Origin: Podarcis melisellensis | Lineage: Eukaryota | Length of the DNA stretch: 64,000 nt | NCBI GenBank assembly: GCA_964234715.1 | Contig: OZ174287.1 | Strand: one strand, 5' to 3' | Shown here: positions 1 through 64,000 of the stretch, one piece after another | How the letters are laid out: every line of letters starts with the position of its first letter | How positions within the stretch are numbered: position 1 is the stretch's first letter | Notes under the pieces: model-generated | Seen by the model: only the letters and a program-made list of their open reading frames with translations | Told to the model about the DNA's origin: nothing | Databases searched by the model: none | Program-made: the position numbers and the translations under genes

Positions 1-31
1 CTTTTGAATCAACAGCTAAACGATTACTTAA

Positions 32-436
<405 letters not shown>

Positions 437-1524
437 TGACCCTTGCAGCGGCAGCCATCTCTTCAATATGTGAGTCCCCTGAATCTTTACACACAGATGT
501 CTCTGTGTAGCCCACAACTTTGTATAAAGATCTTTTGACTGGGGCACAAACCCAGCAGTAGCATTACAAGAAAACTGAAACAGCATCTCAAACTTCCTCC
601 TGAAACTAGCCAGGAGGCAGGATGGAAAGCAGCTCCTGTGGCCAGGCACTCTGAAAATGCCCTGGCTGCCACTTTGAGACTTCCATGGGCAGCACTGTAA
701 TTTCAGTTGCTTCAAAACTAAATTTCTGCTGCTGGGAATAAAAGGCCTATGGCAGCGCCTACTGTGTTATCTTCTCCCTCTCTAGAACTCTGTCTTCTGT
801 CCCAGATATCTTGCACTTCCCTGAGGGCCTTTTCTATAGTTTGAGAACCACTGTACTACAAAGTAGTGAATGGGCTCAATCTTCTCCATTCCAAATTACA
901 TTACTTGCCAAAGTTCTGTTTTCCGGTTCCAACCTCACCATATCTCTGTTCAGAAAGAAGAAGTTTCACCTTTCAGATCACCCTGTGCTCAAAGTGCATT
1001 TGTACAAACTAAGTAAGGGTTAGAAAGCACATGGAATCTGAGCAGATAGAGTAAATGGAGTATGTATGGAACACTCTTACCAAGATTGGAGCTGGGGTGA
1101 CATGTATTTAAAAGCCATATAGAATCACTGACTCACAGTGGTGAGGAAAAGTGCTATGTGCATGGTTAGATACAGCTGTGCTGTACCTAACCAACATGTG
1201 AAAGGAGAATAGACATGGTATACACATGTCACTTGGCAAATCCTTAAGCTAGGTTTATCTATGTCGACAACTTTCACTGCTAGAACACCTGCTGTGTTTG
1301 GAAGAGGCTTGTGCAGGGGGCTGAGAGATAATCTTCCTTCAGCCCAGGGGTGAAGAACCTTTTTTAGCTTGAGGATCACATTCCTTTCTGGGCCACATAT
1401 CAGTGATAATCAGGGCCAGAGGCAAAAGTGAGCAGAGCAATGCATTTAAATGTTACCTTTGTGCAGGAGACTAGTTTTTATACACACTATCCTCCATCTA
1501 GGTAAGAAAGAGGCATTATCAATG

Positions 1525-1782
1525 GCCTTGGTGCCATGTAGGCCTTCCATCAGCTTTGGCGGGTGGCTCAGCTACGCCCTTATCTGGACAAGGATAGCCT
1601 AACTTCTGATAACTTCTAGGGTTCCTGCAATGTGTTATATGTGGGGTTGCCTTTGGAAGCTGCAGCTGATTCAGCCAGATTGCTGATTGGAGGAAGATGG
1701 ACTTAGCTCACTACACCAATTCTGACATGACTTCATTGGCCACCAATAAATTTCCCTGCTCAATTCAAAATGCTAATCTTGG
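1525..1782 (+). mobile_element. Decayed LINE ORF2 3' fragment (L2-like)
   Basis: Degenerate motifs such as tgcaatgtgttatatgtggggttgcct and acaccaattctg..cttcattggcaccaat..caattcaaaatgct; family assigned by recognition only. Confidence 0.5.
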
Positions 1783-3360
1783 CTGCTTCACCCCTCTCCC
1801 CAAGCACTGGGCAGAAAGAGACCGCAATCCTTGCCTTAGGAACTGACACCATTAGGCCCATACCTGGAGATTTCTGAGTTTGAACTGGGGACCTTCTGCA
1901 TGCAAAGCAGATGATCTGTCACTGATCTGTGGCCCTTCTCCTACATGAAGGCATGTTGGGGGCTAATGTGGGGAAGATAGTTGTATTATTCTCCCTTCTT
2001 CTAAAGGACAAATATCCTTCAACAAAACTATAAGGCTTCTTTATCAATAGCCACACTCACCAGTTCCATTCTCTTGCATAGAGATTTACAGAAAGGAAGG
2101 AAGAAAGTAAAGTGACATGGAATTAGGCCCACAGAAGGGCACAGAATCTGAAGCCACATCTTCAGTTTGCTGCAGTACTGTGTTGCTGATAAGTAATTTC
2201 TATCTAATTGTGGGCTTCTTCTAGTGCTACTACAATATATAGTCATTCTTTGAAGGGTTGCTCTAAACTAAAGGGCTGGATTGTTATGAGGCTGCTGCAG
2301 CCCAGGGCAATTTAGGGATCTATGGTTTGTCCCATTCCCTGTACTGATGCAACAATTGCCAGACCTAAATATTCTGTATCTGCAAAACAATAAGGGACGT
2401 TCTTAGCTTTCTGGTCATAGCTTGATTGTCTTTATGACCTGCCTTGAAATTGTTAATTAATGTATGACTGTTAGGGGTTGGTGGTTTTATTTGGCTTTAT
2501 CTTAATGTTGTTTTAACCTGCCCTGGGGCTTTATGGTGAAGGGTGAATAAGAAATACAGTAAGTAGATAGAGTGGTAACCATTATTGCAAATGTAAACAC
2601 CACCCACAAATTACCCAGATTACTTGACTGGGTGCTCAGCATCAGGTTTTTAGAGTTTGCTTTTTTCACTTACTTTTTACAGAAGAGCAACATAATGTCA
2701 TCAAATCTTGTAACTCTTGTGTTTCCGCCGTCTTTCCTCAGACTATGGAAAATCCAGCAAGTGTAAATCACCTTAGCATTATTCTTGTCATATTATTTTT
2801 TTAAGGTATGGTTTTGATGTTTGCAATGTTGTATTAGGCAGGCAGGCCTGTCTGTCTGCATCTGTACTTTGGTACACTTCATTATTACCTTTTTGATAGG
2901 AGTCATTGATGGGTAGGGATCTCTTTTTAAATTAGCACTGTTTCTCCTTTATCAATTTTTTTAAAAAAACAGTATAATAGTGCTTCAACTTAAATGCAAC
3001 TTTAAAAAAAATGTTTTAAAAAACATGCATGTTATTTGAATATTGGTATTTAGTGCCATTTTATCACTATTGGTCACTGCCCCCATGCTCACTTTAAAAT
3101 ATTTTTGTTCTAGTTTTAAGCATTATTTTTTTACAGTAATTATGTAATACTGTTGACATTTTAAAAGCACTGAAGCACAGTTTTTAAAAATGGTATTAGA
3201 ATTGATTTAAAATGGCTTGTTGTGTTAAATATTTGCTTCTCCAGCCACATGTCTATGCCATGCCCACTTGTGTAGACAGGACATAATGGGAGATAAACAC
3301 ACAGAAAGTACTAAATTCCCTGATGTGTGGAACTCCGTTGCAGTTCTGAATGAGGCTTTC

Positions 3361-3363
<3 letters not shown>

Positions 3364-3425
<62 letters not shown>
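3364..3425 (+). repeat. (GA)31 microsatellite
   Basis: Direct reading. Confidence 0.98.
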
Positions 3426-3427
<2 letters not shown>

Positions 3428-4027
3428 AACAGTTGAGTTCAGGTGCTTTCAGATTGACAACCCTTTTTAAAGTCTGGTGAAAGTTTGACGTGCTTCCAAA
3501 TATAATGGTTATTCTGTGGTGCTAGCAACGACTAGGAGGTGAATATGATTATCCTAGCAGCATTTACCATGCCAATGAACATAGCAGATCAGAGAGCCAT
3601 TAACTGCATTTATTATATACCACCCTTAACAGTAATTAGCCCTGGCTCTCCAACCAATAAGCAAATATAGCTGCTTTTGTTTTACTTTATATTGTTCATA
3701 TACACACTTTGTTGCAGTCCTGTGCTGGGACAAATATCTCTGTGTTAGAAATGGGGCAGCCTATGTCATGACTTTGTTTTGTTTTTGTTTGTTCTTTTAA
3801 GCACTGCACTAATTTCAGGCCTGACTGTAGGATGTTTGCCACTGCGTAAGCTGAAATTTGAAGCTTCATCTTCAAAGCAAGGAACTGGCATTTGTCCCAA
3901 GGGGAAAGTCCCTTGCTTCTTTCTTTGTCTTAGATGACTGGTACAAAATGCAAAAGATATCTCTACTCGAAAGGATAATTGTGGATGGCAGCGGTTATCA
4001 CTCATATTCTTTTTCTGGCTATCAAAG

Positions 4028-4120
4028 GTGCAGGTGGTTAATAAGAAGCTGAACTTTAGCCATGTCCAATCCAGGTGTGGATCTAAGGATAATATCAAAC
4101 ATACCCCAGGAGGAGGCAGT
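4028..4120 (+). CDS. MAPT: Tau exon 10 equivalent (repeat R2; the 3R/4R cassette exon)
   Basis: ctttttctggctatcaaag|GTG ... GGCAGT|gtgagt; 93 nt, phase 0-0. Encodes [31 protein letters not shown]. Confidence 0.97.
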
Positions 4121-4136
4121 GTGAGTACTTTCACAC
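4119..4136 (+). promoter_or_regulatory. Exon 10 5' splice-site stem-loop
   Basis: GTGTGA(G)-tact-(T)TCACAC: 6 Watson-Crick pairs plus a G-U pair covering the donor. Confidence 0.8.
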
Positions 4137-5370
4137 CATTCAATGCACTATAATAATCTAACTTATTATAAGTGGCATGACTTTTGCATTAACCCTGAAA
4201 CACCAATGCTGTCTGCACAGTCAGATAGCTATTGATGATGTGTAGTGAATTAACCTGTTACCAGTGAAAATATGGCTTGATTAAAGCTCCAGCAGAGTTA
4301 GCTGTATGGGGATGTGCACTGAGCTAATTGGGTATTGAATTGGAGGCAATATTATTTAAGTGGCTGCCTTCTCAATACATAGTGTTCAAATTACCCCAGA
4401 AATTATCCTTCCTGACTCAGATAGTTGATGGAAAATGAAGGTGCAGAGTGTATTGCAAATGGAAAGCTGATTAAAAGTGTGGTGTGTTCATGGACACATA
4501 TAATCAGCATTAAAAAAACAAATCCAAATTCTTCATCAAGGAAGCACATGTTCCTTGTTTCCTCAAAATAAAATATGCAAATTAGATAAAATAATGAATC
4601 ATTTCCCTTAGGCTTACTTTGCAGAATTTATTTTGCTTCCATGATACGAGTTTTCAGGGAAATTTTATTATTTTTAGTGAGGATTTTGGGAGCAGAGGGA
4701 AAGGCAGAAAAGGAAAGTGTTTAGTGTTCTGTATATAGTAGAACTGAGGGGGTAGGGGAGAACTGGTATATATAGGATACAGGAGGGTCTTGCAACAAAA
4801 TGTTGCAGGATATTATTACCTAATAGGAATTCTCTTGTTCAGATTTCCAGCCATGATGCTTTCCTCCAAAACAGTATAAGCTGTTAGGGGCTCAAGCAAG
4901 CCAATTCACTCTTCCCCTGCACTTTGTGATTTTTTGTTTTTATAACTGATATGCAATGTTCAATAGGTTCTGGTGAACCTAACATACTTGGTGCTTACTG
5001 TTCCAATTGGGTGGGGCGCTATCCCTCTTGGTTAGAAAAATGGTTTTCTTTTGTACTTCTCTTAAGCAGACTGGTACCTCTTTGTTGTTTCTCAGTGGCC
5101 CTCTTCTTCTGGCTCCATTTCTAAGTTTGCTATTAGAAGGAGGGAAAATTGAGAGCAAGCACATGACACACAAGCTCTGTCTGCTGATCACTGGCACACC
5201 AGCCCAGCCCAACTCTGGTTTCTAAGCATTCCTCTGCAAACAAGAAGAAAAATGCCTTTCTAAAGGCTGAGTTTTGAAGGTGCTGGAATTTGAGCTTCCA
5301 GGTCAAACATTTAGGTGCATGTAATACAGTCATGTGCTTGACACAGACAAATCAAAGAATATGTCATGCA

Positions 5371-5956
5371 ATCATAGAGTTGAGACCCTGAGAGTCATCT
5401 AGTCCAACCCCCGGCAATGCAAGAATTTCAGCTAAAACATCCATGACAGATGACCATCCAGCCTCTGCTTTAAAACTTCCAAGGAAGGTCCACCACCTTC
5501 CCAGGGAGTCTGTTCCACTGTCAAACATCCCTAACCATTATAAGTTCTCCCTGGTGTCTAGTTAGAAACTCCTTTCTTGTAACTTGAAGATATTGGTTCA
5601 GGTCCTACCCTCTGAAGCAGGAGAAAAGAAGCTTGCTCCGTCTTCCATGTGACAGCCCTTTAGATATTTGAAAATGGCTAGCATCTCTCCTCCCAGTCTC
5701 CTTTTTTCCAGGCTAAGATCTCTAAATCCTTTTCATACGTACTATGAAGCCAGGTGTCTCCCATTTTATATCTGTGCAGCTGTTTCTTCCTGCCTGTGTA
5801 GAGCCTTACATTTGTCCCTATTGAAATTCATTTTGTTAGTCTGGGCCCAGTTCACCAATCTGTTAAGGTCATCTTGAATCCCAGTTGTCTTCTGTAGCAT
5901 TAGCTACCCATCACAGTTTTGTGTCATCTGCAAATCAGATGAGCATCCTCTCAATT
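5371..5956 (-). mobile_element. CR1 LINE 3' fragment, internally deleted
   Basis: CR1 tail (atcatagagttg..ctagtccaaccccc); at ~5915-5935 the minus strand reads FADDTKL, the RT catalytic motif. Confidence 0.85.
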
Positions 5957-8900
5957 AATGTCACCTGGTATGTTTTTCAAAACAATAAGGAATATTTACA
6001 AGGCTTACAGCCTGTATTCAGAACAAGTTCCACATACTTTCACAAGTGTACATAACGTGCTCAAATTAGTTTGGTGTATTGGTTTGCCTTGTTTAAACAA
6101 TTTGACTCTTTTGACTTGGTGTTGGTATGACTGTATCCTACCACATTCCTTATGTTGATGTTTCCATGTTGTTTTGTCAGCCAAGATAATTGTGGGACAT
6201 ATCAGAACAGCAGGGTTTATTTTATGCACTAGTCTGCAGTGGTACATTTCATCTTGAGCTAGCTTTTATAAACAAATTTATATTTTAAAAAGAAAACCTG
6301 AAATGCTTTCAAGGGCTATAGCTCCATTCAAGATTAGTAAGGAACACATTATGCGTTGCACTTAGGCCAGCTTGCTGTTGCACTGTTTAATGTACCTATC
6401 TATAGGTGCCCTATAAGTTAGGAAGGCTTTTTAGCAAAGTTGGCCATCTCCAAATAAGTTTGCACATCAGAATTGTTGGTACGGTTTGTGAATATTGCAA
6501 AGAGTAGCTGGGGAAGAAAAGGAGCGCACAGAGGGCTTAGATGAAGGCAGATGTTGCATGGGCACTTGTACTTGGAGACTGGATTTCCACATTACATAAG
6601 GAACCTGCAAAAGTACTGGTATATTATGCTTTTAATGTTGGCATTCCCAATTTTTTTCTGCCATTTCTTTTATAAATCATGCTTAGAGGAAGCCATGATG
6701 TATTTTCATTGCGGATTAAAAAATCATTTTTGCCTTTTTCAAGTTTGGAGGAAGATCTTTCAGTAACTAGCATTTGGAAGAGGAAAGAAAATTGCAACAG
6801 CACTGCTATTTGTATAGTCAATTCTAGCTTAGTTGTGTTCATTAATTTCAGTGGATCTACTCTGAGTAAAACTTAGTTGAATAACCCCCTAGTGTTCAGG
6901 CACAGGAACTAGTGCTTAGTGCTTTTATTCTAAGCCATCTGTTCAGTGCTCTGTGGGCATTTGCTGTGCTGTGTGAAGCTGATGAGAGCTATAGTCCGAG
7001 GCTACCACACCCTGCACAATAAAGTGTATTTATTATTTTACTTATCTTAATTTTTGTAAACCTCATTGTAATTTAAAATGAATGTATATAAACTCACCTA
7101 GTGATGGAGGTTTATGTGAGCTTCAGCTAAATTTGCAATATCCCAAAGCAAAACCCAAAAGTGTTCTTAAGTAGAGGAAAGTTTTCTTCAGTGTCAGTCT
7201 GAAAAAAAAAGACACCTGACATATGAGATAGTAAACACCAAAATAGTACTGCAATACACCATCCTGGGGGTTGGTGTCAAAGGCAATGGCGTTCTTGTTC
7301 TATTTTTAGAGTCAGAGAGCAAAGACTTATTTGTTTACAAAACATGGACAAATTGGATCACCCCAGGAAAAGCCTAGGCTGCTCCCCTTTTATTGAAAAT
7401 GCTTCTTTGGGATTTATGTGAGAAGTCCATGTGATTTATTTGGAGCAATTCAGACATTACAAAGACACTTGGATCTTGAAAAGTTTTAAATCTGATTCAC
7501 AGTGATTGATAGGTCTATAGGTATCATTACTTCCCTGTGCTATGATACTGGGTGTGGATTCTGTGCAAAACAATTACTGCATTTCTATCTAGTACACATT
7601 AAGTCTAACCTATTGACCTTGGCAGGCAAGATGGAAATGTGCTCTCAGATGAAGACAGTTTGCCTAGCAAAATACAGAGTTGAGCTGACTTCTATACCAA
7701 ATATAAGCAGATTTTTACTGATCTATGCTTAAGATGTGCTGAACTAGGAAGACAGGATGCACGTTTTGTGACAAGGTTGAGTTGAAGAGCCTCCTGAGAT
7801 GCATATGCAAGAAGGGTCTACTATAGAACAAAGGCAGAGAAAACAGGTGCCTGTTTGTGTGGTCTCTCCTGATACTTTTTCCTATCTATTTCCCCACCCT
7901 GTACCTTATATATGTGTTCATTCTAGCACTAAGCTACACAACACAAATTCCTGATTTCCCACTGGGTGCTTTTCATCCTGTGCTCAACAATGCATACCAA
8001 AATGTCTCTCCTTCTGTCACAGCTTTCACCAAATGCAAACAGATTAAAAAATACGATAAGAGAAAGATGTTTACAGAGGAATCTTTGAGATGTTCAGGAT
8101 AGTTTAGACTCATCTTTAAAAAGATTGGTGGGATCCCAGATCTCAGGATGGTTGGAAGACCTGTCAGGACAGCCTGCTCCAGGAAACTGATGGATCCTAA
8201 ATGATTTTTTGATGGCTTTTGGGAAGTGTTTCCTTTCACCCAAACTGGGCAATCCTGCTGAAGGCCTCATGAGGCTAGGGGCTTGATTCACCCCAAGTGC
8301 CCTTACTCGATTTGGGGAGCTGAGCTAGCCTCTTCAATTGTGAAGTTGGAAGGAGTGAACCTATGGGGTGACTAGTAAAGTGGTAGTAATAGTAGACTTG
8401 CATTTAATCTGATCAACAGATTAGATACTGTACTATAGACTATTAGTGTGCCTAGTACAGTCTACTCTGTGGCCACACTATTCCATCATTATTTTGCCAA
8501 CTGTTCCAGCACTTTATCGCAGTAAAGGGCTGTTAAATCTTGATTCTTCTACAGATAGGAGGCAACTTGGTAGCTGGCTGTGACCAATATTCTGGACCCT
8601 TTGTGGGCAGAAATGTTTTTACCCATTCTGACTTAGATCCTACAGTTAAGGCAGAGTCAACAGAGGAATTTTGGTATCTGCTTGTTTTGAATGCTTTCCC
8701 ATTTGTACATCCTTTGGATGTGGACATGATTATTTTTTAAAATCTCCTCTTTGTTTTATGTTGGTTTTAATGTATGTGTCATATATTGTTGTAAGTTGTT
8801 TTGAGTTACTTTTGTTAAAAAAGAAAAAAAGCCATTAATAAGATACATAGAATTGGAGAACTGAGGCCAAGCCCTTGTATGCTTCATCTTTGGCCTTCTG

Positions 8901-11002
8901 CACTAACAAGAGGTTCTAGAAGGGAACTTTTGAATTGCATGATGGGAGTGGTAAAAGCCTCCTGCAGGTAGGTGTGGTCCCAGAAAACTTAAAAAGAGGT
9001 GTTGGCTGGGAGGAAGAAAGCACCTCTGGAAACCTTACCTTTAATCCCCAGTTTACTGGAGATTTCCCATTTGAACTCCAGTGTTCTTTTTTGAACAAGA
9101 TGGCTTCTCAGTTCCAGGATATTCTGGATGTGAGAATCCAGAAACAATTATAACAGTTCCGAGTAGTCTTTCCAAGCACAACATGGAAAGGGCCACTGAG
9201 AATTGAGACCTCTAAAATACTGGTTTGGATGACTGGAAGCAGGATGAAAATGCCTAGTGAACAGCTGTAAGTTCAAGTTCAGGGGCCTGGAAGAGGTACC
9301 ACCATCAGATAAAACAATGCTTGTTGTCTGAGAGGCTTACCCTGCAACCTGTTCAGCCATTGCAGGTTGCAGTTCTAAATGCTGAACATTCATTTGCCTG
9401 GTGGCTGAGAGGATGACAGGCACTTTGACATCGAGTCTGATTTTCAGCAAACTGCACAAGGATAAACTAGGAAGATACTGCCCCACCTACAGCCCGCAAG
9501 AAACCCTGAATACCATTTGCCTCTAGTCAGATTGTATTCCTTCCCACAATGTCATTAATGCTTGTAACCCAATAACCACTAATTCAATTTTATCTGTACC
9601 TTTTGTGCATGTTGTACACTTGCTAGCTTGTGTATGCCATTCAAAGGTTCAGAAATGCTTTGCTTAAATACCTTAGTATTCCTCTCCCTGTACTGCATAG
9701 ATCACTATTTAAGCGAAATGGTTCAATGTGTCACAATTGTGCTGTGATTGTAATTATTTTTTAATAGAACATTCAAAGCAAGGAATATTACACACCCAAA
9801 TTCTGTGATGGTATTCATCATATCCAAATGAAGCTCTGAAAATTCAGTGCATATTTTTGAGGGCTGGGTAGACATAAGCAAATTTGATGAAATTTCATCA
9901 GAAGTTTCACTCTTGCTGTGAATGCATGCTTTAAGAAAATATTTCTGGAAAAAATGAATCTTTTCCACAGTATGGTTTCAGTCTCCATGTTGTTTCAGAT
10001 ACCTTTGTTCTGTTGCAACATTTTGAAAACATCCTTTTAGGAAAAAAAAATCAACCCTCTCAAAGCACATTGACTATTTCTGTTGTTTCAGTTTTTGTGG
10101 ACATAAACCTTAAGTTTTACATCAGAAAAAGGTATTTAATTCTGTTTCTGGTTTTTTATATTTTCTCTGTAGCATATCTTATTTGATTATACCTCTGTCT
10201 GCTCACCCCTTTCTCCCTGTCTCACTTAAGCATCTTCCGTTCCCATTGCTTTCCCGCCTCCTTCCTCTGGAGGTGTGATAAAGAGTTTGTGCATGCTGTG
10301 GAAATGCAATAAGGATAATGTTGACTATAGCCACATGTGGTGATCTTGCCGGACATTTTAAATCTTTTTAGATAAAAATGCTTGCAAGCATAAAATAAAT
10401 GTCTTTTTCATTACCTTTTGAACAACTGATTATATTCTTAAATTCTTAAAATATTTGAACAGAAAGGTTAAATATAAATATATAGAACAGATTTATTATG
10501 AATAACTACAGCAATTGGAATCTCATCTAACTTAAAATGAAAATGAATTCCTAAAGTTGAGACTGTGGAATATACGTATGCTTAAAATAACAACTATGTT
10601 AGAAACAAGGGAAGAGAGAGGTATATTTTTTCTAAAGCTTTTGGAAACTCAGGTTACAAAAATATGTCATCCAATCTACTTTTCCTGTTATATGATGATC
10701 CTTGTTACTTTTCTTTGAATTTCATAAAATCAATCAAAGAAAAAGTATGCATGCCTTTGGCGGGAGATTTTGCTACAACGCGTGCTTTGACTTCACAGTT
10801 TCTGGTGGAAAACTCTCCTTCTGCCTGTGCTTGAATGATTAATCTTTTAGACAGCTTTTCAAACTGCATTTCTTCTCCAGTTGGGTTCCAGTGTGTCGTC
10901 TGTCTCACTTTTTCTGCATATCTTGGGGAGACATTCTTTTTCAAGTTGAAATAAATTCCAGCCCCAAACACTCTGTGCACTTCTTTAATTTTGTCCTCAC
11001 AG

Positions 11003-11084
11003 GTACAAATTGTTTACAAGCCAGTGGATCTCAGCCACATAACGTCTAAATGTGGTTCCTTGGACAACATTCATCATAAACCAG
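11003..11084 (+). CDS. MAPT: Tau exon 11 equivalent (repeat R3, PHF6 VQIVYK)
   Basis: ttgtcctcacag|GTA ... CCAG|gtgatg; 82 nt. Encodes [27 protein letters not shown](G). Confidence 0.97.
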
Positions 11085-11302
11085 GTGATGGTGACTATAT
11101 GTGTTTTTAAAAAAACAATAGTTTCTTACTGGACTTCTAAAGGGGGTGGGACCCAATAGCTTTTTTATTCTGCTTTTTTGCAGACATTGACAAAGGAAAG
11201 GGGAGAGGAGGGAAAGAAGGACAATGATAGGTAGAAGAGGAAGTAATTACAACTGCGGAATGAAATAAAGATAGTCTGCATCCCATGTAATGCTTGCCGC
11301 TA

Positions 11303-11451
11303 CAGTGGTACCTCTAGTTACATTCACCTCCAGTTACATATCCTTTGGGATACGTGCGCAGCAAACCCAGAAGTATTTTTCTGGGTTTCGTCGTGCGCAT
11401 GCGCAGAAGGAGCTCCAGAACGGATCCTATGCACAACCGGAGGTACCACTG
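11303..11451. mobile_element. Tc1/mariner-type MITE
   Basis: TA|cagtggtacctc ... gaggtaccactg|TA: perfect 12-bp TIR and TA TSD. Confidence 0.85.
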
Positions 11452-11646
11452 TACTAAGTTCTGTCTGAGAGAGAGAAATGTTTGCAAAATATAGGAATTG
11501 ATCATCTACATGATTTTGTCAACTATTGGTTCACAGGGTTATTCTAGAAAAGCCTAGATGCATGACCAAGATAACATAGTTGCATAACTTTTTAGGTTAT
11601 TATAAACTTAATATATTAATGATTAATGGGTTAGTACTTAATAATA

Positions 11647-11998
11647 GGGACACGGGTGGCGCTGTGAGTTAAACCACAGAGCCTAGGATTTGCTGATCAG
11701 AAGGTTGGCGGTTCGAATCCCCACGACGGGGTGAGCTCCCGTTGCTCGGTCCCTGCTCCTGCCAACCTAACAGTTTGAAAGCACACAGTGCAAGTAAATA
11801 AATAGGTACTGCTCCGGCGGGAAGGTAAACGGCGTTTCTGTGCGCTCCTCTGGTTCGCCAAAAGCGGCTTAGTCATGCTGGCCACATGACCCGGAATCTA
11901 TACGCCGGCTCCCTCGACCAGTAAAGCGAGATGAGCGCCGCAACCCCAGAGTCAGTCATGACTGGACCTAATGGTCAGGGGTCCCTTTACCTTTACCT
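11647..11998 (+). mobile_element. Sauria-type SINE, full length
   Basis: gggacacgggtggcgctgtg head with B-box ggttcgaatccc; (acctt)n tail; TSD tacttaataat at 11635-11645 and 11999-12009. Confidence 0.92.
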
Positions 11999-13035
11999 TA
12001 CTTAATAATTTCATGTGCATGCCTCCAAAAGCCCTCCTACAGCGGCAAACATGTTGGATCAGATCTTTGATCTCTGGAAGCCCTTCCTAGGCATGGTTCA
12101 TGGACTTGAGTCCTCTGCCTGTATACATTCTGCTGTAAATTTGCTTTGGGGGGGAAAACGTTGAAGAAATCTGGATGCCGCAGCAGATGCATACAGGCCT
12201 ATTGGGGGCAACCATCTAACACACACGTTAGTACATACATACATTTGTGCTCTCTGAGCTATTTTGTCCAACCGGCTGGTACAGAAGCCAGTTGGCAGCA
12301 GGCACAGTCTACCTGCAAATGTAATTGATAAGGCCTTTTGTTGCTTCCTTTGTTCCTATAGATGGAGGCCATGAAAGAGAAAGGGAGGGAGGGAGAGAAA
12401 AGGAGACTCTTTTTAAAGAGTGGGTCTCATCAGACTGTTGATGGTATTTATCACCTTGGTATACTAGGTACATATAAGCTTGCTAGCATCTAATTTAAAG
12501 TACACCCTACAGTGGCATGTTCAACTGTTGCCATTTACTTTCTATACAACTGAGTTGCATAGTCAAGTGAGCAAGCCACATACTAGTGACAGGTGGCAAA
12601 CAAAACACCTACCTGACAATATTCCTTCTCTATAGCAGTAGCTTTCACACTGAGCACCCACCAAGTTGATCCAAGATAATTTTTTCTCAAGCTCATCCAA
12701 CCCAACATCCTCTTCTTTTATTTTATTTCTTGCCTGCTAGTGTTTCATTATTTTTTCACTATTTTGCAATTCATTCAGCTGGCATTATTCTGGACCAACT
12801 GCTTCCACTTCTAATGCTGAAAGGGAGCATGGACATGTAGTAAAACTTGGTCAGTTTTATGAGATCAAAGTATATTTGCAAATTGTGTGGAACTTGCCTT
12901 CTGCTGTGTGAAATTGCTGGGTTTTGTTTTTTGCTTTCTAGGCTGTAGAATTTATTATTTACTTGCGCTAAACTCTGAGATAACAAGCCAAATCCATGAC
13001 ATTATTTTCTCCAAATCTTGTACACACACTTTTAA

Positions 13036-13218
<183 letters not shown>

Positions 13219-14208
13219 TGAGGGGAAAATCTCATCAAGTTAATAACAGGTAGCAGCATCTTTCTCAAGCCCTGCTCCCCACCGGTCTCTGATGTTGCTG
13301 CTTTGAACCTTGTTTTTTAAGTCCCCTGTTTTCCCCATGCATTTTCTGTATGCTTCTCTAATGCCTACTAAATACCTATTACATTTGCCAGAGTAACAGC
13401 AAAGGGGTAATTGCTTAGCATCATTCTCCACTTTGTTCCAAAAAAAGGAGCTGCCTCAGAGACTAAACTATGTGTTACATGCAAAATCACTTATTGGAGC
13501 TGTGATGCTGATCTTCCCCTCTCCAAGCTGAGGTGATTGAGAGCAGAAAAATAGTGTGGGAAGGAGAGTTCAACCCTTTTCCCTACACTGAACACGCCCC
13601 TCCCCCCGGAGGTTTAAAGCATGTTTGTACATAACATGTGGTTAGTTCCTTAGCAGCTGCCCACAATGATGGCTGAAGTGGGGTAGGACTTGCCCTTCAG
13701 AAGAATTCTGTCCTTCCATACTCTCCAAGAGGCACCTGGGGGTGCGTACAGACATACCTAAAAACAAAGCCTGTGGGCTCTGAAAGCATTGCCATCATGT
13801 TATTGCCAGACAAACCTGTTGCTGAGTTTGGAGAAAAGAGAGTTGAAGCAAAAACTGACTGACTGCAGGGTCTTGTGCCGAGCCCTGCTGAATCTAGTCC
13901 TGCATTGCATTCCCATAGTGGCCGACCAGGTGCCTGTGGGAAGCTGCAAGCAGGCCCTGAATACAACCATTCTCCCAACTTGTGATTCCTGGCTAAACTA
14001 AATGAGAAAGGGAAGTTGGGTGTTCCCGCTTGTTAATTGGCAGGTTGGTGGGCAGACTTACTGGTGTGGCGGTCAGGCAAGCACAGTGTGGGGGGTGGGG
14101 AGGTGATGCGTGCATGGGGCAGCAGCATGTTACATCAGAGACCTCCTTCCCTTTTCTCACTCCTAGTTCCTTTTGTCATGCTTTGGTGTTTCCAGCTTTT
14201 CCTCAAGT

Positions 14209-14295
14209 GAGCATGCCTGTTGGTAGACTGTTTCTTTAATGAGTGGATTTAATGAGCCTGCCTGTTGGTAGACTGTTTCTTTAATGAGTGCATTT
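14209..14295 (+). repeat. Tandem duplication, 45-bp unit x2
   Basis: gagc(a/c)tgcctgttggtagactgtttctttaatgagtg(g/c)attt occurs twice. Confidence 0.92.
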
Positions 14296-17099
14296 GCTAT
14301 CTGCCAAGATCTTGGAAGGAAATTCCTCTCCAACTAGGGATATAAGTTAGGTTGGCCTTGCCTTTGGAGATACAGGAGAAGTTAGTCTTTCTAGCCAGCG
14401 ATCCTACTGATTAAACAGAGGGAGCTTCAACGGTAAGTTCAGTTTCCCCTTTAATCACACAGCTATATATCATTGGTGCTTTGCATAATTTTTTTTAAAA
14501 AGCAGAAAGTCTAAAGCATGGGGAAGGGGCAGCAAGGAATGCGGTGTTTACAATGGAGGTAAGTATGCCTGTTGATTTGCAGCATAAAGGAGGGGGAAAC
14601 CAGGCTCACATCACTGGAGAAATTAACATGTCGGCTGCCATTTTTAGGTACGTCTGTATGCGCCCAGAGGGAGGCAAAGGTTTCAAATGGAGCAAGGAGG
14701 AGGAGGGGTCTTTGATTGCTTGGCTATGTTTGCTACTACAGTCAAGACTGATGTCTGATGCTGTGGTCTAGATACCATTTTCATAAGGTATACTTGATGC
14801 CTTTTAAAATTTCACAAAGCCCCTGCTTTACTCTAAGAAGGCCCTTATCAACTTTTTTTTTGCTTAAAAAGAAAGGACCCATTGACCATTACCTGCTCAC
14901 ATATTGCTGGTATCCAGGTTGCTGAGATATTTAATGTGGCAGAGCAGCCTATTCTGTTGGTCCCTCCATAGGATGCAAATACTGCCAACTGGAGTGGTTC
15001 TCCCAGAAAGACTGATAAAATGATGAATCGGCACAGTAATTCTGTTAAGGCGGACCTTCCCCATTGAGGTCATATAATATACTTAGAAGTTAATTGCACA
15101 ATTAGCTTTTTTCCTTGGACCAGGCGTGCCAGCTTACTATGCATCTGGGAATATCAATTCCCTAAATCATTCCACTTCAGAATAGGATTGCCAGCTTTTC
15201 AGCTGGCCCCTATATGTGTGCCTTTAATAGCGGCTTAATGTACAAACATTAACAGGTGGTGATATTCATTTCCATGCTATGAAAAGGTTTGCCCTCTGCT
15301 TTCTGTGTATCAAGCTGCTGTTAAAAGCAAAAGAGCAGTCCAGACTGGGTTAGTTTTCCTCATAAATTGGCAACCCAGTTCAGGCAGCTTATGCACAAAG
15401 AGCCCTGGAGCTATCAGCAGGGATGCATCATAGGTTTTGAAACCCCATTTGGAGAGTGATTCAGTATACCAGTTAATCCTGTTTGTTTGTTTGTATTTGC
15501 CTCATCTGTTGTGCCTGTCTTGGGGAGGGAGGCTCTACTCACATGCATTTCAGCCCCTTCCTCTCAGACGCATCTCATTTTAGTAGCCTTAGAAATCTTT
15601 CTAGCTCTCATTGGCTCCTTCCAGTGAATGTGCTGGCTTCTGATGGAGGAACTTCTCCGCTTCCTTATCCTTCTCTCAGTGTTTCACACATCGGAGCATC
15701 CACCTCTTTTCACTCCACCTCTCTCCCTCTCCCCTCTTTTTCTGCATTTCCTGGACCACAGTTGGGCTTTTGTAGCGTATCAGAGAAGGAAACCTTGCAG
15801 GCACTGTGAGCATAAGTATGACTTTTGACCCACTTGGATGGCCCTATGCTCCAGGCACAGGAAGAGGAGTCCATGAATGGCAAGCAGTGTGATGAACATA
15901 GTTAAAGGGGGCAGAGAATTCATGAGAGTGAGAAGGTTTAATGTCAGGAATAGCACTGTTCTCTCCCCCACTGATTCCCCTCCCCAAGAGACAAGTTTAA
16001 ACTTTGGAATAGTTCCATTATTATATTAGCTATCTGCTCAGGCTTGGTGACCATTCTGTAGTTGTGCCCTGAGACAGCCAGGGCATCTAGAAGGAATCCT
16101 TTCCTGTGATAACGAATTATGCTAATGAAGTGTGAGCATCTGTTTTTCTTGGGAACAGTAAAGAATATGGGAAACACTACAGAGGTCCTCTGCTTTAGTA
16201 GCACCCCTGCACCAGCCATCACCAAGCTATATACAGTAACTTCATCTCACAATAAGTTGTTGCTTTAAGCAAAAAACCCTGCTGTCGCCACCTGATAAGG
16301 GGAGGGGGATGTAGACTCTAGATACCCACGCCTCTAAAGACTTCTTCTACAACTGTGGAATGGGGGTCCGCAACCCCAGCTACCCCCGATCATTTGCTGG
16401 TATTCCTGGGATTGCTTAGGGGTCTGGGAAGACTCCTGGCTATCTCTAATGTAGTGGCCCAAAGGCTGTAAACGGAGCTCTTTTTCCTCCGCAGAGCCCT
16501 TAGCACTTAAGCAGGGAGTTGAGTAGGAGGGCCCAGGTGCAGGCTCCAGCCCACCCTCTCAGCACTTCTGGCTAATGAGAGAGGAGATCCAGAGGATAAA
16601 GGTTGTATCAAAGTTAAGGCCTTCTGAGAAGATCAATTTTTTATTTAAGAAGGCACCTATGGTGACAACAGTAGCATACAAAGGCAAGAATTAACCCTGC
16701 TTTTTTGTGAAGGTAGAGTTAAGATTGGAAGCTGGACAAAGCTTTCTTCCCCACTAGAATTATTTTTTGGTAAAAATCATTTGACCCTGCTTTCCAGAAG
16801 AGGAGTTAACCCATGCCTGTATGTTCCACTCCTCTGCTGACTGACAATGGCAAAATTCATCAGCCATCTGCTGAGTGGTATGAGACATATTGGAGTGCAC
16901 ACCATCTTTATTCGCTAGCTCTTGCATTCTCCATCTCTGGTTCCTGTACCTTCTTCTGCACACTGCAGTTATATTCCTGATGCTCTGTCCTCCTCCAATT
17001 CTATATGTCCCTCCCTCCCCATTGAAGATTTTTGGTTTCATGTCATCTTATTTGACGATGCTATTTTGCATCCCACTGACCTTCTCCACCCACATGCAG

Positions 17100-17229
17100 A
17101 GAGAGAAGGGCAAGGAAGACACGAACGGTGCTCAAAACTGCCCCAATAAGACTGGGCCTCCTTCCCCCATCACGGAGCCCTCCATCCCTGAGGAGAGCCC
17201 ACTCCCCGACTTGCACCCATGTGATGCCA
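17100..17229 (+). CDS. MAPT: Candidate alternative tau exon in intron 12 (alternative C-terminus)
   Basis: Branch-like CACTGAC, pyrimidine tract, cag| at 17099/17100, donor CA|gtaagt at 17229/17230. Open in phase 0 after exon 12: REKGKEDTNGAQNCPNKTGPPSPITEPSIPEESPLPDLHPCDA. No transcript evidence available. Confidence 0.55.
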
Positions 17230-17940
17230 GTAAGTAGTTACCTGTTCTCATGAGCTTTGTGAGAGCTAGATGGGAATCAGATACCCAGAGCTTGGAGGGT
17301 GTGGGGTGGTAAGGCATCATACTAGTTTTCTCTGATTTTGTTAGATTGAAAACCTGGTGTTCTGTACTAACCCTAGCAGCTTAATGTGAAAAAACCCCTG
17401 TACTTTAAAAATATTTTGGACTATCAGACCTCTATCACCATTCCACCTATCTGCAAGATTGGCTGCTGGGATCTTTCATCTGGCATGGTTTCAAGATAAG
17501 GGATGCCCAGTTTGATAGGAGACTCGACTTCTTTGCCTGAAAACATTCATTAATTTATTTGGATAGGTCACCTTTTCATAACATGGTAGTACAATTCTGG
17601 GAGAAGCTGCTTTTGAAAGAAGTTGACATTTTTGTATGTTCCATTTCATAGGCTCATAGCACACAGTTTGCATACAACTTCTGTCTATAGGTTGTATGAA
17701 GCAATGTAGGATTCCTAGATCAAGGAAACATGGATATCATTATTTTTTTAATTAAAAAAATGTCAGCCAAGCAAATGAGTGGAACTGCCCTTATAACAAC
17801 ACACTAAAAACTGAGAGCCTGGATTTTCCCAATTCTGAGCATACATCAGTGTTTTGCCAAAGCAGCGGCGATGGGGAGAAGAGGAGCTGCGGCTGAACGA
17901 ACCACTTTGGCATACCAGTCAAACTCTAGTGAAGGTATAG

Positions 17941-18234
<294 letters not shown>

Positions 18235-20867
18235 TTGTGTTAAAGTGGGTGGAGAGAATAAGAAGAGAAGAATCCACTCTGGCCTTTCTTTCTCTGTTCC
18301 GTTTTACATCTTCATTCCCCACCATTCCTTAATTTATTTCGTTTTTTATATTAATGGGCTAACTCTTTTAACCTGGTTCCCTGTCCCCCTTGCCATTTAT
18401 TCATCTGTGGTCTCAGGATTTCAAAATTAGTAACAGTATGAAAACAAAGATTTCTTACTATATCTCAGTCTAGAGAAAGACATCATTTCACCACTTGCTC
18501 CTAAACAAAAGGAAATGTAATTGTTAGGAAAATTTGTGCTGCATAAGATATAAGCTTAAGAAAGAGGGTTGGTATCTGCCTCTGTCGATGAGTAGCAGCT
18601 AACCAAGTTTGTCCCCATGAACAGAGAAAAGAGCCTATATTGCTGTGGGATTGTTTAGTAACCTTCTTCAAGAACACCTGCTGTTTTGCATTTTGTTACA
18701 GGTATGTGTGATAGTGTAAGTCTAAAGCAGATATCAACTGCATACACAGGATTTGCAGTGTGAAATATCCCCTACTTCAGTCCTCAGGGAATTAGTCTTC
18801 AGAATCTCATCTCTGCGGGGGGACATGTTTCTATGCTGGGAAGGGGGCAAATGCCTTTTATTTTAAGTTTTCTTGAATGGGGTTTGACTAGAGCCATACC
18901 ACTGCATGCGAGGGCCAATGCATTGGCCTGATACCTTTGAATCACAAGAGCAAACAGCATTGAAATCCTGCCAGCTCCCTCAACTATGGTTCAAATGGTG
19001 CATACTGAGGAGCAAGGTGACGCTTGCCTCATGCGATTCTCCTTTGGGGATAGTTTTTGCAAATGTAGGGACATTAAAAGCAAATTTTCATACTATTTGA
19101 CTATTACTACCACTTTTCTCCCCTCTTCCACTTGCCTGCCTTCTTTCTCATCTTTCCAGCCTAAAAAAATGCCACAAGTTCCATGCCCGTCTCTTTGCTC
19201 TTGCCATAACATTTGCAGGTTGGTTCAAAGGACTTGGTAGGTGTTCTTGGGGGAGGGGAGCAAGGAGGTTTGTGGGTTTCAGATTTGCTCCTTGTGTTCA
19301 GTCCGATAAGCATGGCTGTTTCTCTTGGTTTTCATGACAAAATTGTGGTTGTACGTAGAAATTTGTGAGGTAGAGGTGTGGTTCTAGGGTTTTTTGTTAA
19401 ATGAGATAGGTGCACTTAAGTGCAAGTGCATGGGGGAAGAAGGGTAACTTCCTGGAAGGGCGTGCATGTGGGAATAGGTGCACCTTTTAGAATCAAGAGT
19501 CTTTCATAATAGTTGCATATATCTGATGCTCTCTTCATTGCATGCATGTTTATTCCTCAGTACGTGCATCTGTGGAAGAAGCATCACAAATCATAGACAC
19601 CAAAAGGTTTCGTTATCACCTCCAATACTTTTCCATGAAGATTGTTCACCCTTTCAGTTATGAGTACTCAAGCATTGCTCATGTAGTATGAACAAGTCCC
19701 CAAACTTGGGTGTGCATGCTCCAAGGGAAACCTACAGCACAATGCAACCAGCAGGAATCTATTTCCCATATTTTCTGAAAAGGTGCCAGAGAATTCAAGT
19801 TTTCACAGGTGGGGGGGGGGGAGAGTCCAAAACTAGCACACTGTGCAGAAGTGTCTGAATAATGACTGTTTCTGAACATAACCTGCATATGTGTACTGGC
19901 TCAAGAAGCTATCACACTAGCAGAAAGAGCTCTTTCCCTCACCTGTCAAAGTTGGAAGACTAATTGCATTTGTAGTACAGATTCCAGGGTCGTCCTTACA
20001 AACCCTTCCCCCCTTTGCTGTTTAAAAAACATTTACGATACGAGTTGTAGCTGTGCATCTACCTAGGCTAAGTGAAAATACTTTATTTTCAGAGAGTACT
20101 TTGCCTTTTGTGAATGGCTATTCCTCCCTGCCACTGCCTTTATCATCTTATAGAATCTTTCTCTCTCCCCTGCCCTCTCAAATTTCCATCCTTCAGATGT
20201 AAGTTCCCAAGCAACACAGGCTTTGCAAAACATAGCCTAGTTTATTGGAGTACTACCTGAAACACGGAAGAGCAACAGAGCTCCTATTAGAATTATGACA
20301 CAATCTATTGCATGAACGGTTGTAAATAATACAGATTTTATAAGGCAGTCCCACCACCACTTATACATTACACAGTTGGAATTGTCTGGATGTGTTTGGA
20401 AATTTCCAAGTGAGAGGATAAGATGGTTTAAGTAAAACATAACACACAAACCCAAGAAGCGGGGGGGTGGGGGGGTGGGTCTCAAATTGGTGATAGCATA
20501 CATGGCTTTTTAACAGTAAGTTCACAAATATGGCAACAGAGGCCTGACCCTCAGAGCTAGGTCCAATAAGGAACTGTGGTGTAGGTTTACAGCATAGTAT
20601 TTAAAGCTTGGCAAGGCGTATATTATCTGAGTTTGCCAAACTGATGGTGGTTGTTGGTGACTGGGTGGCAGCCTCTAAGTGAACCAGGTGTCTTGACATG
20701 GGTGTAGAAGATTCTGCAACAGATAAGGATCATAGCATGCAGAATTAGAATCACAGAACTGTAGAGTTGGGAGGACAGTGCTCATAGTGATTAAGAATTT
20801 CCTCTTCCTGTTCTCTCCATTTCCTCAAATAGTCTTGCTACCCAACTCGTGCATCTGTCTTTGTACT

Positions 20868-21110
20868 GAGGTGGGGAATCTGTGGCACTGGATGTGGTGC
20901 TAGTCCACAGCTCCCATCATCCTTGATCATTGACCATGTTGTTGGGGACTGGTAGGGAGTCAAGTCTACCTTCTTCTGAAAAGCTACTGGCTCTGCACCT
21001 CCATATGATGGTGGACTCAACTCTCCATCTGCCCAAGCCAGCAGAGTAAATGGTCAAGAATAATGGAAGCTGTAGACCAGCAGCAGCTGGAAGGCCACAG
21101 CCCCACTGCT
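20868..21110. mobile_element. Old MITE fragments within the MAPT 3'UTR
   Basis: Share acagctcccatcatcc / atggaagctgtag motifs with the palindromic MITE family at 35635, 48955 and 56160. Confidence 0.65.
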
Positions 21111-22708
21111 ACCACATAATTATTCCAAAACCCCACACCATTGTGAAACAAATCTTCTGTACCCTAGCCAGAGTAGCCTTTGTACAATGCCACAGACCTA
21201 GGCATTCAAGGATATTGGAGGAATGTTTGTGGAAACTGCAGCTGCTCAAAAATACCCCCAAAGTGGTAGAGAATATTTGGGGGGGAAACTTGCAAAGTGG
21301 GCTTCTATTTCTAAGTGGTGGTGAAAAGAAAAATCTTTAAAAACTTTCTTTGCATGTTTTTCTGAGAAAATGTCTGATGCGGTGTTCAAATTTCAAGCCA
21401 ACGCCGGTTGCTAAACTTAATACATTCCTTGTGAGATAAGACACCTTGAAGATGGGCTGTGTGCTTGTGTTTTTGTCCTTGTTAGGCTGAGTCGGGACTA
21501 AGGCTTTCTGCTTTAGGAGTACCACCTTGCTGCCTTTGCTTGCTTATTGTTTTGAGCCATGGATAAAATCAGTTCAACTAATTGTTGGGAAGTACAGATT
21601 GTCCATTGTTTCTGTAAGCAAAAGTATTTTGTGGAATGAAGTAAAAAAAAAAAGTTGAGTAAGTTGTGACTAAAATGGAAGATGGGATAGCATGGGAGAG
21701 GAACCGATTGGGTTCAAGAATGTTACTTTGTTGGCTATATCACTGTACTGCAGTACCAATGTGGTAGGCAGGGTTCTTCAGACAGATCAGCATATTGGTC
21801 AACTTTCAACAATTTCCAGTAACTCTATGATATTGTATTTAAAAATAAAGCCTGCAGTTGTATTACTTTAGGATGTGAGGAAGCTTAATATGCCTGAAGT
21901 GAACAAATGTGAGATTTTTCCCACTGAGCGCATATACCATGTCACTGAGATTCTTTTCTGTTTGCATTAGGGGATTGAGCTAGGGCTGGAAAAACGTCAT
22001 CTTTTGTCAGTTTTTGTATTGGCTTAAGCTGTAAATAAAACAATAGCCCTCTTTATTCAGTATGAAGCAACAAAAACAAACACAAAGTTATATTTGAGAT
22101 CATTTGACTCCCTGATTCTCCTGAATATTAACAGCCCTTGCCTTCATCCATTTATTTCACTGCTCAAATCTTCCCCTTCCCCAAGCATAGGATCATTCTG
22201 AGTTATTTTCCCCCACCCCAAATTTAGCCATCTCCCTGTCATAATATCTGTTTTCAAACATGGGTTTTGATTGTCTTTATGGCTCATTTTAGGATGCATA
22301 ATGGCATCAGTTTTATAGAGGGTTAGACCCATGAGGGTTCCAATCGAGGGCCATGTTGAATTGACTGGCTGGTGTCTTGTCTTGGTATATAAATATACAT
22401 ATCTAGGGGGTTGGAAAAGTGTTAAAATTTGACAGATGAAAATCATGGTTTTGAAAGTTAAAGAGGGAAAAAAATGGGCTTTTTGTCATGATCTTGAAAG
22501 TATGAAAAAGGGACAATGGAGTTTGGAAGACCCAACAAATTCCCTTTTAAGTTTCACGGGGGTGGGGAAACGGGGTGGGAGGGGGTGGGAAAGGAGTAAG
22601 ATCTCCATATGATCATCCTAGCTTAGCTACCTGTCTGTGACTGTCCATATTGTACTTGTGTGTTATAACAACTGGTTTACACCGACTTGCTGTAAAAGTG
22701 AATTTGGA

Positions 22709-22737
22709 AATAAAGAATTCATTACTACAATATTAAA
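22709..22737 (+). terminator. MAPT distal polyadenylation signal (AATAAA 22709-22714; ATTAAA 22732-22737)
   Basis: Hexamers inside the conserved terminal block, followed by U/GU-rich gctttgcctttgttgg. Confidence 0.8.
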
Positions 22738-23369
22738 CGAGCTTTGCCTTTGTTGGAGGGATATGGTGGAGACTGGGGTAGTGCAGAAGTCACACCGTTC
22801 TTGCTGGAACTAACAGACAGATGTTTGTTAGCGCTGTTCCAGTTTCATACACTTAGGCCTTTGTGAATTCTTACCACATCATTAAACTGAAAAATGTTCC
22901 TGTGAAGATGGTATTTCCAGAATTCCTGTTTTGCTTTCATTCATTTTAAGCTGAGTTCTCATCATCTGGACAAGACACTCATCCCCCTCTATGGGCATGG
23001 CAAGACCTTTTTGTATTGAGGGCTGTATTCACCCTTGGGTAATTCTCCAGGAATCATGTGGCAGTAATGAGCATAACAAAAAAGTGGCTTGCATCTTCAC
23101 CAGGCTGCTGGGCTAGGCAGAAAGGTATCCACCTCAGCACCATGGCTACCACCATTTTATAATATTCTGGGGGAAAGCCTGTCTTTGAAAATGCTAGTTT
23201 CAAAAAAGAAATTTTAAAAATGGTGATTTAAAAGTTTAGTCACATTCTTAAAAGCCATTGCTTGCATTTATTCCTTGATAATTTCAATCGATACCTCTGC
23301 ATCCTCAGTAATCTCTAATAATAGCACTCATCCAACTGTTATTTCCCAAAGAAGAGATTTAGCACACAG

Positions 23370-25310
23370 TTTTCTTAACTTTTTAATTTTTTTAATCTTT
23401 TTTTTTTTATAAGCACACATTTGTGCTTTGGCCAACAGAATCAAGACATTAAACAAAGATCAGCTTCTCTGAAGAAAAGCGTTTCTATATAACAAGGACA
23501 TTACACAGCTTGAAGCAGGAAAAGAAATATTTACAAAATACAAGGTGGTTTTTTTCTGGATTTTTCCTTTATAACGCTAAGAGGGTTATTCAGAATTTTC
23601 AACCTTATAAATAGAAAAGCACTTAATGCAGAGGGATATGGTAGCATTGGGTTTTTCCTCTTCTTAAAAAGAAATTAACTAGAACAGAACCAAAAACAAT
23701 AGGTAATGTTGAAAATTGTGAAAAAACCCCAACCATTAAGCAGTTTAGCTACTATTTCGTTACGATTACAAAATGAGAAAAAATGTATTTTTTTCCTTTT
23801 TTGGTGATGTGATTAATACAGAAGACAGGCGCAATGCTAACAACAGGACAGGGACCAACAGCCACACCGCTAGGGGTCAGAAAAACATTACAGATGGATC
23901 GGTGTGCAGAATCTGGGAGCCACTGGGGATGTGATGTGAACGGCCTCTTTAAATTAAAAAACAAAACAAAGTGATTTTTAAAATTTCCAAACCTGTTGAG
24001 CTTATCAATAGCCAGCCCAAGAAGTTATGAGAAAGAGGAAAGAAAACTTGACGGAGAAGTTTACTTTTGAACTAAGGGGTGTGTGGAAGTGGAGTTAAGC
24101 AGTAGTGGTGAAAAACAAAGTCCTATCTTTCTCCAGGAAAAAAAAGTTGAAAACAATTTAGATACTCAAACATAGCTTAAAATATAAGATGCAATCTCAA
24201 GCAATGCATAGACCATATATTTCTATATAGGGTGGGGGGAAAACAATGAATTTTACGACACTTGCTAAAATATGGCTTGTGAATCTGGGGTGGCAAGTTC
24301 CTGAATCCTGCTGACATCCCTCTCAGTATTTTAAGGCTTAACACTACTGTATTGCAACTGAGCAGCAGAAGAAATACAACCTACTGCAACTTTCAGACTA
24401 ATGGGCAAAGTGCAAAATTAAAAAGGGAATACTGAAGTGTTAATAACTTGACAGCATTTAAAGGGGAGGGGAGAATGACACCCCCCCCCCAAAAAAAAAA
24501 ATTCTAGATGGGCTGACAGCCTTTTCCCTGCTCCTAACTTGCTACTTGGGGAGGGATTAAGCAGCACAGTATGAGCTGAATAAAACTGATTTTTTAAAAA
24601 ATAAAATCACATCCAGGGTACTGATAGGGAATTGCCTTTTCTTGTACAAATCTTTTAACATGGAGAGATGGTCTGAAAAGCAGCAACAAACAGCAGAATG
24701 GATTAATAAATGTAACACAGGGTGAAGGAACTGGAGGGGAAGAGCTTCTTCTTCTTCTTCTAGCCCACAAGCTTCAGGGAGAGTTTGCATTGCAAGTGCA
24801 TTCTAGTGCCACTGCGGCCCAAGAGCTGAAACAGATAGTGAGGGAAGTTGTACTCAGAAGACGTCACTTTTCACCACTAATTTCACTCCACTAAAATCTT
24901 GGGGGAGGGGCACAGTGATGGTGGTAAGGTGAGGAGAACAGACACCGAACAGAAGAAAAAGAAAAAAAGGAGAGAGAAAGAAAGAAAAGCCTTTCACCAG
25001 AGAACCAATTCCAGGGGTCACTTGGCCAGCTTCACCCTCCTGTTTGTGGAGTGTACACCTAAAGCATGGGAAAGGGGAGACAAGTTTGCTCTCCTCATTA
25101 GACCACACAGCACTGGATAAAAGGTGTGCGTGACAAGGAAACATGGAAAGAAAGAAAGAAAAATAAAACAGTTTCTAAACTCCTTAAATTCACTAAAAAC
25201 TGTGAAAATTCCCGGCAGGATGTTTGAATATCAAACGCAGATTTCAGAAGCTTTAATGCCAAGAGTTAGTTTGGTGGATTGCTTTTTGCTCTCATCTTCC
25301 TGTCCATCTC
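23370..25310 (-). other. KANSL1: KANSL1 3'UTR (~1.9 kb; end approximate)
   Basis: Downstream of TAA at 25311-25313. Minus-strand ATTAAA at 23382-23387 and 23391-23396, AATAAA at 23267-23272. The 23410-23560 block resembles the mammalian KANSL1 3' end (from memory). Confidence 0.7.
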
Positions 25311-25538
25311 TTATCTGTGGGTCGGCCGCTGAACTGTGGCCACAGCCCCTGGATTCCGGCTCTTGAGGCAAGCGAGGGTGGGCGAGGTGGGAGCTCCGTC
25401 TGTTTCCCGGGAAGGCTTGCTACCGGAGGTGCGCCGTGTGGACCGTGAGGCCCGGTCGTGCGGATCCAACTGGTCCTCGCACTCTGTCTTGGGGTTGTAG
25501 GACAGTGGGAAGTGGCGTCGTTCCCAGGGCTGTACAGT
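25311..25538 (-). CDS. KANSL1: KANSL1 last exon (exon 15 equivalent), coding part
   Basis: gttgcttttcag|ACT; encodes [75 protein letters not shown]; 228 nt. Confidence 0.95.
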
Positions 25539-25942
25539 CTGAAAAGCAACCGAAGAATGGTCAGGGGGGCTTCAACATCGATCTGCACGGTATCTGCACA
25601 TCCTTTAGAATACATCAAACCATTATCTCTGTAGCTAAGTCCCAGACACACAGTTCACTACAGAAATCTGTACGGCAATATTAACTGAGCCGTTTTCCGA
25701 GAAACGTGTTGCCTGGTTGGGAAATGAACGGGAGTTGGGACAGTTAGCACCAACCCTGAATTGGGGCCTTTATAGAGTTCTTGCCTTGTCCAAATTTTTC
25801 TTGGAAATCTCCAGGAGGTATCCCTCAACTTCCCTGGGCAATGTATACATTCTCTTCCCATACACAAATCTTCCCAATATTTAACCTAAATCCTCCATCC
25901 CTGAATCTTCAGGCACTGACAGCAACCTGCTCTTCTTCCAAT

Positions 25943-26003
25943 AAATGTGCAACAACCTTGCAACCTTCTCAAGAAATGTGCAACATCCTTGCAACCTTCT
26001 CAA
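25943..26003 (+). repeat. Tandem duplication, 31-bp unit x2
   Basis: aaatgtgcaaca(a/t)ccttgcaaccttctcaa occurs twice. Confidence 0.92.
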
Positions 26004-26706
26004 AGGATGGGAGTTAAGTGTCTTGACTGAGGCACCCCTTGCCAACACCTGGAACCAGACTACTACCTATACATCTTTCCTAAATAGTTTTTATCTAGCA
26101 GGATAGCTGTATTCCACACTGCTGTGCTCCACTCCACCAGGCTTCAGTTACGCCCACTATATCTCATAGGCTCTTGTCCACAACTAAGCACTCCTATCTC
26201 CTCCTGGCGCATCTTGGTTCAGAAGTGTCTGGTAGACCCTTCTGGTACCCTGAAGATGTTGTTCTGCCATTATTTTCCATTGGCCATATTAGCTGGGGCT
26301 GAGAGCTGTTGTCCGAAACATGTGGTAACCCTGGCTGGGGAAGGTTGTTCCATTATTAGCATAAACAAGGGATGGAAGCTGTGGCCCTCCAGAGATTGGC
26401 CAAGCTGGCTGATGCAGAAGAGAGTTAAGTCTAACACCAGAAGGCCCCTGGCATAACCTCACCTGTGAACACTGACAGATAGCAGTTCCACTGAGAAATT
26501 GCGTCCAGTGCTTTTGTTAAGACAATTTTTGCACACAGATGGACTGGGGAAGGGGCCCCTACTTTCTGTCCAGAAAGTAAAAGCCCACTCTAACTACAGG
26601 CGCCCTGGAAACCCGTTATTGGAGTTATTGACTTGTCTGTCAACACAACTCATTAATATTACCACCTAGAACGCTAAGCAAAGCCGCAAAGAAACCCACC
26701 ACCCAC

Positions 26707-26953
26707 CTGTTCATCAAGGCCAGATTCCGGTGTGGAACATCGTGTGTCCTCACTGGACAGATGCCGCATGGAGTCCCGGGACAAAGGGGTGTGGGGACCA
26801 GAAAACATGTCTGGGCTGATGGGGCTGCGTGGCGAGTGGGTGTGGGAGACATCAGAATGCGCGTAGCAGTTGCCAACATCGGGTGATGCTGGTTGTGGGG
26901 TCGAGGGGTTCCCCAGCTGCGGCGTTGTCCGTCCATCTGTGGATCTGTAAGAC
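26707..26953 (-). CDS. KANSL1: KANSL1 exon 14 equivalent
   Basis: attccag|G ... CAG|gtgggt; 247 nt, phase 2-0. Encodes [26 protein letters not shown]...[10 protein letters not shown]. Confidence 0.94.
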
Positions 26954-29038
26954 CTGGAATGACGACAATGCATTTCTTTTCCCCCCTCTGCTTTAAAAAA
27001 GGAAGGTGCCAGCATCACATGTTGAAAGCCACACGTTCCCAATGGCTTACATTCGAAAGGCCACCAGAACCCACCCAATAGTATGCCCTCCCACCTCACT
27101 CAATCCAGATTAGTTTCAAGCAGAGCACAGCTGCAGTGCTGGGAAAGGGCCAGGAGAGCAGGTAGATGAAGACAAGCCCTTTCTTCTCCAAGTCTGACGT
27201 GCCCTTCCTCAACTGCTGCCACCTCTCTGCTCTCATATCCTGACAGATCCCTGCCTTCACCCTCAGGTCTCCAGCTCCCTCAAAGGGCTCTGCCCTTTCT
27301 CCCCTGCTGTCCCATCGGAACAGCCTTCAAATCCCTCCTACGACCTGCTGCCTCTGGCACAATTCCTTTGTCTTCAGATTCTCCTCCAGAAGTGAGGCAC
27401 CTGCAGTCGGGGAGTCTAATGAGGCCCTTTGGTCTGCTAGGCTGTTTGTGCCAAGCCACACAGATCTGTCCGTCATCCGGTGTCAGGTACAGGGACAGGT
27501 TTGGTGCTGCAGCTTCAAACGCAGCACCAAATGCAAGCCGCGGCGGAACAATCCCTTGGGAGATGCAGGTTAAATGCAGCACTGTTTGAATTTGGTACTT
27601 TTCGCTGCTGTGCTGCTTCCAAAAGCAGCGCAACAGAAATGCATGAAATCCAAAAGCAAAAGCTCCCGATTCTTTTGTTGCAACTGTGGCTTAAATTCAA
27701 GTTGTGGCTGTACAAGGATCAGGAGCTAAGCAAATTCCCAATTCAAACAGTCTTGTCCACCTGGAGCAATAGTCCCGCAGAAGATTGACACCTTCCAGCT
27801 CCGGCGAGATCCATTTCCTCACCCCTGCCCTACTGTGCCAAAGCCCAAGCTAATTTAACTGTAATGAAACACCTGTCCTGTCCGTCCCCCGTCTAGCCAT
27901 GCTGCAGTCTGCCTCCCTCATCTTTCTACTGTATTCCTTGTGTTGAAGTCCACATTGTAACCTCCTGCACGCTTCTACTTTGTTAAATGCCACAAGCCAT
28001 GCATGCCTGTAAAATTGCAAAACTCGCAGAAATGTTGTGCCAACAATCCCAGGCAAATAATGCCAGTTGCCAGTGCCTGTTAATAACCTGGCTGCCATGT
28101 TCTAGGCCAGGAAAGAGGAGGTTGTGGCCTTCCAAATATTGTTGGATCAAAACTCCCATCAGCCCCAGTCAGGATGGTCCATTAAATGGTCTGAGATGAT
28201 GGGAGCTGGAGTCTTAAAAACCTCTTAAGGGCTGAAAGTTCTTCAACCAGGCTCTGAATGAACCACAGTTCCTAAAGGCAGCCCCTCTTTCTAGCCTCAG
28301 ACCATTGGTGCCTTGTATCTTCTTCCCACAAGCAAATACCAGAACATTGCCACACTTCCTGTGTGGCAATACAGAGGAACACTGAAAGTAAGTTGCCCAC
28401 CACCAAGGCATTTGGGCTTGTAGAATCACAGAGCTGCAGAGTTGGAAGGGAGAGTCATCTAGTCCAACCCCCTAAAGAGTGAAACACTGCAAATTCACAA
28501 TGAAAAGAATGAGCCATTCACTCAAAACCTTTCAGGGTGATTACTGGAACCAAGTTATGTAGAGGGGTAGTTCAGATTTAGCTTCCAAATTGTGGTTTGT
28601 AATTTGGTGCCCAAGCCTAGGGCTCAGGCACTCTGTCCTTCCTTTTGGGTGTGGCAGTTCCCCTTCTCATTTCCTGGTTTGAGACAAACCACAGGTTTGT
28701 TTTGTTCAAATGGGCAAGCTATAGTTAAACATTCTTCTGCAAACAAGGACTGGTTATCAGGATCAAACCCTGGTTTCCAAAGCAAGTTGCGGTTCAAATG
28801 GAATGGTAAACAATGGTTAGTGTCCAATCAGGGTAGGGGTTGAGCTGCACACAACCCAGAGGTTGCACTCACAACTGAGCCACCTCAGATTGTTTCAGCC
28901 CCTGTCCTGTTTCCTTCCTGTCTGCTGGCTAACACTGTGGGTTTTGTCTTTGACCTGTTAAGTTCTAAAAGGCTTTTGAATAGTGCTGGCATTCTCCTTT
29001 ATTGGAGGGTGGCCAACTCTGAGCATCTGCTAGGACCC

Positions 29039-29330
29039 AGAATCACAGAATCGAAGAGTTGGAAGGGACCCTGAGGGCTGTCTAGTCCAACCTCTCGCAA
29101 TGCAGGATTTTCAACTAAAGCATCCATGAGAGATGGTCATCCAGCCTCTGCTCAGAAACCTCCAAGGAAGGAGAACCCACCAGCTTCCAAGGCAGTCTGC
29201 TCCACTGTTGGAACAGCTCTTACTTTCAGAAAGTTCTTCCTGGTGTTTCGATCTCAGATCCTAGGCTGCAGAGAAGGAGAAAACAAGCTTGCTCCATCCT
29301 CCCCCCATGACAGCCTTTTAGATATCTGGA
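29039..29330 (-). mobile_element. CR1 LINE 3' fragment
   Basis: Closely similar to 5371-5670 (gaatcacagaatcgaagagttggaagggaccctgaggg...ccatgacagcctttta). Confidence 0.85.
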
Positions 29331-29374
29331 GGTATTTATAGGGACTGTGGTGCTGAAACAGCAGCTGGCCTTAC

Positions 29375-29487
29375 CTGCTGCCCCGCCGCTGAGGCGGCAC
29401 AGTTGTGCTCCAAAGCCACCTTGCCCGTTCCGACTCCTCACACTTGGCGTGGAGAGTGGCAAAGGCTGAGTCAGACAGATCCTCTAT
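29375..29487 (-). CDS. KANSL1: KANSL1 exon 13 equivalent (PEHE domain)
   Basis: ctcttccag|ATA ... AG|gtaagg; 113 nt. Encodes [37 protein letters not shown](R). Confidence 0.96.
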
Positions 29488-31765
29488 CTGGAAGAGAAAT
29501 CATGTGAGGTTAGCACTGAGATAGTCTCCAAAGCGTCTCTGGTTTCAATGAAGGAGGCTGTACAAAACACCACCTGGCGCACCATAAAGGTGTCCAGGCA
29601 CAGCAGCTGTTCTCTGCTCTTCCACCCTTAATTTTCTATCCATGAGCAGCTGGAAGGGACAGTTCAGACAATCCCGCTAGTTTCTGTGAGCACACATTTG
29701 AGGCAAGAGAAGTTGGGCGAGGGCTCATTTGTTCCCATTCAAAACTCACTTTGCCCATTCAACAAGCCCCACAGTTTGATCAGGAAACAGTCATACACAG
29801 CAAGACCCAATTTTAGGAGGTGATGAGCTTTGCTGCAGCAGAAAGACCCTCCTCCAGTTCTGAAAACTGATTTAGGTTTCTCAGGTGTGCTTTTTATCCG
29901 TATCCTGGCAGTGAGAGGCTGGAATGGCCTTCTTGCAAAGAACATCAGTATTCTACCTGGGACGGTACTTATGTAGGGCAAGGAGCACAGTAAGTCTTAA
30001 TTTTTTAATTTGTAATGAAAGAGTGAATGAATGATGCCCCCCTCTGCTCAGTTATTCCACATACCAAACCCAAACTTCAGAAAGCTGCTATTTTTCAACT
30101 GGCAGACCACTTTTGGAAATGAAACGAAATTTTGATCCAAAGAAGGTCACATTCCATATATGAAATGTCTTTACAACATATGTCCTTGTTCGCAGGGAAC
30201 AGGGAATGGAGAGAAGCCTGTAGCTGGAGTCCAGAACATTTAAAATGTTTTGGGCTCTAATATTTCTCTGTGCCTGGAGGCTCTGCCCTTCCCTGAAATT
30301 TGGTGCCTTCCCATTTTTCTCTTTTAAAATATTGTATTGAGTTAATTCATTTGGATTGTTGGTTTTTATTTTGGCAAAGAGCAGAATGTAGTGGCGAAAA
30401 CAGAGAATAAATGAGGGGGCAATTTTATTTTTTTGCCACAGACAAAAGTTCTCTCCTCACTGCATGAATATTCTCAAACACTACATGAGGAAGAGAAACC
30501 TGGTAGGCGCTGGGCTTTATCTTGTTCCTTCTCTATAACAGGAGGTAAGTTTTCCCTCATCTTCTCCAGGAATCGGACTGTACATGCAAGGAACTCGGAA
30601 GACAAGAGGCTGAGTTGCTAAAGTAACTGACAACCACAAAATGCCATCACATGGTTTTTAAAAACCAGCTGCTATTCAGTAAAGAAAGCCTGCATGACAC
30701 AGGCCTCACATGAGTAGACCTAGAACCAGCCATATCCTGAAGAATGTTCAATTTCTTAGGGTGAGGTTAAATATGCACCACCTGGGGGTAAAATCCCGTA
30801 CGTGGGTAACTTTCCAACCATAAAACGATCACACCATCTGCCAAACACAGTGTCATTGCTTTAAGGAATGAATGTCTAAGCTGAAGGCTACGAAAGCTGC
30901 GCTGCCTGTTCACTTACTTCCAGACTCTACAAAGGCATATTAAAGAAATTACACTGTAGGTTTTGTGACCACATAAAAAGCCACTTAAAGGATGGCAGTC
31001 GAAGATTAAGGCAAGGCTGCCTTCTCCTTGCAAGAAGGCATTGTTTGCCAACCCGCCAGTATTCACTGCATGCAGCATTGTTTTCATTCTGCTGCAGTTC
31101 ATCTTTCGAAACAGTTACTTGTCTCGCTCTCTGCTGTGGTGAAATTTATGTAGTTTATTACGTACGTTACACTGTCATTATGTTATTCCACCCTGTTCAT
31201 TTCAGTGCAAAGAACACAAGGCAAACCAGGGGGGTGGGGAGGCAAGGCAAGGCAAGTCAGACTAATCTGGCGGCTATGTAACTGGACTTTACCTAGTACT
31301 TTCGCCGAAAAAGCACCAGACACCACAGAGGAAGTAAAACTCTGCTTTAAGTTCAAATCAATGGCGCGAATGTCCAAGGCAGGTGCTCCCCCTTGCAGTG
31401 GATATTCGAAATTGAGACACACACCAGCACAGAGCCGCCCAAGAAGAGAGCTCTGACTTAAGAGGAGCACTGTATGCCTCTCATGTGCACGCTTTATGAC
31501 AGAAAGTCACCCACAGGACGGATTTTGCCATGCTCCTCTGATGAAAACTGCTTACATGGAATGCTGCCCTGGGCACAGAAGCTCCAGAAGGGCCTATTTA
31601 TTTTATTACTTTATTTTGGTTAATCTATAACCAGTCTTTCATTAAAACCAATCGTAGAGTGGAATACAATAGGAAAATATGTAACACAAAATGAAATATT
31701 GTGGGGGTGGGGAGGGAGAGAGAATCAGTTTCACAGAGGCCATCGAGGAGAACCATTTGGATTAC

Positions 31766-31823
31766 CTCTTCGTTGTCTTCATCGGGGTTCACCTTCAGGC
31801 CACCGATATCCACCACACGCCAG
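31766..31823 (-). CDS. KANSL1: KANSL1 exon 12 equivalent (PEHE domain)
   Basis: gttgcag|C ... GAG|gtaatc; 58 nt. Encodes (S)WRVVDIGGLKVNPDEDNEE. Confidence 0.93.
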
Positions 31824-32063
31824 CTGCAACACAGGTCAGCAGAGAAGTCAGTCAACTGGGGAATGGGTGGTTATCCTCAATACTCTGGGTACTTTGTACA
31901 GCCAGCAAGAAACATGGGGCTTTTTTGGACCACCGTCAATGTCCCCCCCTTCCTCACGATGGGGAAAACCTAACTTTTGCACACTTGTGTCCTTGTGGGT
32001 CTAGGGCCCTCCCCTCCTGTGACCTGGAGGAGAGCAAGGGGGAAACGGCGTCCCTGCGCATAC

Positions 32064-32188
32064 CTCGGCGTGAGGATTTCTTTGTACTGCAGTTTCTCTA
32101 CGCGGGTCGTCGCAGCCACAGACATAGGGATGACAATGTTGTTAATATCGAAAGAGCTTTCACCTCTCCTTCTCCGCGGCTGCTGCTG
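32064..32188 (-). CDS. KANSL1: KANSL1 exon 11 equivalent (start of PEHE / MOF-binding region)
   Basis: gttttgcag|CAG ... AG|gtatgc; 125 nt. Encodes [41 protein letters not shown](S). Confidence 0.96.
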
Positions 32189-35100
32189 CTGCAAAACACA
32201 AAAAGAAAAATGCTCAGGGAAGGAGGAGGAGGAGGAGGAAGCACTTCCAAGAGCAGGGAGCTGCACGAAGCAAGTAAGGCGATGCCCCCTTTTCGGTGTT
32301 AACTCTGCCTAGTGATGGCTGCCCAAAGAGATGGACCAAAAACACTCCAGGGTGGTTTGTTTTGTGCCACCAACCTTCAAACCAAGCCCCAGAAGCCATT
32401 TCCCTGTCAAGCTCATCCTATGGAGGTAGTTTGCGCATCTTCTCATTTCCTTATTTAGTATACCTTCATCCAGGGAATTTGGGCTATGGCCTTTAGATAC
32501 CCACACACTCAAGTCTTCTCCACAATGGACAATTATGTTGCCACTTGTGCGTTTCTCTCTCCCCAACTCAAGTTCAGGCACACATGCTTGTGAATCTGTT
32601 TTACCCAGCTGCAAGGATCCTAGGATCAAGTGGTTTAAATATTCGGGGGGGGGGGATGAGAGGTCATTGAGAGTCAGCAACCACTGGAAAGCTCAGAGCT
32701 CCTGATTCATGCCTTTTCTCAACCTAGTGTATGTCACCCTGTGAGACAACAGCACAGCTGCCATCGCCGCCAGCCCAAGAAATTCACAGCCACAAAATGA
32801 CCCACGAGGAAGGGCGTTTGGTCGGAATACATTGGAATTCCTTCCATGTGCAGAAAGCATTAACAGCCCTGCAGTGATTTCTGAAAGCTGACCGACTAAG
32901 GCAGCAGAGTGGCGCCTTACTACACTTGGAAGAGCGAGCAGGTAGCAGAGGGAAGGTGGGTGGAGGAGGGAGTAGATGCTTTGCACTACCTCTCAAGCAA
33001 AGACAATCCCATGGGAAGGATTACCTGGGCCTACTGTTGTTAAGGGTTAACACAGAGAGAATTACACCCTTTCCAATCTCTAGAATTCTTTTTGCCTGTC
33101 TCATAGCAGTGTACACGGGACATTATCAAAGTTCTGGGGGTATTTGAGAATAAATTCTGACTGCAGAAGGCATGGGGAATCTTTGGCTCTCCAACTCCCA
33201 AGGCCAAGACTATCAGTCATGTTAGCTGCCTGAAGCGAGAGACCATGAACATCTGAACTGGTTCCCCATCCATGACTGAGAGAGAGAGGGATAATTGATT
33301 TGGGGGAGGGGAGCCTCTTTGGCCTGCCCTCTGAACTTTCTGATTGGGTACCTGCCAGGCACAGGGCCACGCCCATTTCAGTCTTTCTGAACGACTAAAG
33401 CGCAGAGATGCAACCAAGCCTGAACACCGTGCGCTTCTAAAAATGCCTACCCTCCTCCAAGCACAAGTCGCCCTCTCCTTGAATCCCAACATTTGTGAAT
33501 GTTCTCCGACACGTCTTCCTGAATATCCATAGCAACAAAGGGCTTTTTAGGTATTCAGCACATCTCACCCTCGCCAGCTTTATGCATTATCTTAGCAGCA
33601 CATGCCTTGCACACCTGGGGGTGCCGCTTCTTCCCCGAGACGCCACTGCGAGCTTCAAAAAACATTTTTCGTGCACAAATGTGTGCTTAAAAATAAATAA
33701 AAAAAAACAAGGAAAAAATCTCTCTTTTTTGCAGCAAAGCCATATAGGGAGGCCTTCCTGGCAGCTTCCCCATAGCTCCCACTCTTCCCTGGCTTCATTC
33801 CTAAACAGCTTCCCAAAGTACTGGCATGGCTTGCTGTGTGTGCCACCTTTGCACTTCACCTGTTTGTCAGGGGGGTTGATCAGGATTCCAAGACCCCACC
33901 ACCACCACCGCTGCCCCACGTGCAGAATTTCAAGACCTGTTCTATTGCCGCTCGGTTATTTTATCCTCTTCACTTAAGACCTGAGAATCTACAGTTTTTC
34001 CTCCTTCCCTATCCCTAAAGACACGGTGCAGATCGCAGTCTGTTCGGATCTTATCTCAGAATCGCAACAATCCAAGGAGTGGTTATCTTGCCCGTCTAGA
34101 AAAAGGGTCGTGGCTATACCAGGAAACCAGAATCCAAATCTTTGTAGACTTAAAAAAAAAACACACACGTTTGTACCCAAGCCCTTGGGATGGGACAGAT
34201 TATAGACAAGCAAAACCAAACAAAAACAAATCTTGGCAGAAGCTGCCGCAATTTACCATCGTCTCAATGCTCTCCTTCCCACCCTCAGTGTGAAAAAAGG
34301 TGGATGAAACCTGAATACAAACATCTACTGTTGTTAAAACTACCCTTTAATCACAAGATGATTGAGGAGAGGTGATTAGTTGGGAGGGGTGCTGCTGCAT
34401 AATCTAACTGGCCTCATTATAGCCCTGGTAATGTAGGAGAATAGGATTGTTACACACAGAGAAATCCTGACACTGATTGGCTTAAGCCAAAGTCACTAGA
34501 TGTACATCAGTGGGCCCCTCTGTTATTTAGGCACCTGAAAGGTCCAATGAAGTATGAAGTAGTAAGAGCCAATCAGGGAGGAGGTACAAACTTCTCAATG
34601 GGTTCAGTAGCCTCCCTCTTGTATCTCTTTTTAATCCCCTCTCCTCATTTTTTTTTAAGGGGTGGTATAAAATCCCAAATAGCATGATCATGTGGCAACA
34701 TGTGAAATAGAAGACTGTGTGAATGAGTTAGAGTGAACAAATTTATTTAATACCTCTGGCTTATTTAGATTTTTACATCTTGGCCTTCTTTGAGGGCCTT
34801 GTTTTTAGTATTGAATTTATCTTTTTAACAGTTCAACAGATACTGAGGTTTCCTTGCATGAAGTTCTTCTGCTCTTAGTCCAACAGGATCAACTTTCCAT
34901 TCTCCTGTGCAGCTGCTTCAAGGCACAAGCACCTCCCTCGTGGATAGAGTAGCAACGGCACATTCAAAAACCCTTTGAAAAGGGGGCACCCTCTCCTGAT
35001 TCGTGAGCCAAGCCTGCCTTTGCTCTCTTCAGCCCAGGCCTCACCAGTCTTAGAACCCCACCCCCTTTGCTAAAGTGCCTTCCATTGTCTGCTGCAGACT

Positions 35101-35634
35101 CAACACCATTTCTTGCTGTTCTGTCACACTTAACAACTTCACTCCGGAAACTGATGCCTGAGCAACCAGACTGACTTGGCCCAACAGCTGGCCCCAGGCT
35201 CCAAAACCTAGGTGGGAGACCGAACCTCAGGCCTACCCCTCATAAGAGTAAGGAGTTCAAGCAGTGAGAACCACAAAACCCACCTTTCGTATGAAAACTC
35301 TGGCACAAAAGCTTAGCTCCCATGCCATACAAGCAGGGAATGTGTCCGTTCCTCTCTATGAAGATGTTGCTGAACTACAACATCCTTGATCACTGACCGT
35401 GTTGGCTGGGTCTGATGGGAGTTGGGAGTCTAGTAGCACTGGGAGGGACACTCATTCCCCAACCCCTGGGGCCCTGCTGCAGCTCAGCCAGAAAGCCAGC
35501 CCAAGAAATTGCAACTGAAACAGCACATACTGCTTCCCTGTTTACCCTGACTCAGGCTTCCCTCCCCTTCCTTTGTCGATTCCTGTCAAATTCAGCTGGA
35601 AGCTCCTTTGGGGCAGGGACCTCTCCTCTTACAC

Positions 35635-35818
35635 CAGGCATAGGCAAACTCGGCCCTCCAGATGTTTGGGGACCACAACTCCCATCATCCCTGACCACTG
35701 TAACGGGCCAATGGCTGTAATAAAGATCAATCCAATCCCTGACCACTGGTCCTGTTAGCTGGGGGTGATGGGAGTTGTAGTCCCAAAACACCTGGAGAGC
35801 TGAGTTTGCCTATGCCTG
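35635..35818. mobile_element. Palindromic hAT-type MITE
   Basis: Perfect 17-bp TIR caggcataggcaaactc; perfect 8-bp TSD tcttacac (35627-35634, 35819-35826). Confidence 0.9.
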
Positions 35819-35931
35819 TCTTACACTCTGCAAAGCGCATTGTTTAGTGAAGGGGCAAGTATCACAATGGTGACCACAAGGCTTTGCTTTAATGCACTAT
35901 GTTGGGGGACGGACTCCTGGGAGGTACTTAC

Positions 35932-36086
35932 AGATGCACTGGAGGCTCCCAGTGAGCTCGTGCTGGCAGAAGGGATGGAGTTTTCCGAGGAGGTGGACAG
36001 CTGCCGCACAATGGGGCTGTGGGCCGCGGAGGCCATGTTGCTGGAGAGGTAGCTCGGGCCTCCGATATCTGCATGGTGCTTCAATA
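35932..36086 (-). CDS. KANSL1: KANSL1 exon 10 equivalent
   Basis: tcccacacag|TA ... TCT|gtaagt; 155 nt. Encodes (V)LKHHADIGGPSYLSSNMASAAHSPIVRQLSTSSENSIPSASTSSLGASSAS. Confidence 0.93.
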
Positions 36087-36267
36087 CTGTGTGGGAAGGA
36101 AGCACAAAGAGAGGAGGAGAAGAGGAGGAGGTGAATCAAACAGTGCCTATTATCATCACCATCATTGCAAAGCTTTGCAGCAACCTGTAATCAAGCAATC
36201 CGTACCAAAAGGAACCAGAGAGCACACTAGAGAGAAAAGGAGAAGAACCTCATTGGGCAGGACTTAC

Positions 36268-36300
36268 TTCCCCAAAGGAGGAAGTTTTAATGACTTCCTC
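36268..36300 (-). other. Candidate 33-nt poison microexon in KANSL1 intron 9
   Basis: T11-aaag| acceptor and GAA|gtaagt donor; in-frame TAA; overlapping perfect 12-bp hairpin. Confidence 0.4.
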
Positions 36301-36470
36301 CTTTAAAAAAAAAAAGTGCACAAGAAGACAGACTGCAGCATCTGACACTAGGTGCCCCCTTTAATTCCCCAGAAGCAGCAAGCACCCTTCTCCGAAGCTG
36401 GAGGGGAGGACGAGAACAGGAATGCGAAACCCAAGCTCTCCCTGGAAAGACCTGGCTGTGGCCAGCCTAC

Positions 36471-36632
36471 CTTCGCTTCTCTCGGAGGAGCTGTCCCGCA
36501 ATCGCTTTTTCTCATGAACTGGAGTCAGGATAAGCGAGCGCTCTGGCGCTCTCTCGGCCTTGGGGGCAGCCCTTAGATCGCCTAAGGGCTGCCTGTGTGC
36601 CTTGTCTGGCTCGGTTTTGTGATGCGAGCAAG
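36471..36632 (-). CDS. KANSL1: KANSL1 exon 9 equivalent (symmetric, skippable in frame)
   Basis: ttccactcctcag|CT ... G|gtaggc; 162 nt, phase 1-1. Encodes CSHHKTEPDKAHRQPLGDLRAAPKAERAPERSLILTPVHEKKRLRDSSSERSE. Confidence 0.9.
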
Positions 36633-38918
36633 CTGAGGAGTGGAACAGAAAGAGAGCCATGAAAACGCCCTGCTTTCACCTCTCTCTCCTGGCCCGCAGG
36701 GCGCAGCCGACACACACACACAAAAAGAGGCACGGGCGGGTGCCCCGCTGCCCAGCTCCAGACAAGACCCCAGGAGCTCACACCAAGCATTGCAGCCGGA
36801 AGAGGACAGGAGGCGCTCTTTGCAGAAATTCCCCCCAAGCCAACAGCTGAGTGACGACCCAAACAGGTCTACTCTTTCCCCGTGATGCAGCCTAGTTCAT
36901 CTTGCGGGCACAGTGCAAACGCAGCTGCACTGCTCATAGCTGCCTGTCTCGACCAGTTCAAGGGAAGGAAAAGAGGCAGGGCGCTTTTCAGCCAGTGTGT
37001 TCGGTGTGGCTGGAGGAGCAGGAGGGTGAGTGGGCAGAGGGGAAGGTGAGCATCCACTGAAAGAAAAGGAGAACTGCAAGCCTAGCTACATAGTGCAGAC
37101 CAATGTCCTTAGACACACCCAGGCCTTACAATGACTTTGAAAGGCCCAGCAGCTTCCGTTTTTGAGAGCTCCTTTGTGGCCCACATTTTTGGAACAGTCT
37201 ACCAACAGATGCGGGAGAACTTGAAGCCCTCCCATTTGTCGGGGGACTCCAGCACCTGCCACCCCCAGCCAGCATGGCTTATGGGCCAGGATGATGGGAG
37301 TCAGGAGTCCAGCATCATTCGGACTCCATCCCCAAGTCTACCAGATGTATTCTTTAGTGGGTCTGAAAAGGCAGTTGCAGTTGGCATTGCGTGACCATAG
37401 CAAAACATTCTGGCAAATCAAGAACAGGGCTGTGCATCCTCCTTGATTTTAAGCAATAACCTACCTTTTCAACTGAATCGCCTATGCACAACGCTCCCGG
37501 TGCTCAGGCGGCATCCTCCAAACAAAAAGGGTGGAAGGGATATGCACACACTCTGTCCCAGTACATTTAGGGGCATGCAGCCGTGACTTAATCATCATTG
37601 TGGCGTATGAAAGATCAAGGGTCTGTGTGAGCATGTGCAAAGCAACTTTCCCATTGACCAACCATGACCAGCACACCCAGACTCCAGCACACATGTGGGG
37701 TTAGGGCGAAGGCTGTTCCAGGTCAGGCAGCTCAAGACCAAGCACACCCTCAAAGACCTGCTCTGCTCCTATCCTCTGTGGGGAGGGGGGAAAGCTCATG
37801 GTAGAACATAGGCTCTGTCTGCTGAAGGTATCCAATGCTTCCTATTGCCCTTTTAAAGGAGCAGAACGAAGGCCTCTGCTTGAAAGCTGTGGCAAGTTAG
37901 AATATGCAAAGGATCAGATCAGGAATGAGGAACCGGCAGCATTCCAAGTCCATCTGGACTACAACTTCCATCATCCCTGACTGCTAGCTAATGGGAGCTG
38001 GGAATCCAACACCTGGAGGGCCACAAATTCCCCACTCTTACTGCAAGTGGAATAACCATCTGGCTCAGAATGAAGAGAGGCCCTTGCATCTTTTGAGATG
38101 TGCCATTTCTTTCCGATCACCTTCCACTGTGCCGTGTGGCTGTTCAAGAACTGTTGCATTTTAAATCTCTTTAGCGCTTCATAAACTTGACTGTGGTTAC
38201 CTTCTCAGTCACCCTGTCATCTTCCTAGCAACCCACTGAGGTTAAACTCCCTGTTCCTTACTGAGGGCCAGGGGCTTCCACAAGGCCAGGCAAGGGAGCC
38301 TATAGCAGGCAACGGGACTGGAAACCAAACGGCGAAAGTTGAAAGCTTCTCTGTCCCACAGACTGCAACTCTATGCTTTGTTGTCCCATGGCCTTAGTGC
38401 TGACTGCACACCTGAAAGAGTCTTTTAAAGTTGGTATTTAATATTTAAAAATTGTATTCTGAAGTCTCTTCTCTACAGTTGTACTGCATTGCAAAATGCT
38501 TTGTCAACTTTTTAAAAACCCCACATACTAAGGCTACACAGCCAGCCTCTAGTAAAGCTTATGTGAAACTGGACACATTGCTAGAGGCTGATTACTGAGA
38601 AAGAGAGGTTTTTTTCGGGGGTGGGGGAGGCCTGCCTTGGAATTATGTCCTCTAATCTGGAAGCCCAGCCTAAATTCAGAGATGTGGGGAGCCTGCTTGC
38701 TGATTGTTTAGGGAAGGGGAAAGTCGTTCACACATGCTCAAAGACACTCCCTTGTTTTCTATTTCACACGTTCCAGGGCTATCCATTCAAACCAGTTCCA
38801 AGGCAGAGCCCTGGGTTCACACGAAGCCCTGCATGCAGCTCACTCTGCTGTGGGACACAAGCAGGACCCATTTGGGTAGTTCTTGCCAACACACATCAAT
38901 CAACAAGAGGACACTTAC

Positions 38919-39104
38919 TGGCTGCAGCTAAGAAGGTGTTAACCAGCTTGTGGCGGTCCTTGCGCACGGAGTCAGGTAAACTGGTGGGAGGCATGGAGGG
39001 CCGATGCTTCAGCGTGAGCCTTTTGGGAGGCTTGATCTTCTCGCAGGGCTTGTTCTGCAGCTCGGATTTCAACATGCTCTGGAAATGCAAGCTCATTGGT
39101 ACAT
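38919..39104 (-). CDS. KANSL1: KANSL1 exon 8 equivalent
   Basis: ctcccgcag|AT ... A|gtaagt; 186 nt. Encodes (D)[61 protein letters not shown]. Confidence 0.95.
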
Positions 39105-40590
39105 CTGCGGGAGAAAGCAAGAGGGGAAGGCATTGCTACACGCTTGCATGTAATAATGTTGAATGCATGTTGAACGTCGAAGAGATCACAAATCACAGTC
39201 ATAGGTTAGGGAGGGACCCTGAGCATCATCTAGTTTGACCCCCTGCAATGCAGGCATCTCAACTCGTGGTCCCCCATCCAATCTGAAACCATACTGGACC
39301 CTGCTTATCTTTGCAAAGGTGCTAGTGATTTTTTATTGCAGAAGCATCATCACGTACATTTGGTGGCTCACAGGAGACTGTAAAAAGAACTAGTGGTGCA
39401 CATGGCTTTCAAAAAATGGAACAGGTAACTTCATGCCATCTCAATGCTACCACCACTCCCTATAGAGATGACATTTCTGCTCTGGCCAGAGGCAGCTTGA
39501 AATTCCTTCAAATAAGAGAACACCAGACTGCTTGAAAGAAAACCAAGAACAAGTTAATGGAGAAGAGCAGGGGTAAACAGGATTGTGGGTGTCTCACTGG
39601 CTGTGTCAGGAAGGGGCGCATGCTGCCTCAATCTAAAGATGGCCCCAATTTAAAGCTTCTGTGTTCTGTGAATGCCAAAAATGATCCCTTCCAAGTTCTG
39701 CACCAAGCAATCAAGATAAAGTGTGCTTGTAGAGTTCATGTGCAAAACCTATGCTGCTTCCAGCATACAGTGAGCCATGGGGAGTGCACATATGGAAGAT
39801 GGGTATGGGAAATAGGCCACTGGGGAATAAGGCACTGTCTGTAGCAGCCAGCACCCTCCCTCCCTTTATAGACAACCAGTATTGCCCCTGCACTTCCCAA
39901 AAGGCAGAAGTAAGCAAATAAATATATATATATATTTTTCAACAATCTGCACACCACACTTAATCACAGTCATCTCTAAGAGGCGTAATGAAACTAAAAC
40001 AGTAACTTCAGAATTCAATTTAAAAGGCCTGCTTGAAAAATAAAAAGGGCTGTTTCTGACGCAACCAGATGCAGAACTTCAGCTCACTCGAAAATCAAAA
40101 CATTGAAAGTAAAGTGGAAAGGTGACATTTCAGGACACAAGTTGGCGTTCAAGAACAAGAAGGGGAGTTTGCAGTGCCTGCTGAACTACCAACTTCTACC
40201 TCTTAAGATGCTCACAAAGGGCTTGGTCCATATTAGACACTGAAAGTCCCCCTTTTATCTTCTGTATTATCTGCAGAAGGTATCTGACTGACGTGACCTG
40301 CAGCAGCCAGGTTTATAACTGTGGCTTCACTCCAATGCTATGCCAACCATATTGGCTACCTTTCATTTTTTCTGGGCCTAATTCAAGGTACCAGCTCATA
40401 ATCTATACAGCCTGGCATCAGCCTTCACAAACTCAGTGCCCTTCAAATGTTTTGGCTCTTCAAGTGGGCTGTCGGATATGGGATGCTGCACTGCTTTCAT
40501 TTATGATTAAGTGTTTGTATATTTCATGTGATTTTATTGTTACTTGTTTTTTGTTGCTGTGCTTATAAGTTCTGGGCAAGAAACAAATGG

Positions 40591-40594
<4 letters not shown>

Positions 40595-40625
<31 letters not shown>
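40595..40625 (+). repeat. (TG)n microsatellite
   Basis: Direct reading. Confidence 0.95.
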
Positions 40626-40626
<1 letters not shown>

Positions 40627-41149
40627 TTCAAAACTTGCCCTACTTCTGGCTAGGAGGCAGAGAGCATGCCTAGAGTAGTGGCTCTCAGAGCACAAGGAAA
40701 GCCTTTCTAGTCTCAAACTCCTCTATGGTTTCCATCCCACAATCTGTTTCATCTGGTAAGGAGCAACAGGAGCGCTAAGCCAGACAATGAGATCACTCAC
40801 CAGTTGATAGGGGCAATGACCTCAAACGCTTGAACATTCAGACATGTGGGCATCTTACAGTGCCACTGAGTGATGCTCTATCCGTGTGTTGCTGCTGCTT
40901 CAATCTGCTTGCACCCTGCAGATGTTGACGGACTCCAACTCCCACCAGGCCCAGTCAGCATGGTTTAGAATGATGGGAGCTGTAGTCCGAAAACATCTGC
41001 TGGCTACCCCTGCCCATAAGCGAGAAGGAATGACTGCTGAAAGCTGAATTTACTTATTTTAGAAGGAGTTGTGTCATAAGACAGTTTTTCAACCCCTCTA
41101 ACCCTTGATGCAGGGAGCCTGATGGAAGACCCCTGTATATATCTGCATA

Positions 41150-41485
41150 AAGGGTAAAGGGACCCCTGACCATTGGGTCCAGTCATGGCCAACTCTGGGG
41201 TTGCGGCTCTCATCTCGCTTTATTGGCCGAGGGAACCAGCGTACAGCTTCCGGGTCATGTGGCCAGCATGACTAAGCCGCTTCTGGAGAACCAGAGCAGT
41301 GCATGGAAACACCGTTTACCTTCCTATTTATCTACTTGCACTTTGACGTGCTTTCGAACTGCAAGGTTGGCAGGAGCAGGGACCGAGCCACGAGAGCTCA
41401 CCCTGTCATGGGGATTTGAACCGCCGACCTTCTGATCGGCAAGTCCTAGGCTCTGTGGTTTAACCCACAGCGCCACCCGTGTCCC
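41150..41485 (-). mobile_element. Sauria-type SINE, full length
   Basis: Reverse complement of the 11647 element; perfect 14-bp TSD tatatatctgcata at 41136-41149 and 41486-41499. Confidence 0.93.
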
Positions 41486-41528
41486 TATATATCTGCATAG
41501 ATACCATGAAATACAAAGAAAGGGGATT

Positions 41529-41683
41529 TCATAGACTCATAGAATTGTAGTGTTGGAAGGGACCCTGAGGGTCATCCAATCCAACCCCCTGCAAAGCAGG
41601 AATATGCAGCTGCCCCATTCAGGGATCAAACCTGCAATCTCAGTGTTACCAGCACCACGCTCTAACCAACTGAGCTATCCAGG
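41529..41683 (-). mobile_element. Short SINE with tRNA-Ile-like head and CR1-derived tail
   Basis: Reverse complement of the 62842-62988 element. Confidence 0.8.
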
Positions 41684-42967
41684 CTTTCCAAGTAGCACGC
41701 AGTCCCTCCTCAGGACCCAGCAGAGAAGGCTGAAGCAGAGGCTGCTATTCTGACACAGAGGTCAAGGGCAAAGGCTTAAGGGAGAAAGGCCAGTTGGGCA
41801 ACCAGACAGCAGGTGAAGAAAGGGTGTGAGCTGGAGACATTAATAGAAAGACGCTTAGGTGCCAGGATGAAAAGGGTGGGGGAGAGAGAAACCACACAGA
41901 GCAAGTGTATCCATAACAAGCCGGCAATTACGGCCGTATGCTGAGAAACAAGGGGAGGGGGCAAGATGCGAGCTGTTGGATATACAGGTATCCAAGGGCT
42001 TTGCACTGTGGGGGTGCAAGGATTTTATGAATAGGTACAAGCAAGCGCATTGCTGATTAAGTCAAGTAATTCTCTCTGATCTGCCAAGCCCAGCTGAAAA
42101 CGCAACCGTCTAAGTTTAGTCTTCCTCAAGCTCCCTGCTGCACTGCCAGCCAGCATCTGAATGCGCCAAAACGGCCTCGTCACCTGCCGACAGAGGGAGA
42201 GGAAGGGAGAACAGACAAGTTCTTCTCTATCTAGCCAAGTGCTTCCGAGCAGCAGCAGGTCTCCCCAGGGCCCGCAGAGGGCGCAGTTTTCAAAGCCCTG
42301 ATTAACATCCTCTCTCAACAAGGTTGTTATGATGTTATTACGTCATCTGGAAATTTCCAGTCGGATACCAATTCGTCCAGACGAGGGCAGAACCTCTGAC
42401 GAACCGACTCGTATGGTGGGGCGACAGAGCCCAGCGGAGGGAAGAGGGAAACAAGACGCCTGCTTTGCCTAAATGTTCAAATGATACCTACGGCTGCTCC
42501 AGCAGAGCATGCATGCCGTGCAGCTCAGAAGCCATCAGCAAACTAGGTCAGGAATGCCCGGAAATTGGTGCCAAAGCAGCTCAGCACCGCGGGAGAGCCA
42601 AAATCACAAATGCCATTCTCCAGGCCTCTCCCATCCAAAAAGATAAAGGGGTTTGTACTCTGCAACCCAGGTGGGCTGCGTGCCTATCTCTGTGGGCTCA
42701 AAAAGACAGGCAAAAACTTACACACACACCTGACCCACTATCATCCATGGCACATCACAGCTTCCACTTTCAAGGGATCACAGTACCAGGCAGAGCCAGC
42801 CAACCTCTTCTGGATATACAAAATGAACGCTTCTCTTGCAACCTGGATAGAGTTCCCCAAATTCAGCTGGAGGGAGGGCGAATTGGGGGGTAATCTCAAT
42901 GTCGTCCTCTTTCCCCACTACCAACATTTAAACATGGTGCCCTTTTAACTGCACATGGTTTGCTTAC

Positions 42968-43133
42968 CGTCTGGGAATGAAAGAACCGGGTGGATGCAGG
43001 AGTCCAGCTGAGAGAGGCGCTCCATCAAGGGGGCTTCGTACTGGATTTCCGGAGGCACTGAGCTCCGAGTGCCACAGAGGGCGCACAGGGGGTTCACGTC
43101 ACAGCTGCACCGCCCCATGCTGTTGCGATGGAC
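42968..43133 (-). CDS. KANSL1: KANSL1 exon 7 equivalent
   Basis: gtgcccag|GTC ... G|gtaagc; 166 nt. Encodes [55 protein letters not shown]. Confidence 0.95.
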
Positions 43134-44630
43134 CTGGGCACAAGACGGGGATGGGAGGAGACGGTCATTTTTATTTCATTTGTTATGCTTGTATCCCACC
43201 TGTCCTCCATTTGACACCCCCCATCCCGTTTCATCCTTGTGAGGTAGGCCAGCTAGTCGCTTCAAAGCCAAGCGGGGATTTGAACCCTGGTCTCTCAGGT
43301 CCTAGGCCAACGTTCTTAACCACTGTGCCACACTGGCTATCGGAATGTTTTCAGAAACAAGAGAGCCAAGCACCTGCTCATTTCATGCTCAGCACACACC
43401 CTAGATTATCCCTTAAGAGATGGCAGGGCCTAATCCAATCTCATCAATTCTGGTAAACTAAATTCATCAATTTCATCTCCAGGCACACTCTGGGCTTAGG
43501 AGGCTCTCAAACATAAAGGCAGGGCACCCTGGACCGCTGCTCTTTGCCTCTGTGGAGGACACCGAAGCCAGTTTAACCTGTCTAGTGAGTAATTCTAATT
43601 AAAGAACCATTGTTATGCAAGAGTATAGGAGGCTGTGTGAGAGGCTGCAACTCCAGACTACTTCACCACCACCAATCCTTAACTGGGGAGGGAGGGTTGC
43701 TTCTCCTAAATCTCCATGACGACATCATGGACCCATATTAACAACTTTCAAAGGTTTAGCCTTTTTATTTCTTGTGTTTGTTAACAGTCTTTGAAAACAC
43801 AGTACTTTCTCAAGGTAGCATAGACCATCTGATCAAATCAGTTTACAACATGTAACAAAGCCTTATTAAAATAGCAATACAAGAATGAAAGCAGAAAATA
43901 AGAAAGTTCTGGTTTTTATGCTCTTGTGGAAAGCCACCTTCACTCATTTCCTAGAATCAGGGAGCGAATAAAGGCAGGCATGAAGCATGCAGTCTCTATC
44001 TGGAGAAACAGTCAAAATTAGAGGGGCCCCATGAAATCAGCATAGGTCAGGAAATATGGTTTCAATATAGCTCCTTGTCTCGCTTTGTTGTAATGAGCAA
44101 ATATAGAAAGCAGCACATACACGTGAGATCTGTTTAAAGTAGCAGTATTTTAAGAGTTCTTAAAATTCAAGGTGGGGTGCTTTTTTAAAATAATCTGGAT
44201 AAACTTGGTACTGAATTTTTATTTTATTTTTAGACATAGCCAAGGGAGCGGAAAGCCCCTCCTTGCCCATTTGACCAGTCATCAGGCCAAGACAGCACAG
44301 GGCACTCTCTCCCTTCCCATCCACCCACACCCTGCACCTAAGAAGGAAAAGCAATGGAGGAGGAGGCTTATCAGAGTCTCACTGCCACCACCAAGTTTGA
44401 CAACCTTTGCTTTATCTGCACATCACAGCGGCCCAGAGCACATACTTTACAGCGAGATGGGTACCGATATCAAAATGAAACATGGGCAAATTCTTGCATG
44501 GATCCATCCTGCATTCTTTTTTTGCTTCCTGCTGTCACTCCTCTCCCCTGCCACCCCAAATCACCAAAACCAGATTCCCGCCGCCAAGTGAAAGACAAGA
44601 GGCGACACACCCATCTTCTTCCACACTGAC

Positions 44631-44826
44631 CTTTTTGGAGAGTGGCACCAGGCTGCTGGGTCGAACAAGCCGCCTCTTCTTGCAGCTGAGGACAGGGCGA
44701 GTGCGGGCTGCTACACAGGTTCCATCAGCCGCTGAAGAAGCCACGTTTAGCCTCTGCTTTTTGCGCAACAACTCATCGGCGTCTGAGCTGTCTCCCTGAG
44801 CGTGCTCTGTCAAGCCTGGCTGTAGA
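44631..44826 (-). CDS. KANSL1: KANSL1 exon 6 equivalent (WDR5-binding WIN motif CVAARTRP)
   Basis: cttgggcag|T ... AAG|gtcagt; 196 nt. Encodes [65 protein letters not shown]. Confidence 0.96.
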
Positions 44827-46070
44827 CTGCCCAAGAAGGGGGAAAAACAGAGTGTTAGGTGTCTCTACCGCTTAACCACAACCCCACCATGAGTGAAATG
44901 TTTCCAAATCCCTGTTGTTTTAAAACAGAAAGCAAATCCCAGTAATGAGGAACTGAGACCCAGACTTTAATGCCCTAGGATAATATTCTGCTCTTGGCAA
45001 GCTAAGTTTCTCCAGCTCTGTTCGAAACGCAGGAAGGAGCCTTGTACCAAGACAGAGCACTGGGTCTCCTTAGCTCAACATTGCCCACCCCAGCCCTCCC
45101 CAACCTGGTGCCCGGCAGGTGGTATTGGGACTACAACTCCCACCAGCCCCAGTTAGCATGGCCACTAGTCAAGGGTTATGGGAATTGTAGTCCAAAAAAA
45201 GCACCTGGCGAGCACCAGATTGATAAAGACTGGCCTATCAGGGTATGTTGAATTTGTCAACTTTCAAGTTCCCCCAATGAGGGGTGCTAAAAAGTTGTAA
45301 CATGACTTGGGAATTCAAAATATATTTTTGTTAAAACAATATAATTTAGTTTTGCTTGGTAGGTAAAATGTGTGTAAAACTGCACAGAAATAAATAAAAA
45401 TGATTGCCAAGAACTTGCAGTTATATTTGTTGTTGCTAACGACGACAACATAGCATTCTGTTTTCCAAAAGCAGTTTATGTGCTTCTTCATCAAGCATAG
45501 ACCTACCAAGCTAAATGTTATCCGATCACAAAAAATAAAAGCAGATTTGAATTCCTCGCACCCAAAAACATATTTGAAGACACTTCACTGAATTAAATTT
45601 GCAAGAATTTAGTTTCACCCCCTAAAATGACACTCCCTACTGGCCTTCACTGACAGGCAGCAGATCTTCAGCCAAGAGCTAATTCACATCTTTCCCAGGA
45701 GATGCTGGAGCCTCAACAATGTGGGTTTTGCATGCAAAATATGCCCTCTGCCACTTAGCCATGACCCTTCCCTTTGCCTCTCCTCTCCCACCTGCCCTTC
45801 CTACCTTCAACTTCTTGCTCTTTCCTCTGCAGAAGTCCACACCTCTCTCGCACACCCCTGCTGTGCTCCTCTTTCCTGCTATAGCTTTGCTCCTCCTTCA
45901 GTCAAAGCTGTGCCTGGGGCAGCACTGTCCTCTTTCACAACTTCCATTCTCCCCAGTCCTCACACAGCAGCACCCCCCCCCAAACTCCCTTCCATGCCAA
46001 TCTTCCTCTCTAAGCCCTTAAGAATACCCTGGCTCCATTTGCTTGCCTCCAAAGCATTATACCTGACCTG

Positions 46071-46250
46071 CATAGCATTTCTAAGAAAGGTATGAATTGG
46101 CACTGAACAAAAGCTATAAACGTGGGCTGTGTTAATGTTTCTAGGAAAGGTACAGACTGGTGCTGGGAACAAATGCTATAAACTGTTCTATTTGGACCGT
46201 GCAACATTTCTCGGAAAGGTATAAACCGGTGCGGAATAAATGCTATACAC
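46071..46250 (+). repeat. Degenerate ~50-bp unit x3 with dissimilar spacers
   Basis: Consensus catttctaggaaaggtatanactggtgc.gaacaaatgctataaac at ~46071, ~46132 and ~46201. Confidence 0.85.
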
Positions 46251-46389
46251 TTCAGGAAGATTTTGACTCACACACAAGCTGCAGTACATCAAGAGGCAAA
46301 TTCGTAACCGAGGATGCCCACTGAGGAGCATAAATGTTAGAGCATATATTATCATTGGGGTGGTGGGGTACACTGTGCAAGAGCCTTAC

Positions 46390-46505
46390 GTGTTAATAAC
46401 TCCATTGACCGGTCTCGGCACTCCACAAGTTTTGGCAGGTAGGGACTCTGGGGTATTGCCAACGGATGAACAAAGGTTCTCTGACGAATGGGAGAGGCAT
46501 GTGCC
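46390..46505 (-). CDS. KANSL1: KANSL1 exon 5 equivalent
   Basis: ctctacccatag|GGC ... AC|gtaagg; 116 nt, phase 0-2. Encodes GTCLSHSSENLCSSVGNTPESLPAKTCGVPRPVNGVIN(T). Confidence 0.88.
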
Positions 46506-48954
46506 CTATGGGTAGAGAAGGAAGGGGTGTGTGTGTCAAAAGTTGTACAATTCCAAAACAGCCAACATATCGTTTTTCTCCTGGTTCTCTTGACACGTCA
46601 TGGCAGCAAAAATCACCCAGAGTTATTTGGCATTTAGATTATTGTCTTTGCAACTTCTGCATTTCTGCCTCTTAAACAACACAGAACATAACAGGCTGGA
46701 ACACGGGCTGGCGACTTCAAAGCCCCTCTGACTCAGGGATGCCCAAGAAGAATTTCCTTCAACCTTTACAAATGCTCTTAAAAAGCGAAGGTTTTCTTTG
46801 GAACAAAAGGCAGCAAGGCAGGTTTGCCTGTTTTCAATGTCTAGCTTTCTATTATTCATCATGTGATCAGTCGCTTTCTTACAGAAGGTGCCTTGCACAG
46901 CTGAGGGCATCTCAGAAGGTATCAATGCACGCATCCCATGACATATCGCAACATACCCTGCAATTTCCTAGGAAAAAAATGTAACCCTCTTGAAGCTGAT
47001 CGTGAGATTGAACATCTCAGCTTAGAAGTAAAAGTGTGTTACTTTTCCTTTTATTTTCACACATTTTAAAAGATTCTTACGTAGGTAACAAGCACAAAGA
47101 ATTTAAACCAGAGCTGGGGAACTTCCCTCCAGATATTGCTGGACATCACCTCTGACATTTGGCTAGGCTGATGAAAGCAGGTCCAACACCATATAGAGGA
47201 CCACAGGTTTAAATAAGGGTCAACAAGTCAATTCTGTATAAAACAGCTTCTTATCCCTTTATATAGCTGTATTGCAGGCAATAGTCCTTCAATTACTGGT
47301 GTGTGTGTGTCTAAATACATGCAGGGGGGCCCTTAATGAAATCCACCCTCCCAACTTCTAATTTTTAGCTGAAGCATGCCTCCCCCTTAGACTCCTAAAA
47401 GAGCAGACTGCGGGGTTGGGGTGGCCCCCTATCACCCGGTAATGTGAACACGAGTTGCTAGCCAGGGATCACAGAGGCATTTCAAGGACTGGCCCACGTT
47501 TCTCCAGAGTGGAGAGCGGCACTGTCAGATTAAGAAAACTGTATATTACATCCAGCTCCACTGCCAAATACAGTCTGCCCTGCATTTGTACTCAGCATTC
47601 TGCATGTATTATTGTGCAAATGACAACCTGCATGTTAATGGCCTGCGATCAGAAGCACACAATTAGCAACACCCCTTTGCCGATCACTGCTGTCCGCTCT
47701 AAGGAAAGAGGTGGACGGTTACCACCCTGCAAACTGCCTGGGCAAATGCAGCTGAGAGGTCCTATCATAGCACCTGCCACCTTTTCCCAGGCTAGGAAAT
47801 AAAAAGCCGGCCTTGTACAGGAGCCAAAATGTGGGTATATAAAAAAATATTTTTATCTGCTCCGATTAGCAGGGCCTCTTTGTGGCTTCAAGCAGAGGCC
47901 TCTCCCAGCTCTGCTACCCAAAATGCCAGGGAATGAACCTGGGGCCTGTATGCATGCCAAGCAAATGCTCTCCCCACTGGACTATGGGCCCTGCCACACA
48001 CATCAGAGTGCTCCCCTTCCCTGCCTCTACCCTTACAATAAATTCAGAGAGTGTAATGGTCACAGCATTTGCTTGCTTGCAAGTGCTACGAACTCCTACG
48101 CAGCATGGCTGGGAAGGTCTTGGGTTCCTGGGTCATTCACGTGCCTAAATGAAAGCACCTAGGAATCTTGACATTTCCGTCCAAAGACTGAACTGAAACA
48201 CCTCTTGCATCTCTGAATCTGGGTCAGTCTAGGCCTGGCCAAGAGCAAGTTTGGAGCGTGCTGAAGAACTCTTGTGTACTACTCTGAGCCAACAGCTGAA
48301 AAGGTGGGATACAATTTCCCTGCCCATTCCTGGCACCACATTGGTCCTATAAATGTGCTTCTGGCTCCAAGAGTTCGCTGCTTCTCTCTTGTCAATTGCA
48401 CTGCCGTTTAAACTGCCTAGTTACACTAACACTGTAGATGGTTCCATCTACTGTTATATACCACTGGTTCTGCTGTGAACGTAAATATGGTTTTTAATGA
48501 CCTCGTTTTTGCAGGAAGGAGAAACAGAAATTCTAAAACATTAAAACAAACAAATAGAAGTTTGGTTCTTATGCCCTGGAATTTTGAAAACTGCCTCTGG
48601 CCCTGTGATGCAGTAAAATGTAACGCTGAGCTCACAATCACGCTAAAATCCTGGGAAATGTGTGTGTCCAACTTCTTGTTGACACTGCGCAGCCACAAGT
48701 GGAAAGTATGAGTCACAGAAACACAGCCATTCACGCCCACTTGGAAATGGGTTATTATTCACTTGTTCGGAGCCATAAAATTCCAGAAAAGAGGAAGCTT
48801 TAGGGGATGGGGTGGAGAACCTCTGGCCCAGCAGTCAAGTGCAGCCCTACAGGCCCTCAGGCCTTCTGCTTCTCAGCTGGCTCTACTTTGCAGCTTTCAA
48901 TGAGTGGTTCCGCCTCACTGGAATGTGTCCTTAATGCCTCTTGATTAACTAGAT

Positions 48955-49095
48955 CAATCTGTGTTTCCCAAACCTGGGACTGCAGCTGTTTTTGGACTAC
49001 AATTCCCATCATCCCTAACCAGTGGTCCTGGCTAGCTAGGGATGATGGGAGTTGTAGTCCAAAAACAGCTGGAGACCCAATTTTGGGAAACTGTG
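48955..49095. mobile_element. Palindromic hAT-type MITE nested in an older DNA element (~48806-49280)
   Basis: 8-bp TSD aactagat (48947-48954, 49096-49103) and long inverted arms. The host element resembles 1343-1500 in reverse. Confidence 0.85.
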
Positions 49096-49938
49096 AACTA
49101 GATGGAGAATGGAGAGGGGCGCTTGGTTATCTGAGCAGAAACTGGCCTACTACTGTATGATGGTAATATCCGCCGCTCTGCCCACTTTTGTCTCTAGCAT
49201 CACACGCCAGTGGCATGTCCCCCCTCCTGTTGTTCGGAAGGGAATGTGGCCCCTGGACTGAAGAAGGTTCTTGATCCTTGCTTAAGGAAATGTGCCTACT
49301 CCTTGGAAAAGCTGGTTTCAGTCAACAATCTAACAGTGGGCGACGAAAGAAAAACGGAGATGGAACTTCCACAAAACATCAATGAAATTCTTAGGGCAGG
49401 TCTACCATCTGCACTTTCTGCACTACCTACAGAGTCTGAAGAAGGGGTGGGCCAACCTGTGGTTGGACTCCGGCCCCCATAGGCCCCAGCCAGCATGGCC
49501 CAATGACAGGGATTATGGAAGTTGTAGTTTAGCAACGTCCGGAAGGCTACAGCTTCCACAACCCTGGTTTTAAGAGGGGGGAAAAATCATATCTGAAACT
49601 GAGAGTCTATTAGTGAACCCTGGAGATTTCTGGATTCTCCGATGTGCTTTGGGTTTGTTAGCTTTTGAACTTCCCTTCAAAACCTTCCATGGAATTTCTT
49701 TTGCCTATGCCTTCAAAATTCTCAGAAATATGTACTGGTCTTTCCCACGTTTTGCAAGTGGTGAACGTATTCTGCATATGGAAATAGATTCCGTGCACAG
49801 ATCTGTGGACAGGGAGAAGGCACTGAACAAGGAGCAGCAGACAGGGCAAAGTCATCTAGGAACATGCACGGAACCCAGAGGCTTCATGCTTCTCCCCATG
49901 CTGGAAGTCTGTGCTGCTCTGGGCTCAGCAAACTTGTA

Positions 49939-50153
49939 CAGTGGTACCTCGGGTTAAGAACTTAATTCGTTCCGGAGGTCTGTTCTTAACCTGAAACTGT
50001 TCTTAACCTGAAGCACCACTTTAGCTAATGGGGACTCCTGCTGCCGCTGCACGATTTCTGTTCTCATCCTGAAGCAAAGTTCTTAACCCGAGGTACTATT
50101 TCTGGGTTAGCGGAGTCTGTAACCTGAAGAGTATGTAACCCAAGGTACTACTG
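49939..50153. mobile_element. Tc1/mariner-type MITE
   Basis: TA|cagtggtacctcgggtta ... taacccaaggtactactg|TA. Confidence 0.85.
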
Positions 50154-50510
50154 TACCTGCAAGGTTTTGGCTGCTCCCGCAGTTCTCTATATAGATATGC
50201 AAAGTATGCAAATTGGGGTTTTCCTGAATGCTGGGTCAAAAACAACAGAAGGGAGAGAGATCCAACAAGCAGGAGATAGGTAGACAGACAGACAGACACA
50301 CACACACACACACACACTACAGCCAAAGCCTGCCTACTTCTGTTTCTCTGCATGCAGGATAGTTTTTCCCCTGCACAGCGTACAAACAAAGGATCTGTTA
50401 AAAGCAAAGAGATTGACTGAAGTAGACAGAGCAATATAATGCTAGCAGAGGAACAGGGGACTGGAAGGAGCAAGAGCCCGACCAGCTCTTATAGCACCCT
50501 CAGCACTTAC

Positions 50511-50615
50511 CAGTCTGTCAATCCCGGGCTCCGGCTTGACGTCAGCACTAAGAGTGTGGGATGAGTCACCTAATAAAGGGTCAGAGGGAGGCGCCTCACC
50601 AAGGAGTATCAGGCC
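50511..50615 (-). CDS. KANSL1: KANSL1 exon 4 equivalent
   Basis: ctctttcag|GGC ... CTG|gtaagt; 105 nt. Encodes GLILLGEAPPSDPLLGDSSHTLSADVKPEPGIDRL. Confidence 0.9.
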
Positions 50616-51984
50616 CTGAAAGAGACAGGGAAGAGCAATTCAGTGGCATCTTTCTCAGGCGGCTTCTCCTTCACACAACTCCCAAGAAATTTCTTCTTTC
50701 CCCTTTCACTTTATCTGCAAAGCTTCTCAAGAGACATCAGTTCCTCCAATTTCTCCTACCAGTCAACAGTCCCTTTTCCATTCTTGCACCAATTTGCGCC
50801 TAAATGATGGAGAGCTTAAGGGATGAGAGTGAGGGAAGGAAAGCATCAAGGTGTGGTTTTTGTTCTGTTTAAGTTAGCTTAATGCTCCCAGAACAAGATT
50901 CTCCTTTTCATTCTCCTTTATTGTTCCGACACATGCTCTTTGTGATGTGTACAACAGCTGATGAAAAGGCAGCTTATGTAACACAGCCTTTGCTTTCCGT
51001 AGTTTATTCAAAGTCAGCAGATTTGTCTCTCCAATAAGAAACCTTGACTTTCCTTTTGGGGACAGAGAACTTCACGGACAGGAGCAAAGTGAGTTCAGTT
51101 GGAATCGGCATCCACACATCTTTTAAATCTGGATCTTCCATAGGACTTAAGCCTACATAGAGCTAAGATAGTGTCCAAGGTGTATTCTGCTACGGAAAGG
51201 TTCCCTTGAAGCTTCTGCAGTGACAGCCAAGGGAGAACTAAGCAAGGCTGTAGGAGCCACGCCCCCTTTGTTTATGTGTACAGAGGGTGGTCCAAGGTCC
51301 TGCCAAACTCTAGCCTAGAAAGATGTATTCCCCCAAATGAGGCTCTGTGCCAGCACAGAACCCATAGGCATGTGAGTCTATAGGGAGGGCAAAAGAAGAG
51401 TTATATTATTATTCTACATTCCAGATTCCCAAACTACTGACAAGTATCAAAGAATGCTCCTCTTTCAACTGCCTCCGAAAAAATTGTAAACTTATTCAAA
51501 TGCTAGCAATTTAGAACCAGATGAATAACCAATAGAAATATGCTCAGTTGACATCACTGTTTTTCTGGAGGCCATAGCCTTTTTTTTTTTAAGCTACAGT
51601 GAAGAATGCATAAACCCTTTCATAATATATCATACTATGACTATATCTGGGTCTTCACCAACTCACTCTCACAGGGCATAAAACAAGAGTTAAGTTTTTT
51701 CTGCAATGATCAGGAAGTAGAAAGTGGGTGCCCAGGGACTCCAATTATTATAAAATTTGAACATGGGACACTTTCACAGCTCCTGCTAAAGGCTCATGAC
51801 TTATAAGTTTACCTTACAATAGCAGGTGGCATTCTCGCAGAGAACAACTCAAGCCACATATTGGGCTGATTTGGGAGTCTCTTCTTCATAAACTTGAGCC
51901 AGCTTTAAATTAGGGGAAGTATACAATAGGCAGGTAGGGATATATGCGCCCTTGCAGAATGCAAGTTGTGCTTGCTAGGACATA

Positions 51985-52466
51985 CTGTATTTTTCGCCCT
52001 ATAGGACGCACTTTTCCCCCTCCAGAAATGAAGGGGAAATGTGTGTGTGTCCTATGGGGCGAATGCAGGCTTTCGCTGAAGCCTAGAGAGCAAGGGGGGG
52101 TCGGTGCGCACCAACCCCTCTCGCTCTCCAGGCTTCAGGAAGCTATCCGCTAGTCGTGGGAGACGCAGCTCTCCCACAGCTAGTGGAGAGCTTGCCTGCA
52201 CCCAGAAGCTTGGGGCGCGCTGAGCTCAGCACGCCCCAAGCTTCGCGCAGCGCTCCGCTAGCCGTGGGAGAGCCACGCGAAGTCACATGGCTCTCCCACG
52301 GCTAGTGGATAGCAGCCTGTTCTGGGGGCTGGGGTCGGGGGTAGCTGGGGCTTCCCCCGCCCCAGTCCCGCACCTGGGAGGGGGAATAATTTTTTTTCTT
52401 TATTTCCCCCCAAAAGAACTAGGTGCGTCCTATGGACCAGTGTGTCCTATGGGGCGAAAAATATGG
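51985..52466. mobile_element. Non-autonomous Tc1/pogo-like DNA transposon, CpG-rich
   Basis: TA|ctgtatttttcgccctataggacgcac ... gtgtgtcctatggggcgaaaaatatgg|TA; internal palindrome aagcttggggcgcgctgagctcagcacgccccaagctt. Confidence 0.82.
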
Positions 52467-52793
52467 TACTTGTTTCATATCAGGTTAAGAATCTTAGCCA
52501 GCATTCAAGAACAACACACACACACACACACACAACGAGGCAATGCCTTTTATTTGGGTCATATGTCTACAAATAAAATAGGCAAGCTCTTCAGTTACAC
52601 AGATCTATTCTCTTCCAACAAAAACAATGGGCATTATCATTTCTGGAGTACTTGCTGCATGCAACGTTATTTACAGCTCATATTCCACTAATCCTGCAAC
52701 CCTAAAACGCAAGCCTCATTAGGGTTTGCCACTTTCAGGGCTGGTCAGGTTTTGCAAGCTTAATTAATGGGCTCTCATCTCTGAGACATCTCT

Positions 52794-53146
52794 GGGACAC
52801 GGGTGGTGCTGTGGGTTAAACCACAGAGCCTAGGACTTGCCAATCAGAAGGTGGGCAGTTCGAATCCCTGCGACGGGGTGAGCTCCCGTTGCTTGGTCCC
52901 TGCTACTGCCCACCTAGCAGTTTGAAAGCACGTCAAAGTGCAAGAAGATAAATAAGTAGCACTCCGGCAGGAACGTAAACGGCGTTTCCGTGCACTGCTC
53001 TGGTTCGCCAGAAGTGGCTTAGTCATGCTGGCCACATGACCCGGAAGCTGTACACCGGCTCCCTCAGCCAATAAAGCAAGATGAGCGTCGCAACCCCAGA
53101 GTTGGCCACGACTGGACTTAATGGTCAGGGGTCCCTTTACCTTTTT
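52794..53146 (+). mobile_element. Sauria-type SINE, full length
   Basis: Same family; TSD atctctgagaca at 52777-52788 and 53147-53158. Confidence 0.92.
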
Positions 53147-53242
53147 ATCTCTGAGACAGCCCACATAAACCTTGTCACTGTCACCCCACTACCCATTTGC
53201 TTGGCTTCCACCCCACCTGGACTCAGTCTACACATCCACGTA

Positions 53243-53442
53243 CAGTGGTACCTCTGGTTGCAAATGGGATCCGTTCCAGAGTCCCATTCGCAACATGAGA
53301 ATAACGCAACACACATCTGCACATGCATGTGACGTCATTTTGTGCGCCTGCGGCGAAAGCCGGAACCAACCCTTTCCTGGTACTTCTGGGACGCAACCTG
53401 AAAAAACGTATCATGAAGCAAACGCAACATGAGGTATGACTG
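53243..53442. mobile_element. Tc1/mariner-type MITE
   Basis: TA|cagtggtacctctggttgc ... gcaacatgaggtatgactg|TA. Confidence 0.8.
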
Positions 53443-53516
53443 TAGAGGGAAAGCTCAAGTCAACTGGAGCATGCTGCTCCTTCTCTTCATTCCTGGCACT
53501 CCTGGAAAAAGCATGT

Positions 53517-53663
53517 GAATCAGAATTGCAGAGCTGGAAGGGCCCCTGAGGATCAGCTTGTCCAACTCCTGCAATGCAGGAATATGCTGCTATCCCATAC
53601 GGGGATCGAACCTGCAACCTTGGTGTTATCAGCACCGTGCTCCAATCAACTGGGCTGATGCTG
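53517..53663 (-). mobile_element. Short SINE with tRNA-Ile-like head and CR1-derived tail
   Basis: Same family as the 41529 and 62842 copies. Confidence 0.78.
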
Positions 53664-55411
53664 GGCATAACATGAACATGCAGTGACAGCAAGGAGCAGG
53701 AGCAGCAGCCACCGGGACATGGAGATCCATGAGTTGCCAGTGGCACCTTGCGTAGGTGTGTGTTGTGGCGGCAGGTGCCCTGTGATCCTGACCCCTAAAA
53801 TAGGCCCTGCCTATTTTACTACAGTAGAACTGCAGCTGGGACGGCACTCGCACCCCAGGCTCAAATAACTATGTGCAATTCACATGCACCTGCTCAGGCA
53901 CCATTGGCAATAAGAACAAACTCTGCAGGTGTTTCTTCCTTGTGGTAAGGCATTTGGGTGAAGGGGTTTTCACCCCCTTGGGTACAAATATGCTTGACCC
54001 ACACGAGCAACCACAGCACACAAAATGGCGAGCAAATCCCAGGAGGTATTCATAGCTAATAATGGTTTTTTTTAATCTTGTGAGTTTTAAATTTGGTATT
54101 CTATACTTTAAAAATTAAATTGAGTCGCTCCAAGACCATTTTTTGTAGTGACAAAATAAAATGCAAAATATAAAGATATAGAATGTCCACAGCCTTGCTA
54201 CTTTGGCACAGGTGACCATTTTGGAACAAGCATTATTTAGCAAATGTTCAAATGCAGAAGCAGCCTAGAATTCTCATCTAGCAGAGTGCAATTTCCAACA
54301 CTGCTCCTCCTGTTCAGGGCTCGGGTTTATGTCTGCCCTGGGACCATTTACACAAGACTCACATGCACCGCCACCCACAGAGTATTTCACCAAAGCAATG
54401 CTTCCTGCCTTTGCTCTCTGCAAGGTTCCCAGTTCTTTTGCCAATCTGATGAAGCCATAAAAGCTGGAATTGGACTGTTGCCAGTCTTCGGTCCATGTTT
54501 GCTCTTGCATAGTCCTCTCTGTTGTGCAGAATGCAGCTATCACAAGCACAGCTGTAGCTCAAATCCCAAGCCTCTCAGATGAACAGGACCAGGGTGGAGA
54601 TTTTCCAAGGCACAGATGGAAAAGGATGCTTTGCCGTTATGGATGTGGTTGGGTCCCTATGTGCCAATCTTATTTTATTTTTCTGCATCACACAGAGGCC
54701 ATGAGGAACCAGAAATATTGGCTAAACCAGTACAATATTATAGGATGGGCAGTTGCAAAGAGAAATCCGGGATACATCAGTCCAAGCTAGGGATGCTTGA
54801 GAAATTCAGTCTTCTGATACAAATAGGGCTATGCGTAGATCAACTCTTCAAAGCCCAGCACCATCTATTTCTGCATCCCCAACTCGTATTTTCAAAATGT
54901 TGAGCATCTGCAGTGGATGAAATGATAGAACGCTTTCCCACTCTGAGGACTAAAATCATGCTTTTGGATTTGATGTGTAATAATTAAAAGATTTCAGGCC
55001 ACATCAGCTGGCCCCGAATGACTTGAGCTGTTTTGCATTGATATACTTGGGTTACCGTGAACTAGTCTACAGTTTCTTAATGTAAACCAGTACAGCCTTC
55101 AATATTATGTGCTTTATAAATTTGGAACGTGCTAAAAATGTGGTTACCCAAGAGGAATATAAAGCACTAGTGGCTTTTTTTTTTAAAGGTCACGTAAGCA
55201 ACTTTGACTTACATCCGCCAGCTTCTGCTGATGCCTTTAATCAGCATTCATACACCATGCCAGATTAAGTCATACAATCACGACCCTATATCAAAGGTAT
55301 TATTTTGCCTTTTAAACGTGTAATGCAAAAGGGAAACACTTGAGGAGATATTTTTTCAGGAGCAGGGACTGAATACCCGCAGGTGAAGACGTATCCTTTT
55401 ACTTCCCTTAC

Positions 55412-55553
55412 CTTATTGGCTCGGATCTGCTTGTAAATATCCGTTTGCTGCCGGATTCGGTACTCTAGATCCGAGACGTGCGCTTGAAGCCAGTTCCAGC
55501 GGCTGACAATGGCTGCTCTGTCTGCTGCCCACCGCCATTCTGACCTTCGCCTC
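55412..55553 (-). CDS. KANSL1: KANSL1 exon 3 equivalent (gene continues upstream beyond the window)
   Basis: ttttttccag|G ... AAG|gtaagg; 142 nt. Encodes [47 protein letters not shown]. Confidence 0.97.
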
Positions 55554-56159
55554 CTGGAAAAAAGAGGGAAAGAAGCATTCTGTGTCAAGGAGTGGACGGA
55601 CACACGTTGCCCCAGTTTGTGAGTCTCCCATTCTTGCCACTTTGTCTTATTTGTACCTCGGCTTTAGAAAAGGAGGACGGGGACAGGACTCAACCACCAT
55701 GAATCATTATGGTCCCCCACACACACATCTGGAGGGCTGCCCTAAATGATGGCTGCATTCCATCTCTGATTCCAATTGGTCAGATCGCCCAGATCCACAG
55801 CAAAATACCCTACAACTCTAAAGCATCTACACCAGACACTTGTCCAAATTGCTTTTACAAATTTATAGACTTCACAGCCTCTCTAGCCTGCTTATTCCAT
55901 GGATGAGCTCTTTTAAAACATTAGGAGCCTACCCTGCTCCCTATACATATTCCTAGGTAATGTCAATCTGCTGTTATAGTTTCGCCCCCAAACCCCAACA
56001 GAAACATTTGCCCTTGAGCCCTTTTCAGCCTTCTCAAACTTCTGCGCCAGGTTTCCTCAACATGATGCCCCCTCCAGTTGTTTTGCAATACAACTCCCAC
56101 CATGCCTGGTCATAAGCCATACTAAGTAGGGCTGATTTGGAGTTCAACATGATCTGGAG

Positions 56160-56293
56160 CAGACTTCCTCAAACCTGCCCTCCAGATTTTTTGGCCTACA
56201 ACTCCCATGATCCCTAGCTAGCAGGGCCAGTGGTCAGGGATGATGGGAACTGTAGTCTCAAAACATCTGGAGGGTCAAGTTTGAGGAAGCCTA
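56160..56293. mobile_element. Palindromic hAT-type MITE nested in an older related MITE (~56048-56323)
   Basis: 8-bp TSD atctggag (56152-56159, 56294-56301); TIR cagacttcctcaaac / gtttgaggaagccta. Confidence 0.85.
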
Positions 56294-57069
56294 ATCTGGA
56301 GGGTATTAAGTAGGGGAAGGCTGTTCTACACTTTAAATCACCCCTGTAGCTCTCTTCCATAAATGGAATGGAAATTTCTAGAATGGACGTACAGGGGGGG
56401 AGAGAGAAATGCCTTAAGAGAACCAAATACAGGGGAGACTTTTACTCTTAGGAACTGTGTTTGTTAAAAACAGCATGTGTGGAAGGCATCACAATGACAA
56501 CAGGACAGAGTTGAAACTGGGGAAGGGGCACTTTCCCCTGAAAAAAAGTGCACATATACTTTTGGCAAACTGGGGTGCTCCAGAACAGTAAGGGAAAAAA
56601 TTGTCCGTAGTATTCCTCCCTGACCCCCATTCAGCACAGGGCAACAATTTCTGTCTCCAGTGACATAATCACAATGGCAAACCTGATTGGCTACATAGTG
56701 TCTTAACACTGGCTATGCAATCTGTGATTGGCTAGAACCACAGAGCTAGCAAGAAGAAATGCAATTTTAAAAAATCACACTTTTGCTGAAAAGGGCAGCA
56801 AACAGACACAAATAAGCACTTAGGGAATTTTCAGGGAACATTTTGTGGGTGGGTGTGAAAAAGTCCCCATTTTACGCCAAAAACGTTGGGAGAACATTTG
56901 GCGCAGCACTAATTGATTAGTCATGTGAAGCTAGGTCCCTATTTCAAAGCAGAAGGACAGCTTATTGTCCTACACCTAATACAGAAGAACAGGGTGGGTG
57001 AAGTGGCAAAAGACAAAATGGGGTCAAAGTATTTGTCCGAAACCAAGCAGCAGTGACACTACACTAAGG

Positions 57070-57333
57070 CAGGGGTCAGCAACCTTTTTCAGCCGTGGGC
57101 TGGTCCATCGTCCCTCAGATCATGTGGTGGGTCAGACTATATTTTGTAAAAAATAATAATGAATGAATTCCTATGCCCCACAAATAACCCAGGACACATT
57201 CTACTCATGTAAATAAATAAAAGGACACATTCTACTCATGTAAAAACATGCTGATTCCCGGGCCACTCACAGGCCAGATTGAAAAGGCAATTGGGCTGCA
57301 TTCGGCCCCCGGGCCTTAGGTTGTCTACCCCTG
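57070..57333. mobile_element. hAT-type non-autonomous element
   Basis: TIR caggggtcagcaacct / aggttgtctacccctg; degenerate 8-bp TSD cactaagg / cacgaacg; internal duplication aggacacattctactcatgtaaa. Confidence 0.78.
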
Positions 57334-60046
57334 CACGAACGCACCTAAGCCACAAACTGGAAAGAGACATTCACTCTGTAGAAGAAAGTTGTGAATGTGT
57401 ACACTACAAGAACAACTCCCAACACCCTTTCCTTCAATGACTCAGCAAAGGTGGATCCTCCCTGCTTAAAATGAGAGGCATACTACCCATGCCCAATCAA
57501 ATCAGTCAAAGGCTGCTTGATTTTTGCTTGAGGGCTGCCTAACCAAAGGTTTCCTGAAGGGGATAAATGCCATCCTAACATGAAAACATATGGAAATAAA
57601 TATTATACAACACAAACACTCACATATACACTTCTGGCCCTTGACTCTACAATACAACATTACCAGCAGGAGAGACATCCACACTCCTACATTTATAAAC
57701 AACTATTTTAGAAGGGGTGTGTGTGTGTTTTAAGCACCTCGTCAAGTATGGCTGTCGTCTACCTGAAAGAAAGACCTGTGTAGTGTGAGTGAGCCTGTTA
57801 AGATTGTCTTCTGCATTTCTCCAAGGTGTTTTCTTTTTATCCCTCCTCTTTTCGTTTCTCTTATTGTCTCTGTGAGATCTGTCCTGAGAGAAATGTGGGG
57901 GACAATCCAACAGGCTCTCTCACACCACACCAGATTTACACAGTTCCTTAGGTTTCTCAGAGAGACCTTGCTCTGGGGTACCATCATCATTGTGGCAGAG
58001 TTTAGCTACATCTTGGAGTAGAGGCCAGTCTTGGTAGCTGGTGATCTGGCTTTTCCAAAACATTTTAAATGGGTGCATTCCATCTGCATTGAGAAAGTTT
58101 CCATTTGTACTGGAAAACTTTCTGGTGGCCAAGAGCAGGGGTCACCAACATGGCACCGCACCCAGAGGCTTTCTCTGCTGCCAACAGGGAGCACCCCACC
58201 TCTCAAAATTAGGCTTGGAAGAAGCATTCTAATATGGGGTATTGACTAGGTTATAATTTCTTATCGACTACCATGAAAAATAGTCTCAAGGGAATTTACA
58301 GTTGTGGTGTATACATAGCAGCAGCACTTTGTGTGGGTGGGGGTAAAACCCTGCTTTGGAGGAGGACCTAATTCATAATGTTTAGTTTCATTTGTATTTC
58401 ATAAACAAAGCTAAACACTTTTAAACTGCCCTGCTTGAAATTGGCATCCATTCATTGCTACTGGTGAACTTATGAAACGGATGTTTTTCCATGGAAAAAC
58501 GAAGTACTAGATTTTTTTCTGTGGATGTTTTCCCACCTCACATCAGTGTTTGCCACATTTGTAGAACTCTTCAGAGAAAGGTCAGGCAGGATAGCAGAGT
58601 CATTTATTATTATTATACAAATTGGAGAAATGTGAAATGCAAATTTAGTGTTGTACAGTTCCATGCCATCCCACTTTAAATCTTGTTGTGATTTCATCGT
58701 TTTATCAATATTTTGCACTGCACTTTGTCCTTTATGTTTGCAGATAGCAATCAGACAGATAAAAGCATCCCAGAAGGGCAGGTGTGGACAAGTGATGTGC
58801 AGATATTGCCCATCAAGAAGCAGGATGCTTGGGGGATGGGGGCAGTCAGAAGAGATAAAGTAGCTTTACAAAACCCTAACTAAAATCTGGTGTTTTTAAA
58901 TGACAAATTATGAAGAAGCAGCTCTTACCAGCTTCAACCAACATACATTAAGTCAAACAAAGTATTGCTATTTCTGCCAAATAAGTTCCTCCATCATTTC
59001 CTCTACACTCTTCTTTCCTCACCTCTAGGAGAGTGTGGTGGCTATTCTAAGTTCATCCCTTCTCTCTTTCTAAGAATACAGAGTTGCTTTTTTACTAAGC
59101 CAAACAACTGGCTTTCCTAGGCTGGTACTGTCAGCAGCAAGTCTTGACCTTAGCATGTTCAGGTCAAAGATCTGCTATTCACGGTCCTTTAAAACTGCAG
59201 GTGACAGGGATCAAATCCAGGGCCTTTGACATACACAGCACACATTCTACCAGTGCCTCTCCACTGCTGTATGTTCTGCCAAACTAAAAAAGGAAAAGAA
59301 AAAGACCATCTTTATTAGAAACAGCATTGGATTCAATTTCTACAATGGCTACAAACACAAAACTTTAAAGTTTCAGCTTGCTAACAATGAGCAGCCGCTT
59401 AAAGCAGATGTGGCCGGAGTGAAACAGAGGCAAACCACAACTGAGACTCAAGACAAGAAAGATGCAAATCATAGCAGCCGTGGCGTTCTAAGACTCTGGC
59501 AGCTGTCGCAATATCTGGGAATCATTCTTCCACACTGGAATTGCATGAAAAAAGAAAAACCCTGCATGAGGACTCATAATCTTTAATCCCAGCTGGATTT
59601 CCCCACAGCACCTGAGCAGCCCAGTTAGTATCCAAGGCTGAACCTAGGTTGTTGGGTTGGTTTGGTTTTTTAAAAAATCCCCTCTGCCGGTAGAAAAGTA
59701 GTGCAGAACAGATGAGTGGGTTAGGCCAGAATACCACCCCCTGCCCATGTACAGGTTAAAAAACAACAACTTTGCAAGGACTTTTAAAAACAACAACAGA
59801 CCACAGAATGTTCCGAAATGTTGTCCCCCACCTGCATTCTTAATTAGTACTGGGTGGTAACATAGAAACAGAAGGGATAACGCTGACCTGTCTGCCAGCA
59901 TCGAAGGCTGATCTTTCAATGTTTCTCTCCCCTCACTCCATTACTTGAAAGGTATTTATCTGCAAGTTTTCAATCCTCATTCCTTGTTTTAAACTCTGAA
60001 GCCCTGATATTTCATAGGTCTTGAAAGAAAGGGTACATACAGCAGC

Positions 60047-60053
60047 ATCTATC

Positions 60054-60112
<59 letters not shown>

Positions 60113-60116
60113 ATCT
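60047..60116 (+). repeat. (ATCT)n tetranucleotide microsatellite
   Basis: Direct reading. Confidence 0.97.
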
Positions 60117-62841
60117 GTATCAATTCACTTTCCTTCTGACACACCTTCCCTCTCAGCCTCCAGGTTCTCACCCAGGGTTCAAACAAACTCTCAGCTCACC
60201 TACAAAATGTTCCTGGAAACTGTGAACACCACCCTAGTCTCTCACTAGAGGACTTGCTTTTGATAGGGAGGCCCAAGGTAGATGGCACTTCCTCAGGCTG
60301 CCCACAACTGTGTCCCGTTCAGCTGCACTCGACATGCCTAGCTGATGCAATTCTGATGCCAAGCAAATTGCCTTTTTATTTTCTCAGGCGTCTTTATCAG
60401 CAATAGCTTTCATTTATTTTATCACTGTTGTATATTTTTATGTTCCTTTTTTTTTTTACTGCATGCATTATATGTTGTGCTGACCTTTTTACTCTAATGA
60501 AGATGCCCCGAGAACCCAGTTATACAACAATCTATAAATATCAGAAATAAAAAAGCACACAGCCTTAAAACATGGAAGATAAAATTTCACATGGAAAATC
60601 AGAGCATTGTGGGAAGTGTAGTTTTGTACAAAGTACTGGAAGAAACCACATGTCCCCAGTTTTCTCCTTTGCTGAGATTTTATTGAGGATTTACTGGGAT
60701 TTGTTGTTTGCATGCAGCAGGTACTGAAAGAGCATCAAGCTTAGAAATGAATGAAATGTAGGGAAATGGAAGTGCAGAAAAACAGGTGTCTGTCCTCACA
60801 AACAGCACCTCTTCCTACGGAAAAAGCACCTTTTCTTCCAAAACATTCTACAGTTCAACATTAACAATTGTAAGCCAGAACAAACTGTACAACCGTATTT
60901 CTACCAGCTGGAGACAGTGAGAGCAGACAGTCTTAGACCTGAAGTTCTAAAAAGATATTAGGTGGGAAATAAACATCGAATTCTATGCTACTCTTGCAAA
61001 CTTTCCCTATCTTCCTTGGCATTTCAGAAATAATGTCTTCTAGATTTGGTTGTTAAAATGCTAAGAAGATAAATACCTTTCCCTGTTTATTATGTCTGAA
61101 TCACAAGCATCACACACACACACACACACACCCCTTTGGCTTTTGCCAACATTTCTGAATGGCATATTCAACAGTGCTTTCCCACTCACCCATTATTTTT
61201 CAATAAAATCTAAGAGAGTGTTAAGTCAGGCTCCCTAAACATCCTCCCGACTTCTGCCCTGTTCATCATCTCATGACAGTTTAAGTCACCCATCAGTCAA
61301 GCCCATCACTCAGACTGCTTCCTTTCAACAGGATACACTAGAAGGTGCCTGTAGCTACCACCTTATTTTTAGCATTGGTAACTTTGAGGACTTCTTTCAG
61401 GGTAAACAGATCAAGCTGAAGAACTAAGCATCTTTACTCACCCTTCTTGGTTTTCCTCCTCACCAACCTGAAAGGGATTGACCAAATTGCACAACTTGTC
61501 TGAAAGACAAAGCCCAGTTCTAAAATGCCAGCGGCCTTCCTTTGTAGCCGGCGCAGAAAGACAGGATACTTACAAGTAAACTAAACAAACTGTGGAGAAG
61601 GAGGAAAGAGACCAGTCTCTGTTCTTCTAGCCAAGATTATCTACAGAAGCTAAAATATTTTTTATTGTGATTCTATCCAAAGATGATCAGTATTTTGGAA
61701 AATGAACCACCAATATCCTACTTTCTAGCATTAATATATCTTATTATCATGTTGGTTTCTTTGGGTCGAGTGTCTGGGTAGGAAAGAAGGAGATATTCTA
61801 ATGCAATACTCACCATCTGTAGAGACAGAATCTGTAATCCTATACACACTAACCTGGCAGCTTGTTCCACTAAACTCAATGGGACAAGTAAATATGCTTT
61901 GGATTAGGTTGAGAGCATAGAAAATGCACTGGAGAGATTCAAAATCGTCTTGTAAAAGACTCCAGCAAGTTTCATGTTATCTGGTTCCCATTTAGATGTT
62001 CTCTATGTGTAGTGAAAGACAAGCACACATATACCTCCCCAATTTAATGTTTATTGCACTATCATGTTTCATTTCGTTTTGTTTACTTACTGTCAAATAT
62101 AATCATGGAAAATAACACTACAAACGCATGTGTTTATTTTATGTGTGTACATATCCTACACACATATCCGTAAGCAAACAAATGTGTAGGTGGGCTTATA
62201 AAAGTTTGACTTTGTTTTCATCTGGAGAAATGATTTCTGCTTTAAAAGTTCGGTGCCTGCTCCTGAATATTTCCATGGAGCAGAATGCAGGGAATCACAT
62301 GTGTGTATGCATATCTATTTACCTGCACACACGTGTGGCACTGTACACACATGCATGGCAAAGCACCAAAAACATTCAGAAGATGTGTTATCAAGCCTTC
62401 GCTGTTTCTAAACAGAGGGCTCCATTTGCTTTAGCTGTCTCTATGTAGGGTTCAGATTAAGAAAGATGACATCATGCTCAGGACACAGCCAGATGGCCTG
62501 GCAGGATCTGTGTCACTTTAAATGGGGCTCCGTGATCTACATGCGAAGACATGTCATCCCTGCTTGCAATGACTAACATGCCACGTCTTACTACTCAATA
62601 GTGCATGCTAAGAGGAGGCCACAGAAACACTACCGCGACTGCAATGTCAACCACTTGTAAGATCTACTACCCAAACCAAATCCTCCAAAGGGTACACAAT
62701 CCACTGAGCTGTTTACACGGCAGAAACTGAAGGGAAGCAGACAGTATTCCACTTCTCAGCCCCAAGTTATTCGGAAGGCTCATCCCCATTTAGCAATACT
62801 CAACACTTCCTCAGGGTCAAGCAGCTGGCCTCACACTTCTT

Positions 62842-62988
62842 CCTGGATAGCTCAGTTGGTTAGTGCATGGTGCTGATAATGCCACAGTTGCAGGTTCAAT
62901 TCCTGTATGGGGCAGCTGCATATTCCTGCATTGCGGGGGGCTGGATGAGATGATCCTCAGGGTCCCTTCCTACTCTACAATTCTATGA
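62842..62988 (+). mobile_element. Short SINE with tRNA-Ile-like head and CR1-derived tail
   Basis: A-box tagctcagttggtta and B-box ggttcaattcc, then CR1 tail cagggtcccttcctactctacaattctatga. Confidence 0.82.
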
Positions 62989-64000
62989 AAACAGGCCCGT
63001 GATTCTCAAACCAATATTTAGCTGTGGCTGGTGGTGTGGCCCCTGTACAGGTAAAGCAGGAGTCAGCAATCAAAACCAATCTGGGATGGTCCTTCTTGTC
63101 ACCTGTTCCAAGAGGCAGGGGCAAGAATGTCTCTTCTCAAACTAATGGGTGGTTCAATTACTTTTCAGGGGCAGCTGCCCACTATCATCTCTTCTCTATT
63201 ATATCTGCCCCCCCCCCCCCCCGGTCTCAGTCATCCCATGCCCTGCATTTGAGAAAGTATAGAAAATATAATCTTTGGTCAGGCTAACCTGGGAGCGTCA
63301 GTCTTCTAGTTGCGCAAGTGGCTTCAACCAGGCAACAGAAATAAAAAGCTAGTTGCACACTAAAGGATGTGTGTGTATAAGAGAAAAAAGTTATAAACCA
63401 TGGTAACTTTAATTACAGATATAAAGGGACTAACACTTCCGCAAGTGTTCATCTGAAAACAATCCCCACCCCCCAAAAAAAACTTCAGCATAATAAGAGC
63501 GATGCCAGAGATGGCAACCTGATTAGCACCCGCATGGCAGACACTCACTGCCAGGGCCTCTGAAGTTTTGAGTTTCAGTATGTGGGTATGCTGCAACTTT
63601 CCCCTTGGAGAGACACAGCAAGCAGAACCAACACATCAAGCGGCAAAAGATGTGCCCTGAGCCTGCAAACCTATCCAGAGCCCAGAAGGCTGGAATCCTT
63701 CATTAGACTTCCAGGGCAGACCACATTCCAAAGGAGAATGTTATTCCCCCCACCTCCAGCTCCAAACAATAGGGCTTGCTAGCAGCCCACAGATCAGATT
63801 TTACATAAACAAAGCCAATCTGTGGCATCTTTTCTCATGGCCAACATCCCTCCCTTGAATTAGACACAGCAAAGGGAGCTAACGCGGCCAGCACTGCTTA
63901 AAAAAAGCTAAGAATGCAGACTGCTACAGGACCACAGAAGGCCGGGAAGGCACAGACAAATGCCAGGGACATTCTCAGCACCAGCACCAGCACCCAGTGA

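Follow-up and report, generated by a model that had tools for sequence, protein, structure and literature searches.

An alternative cassette exon in intron 12 of lizard MAPT and the predicted exchange of the tau C-terminus

The C-terminal domain of tau is involved in microtubule binding and in the folded-back "paperclip" conformation, carries major phosphorylation sites and includes the end of the filament core. Among tau isoforms from outside the mammals, Xenopus XTP-1 and XTP-2 are said to differ in their C-termini. A text citing Olesen et al. 2002 (Gene 283:299) covers their tissue distribution and size and makes no mention of the exon considered here. In human W-Tau (TIR-MAPT), intron 12 is retained, with a stop and a poly-A signal inside the intron, and the normal C-terminus gives way to a basic, tryptophan-containing tail of 18 residues that has been described as human-specific; microtubule binding is reported to be kept in this isoform and aggregation to be reduced (PMC9735940, PMC8909800). 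The exon 6 isoforms 6p and 6d arise by another route, in which alternative 3' splice sites shift the reading frame, truncating tau at the C-terminus and giving it a short new tail (PMC8909800).

The analysis presented below concerns an exon located between exons 12 and 13 of MAPT in the lizard Podarcis melisellensis. Public squamate tau models, which are automated, agree with it in exon, junctions and 44-residue C-terminus, with no difference in substance; the isoform is already known at annotation level in RefSeq, Ensembl and GenBank and is not a discovery. A search of the literature for the exon and for its peptide string yielded no description, although older Xenopus or chicken tau papers may contain one, and the relevant passages of an evolutionary survey of MAPT exons (PMC4815063) and of the Big-tau surveys (PMC9755724) do not mention it. 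The 3n+1 exon length maintained across vertebrates, the frozen synonymous sites, the tandem donor of elapid snakes and the parallel with W-Tau appear to be unreported.

Exon layout and reading frame in the window

The window (the whole stretch of DNA analyzed, 64,000 nucleotides) contains the 3' half of the lizard MAPT gene, on the plus strand. Exons 9, 10 and 11 are located near 59-358, 4025-4123 and 11003-11092, respectively. Exon 12, which is covered by RNA reads and encodes the fourth repeat, spans 13073-13185 and ends in phase 0 with ...PGGGNKK, and the coding part of exon 13, whose frame is shifted after the alternative exon, spans 18019-18234. Between these two lies the alternative cassette exon, 130 nt long (3n+1) and located at 17100-17229, which is supported by read depth, splice junctions and public tau models. 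It is preceded by a conserved intronic flank (16975-17099, 88-100% identity to three other squamates) containing six YCAY motifs, which are suggestive only, a branch-point-like CACTGAC at 17074-17080, a pyrimidine-rich tract and a cag acceptor. With a slash marking the splice site, the acceptor reads cag/AGAGAGAAGG, the first exon base being 17100, and the exon starts with the purine-rich sequence AGAGAGAAGGGCAAGGAAGAC. The last exon base is 17229, at the donor CA/GTAAGT, and GTAAGT opens a conserved downstream intronic flank (17230-17275) supported by junction reads and conservation. The branch-point-like motif, pyrimidine tract, acceptor, purine-rich start and donor are all located where the initial annotation had placed them.

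Positions 17100-17228 constitute an open frame of 43 codons in the phase of exon 12 (REKGKED...HPCDA), and the alternative exon encodes REKGKEDTNGAQNCPNKTGPPSPITEPSIPEESPLPDLHPCDA plus the first base of an Asn codon, PEESPLPDLHPCDAN being a segment of this tail peptide. Base 17229 together with 18019-18020 forms AAT (Asn), and 18021-18023 is TGA, so that the stop is reached within the first five bases of exon 13. If the donor is read through, the frame closes with A-S-K-stop, and two unspliced public ORFs have this same end. The 43-codon frame without a stop, the shift of exon 13 to AAT TGA, the location of the stop in the last coding exon and the ASK read-through had all been proposed beforehand, and each is borne out by the window. 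In a poison exon the premature stop precedes a later exon-exon junction by more than ~50 nt; here the stop at 18021-18023 falls inside the last coding exon.

By a crude splice-site score, the donor came 6th among the 244 in intron 12 and the acceptor 8th among 361, and 17100/17229 was the only pair in this intron that scored so well on that crude measure and was open in the phase of exon 12. Across the whole window and both strands, 54 acceptor/donor pairs were equally good, nine of them open. The window sequence by itself is therefore suggestive without deciding whether the exon exists; that decision comes from RNA and from comparison between species.

Inserted between the fourth-repeat exon (exon 12) and exon 13, the last coding one, the exon would shift the reading frame through its 3n+1 length, and the TGA within the ATTGAG that opens exon 13 would end translation. 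The predicted product is a tau with all repeats in which the 71-residue C-terminal domain is swapped for an acidic, proline-rich tail of 44 residues and of low complexity. Lost with that domain would be the pseudo-repeat that follows R4 and the lizard equivalents of S396 and S404; the earlier claim that the S396/S404 equivalents and the end of the filament core are lost follows from the sequence. Given this position of the stop in the last coding exon, its mRNA would be expected to escape nonsense-mediated decay and to be translated. To judge from conservation, inclusion is probably controlled through the conserved flanking intron and the RNA sequence of the exon itself, and tissue regulation through these flanks is likely.

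Transcripts and gene models carrying the exon

Reads from RNA runs were placed on positions 13000-18300, where each run contributed only 19-45 reads. The runs included X23 (bulk RNA) and X21 (single-cell RNA), which come from different studies, and X2, an RNA-like run from another organism. The junction 17229 to 18019 (GT..AG) was covered by five reads with four different start positions in X23 and by two reads in X21, all oriented as MAPT. In both runs the depth maximum coincided with the exon bin (3.3 in X23), the adjoining intron bins being at zero, and use of the acceptor was seen in three X21 reads with a loose end exactly at 17099/17100. The exon is hence real and spliced in lizard RNA, with both its donor and its acceptor in use. 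The skipped form, 13185 to 18019, was present as one read in X24 and in an X2 contig with a depth of 59. In X2 the exon was found at intron depth (11.9) inside one unspliced contig, and comparison of this value with the depth of 59 for the exon 12 to 13 junction points to low inclusion in that run. Of the two junctions put forward for checking by the initial annotation, that from the alternative exon to exon 13 was recovered in two runs, whereas 13185 to 17100 was not seen for this species at the very low coverage of 19-45 reads per run. X23 showed a depth of ~3-5 over the alternative exon and exon 13 and of 0 over exon 12. In X21 the acceptor was joined to a 29-nt sequence other than exon 12, which was absent from the window at up to three mismatches; its best match in the window, with agreement at 24 of 29 bases, was the minus-strand copy of a repeat at 51987-52015.

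The 43-residue peptide was scanned against 1.84 billion representative proteins and returned two matches only, a 672-residue protein and a 102-residue ORF from unspliced RNA. The former is Zootoca vivipara tau isoform X3 (XP_034990818.1), in which the peptide is 100% identical and C-terminal, at residues 629-671; its cluster also contains Zootoca isoform X7 (XP_060137497.1) and a Podarcis lilfordi protein (CAI5790376.1) with the same end. A further search, for which the tail of this Zootoca protein served as query, identified identically terminated tau isoforms, of the same tail type, in Lacerta agilis (X3), Anolis sagrei (X14/X16/X27), Tiliqua scincoides, Varanus komodoensis, Eublepharis macularius, Pogona vitticeps, Salvator merianae, Heteronotia binoei, Sphaerodactylus townsendi, Notechis scutatus, Thamnophis elegans (X3) and Thamnophis sirtalis, and cluster look-ups added Pantherophis, Erythrolamprus, Ahaetulla, Pseudonaja, Crotalus and Naja. 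About 20 lizard and snake species thus have RefSeq, Ensembl or GenBank tau models terminating in this tail; the models are not fully independent, since automated pipelines and RefSeq can pass evidence between species. Canonical isoforms are also modelled in the same tail-bearing species.

Throughout the squamates the tail consists of 43 residues plus Asn, without indels and with 82-100% identity. Tail and NKK junction in Lacerta agilis and Podarcis lilfordi are identical to the translation of the window, and Zootoca has NKR at the junction; the isoform predicted from the window alone, ...PGGGNKK-REKGKED...HPCDAN followed by a stop, is therefore found residue for residue in the models of the first two species. 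Measured against Zootoca, identity amounted to 82-100% in the tail, 89-98% in the repeats and 75-93% in the N-terminal half. In conservation the tail roughly equals the repeats, and it exceeds the N-terminal half in all comparisons except that with the snake (82% vs 79%).

Elapid models take two forms, one ending in the tail (...HPCDVN) and one continuing in frame (...HPCD/IESHKL...) and keeping the normal C-terminus. The Notechis genome reads TGTGAT/GTCA/gtaagt at this position, where the change from Ala to Val (GCC to GTC) creates a second GT four bases upstream. The two donors, 4 nt apart, can delimit either a 126-nt in-frame exon, which inserts 42 residues, or the 130-nt exon that shifts the frame. 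In the window the codon is GCC, and the second donor is missing. The in-frame insert suggests that the peptide itself is tolerated or used.

Beyond the squamates, a search with the portion of the Podarcis protein formed by exon 12 and the tail, restricted to short fragments, matched ORFs from RNA assemblies with REKG... after ...GGG.K(K/R). The contigs are spliced cDNA running from exon 11 through exon 12 and the new exon to exon 13 and the 3'UTR; the taxon labels given here to contigs L001-L013 are a reading of the look of the tau sequence. A GC-rich, bird- or archosaur-like contig (L001) has an exon of 148 nt and ends in ...EGTN, and a second species of this bird/archosaur-like kind, seen in three runs (L011-L013), ends in ...EGTNRDS; in L011 exon 13 starts with ATC and the stop, TAA, follows four codons later. 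Amphibian-like contigs (L002-L004, with 39 contigs on record) have an exon of 151 nt ending in ...LERD, another set (L005-L007) has one of 124 nt ending in ...QEND, and the exon of a fish-like contig (L008) measures 139 nt and ends in ...EDSY. All four measured lengths (148, 151, 124 and 139 nt) are of the form 3n+1, and four of the five lineages (L001, L002, L005, L008) use the TGA stop in the ATTGA of exon 13. The features held in common outside the squamates are limited to REKG(K/N)E(D/E), a single proline and the acidic, P/E-rich make-up. Among the fragments that this search matched, none of the 35 with a mammal-type exon 12 runs on into REK..., continuing into exon 13 or intron instead, which is weak evidence that mammals lack the alternative exon. 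The transcripts indicate that the exon is ancient in vertebrates. Conservation of splice sites and frame, which the initial annotation proposed to check among sauropsids, was found, as was conservation of the length class, and the exon extends beyond reptiles and birds to fish-like and amphibian-like transcripts.

Conservation at the DNA level and competing explanations

Two unspliced RNA contigs (L009, L010) and the Notechis scutatus genome (L014, reached via the longest isoform, X1) were compared with the window. In these three other squamates, one of them an elapid snake, an island of ~300 nt at ~16975-17275 retains 88-100% identity, and identity outside it is near random; the 100 nt of upstream intron are as conserved as the exon. 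Substitution rates between the window and Notechis were estimated by the Nei-Gojobori method. For exons 12 and 13 together, dS was 0.393 (23.5 differences at 76.8 synonymous sites) and dN 0.010, and for the alternative exon dS was 0.036 (1 difference at 28.7 sites) and dN 0.062, a synonymous rate about 10 times below that of exons 12 and 13. Such a low dS suggests constraint on the RNA itself, for example through splicing control. The dN of the alternative exon is far under the neutral proxy given by the dS of exons 12 and 13 (0.062 vs 0.393), and dN/dS inside the exon is 0.4-1.7, a ratio that is not proof of protein-level selection because dS is so low. The dN/dS test proposed by the initial annotation is accordingly uninformative within the exon. 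Junction reads and conserved splice sites and frame, the joint absence of which the same annotation had named as grounds for dropping the exon, were both found. No RBFOX motif (GCATG) was present in the exon flanks. A stable RNA structure of the island was considered and rejected, its folding being no better than that of shuffled sequences (z = -0.26).

The best explanation as a whole, which we regard as very probable, is that 17100-17229 constitutes a genuine, regulated MAPT cassette exon that swaps the C-terminus of tau. A chance pseudo-exon, with good splice sites and an open frame and no biological use, would be in keeping with the abundance of pairs of equal crude quality in the window, but it is refuted by the junction reads, the isoform models of ~20 species, the spliced contigs of distant vertebrates and the sharp conservation island, which leave it a negligible probability. 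It is also conceivable, although decidedly improbable, that the exon does not follow exon 12 as a cassette in some tissues and is instead part of transcripts initiated within intron 12 or at a repeat-derived upstream exon, giving RNAs without the repeat domain. The X23 reads on the alternative exon and exon 13 with none on exon 12 fit such a start, as does about one X23 read that is unspliced across the acceptor (bin 16894-17070), and the foreign 29-mer joined to 17100 in X21 would fit a repeat-derived exon. The numbers behind these observations, however, are very small, X23 and X21 having contributed 30 and 45 reads, and partly spliced pre-mRNA from which the short 789-nt intron had been removed first would look alike. 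Contigs of other vertebrates, moreover, run from exon 11 through exon 12 and the alternative exon to exon 13, and the conserved 3n+1 length is sensible only in the tau frame.

A further explanation accepts the exon as real and assigns it no task other than switching off the normal C-terminus or tuning tau at the RNA level, the tail peptide being a functionless spacer. What is invariant across lineages is indeed the 3n+1 length and the early stop in exon 13, not the peptide, and squamate synonymous sites are frozen like the non-synonymous ones, with 100 nt of flanking intron equally conserved, a combination that is the signature of splicing-regulatory constraint. Against this explanation stand the lack of indels in ~20 squamates at a level of conservation close to that of the repeats, the retention of REKGKED out to fish-like sequence, and the in-frame form of elapids, which keeps the peptide alongside the normal C-terminus. 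The stop, moreover, is located in the last coding exon, where nonsense-mediated decay is not expected, and we consider this explanation unlikely, though less so than a start within intron 12. The exchange of the C-terminus by a regulated cassette exon remains our preferred reading.

A broader form of this reading is advanced tentatively, and we would stop somewhat short of endorsing it: the exon may be an ancestral component of the bony-vertebrate MAPT gene, a regulated switch for removal of the C-terminal domain that has persisted for hundreds of millions of years, apparently absent from mammals and undescribed, and thus a non-mammalian counterpart of W-Tau, with the frozen synonymous sites and flanks possibly representing a dedicated splicing control element.

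Comparison with tau isoforms of altered C-terminus

The value of these results lies in the attention they draw to an apparently unstudied, deeply conserved isoform and to an unusual constraint at the RNA level. Like the Xenopus proteins XTP-1 and XTP-2, the lizard isoform is a non-mammalian tau, and an amphibian-like contig (L002) carries the exon. With 6p and 6d it shares a frameshift brought about by splicing, truncation of the C-terminus and a short novel tail; in those isoforms, however, the repeats are removed altogether, whereas the lizard exon keeps all of them.

The likeness to W-Tau is more specific. Both proteins are cut at the same point, after the ...GGGNKK of exon 12, and in both the domain encoded by exon 13 is lost and a short unique tail is gained. 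The means differ, since the lizard transcript includes a spliced cassette exon that shifts the frame into exon 13, where the stop is located, and W-Tau retains intron 12 with its intronic stop. The tails differ as well, that of the lizard being 44 residues long, acidic and proline-rich, and encoded by an exon conserved across vertebrate classes. By analogy with human W-Tau, the lizard isoform may keep microtubule binding and show altered folding back and aggregation. A conserved natural isoform cut at the W-Tau point offers a ready comparative system for the role of the tau C-terminus, and in particular for the question of whether its removal protects against aggregation.

Reads from intron 12 in RNA runs

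In X2, an RNA-like run from another organism, coverage of intron 12 (window 13186-18018) was nearly complete at a depth of 4-12, as compared with 35-105 over exons. Unspliced MAPT pre-mRNA is abundant in this run, and its presence explains why many runs contain the sequence of the alternative exon without splicing it. Within the same intron, RNA reads also accumulated in all four mapped runs on a piece of about 35 nt at 13910-13944. These reads differ from the window at position 13924 (G>C) and carry unrelated loose ends at either side. The behaviour of the piece is that of a fragment derived from an expressed repeat or a gene located elsewhere.

An unusual partner of the exon acceptor

Three single-cell RNA reads joined the exon acceptor (17099/17100) to a 29-nt sequence that is not present in the window. 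The window's closest counterpart to it, a repeat copy at 51987-52015 on the minus strand, agrees at 24 of the 29 bases. Joining of an upstream exon of repeat origin, located outside the window, to the acceptor at 17100 is possible. The repeat copy itself lies near KANSL1.

Alternative exon ends and truncated models in other squamates

The elapid copy of the alternative exon, located at L014:58734-58863 in the Notechis scutatus genome, shows TGTGAT/GTCA/gtaagt across its 3' boundary. Here a GCC to GTC change, substituting Val for Ala, gave rise to a second GT donor, which lies 4 nt upstream of the other. Elapid public models (P0029, P0118, P0119 and P0112) between them cover two forms, one with an in-frame 126-nt insert that retains the normal C-terminus and another with the frameshifting 130-nt exon.

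Separately, other public tau models, from Tiliqua (P0135, X13) and Varanus (P0142 and P0143, X13 and X11), terminate directly after a repeat PGGG, as ...GGG(S/K)FLWT, which suggests a second class of truncated tau isoform, generated through read-in to the intron behind a repeat exon.

Follow-up and report, generated by a model that had tools for sequence, protein, structure and literature searches.

Intron 9 of KANSL1 carries, 170 nt from its start, an inverted repeat whose predicted fold is a stable stem-loop covering a cryptic 3' splice site. The hairpin looks real and is probably conserved, and it may be an example of the known principle by which RNA structure silences splice sites. It was analyzed within a window of 64,000 nt of Podarcis melisellensis DNA (contig OZ174287.1). 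We tentatively propose, giving the idea a little less than an even chance, that the stem-loop keeps a likely old acceptor silent, so that the short intron 9 leaves whole. The stem would then be closed over the AG at all body temperatures, as folding predicts, and silencing would protect the removal of a short intron lying beside the regulated exon 9. Peptides from other species suggest that the same site would be a full acceptor in birds, that gecko-like and snake-like sequences would form the stem from different base pairs, and that the lizard acceptor would have decayed to an AAG without a branch motif; the adjoining GTAAGT and the UAA in the loop would be lineage-specific passengers tolerated by the stem. 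That RNA structure can silence exon-like sequence within introns has been described (PMC3800588).

KANSL1 lies on the minus strand, and the window holds its 3' two thirds. The protein encoded by exon 8 was 100% identical to KANSL1 of Podarcis raffonei and P. lilfordi and 97% identical to that of Zootoca. Coding exons were mapped with the full-length P. muralis protein, which placed the first coding exon upstream, in L009, and five more coding exons downstream of exon 10. One non-coding first exon was assumed, and the exon numbering therefore agrees with the human MANE list, in which exon 9 has 189 nt and intron 9 has 340 nt (supplement row of PMC12096787). In the lizard, intron 9 spans 384 nt (36470-36087), exon 8 has 186 nt and exon 9 has 162 nt, each ending in phase 1, and the PEHE domain corresponds to residues 882-1030 of full-length KANSL1. 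Protein matches, exon mapping and the MANE comparison all agree with the gene and intron (KANSL1, intron 9) named in a first-pass annotation of this DNA. That annotation had also described KANSL1 as dosage sensitive, in line with a human pLI above 0.9 and a loss-of-function disorder in the table of PMC12096787. The features discussed below are collected in Table 1.

Table 1. Features of the KANSL1 exon 8 to exon 10 region, in positions of the window
Feature	Position	Strand	Basis and remarks
KANSL1 exon 10	35932..36086	-	reads, exon mapping
Second cryptic acceptor (TAG behind a pyrimidine tract); frame-shifting if used	36227..36247	-	sequence
Consensus-type donor GTAAGT	36262..36267	-	sequence
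Extended stem of 18-19 bp with G-U pairs	36267..36311	-	predicted; covers the AG, the donor to +1 and some of the U tract
Proposed 33-nt microexon, in-frame UAA in the loop	36268..36300	-	sequence; absent from reads
Perfect 12-bp stem with 7-nt loop; arms 36293-36304 and 36274-36285	36274..36304	-	sequence, folding; single copy
U11 tract and AAG cryptic acceptor, 170 nt into intron 9	36301..36315	-	sequence
Conserved 5' part of intron 9, first ~130 nt	36340..36470	-	squamates throughout, birds in part
First in-frame stop on exon 9 read-through (TAA)	36361..36363	-	sequence, P0127, two snake-like ORFs
KANSL1 exon 9, in-frame cassette of 162 nt, included or skipped	36471..36632	-	reads and annotated proteins
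Second perfect 12-bp stem, inside exon 9	36565..36593	-	sequence, folding
Hairpin over the pyrimidine tract of the exon 9 acceptor	36642..36695	-	predicted; flank conserved in bird- and crocodile-like ORFs
KANSL1 exon 8	38919..39104	-	protein match, reads, exon mapping

On the minus strand the hairpin site reads U11 (36315-36305), AG (36302-36301), 33 nt (36300-36268) and GTAAGT (36267-36262), with a 7-nt loop at 36286-36292. The U11, the AAAG, the 33 nt, the GTAAGT, the perfect 12-bp stem and its loop were each found where the first-pass annotation had placed them. To these we add G-U pairs, missing from that annotation, which lengthen the stem to 18-19 bp and reach part of the U tract and the +1 G of the donor. 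Its view that the stem buries the AG was borne out by folding between 10 and 60 °C, in which the AG had a predicted unpaired probability of 0.00-0.02. The core pairs had predicted probabilities of 1.0 at 10 °C, 0.999 at 45 °C and 0.998 at 60 °C, and warming loosened the G-U extension alone, opening the U tract and the donor partly at most. The AG is thus predicted to be sequestered by a stable stem (folding z -3.3). Since the stem is predicted to be closed from 10 to 60 °C, it resembles a lock and not a thermometer, which favors the silenced-acceptor reading; an RNA thermometer suited to an ectotherm was accordingly rejected. The loop UAA is, as had been claimed, the fifth codon past exon 8 or exon 9 (both phase 1), and use of the shared donor by exon 9 would add 203 nt, including the TAA at 36363-36361. 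The annotation's own caveat also holds, in that no yUnAy occurs within 60 nt of the AG. Any use of the cryptic site would lead to a premature stop upstream of the PEHE domain. Intron 9 holds further cryptic acceptors at 36227-36247 and 36185 (minus strand), both frame-shifting, one of them with a better pyrimidine tract and TAG than the 36301 site; joints at these acceptors were not listed in any of four RNA runs (see below).

Other species were compared through peptides of genomic ORFs that run from exon 9 into intron 9 (49 ORFs in total: two matches among 7 candidates, 16 among 1461, plus cluster members), and all cross-species evidence is therefore back-inferred at the peptide level. Judged by exon 9, four of these ORFs were snake-like, one gecko-like, one crocodile-like and the other checked representatives bird-like. 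By codon-aware alignment, the first ~130 nt of intron 9 gave block z values of 12.1 and 13.5 for the gecko-like ORF and 4.3 and 4.7 for snake-like ones, and the first block of the intron gave 2.5-6.8 in four birds. The last 70 nt before exon 9 were conserved in bird- and crocodile-like ORFs (z 6.1-9.7); the intron 8 start, used as a control in two bird ORFs, was not (z -1.0 to 2.0). Conserved intron flanks are the pattern expected at a regulated cassette exon.

Two of the five squamate-like ORFs, P0156 (snake-like) and P0158 (gecko-like), reach the hairpin site, and in both of them the longest Watson-Crick-compatible stem of the whole intron tail sits there. P0158 is compatible with 23 bp around a 7-nt loop, a length also reached by 18 of 6000 random peptides derived from the intron and by 6 of 1000 local shuffles. 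P0156 is compatible with 14 bp, matched by 307 of 6000 and 27 of 1000, respectively, which is borderline alone (~3-5%); both stems had been spotted by eye before the statistics were run. With the loops in register, none of the 12 lizard pairs was impossible in either ORF, and in P0158 the residues require a difference on both sides at two of the 12, which always pair. P0153, the sister of P0156, has a stop in place of Gln at the foot of the stem; the C/T change between them would keep the pairing with G and would fit a YAG acceptor. At the hairpin, the P0156 and P0158 peptides aligned poorly with the lizard DNA (block z 1.1-2.6), so positional homology rests on the flanks.

In the bird ORFs, two frames read together force a CTAAC, a pyrimidine tract and a CAG ending 158 nt into the intron (three ORFs set against P0170, with one conflict each). 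The lizard AG ends 170 nt into intron 9, behind a U run without yUnAy, and the bird CAG at ~158 nt. Four bird ORFs in the P0161 frame had no Watson-Crick stem at the acceptor among their best stems. A 12-bp bird stem read by eye from P0154 was dropped, being contradicted by the P0160 frame, and no top stem was found there; a 19-bp stem allowed at the acceptor in P0170 was not counted, being serine-rich and disallowed by other-frame ORFs. If splicing used the bird acceptor and the exon ran on to exon 10, four of the five ORFs that allow the count would be shifted in frame, as in the lizard. Given the bird acceptor and the squamate-compatible stems, the acceptor and, in squamates, the stem look old, and the hairpin looks both real and old.

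The strong bird acceptor is unmasked, and this stands against the silenced-acceptor reading, because an acceptor without a stem fits better with a used site or a decoy than with a nuisance site. Our preferred reading leaves this acceptor unexplained, which is the main reason to keep a regulatory use in view. One such use, which we judge unlikely, would be a squamate-wide, structure-gated unproductive switch: a helicase or RNA-binding protein would open the stem over the inherited acceptor and produce an NMD-bound message, coupling NSL-complex dosage to exon 9 splicing. The acceptor would in that case have been inherited from the bird-lizard ancestor and, once opened, would pair with the adjacent donor in lacertids or run on to exon 10.

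Splicing around intron 9 was followed in four raw RNA runs of a related organism (6 differences from the window in 36090-36129), none described as NMD-blocked. Reads were placed on 35850-39150 at 90% likeness, with 6-12% of each run sampled, 46-58 reads placed per run and splice joints listed from 3 reads upwards. Across the four runs, exon 8-9 joints were covered by 1, 1, 7 and 11 reads, exon 9-10 joints by 2, 1, 3 and 4, and exon 8-10 joints by 4, 10, 0 and 2. The two single-cell runs showed predominant skipping of exon 9 (14 skipping reads versus 2 and 3 reads at the inclusion junctions), and the two bulk runs predominant inclusion (2 skipping reads versus 18 and 7). We also surveyed 152 KANSL1 proteins (the 120 best of 261 matches and 32 cluster members) from squamates, birds, crocodiles, a turtle, marsupials and a rodent. 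Exons 9 and 10 are joined directly in 77 of them and exon 9 is skipped in 69; four of the rest read into intron 8, one into intron 9 and one had no anchor. Forms with and without exon 9 are thus annotated from lizards to mammals, and exon 9 is a regulated in-frame cassette; no description of it was found in the KANSL1 literature passages available. Two further predicted structures were noted at this exon. A purine run in 36642-36695 is predicted to pair with the pyrimidine tract of the exon 9 acceptor, and this hairpin may be considered a candidate control element for exon 9 skipping. Inside exon 9 itself lies a stem stronger than the intronic one, with 12 perfect base pairs around a loop of 5 nt (-23.1 kcal/mol, window z -6.2).

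The one protein reading into intron 9, P0127 (CAI5790370.1, P. lilfordi, 828 aa), ends at the 36363-36361 stop and has no PEHE domain. It could derive from retention, exon extension or intronic polyadenylation, its sequence being compatible with each. P0127 bears on a rather unlikely alternative in which splicing factors are engaged by the cryptic acceptor and the downstream U1-type site but no splicing follows, and the stem tunes intron 9 retention or exon 9 extension; the resulting transcripts would stop at 36363-36361 and then be degraded or held back. This would account for P0127, which comes from an annotation whose isoforms were built with PASA on Illumina short reads and Iso-Seq (PMC10214862), and for the sharing of its stop, which also ends two snake-like ORFs. 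It would likewise suit the shortness of the intron in both lizard and human, and the 10 unspliced reads (4, 4, 2 and 0 per run) found beside 26 spliced ones at the intron 9/exon 10 boundary, both unspliced reads of run X23 being in mRNA orientation. However, depth arithmetic gave only ~1 unspliced read over the exon 9 donor, and the middle of intron 9 was nearly empty in three of the four runs. Moreover, eight of the ten unspliced boundary reads came from single-cell libraries that also cover the intron 10 start and may be priming artefacts; the unspliced intron reads of these libraries carry adaptor-like loose ends, with an A11 run on the plus strand, and are ambiguous as to retention. Read-through was found in just one of the 152 proteins (the 120 best of 261 and 32 cluster members), and described decoys lie mostly in introns over 1 kb (PMC6097662). 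Several bird-like ORFs (P0161, P0164, P0167, P0171 and P0172) also cross intron 9 (306-336 nt) open and in frame from exon 9 to exon 10, so that retention in them would lengthen the protein instead of truncating it. As a separate observation, the start of intron 10 (35850-35931) was covered at 35911 by 9 and 7 reads of the two single-cell runs and by no read of the bulk runs. Loose ends resembling adaptor sequence occur at 35902, and the coverage could reflect artefact or retention.

It is distinctly unlikely, in our view, that the repeat arose neutrally, by local inverted duplication or template switching, with splice-like motifs arising by chance and the stems of other species being artefacts of codon freedom. 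The background rates lend this some weight. Although none of 3000 shuffles of the intron gave such a stem, real lizard DNA contained 16 distinct perfect stems of at least 12 bp in 464 kb (our own count over 25 listed rows), that is ~1 per 29 kb and ~30 times the shuffle rate. In the same 464 kb, both strands together held 126 pseudo-microexon configurations of pyrimidine tract, AG and GTRAG, 13 of them with GTAAGT, and the AG was predicted to be buried in 37 of the 122 that were scored; 3.4% of 475 background windows folded at z below -3. The sequence motif on its own is unusual, not extraordinary. Moreover, none of the RNA reads made use of the site, and no Rfam family reached its gathering threshold, the best of 7 weak matches in 35800-36900 scoring 24.1 bits versus 87 (MIR1509). 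Neutrality, however, sits poorly with the gecko-like 23-bp stem at the matching place, seldom equaled in either random set. Nor does it sit well with the snake-like stem found there, the acceptor that the bird residues force or the conservation of the intron flank. The Rfam scores, far below thresholds, led us to reject a miRNA precursor or other Rfam RNA. A transposon or repeat origin was also rejected, since the 141-nt region and the stem pattern each had a single match in the genome, at its own place (the DNA search for the 141-nt region skips very common words).

The first-pass annotation had read the site as a hairpin-gated 33-nt poison microexon, included when a helicase or RNA-binding protein opens the stem and then leading to NMD. 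We regard this as quite improbable. All its sequence parts are present and its stop is in frame, well ahead of later exon junctions, with five coding exons past exon 10. The junctions proposed for it (36471-36300 and 36268-36086) were nevertheless not seen in the four runs of the relative, which were obtained without NMD block: microexon use was found in 0 of 26 exon 10 junction reads (95% upper bound 11%, at low depth) or, counting exon 9-10 joints alone, in 0 of 10 (upper bound 26%), and no extra letters between joined exons were listed. Positions 36183-36293 had zero bases in three runs and 218 in the fourth, which has none in 36294-36404, a depth pattern that does not fit a 33-nt exon. An 11-residue insert was found in none of the 152 KANSL1 proteins (the 120 best of 261 matches and 32 cluster members), and an in-frame 11-residue microexon in other species was thus rejected. 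Poison exons are often invisible without NMD block (PMC11632617), and structure-controlled poison exons are known in the chromatin genes BRD2 and BRD3 (PMC10789245). On the other hand, human KANSL1 is entered as 'No' in the TANGO column for non-productive splicing in the table of PMC12096787, and it is absent from the one supplement of the survey of conserved cryptic poison exons in PMC11632617. The frame shift in four of the five countable bird ORFs agrees with an unproductive outcome, and P0158 can encode the weaker donors GTATG or GTAGG past the stem; a GTRAG there is unencodable in P0156 and in P0158, and by the codon table the gecko-like loop residues cannot encode UAA. Together with the weak AAG acceptor lacking a branch motif and a stem predicted to be insensitive to temperature, this speaks against the cassette. 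As to the compensatory changes that the annotation had looked to, a stem compatible at the peptide level, with different pairs, was found in both squamate ORFs that reach the site; the loop UAA is not kept. Of that account we retain the gene, the buried AG and the premature stop, and we count the squamate-compatible stem and the bird acceptor in its favor; we find the 33-nt cassette unsupported, and with its donor and loop stop it looks lacertid-specific.

The least probable alternative, and a most improbable one, is intronic polyadenylation from the AUUAAA that fills the loop (36291-36286, predicted fully unpaired), checked by the adjacent U1-type site and giving a truncated KANSL1; another AUUAAA, which the snake-like peptides allow, overlaps the stop (36365-36360), and P0127 could derive from such a transcript, but each strand here has one AUUAAA per 1933 nt, the loop residues of the gecko-like ORF cannot code for the signal, no pile-up of molecule ends was listed in the four RNA runs, and the literature searched on this intron, in the parts available, turned up nothing.

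Among known systems, the stem-loop of the ATM pseudoexon (PMC3800588, passages) is similar to the silenced acceptor proposed here in that an exon-like intronic sequence is ignored by the spliceosome, is folded and has a U1-type site nearby, and in that activation would break the reading frame. It differs in that the KANSL1 stem covers the AG directly, appears to be kept across squamates and lies in the conserved flank of a regulated cassette exon. BRD2 exon 3b and BRD3 exon 5b (PMC10789245) likewise combine a chromatin regulator with structure near a stop-carrying cryptic exon. Their structures are paired conserved complementary intronic regions and their exons are demonstrably included, whereas the KANSL1 stem is local and encloses the candidate exon, whose inclusion was not seen in the four RNA runs. 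The decoy exon in SF3B1 intron 4 (PMC6097662) shares with KANSL1 a conserved cryptic acceptor, rare or undetected junctions and an annotated intron-reading isoform; decoy exons of that kind lie mostly in retained introns over 1 kb and are U2AF-bound, in contrast to an intron of 384 nt whose retention is putative and whose acceptor is predicted to be buried. The hairpin at the 5' splice site of MAPT exon 10 (PMC11802352, passages) is also a short local hairpin masking a splice site, but it tunes a used donor, while that of KANSL1 covers an apparently unused acceptor and is predicted to be closed at all temperatures tried in folding. The plant DEAD motif (PMC12218528) is a conserved structure within an intron, close to alternative splice sites that lead to NMD when used; the plant structured RNAs show covariation in DNA, and two were experimentally validated, while the KANSL1 evidence is at the peptide level and no opening mechanism is apparent.

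The element is not described in the KANSL1 passages of PMC12096787, PMC4815063, PMC12925963, PMC10617732 and PMC13521219 or in those of PMC11077083 (Kansl1l), nor in passages of the open-access literature searched for KANSL1 poison exons, NMD, microexons, retention, temperature-dependent splicing and polyadenylation (splicing databases being outside the scope). KANSL1 is dosage sensitive in people, and the table of PMC12096787 shows no blockable non-productive event by which its level could be raised. If a conserved acceptor and stem-loop do lie beside exon 9, they would point to an unstudied control point in a short intron and would make a compact system in which to test how splice sites come to be silenced or gated by RNA structure during evolution; if the stem merely locks a decayed site, it would be a modest example of a known principle.

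Two observations were made elsewhere in the gene. The exon 11 acceptor (32180-32190, minus strand) is a run of CAG triplets at which isoforms vary in length by at least one Gln, which suggests the use of tandem acceptors. In addition, the KANSL1 intron at 52080-52400 folds strongly (z -5 to -6.6), with perfect stems of 13 and 18 bp; look-alike stems lie ~250 kb away (L023, 5946-6184), and both probably belong to a palindromic repeat element.
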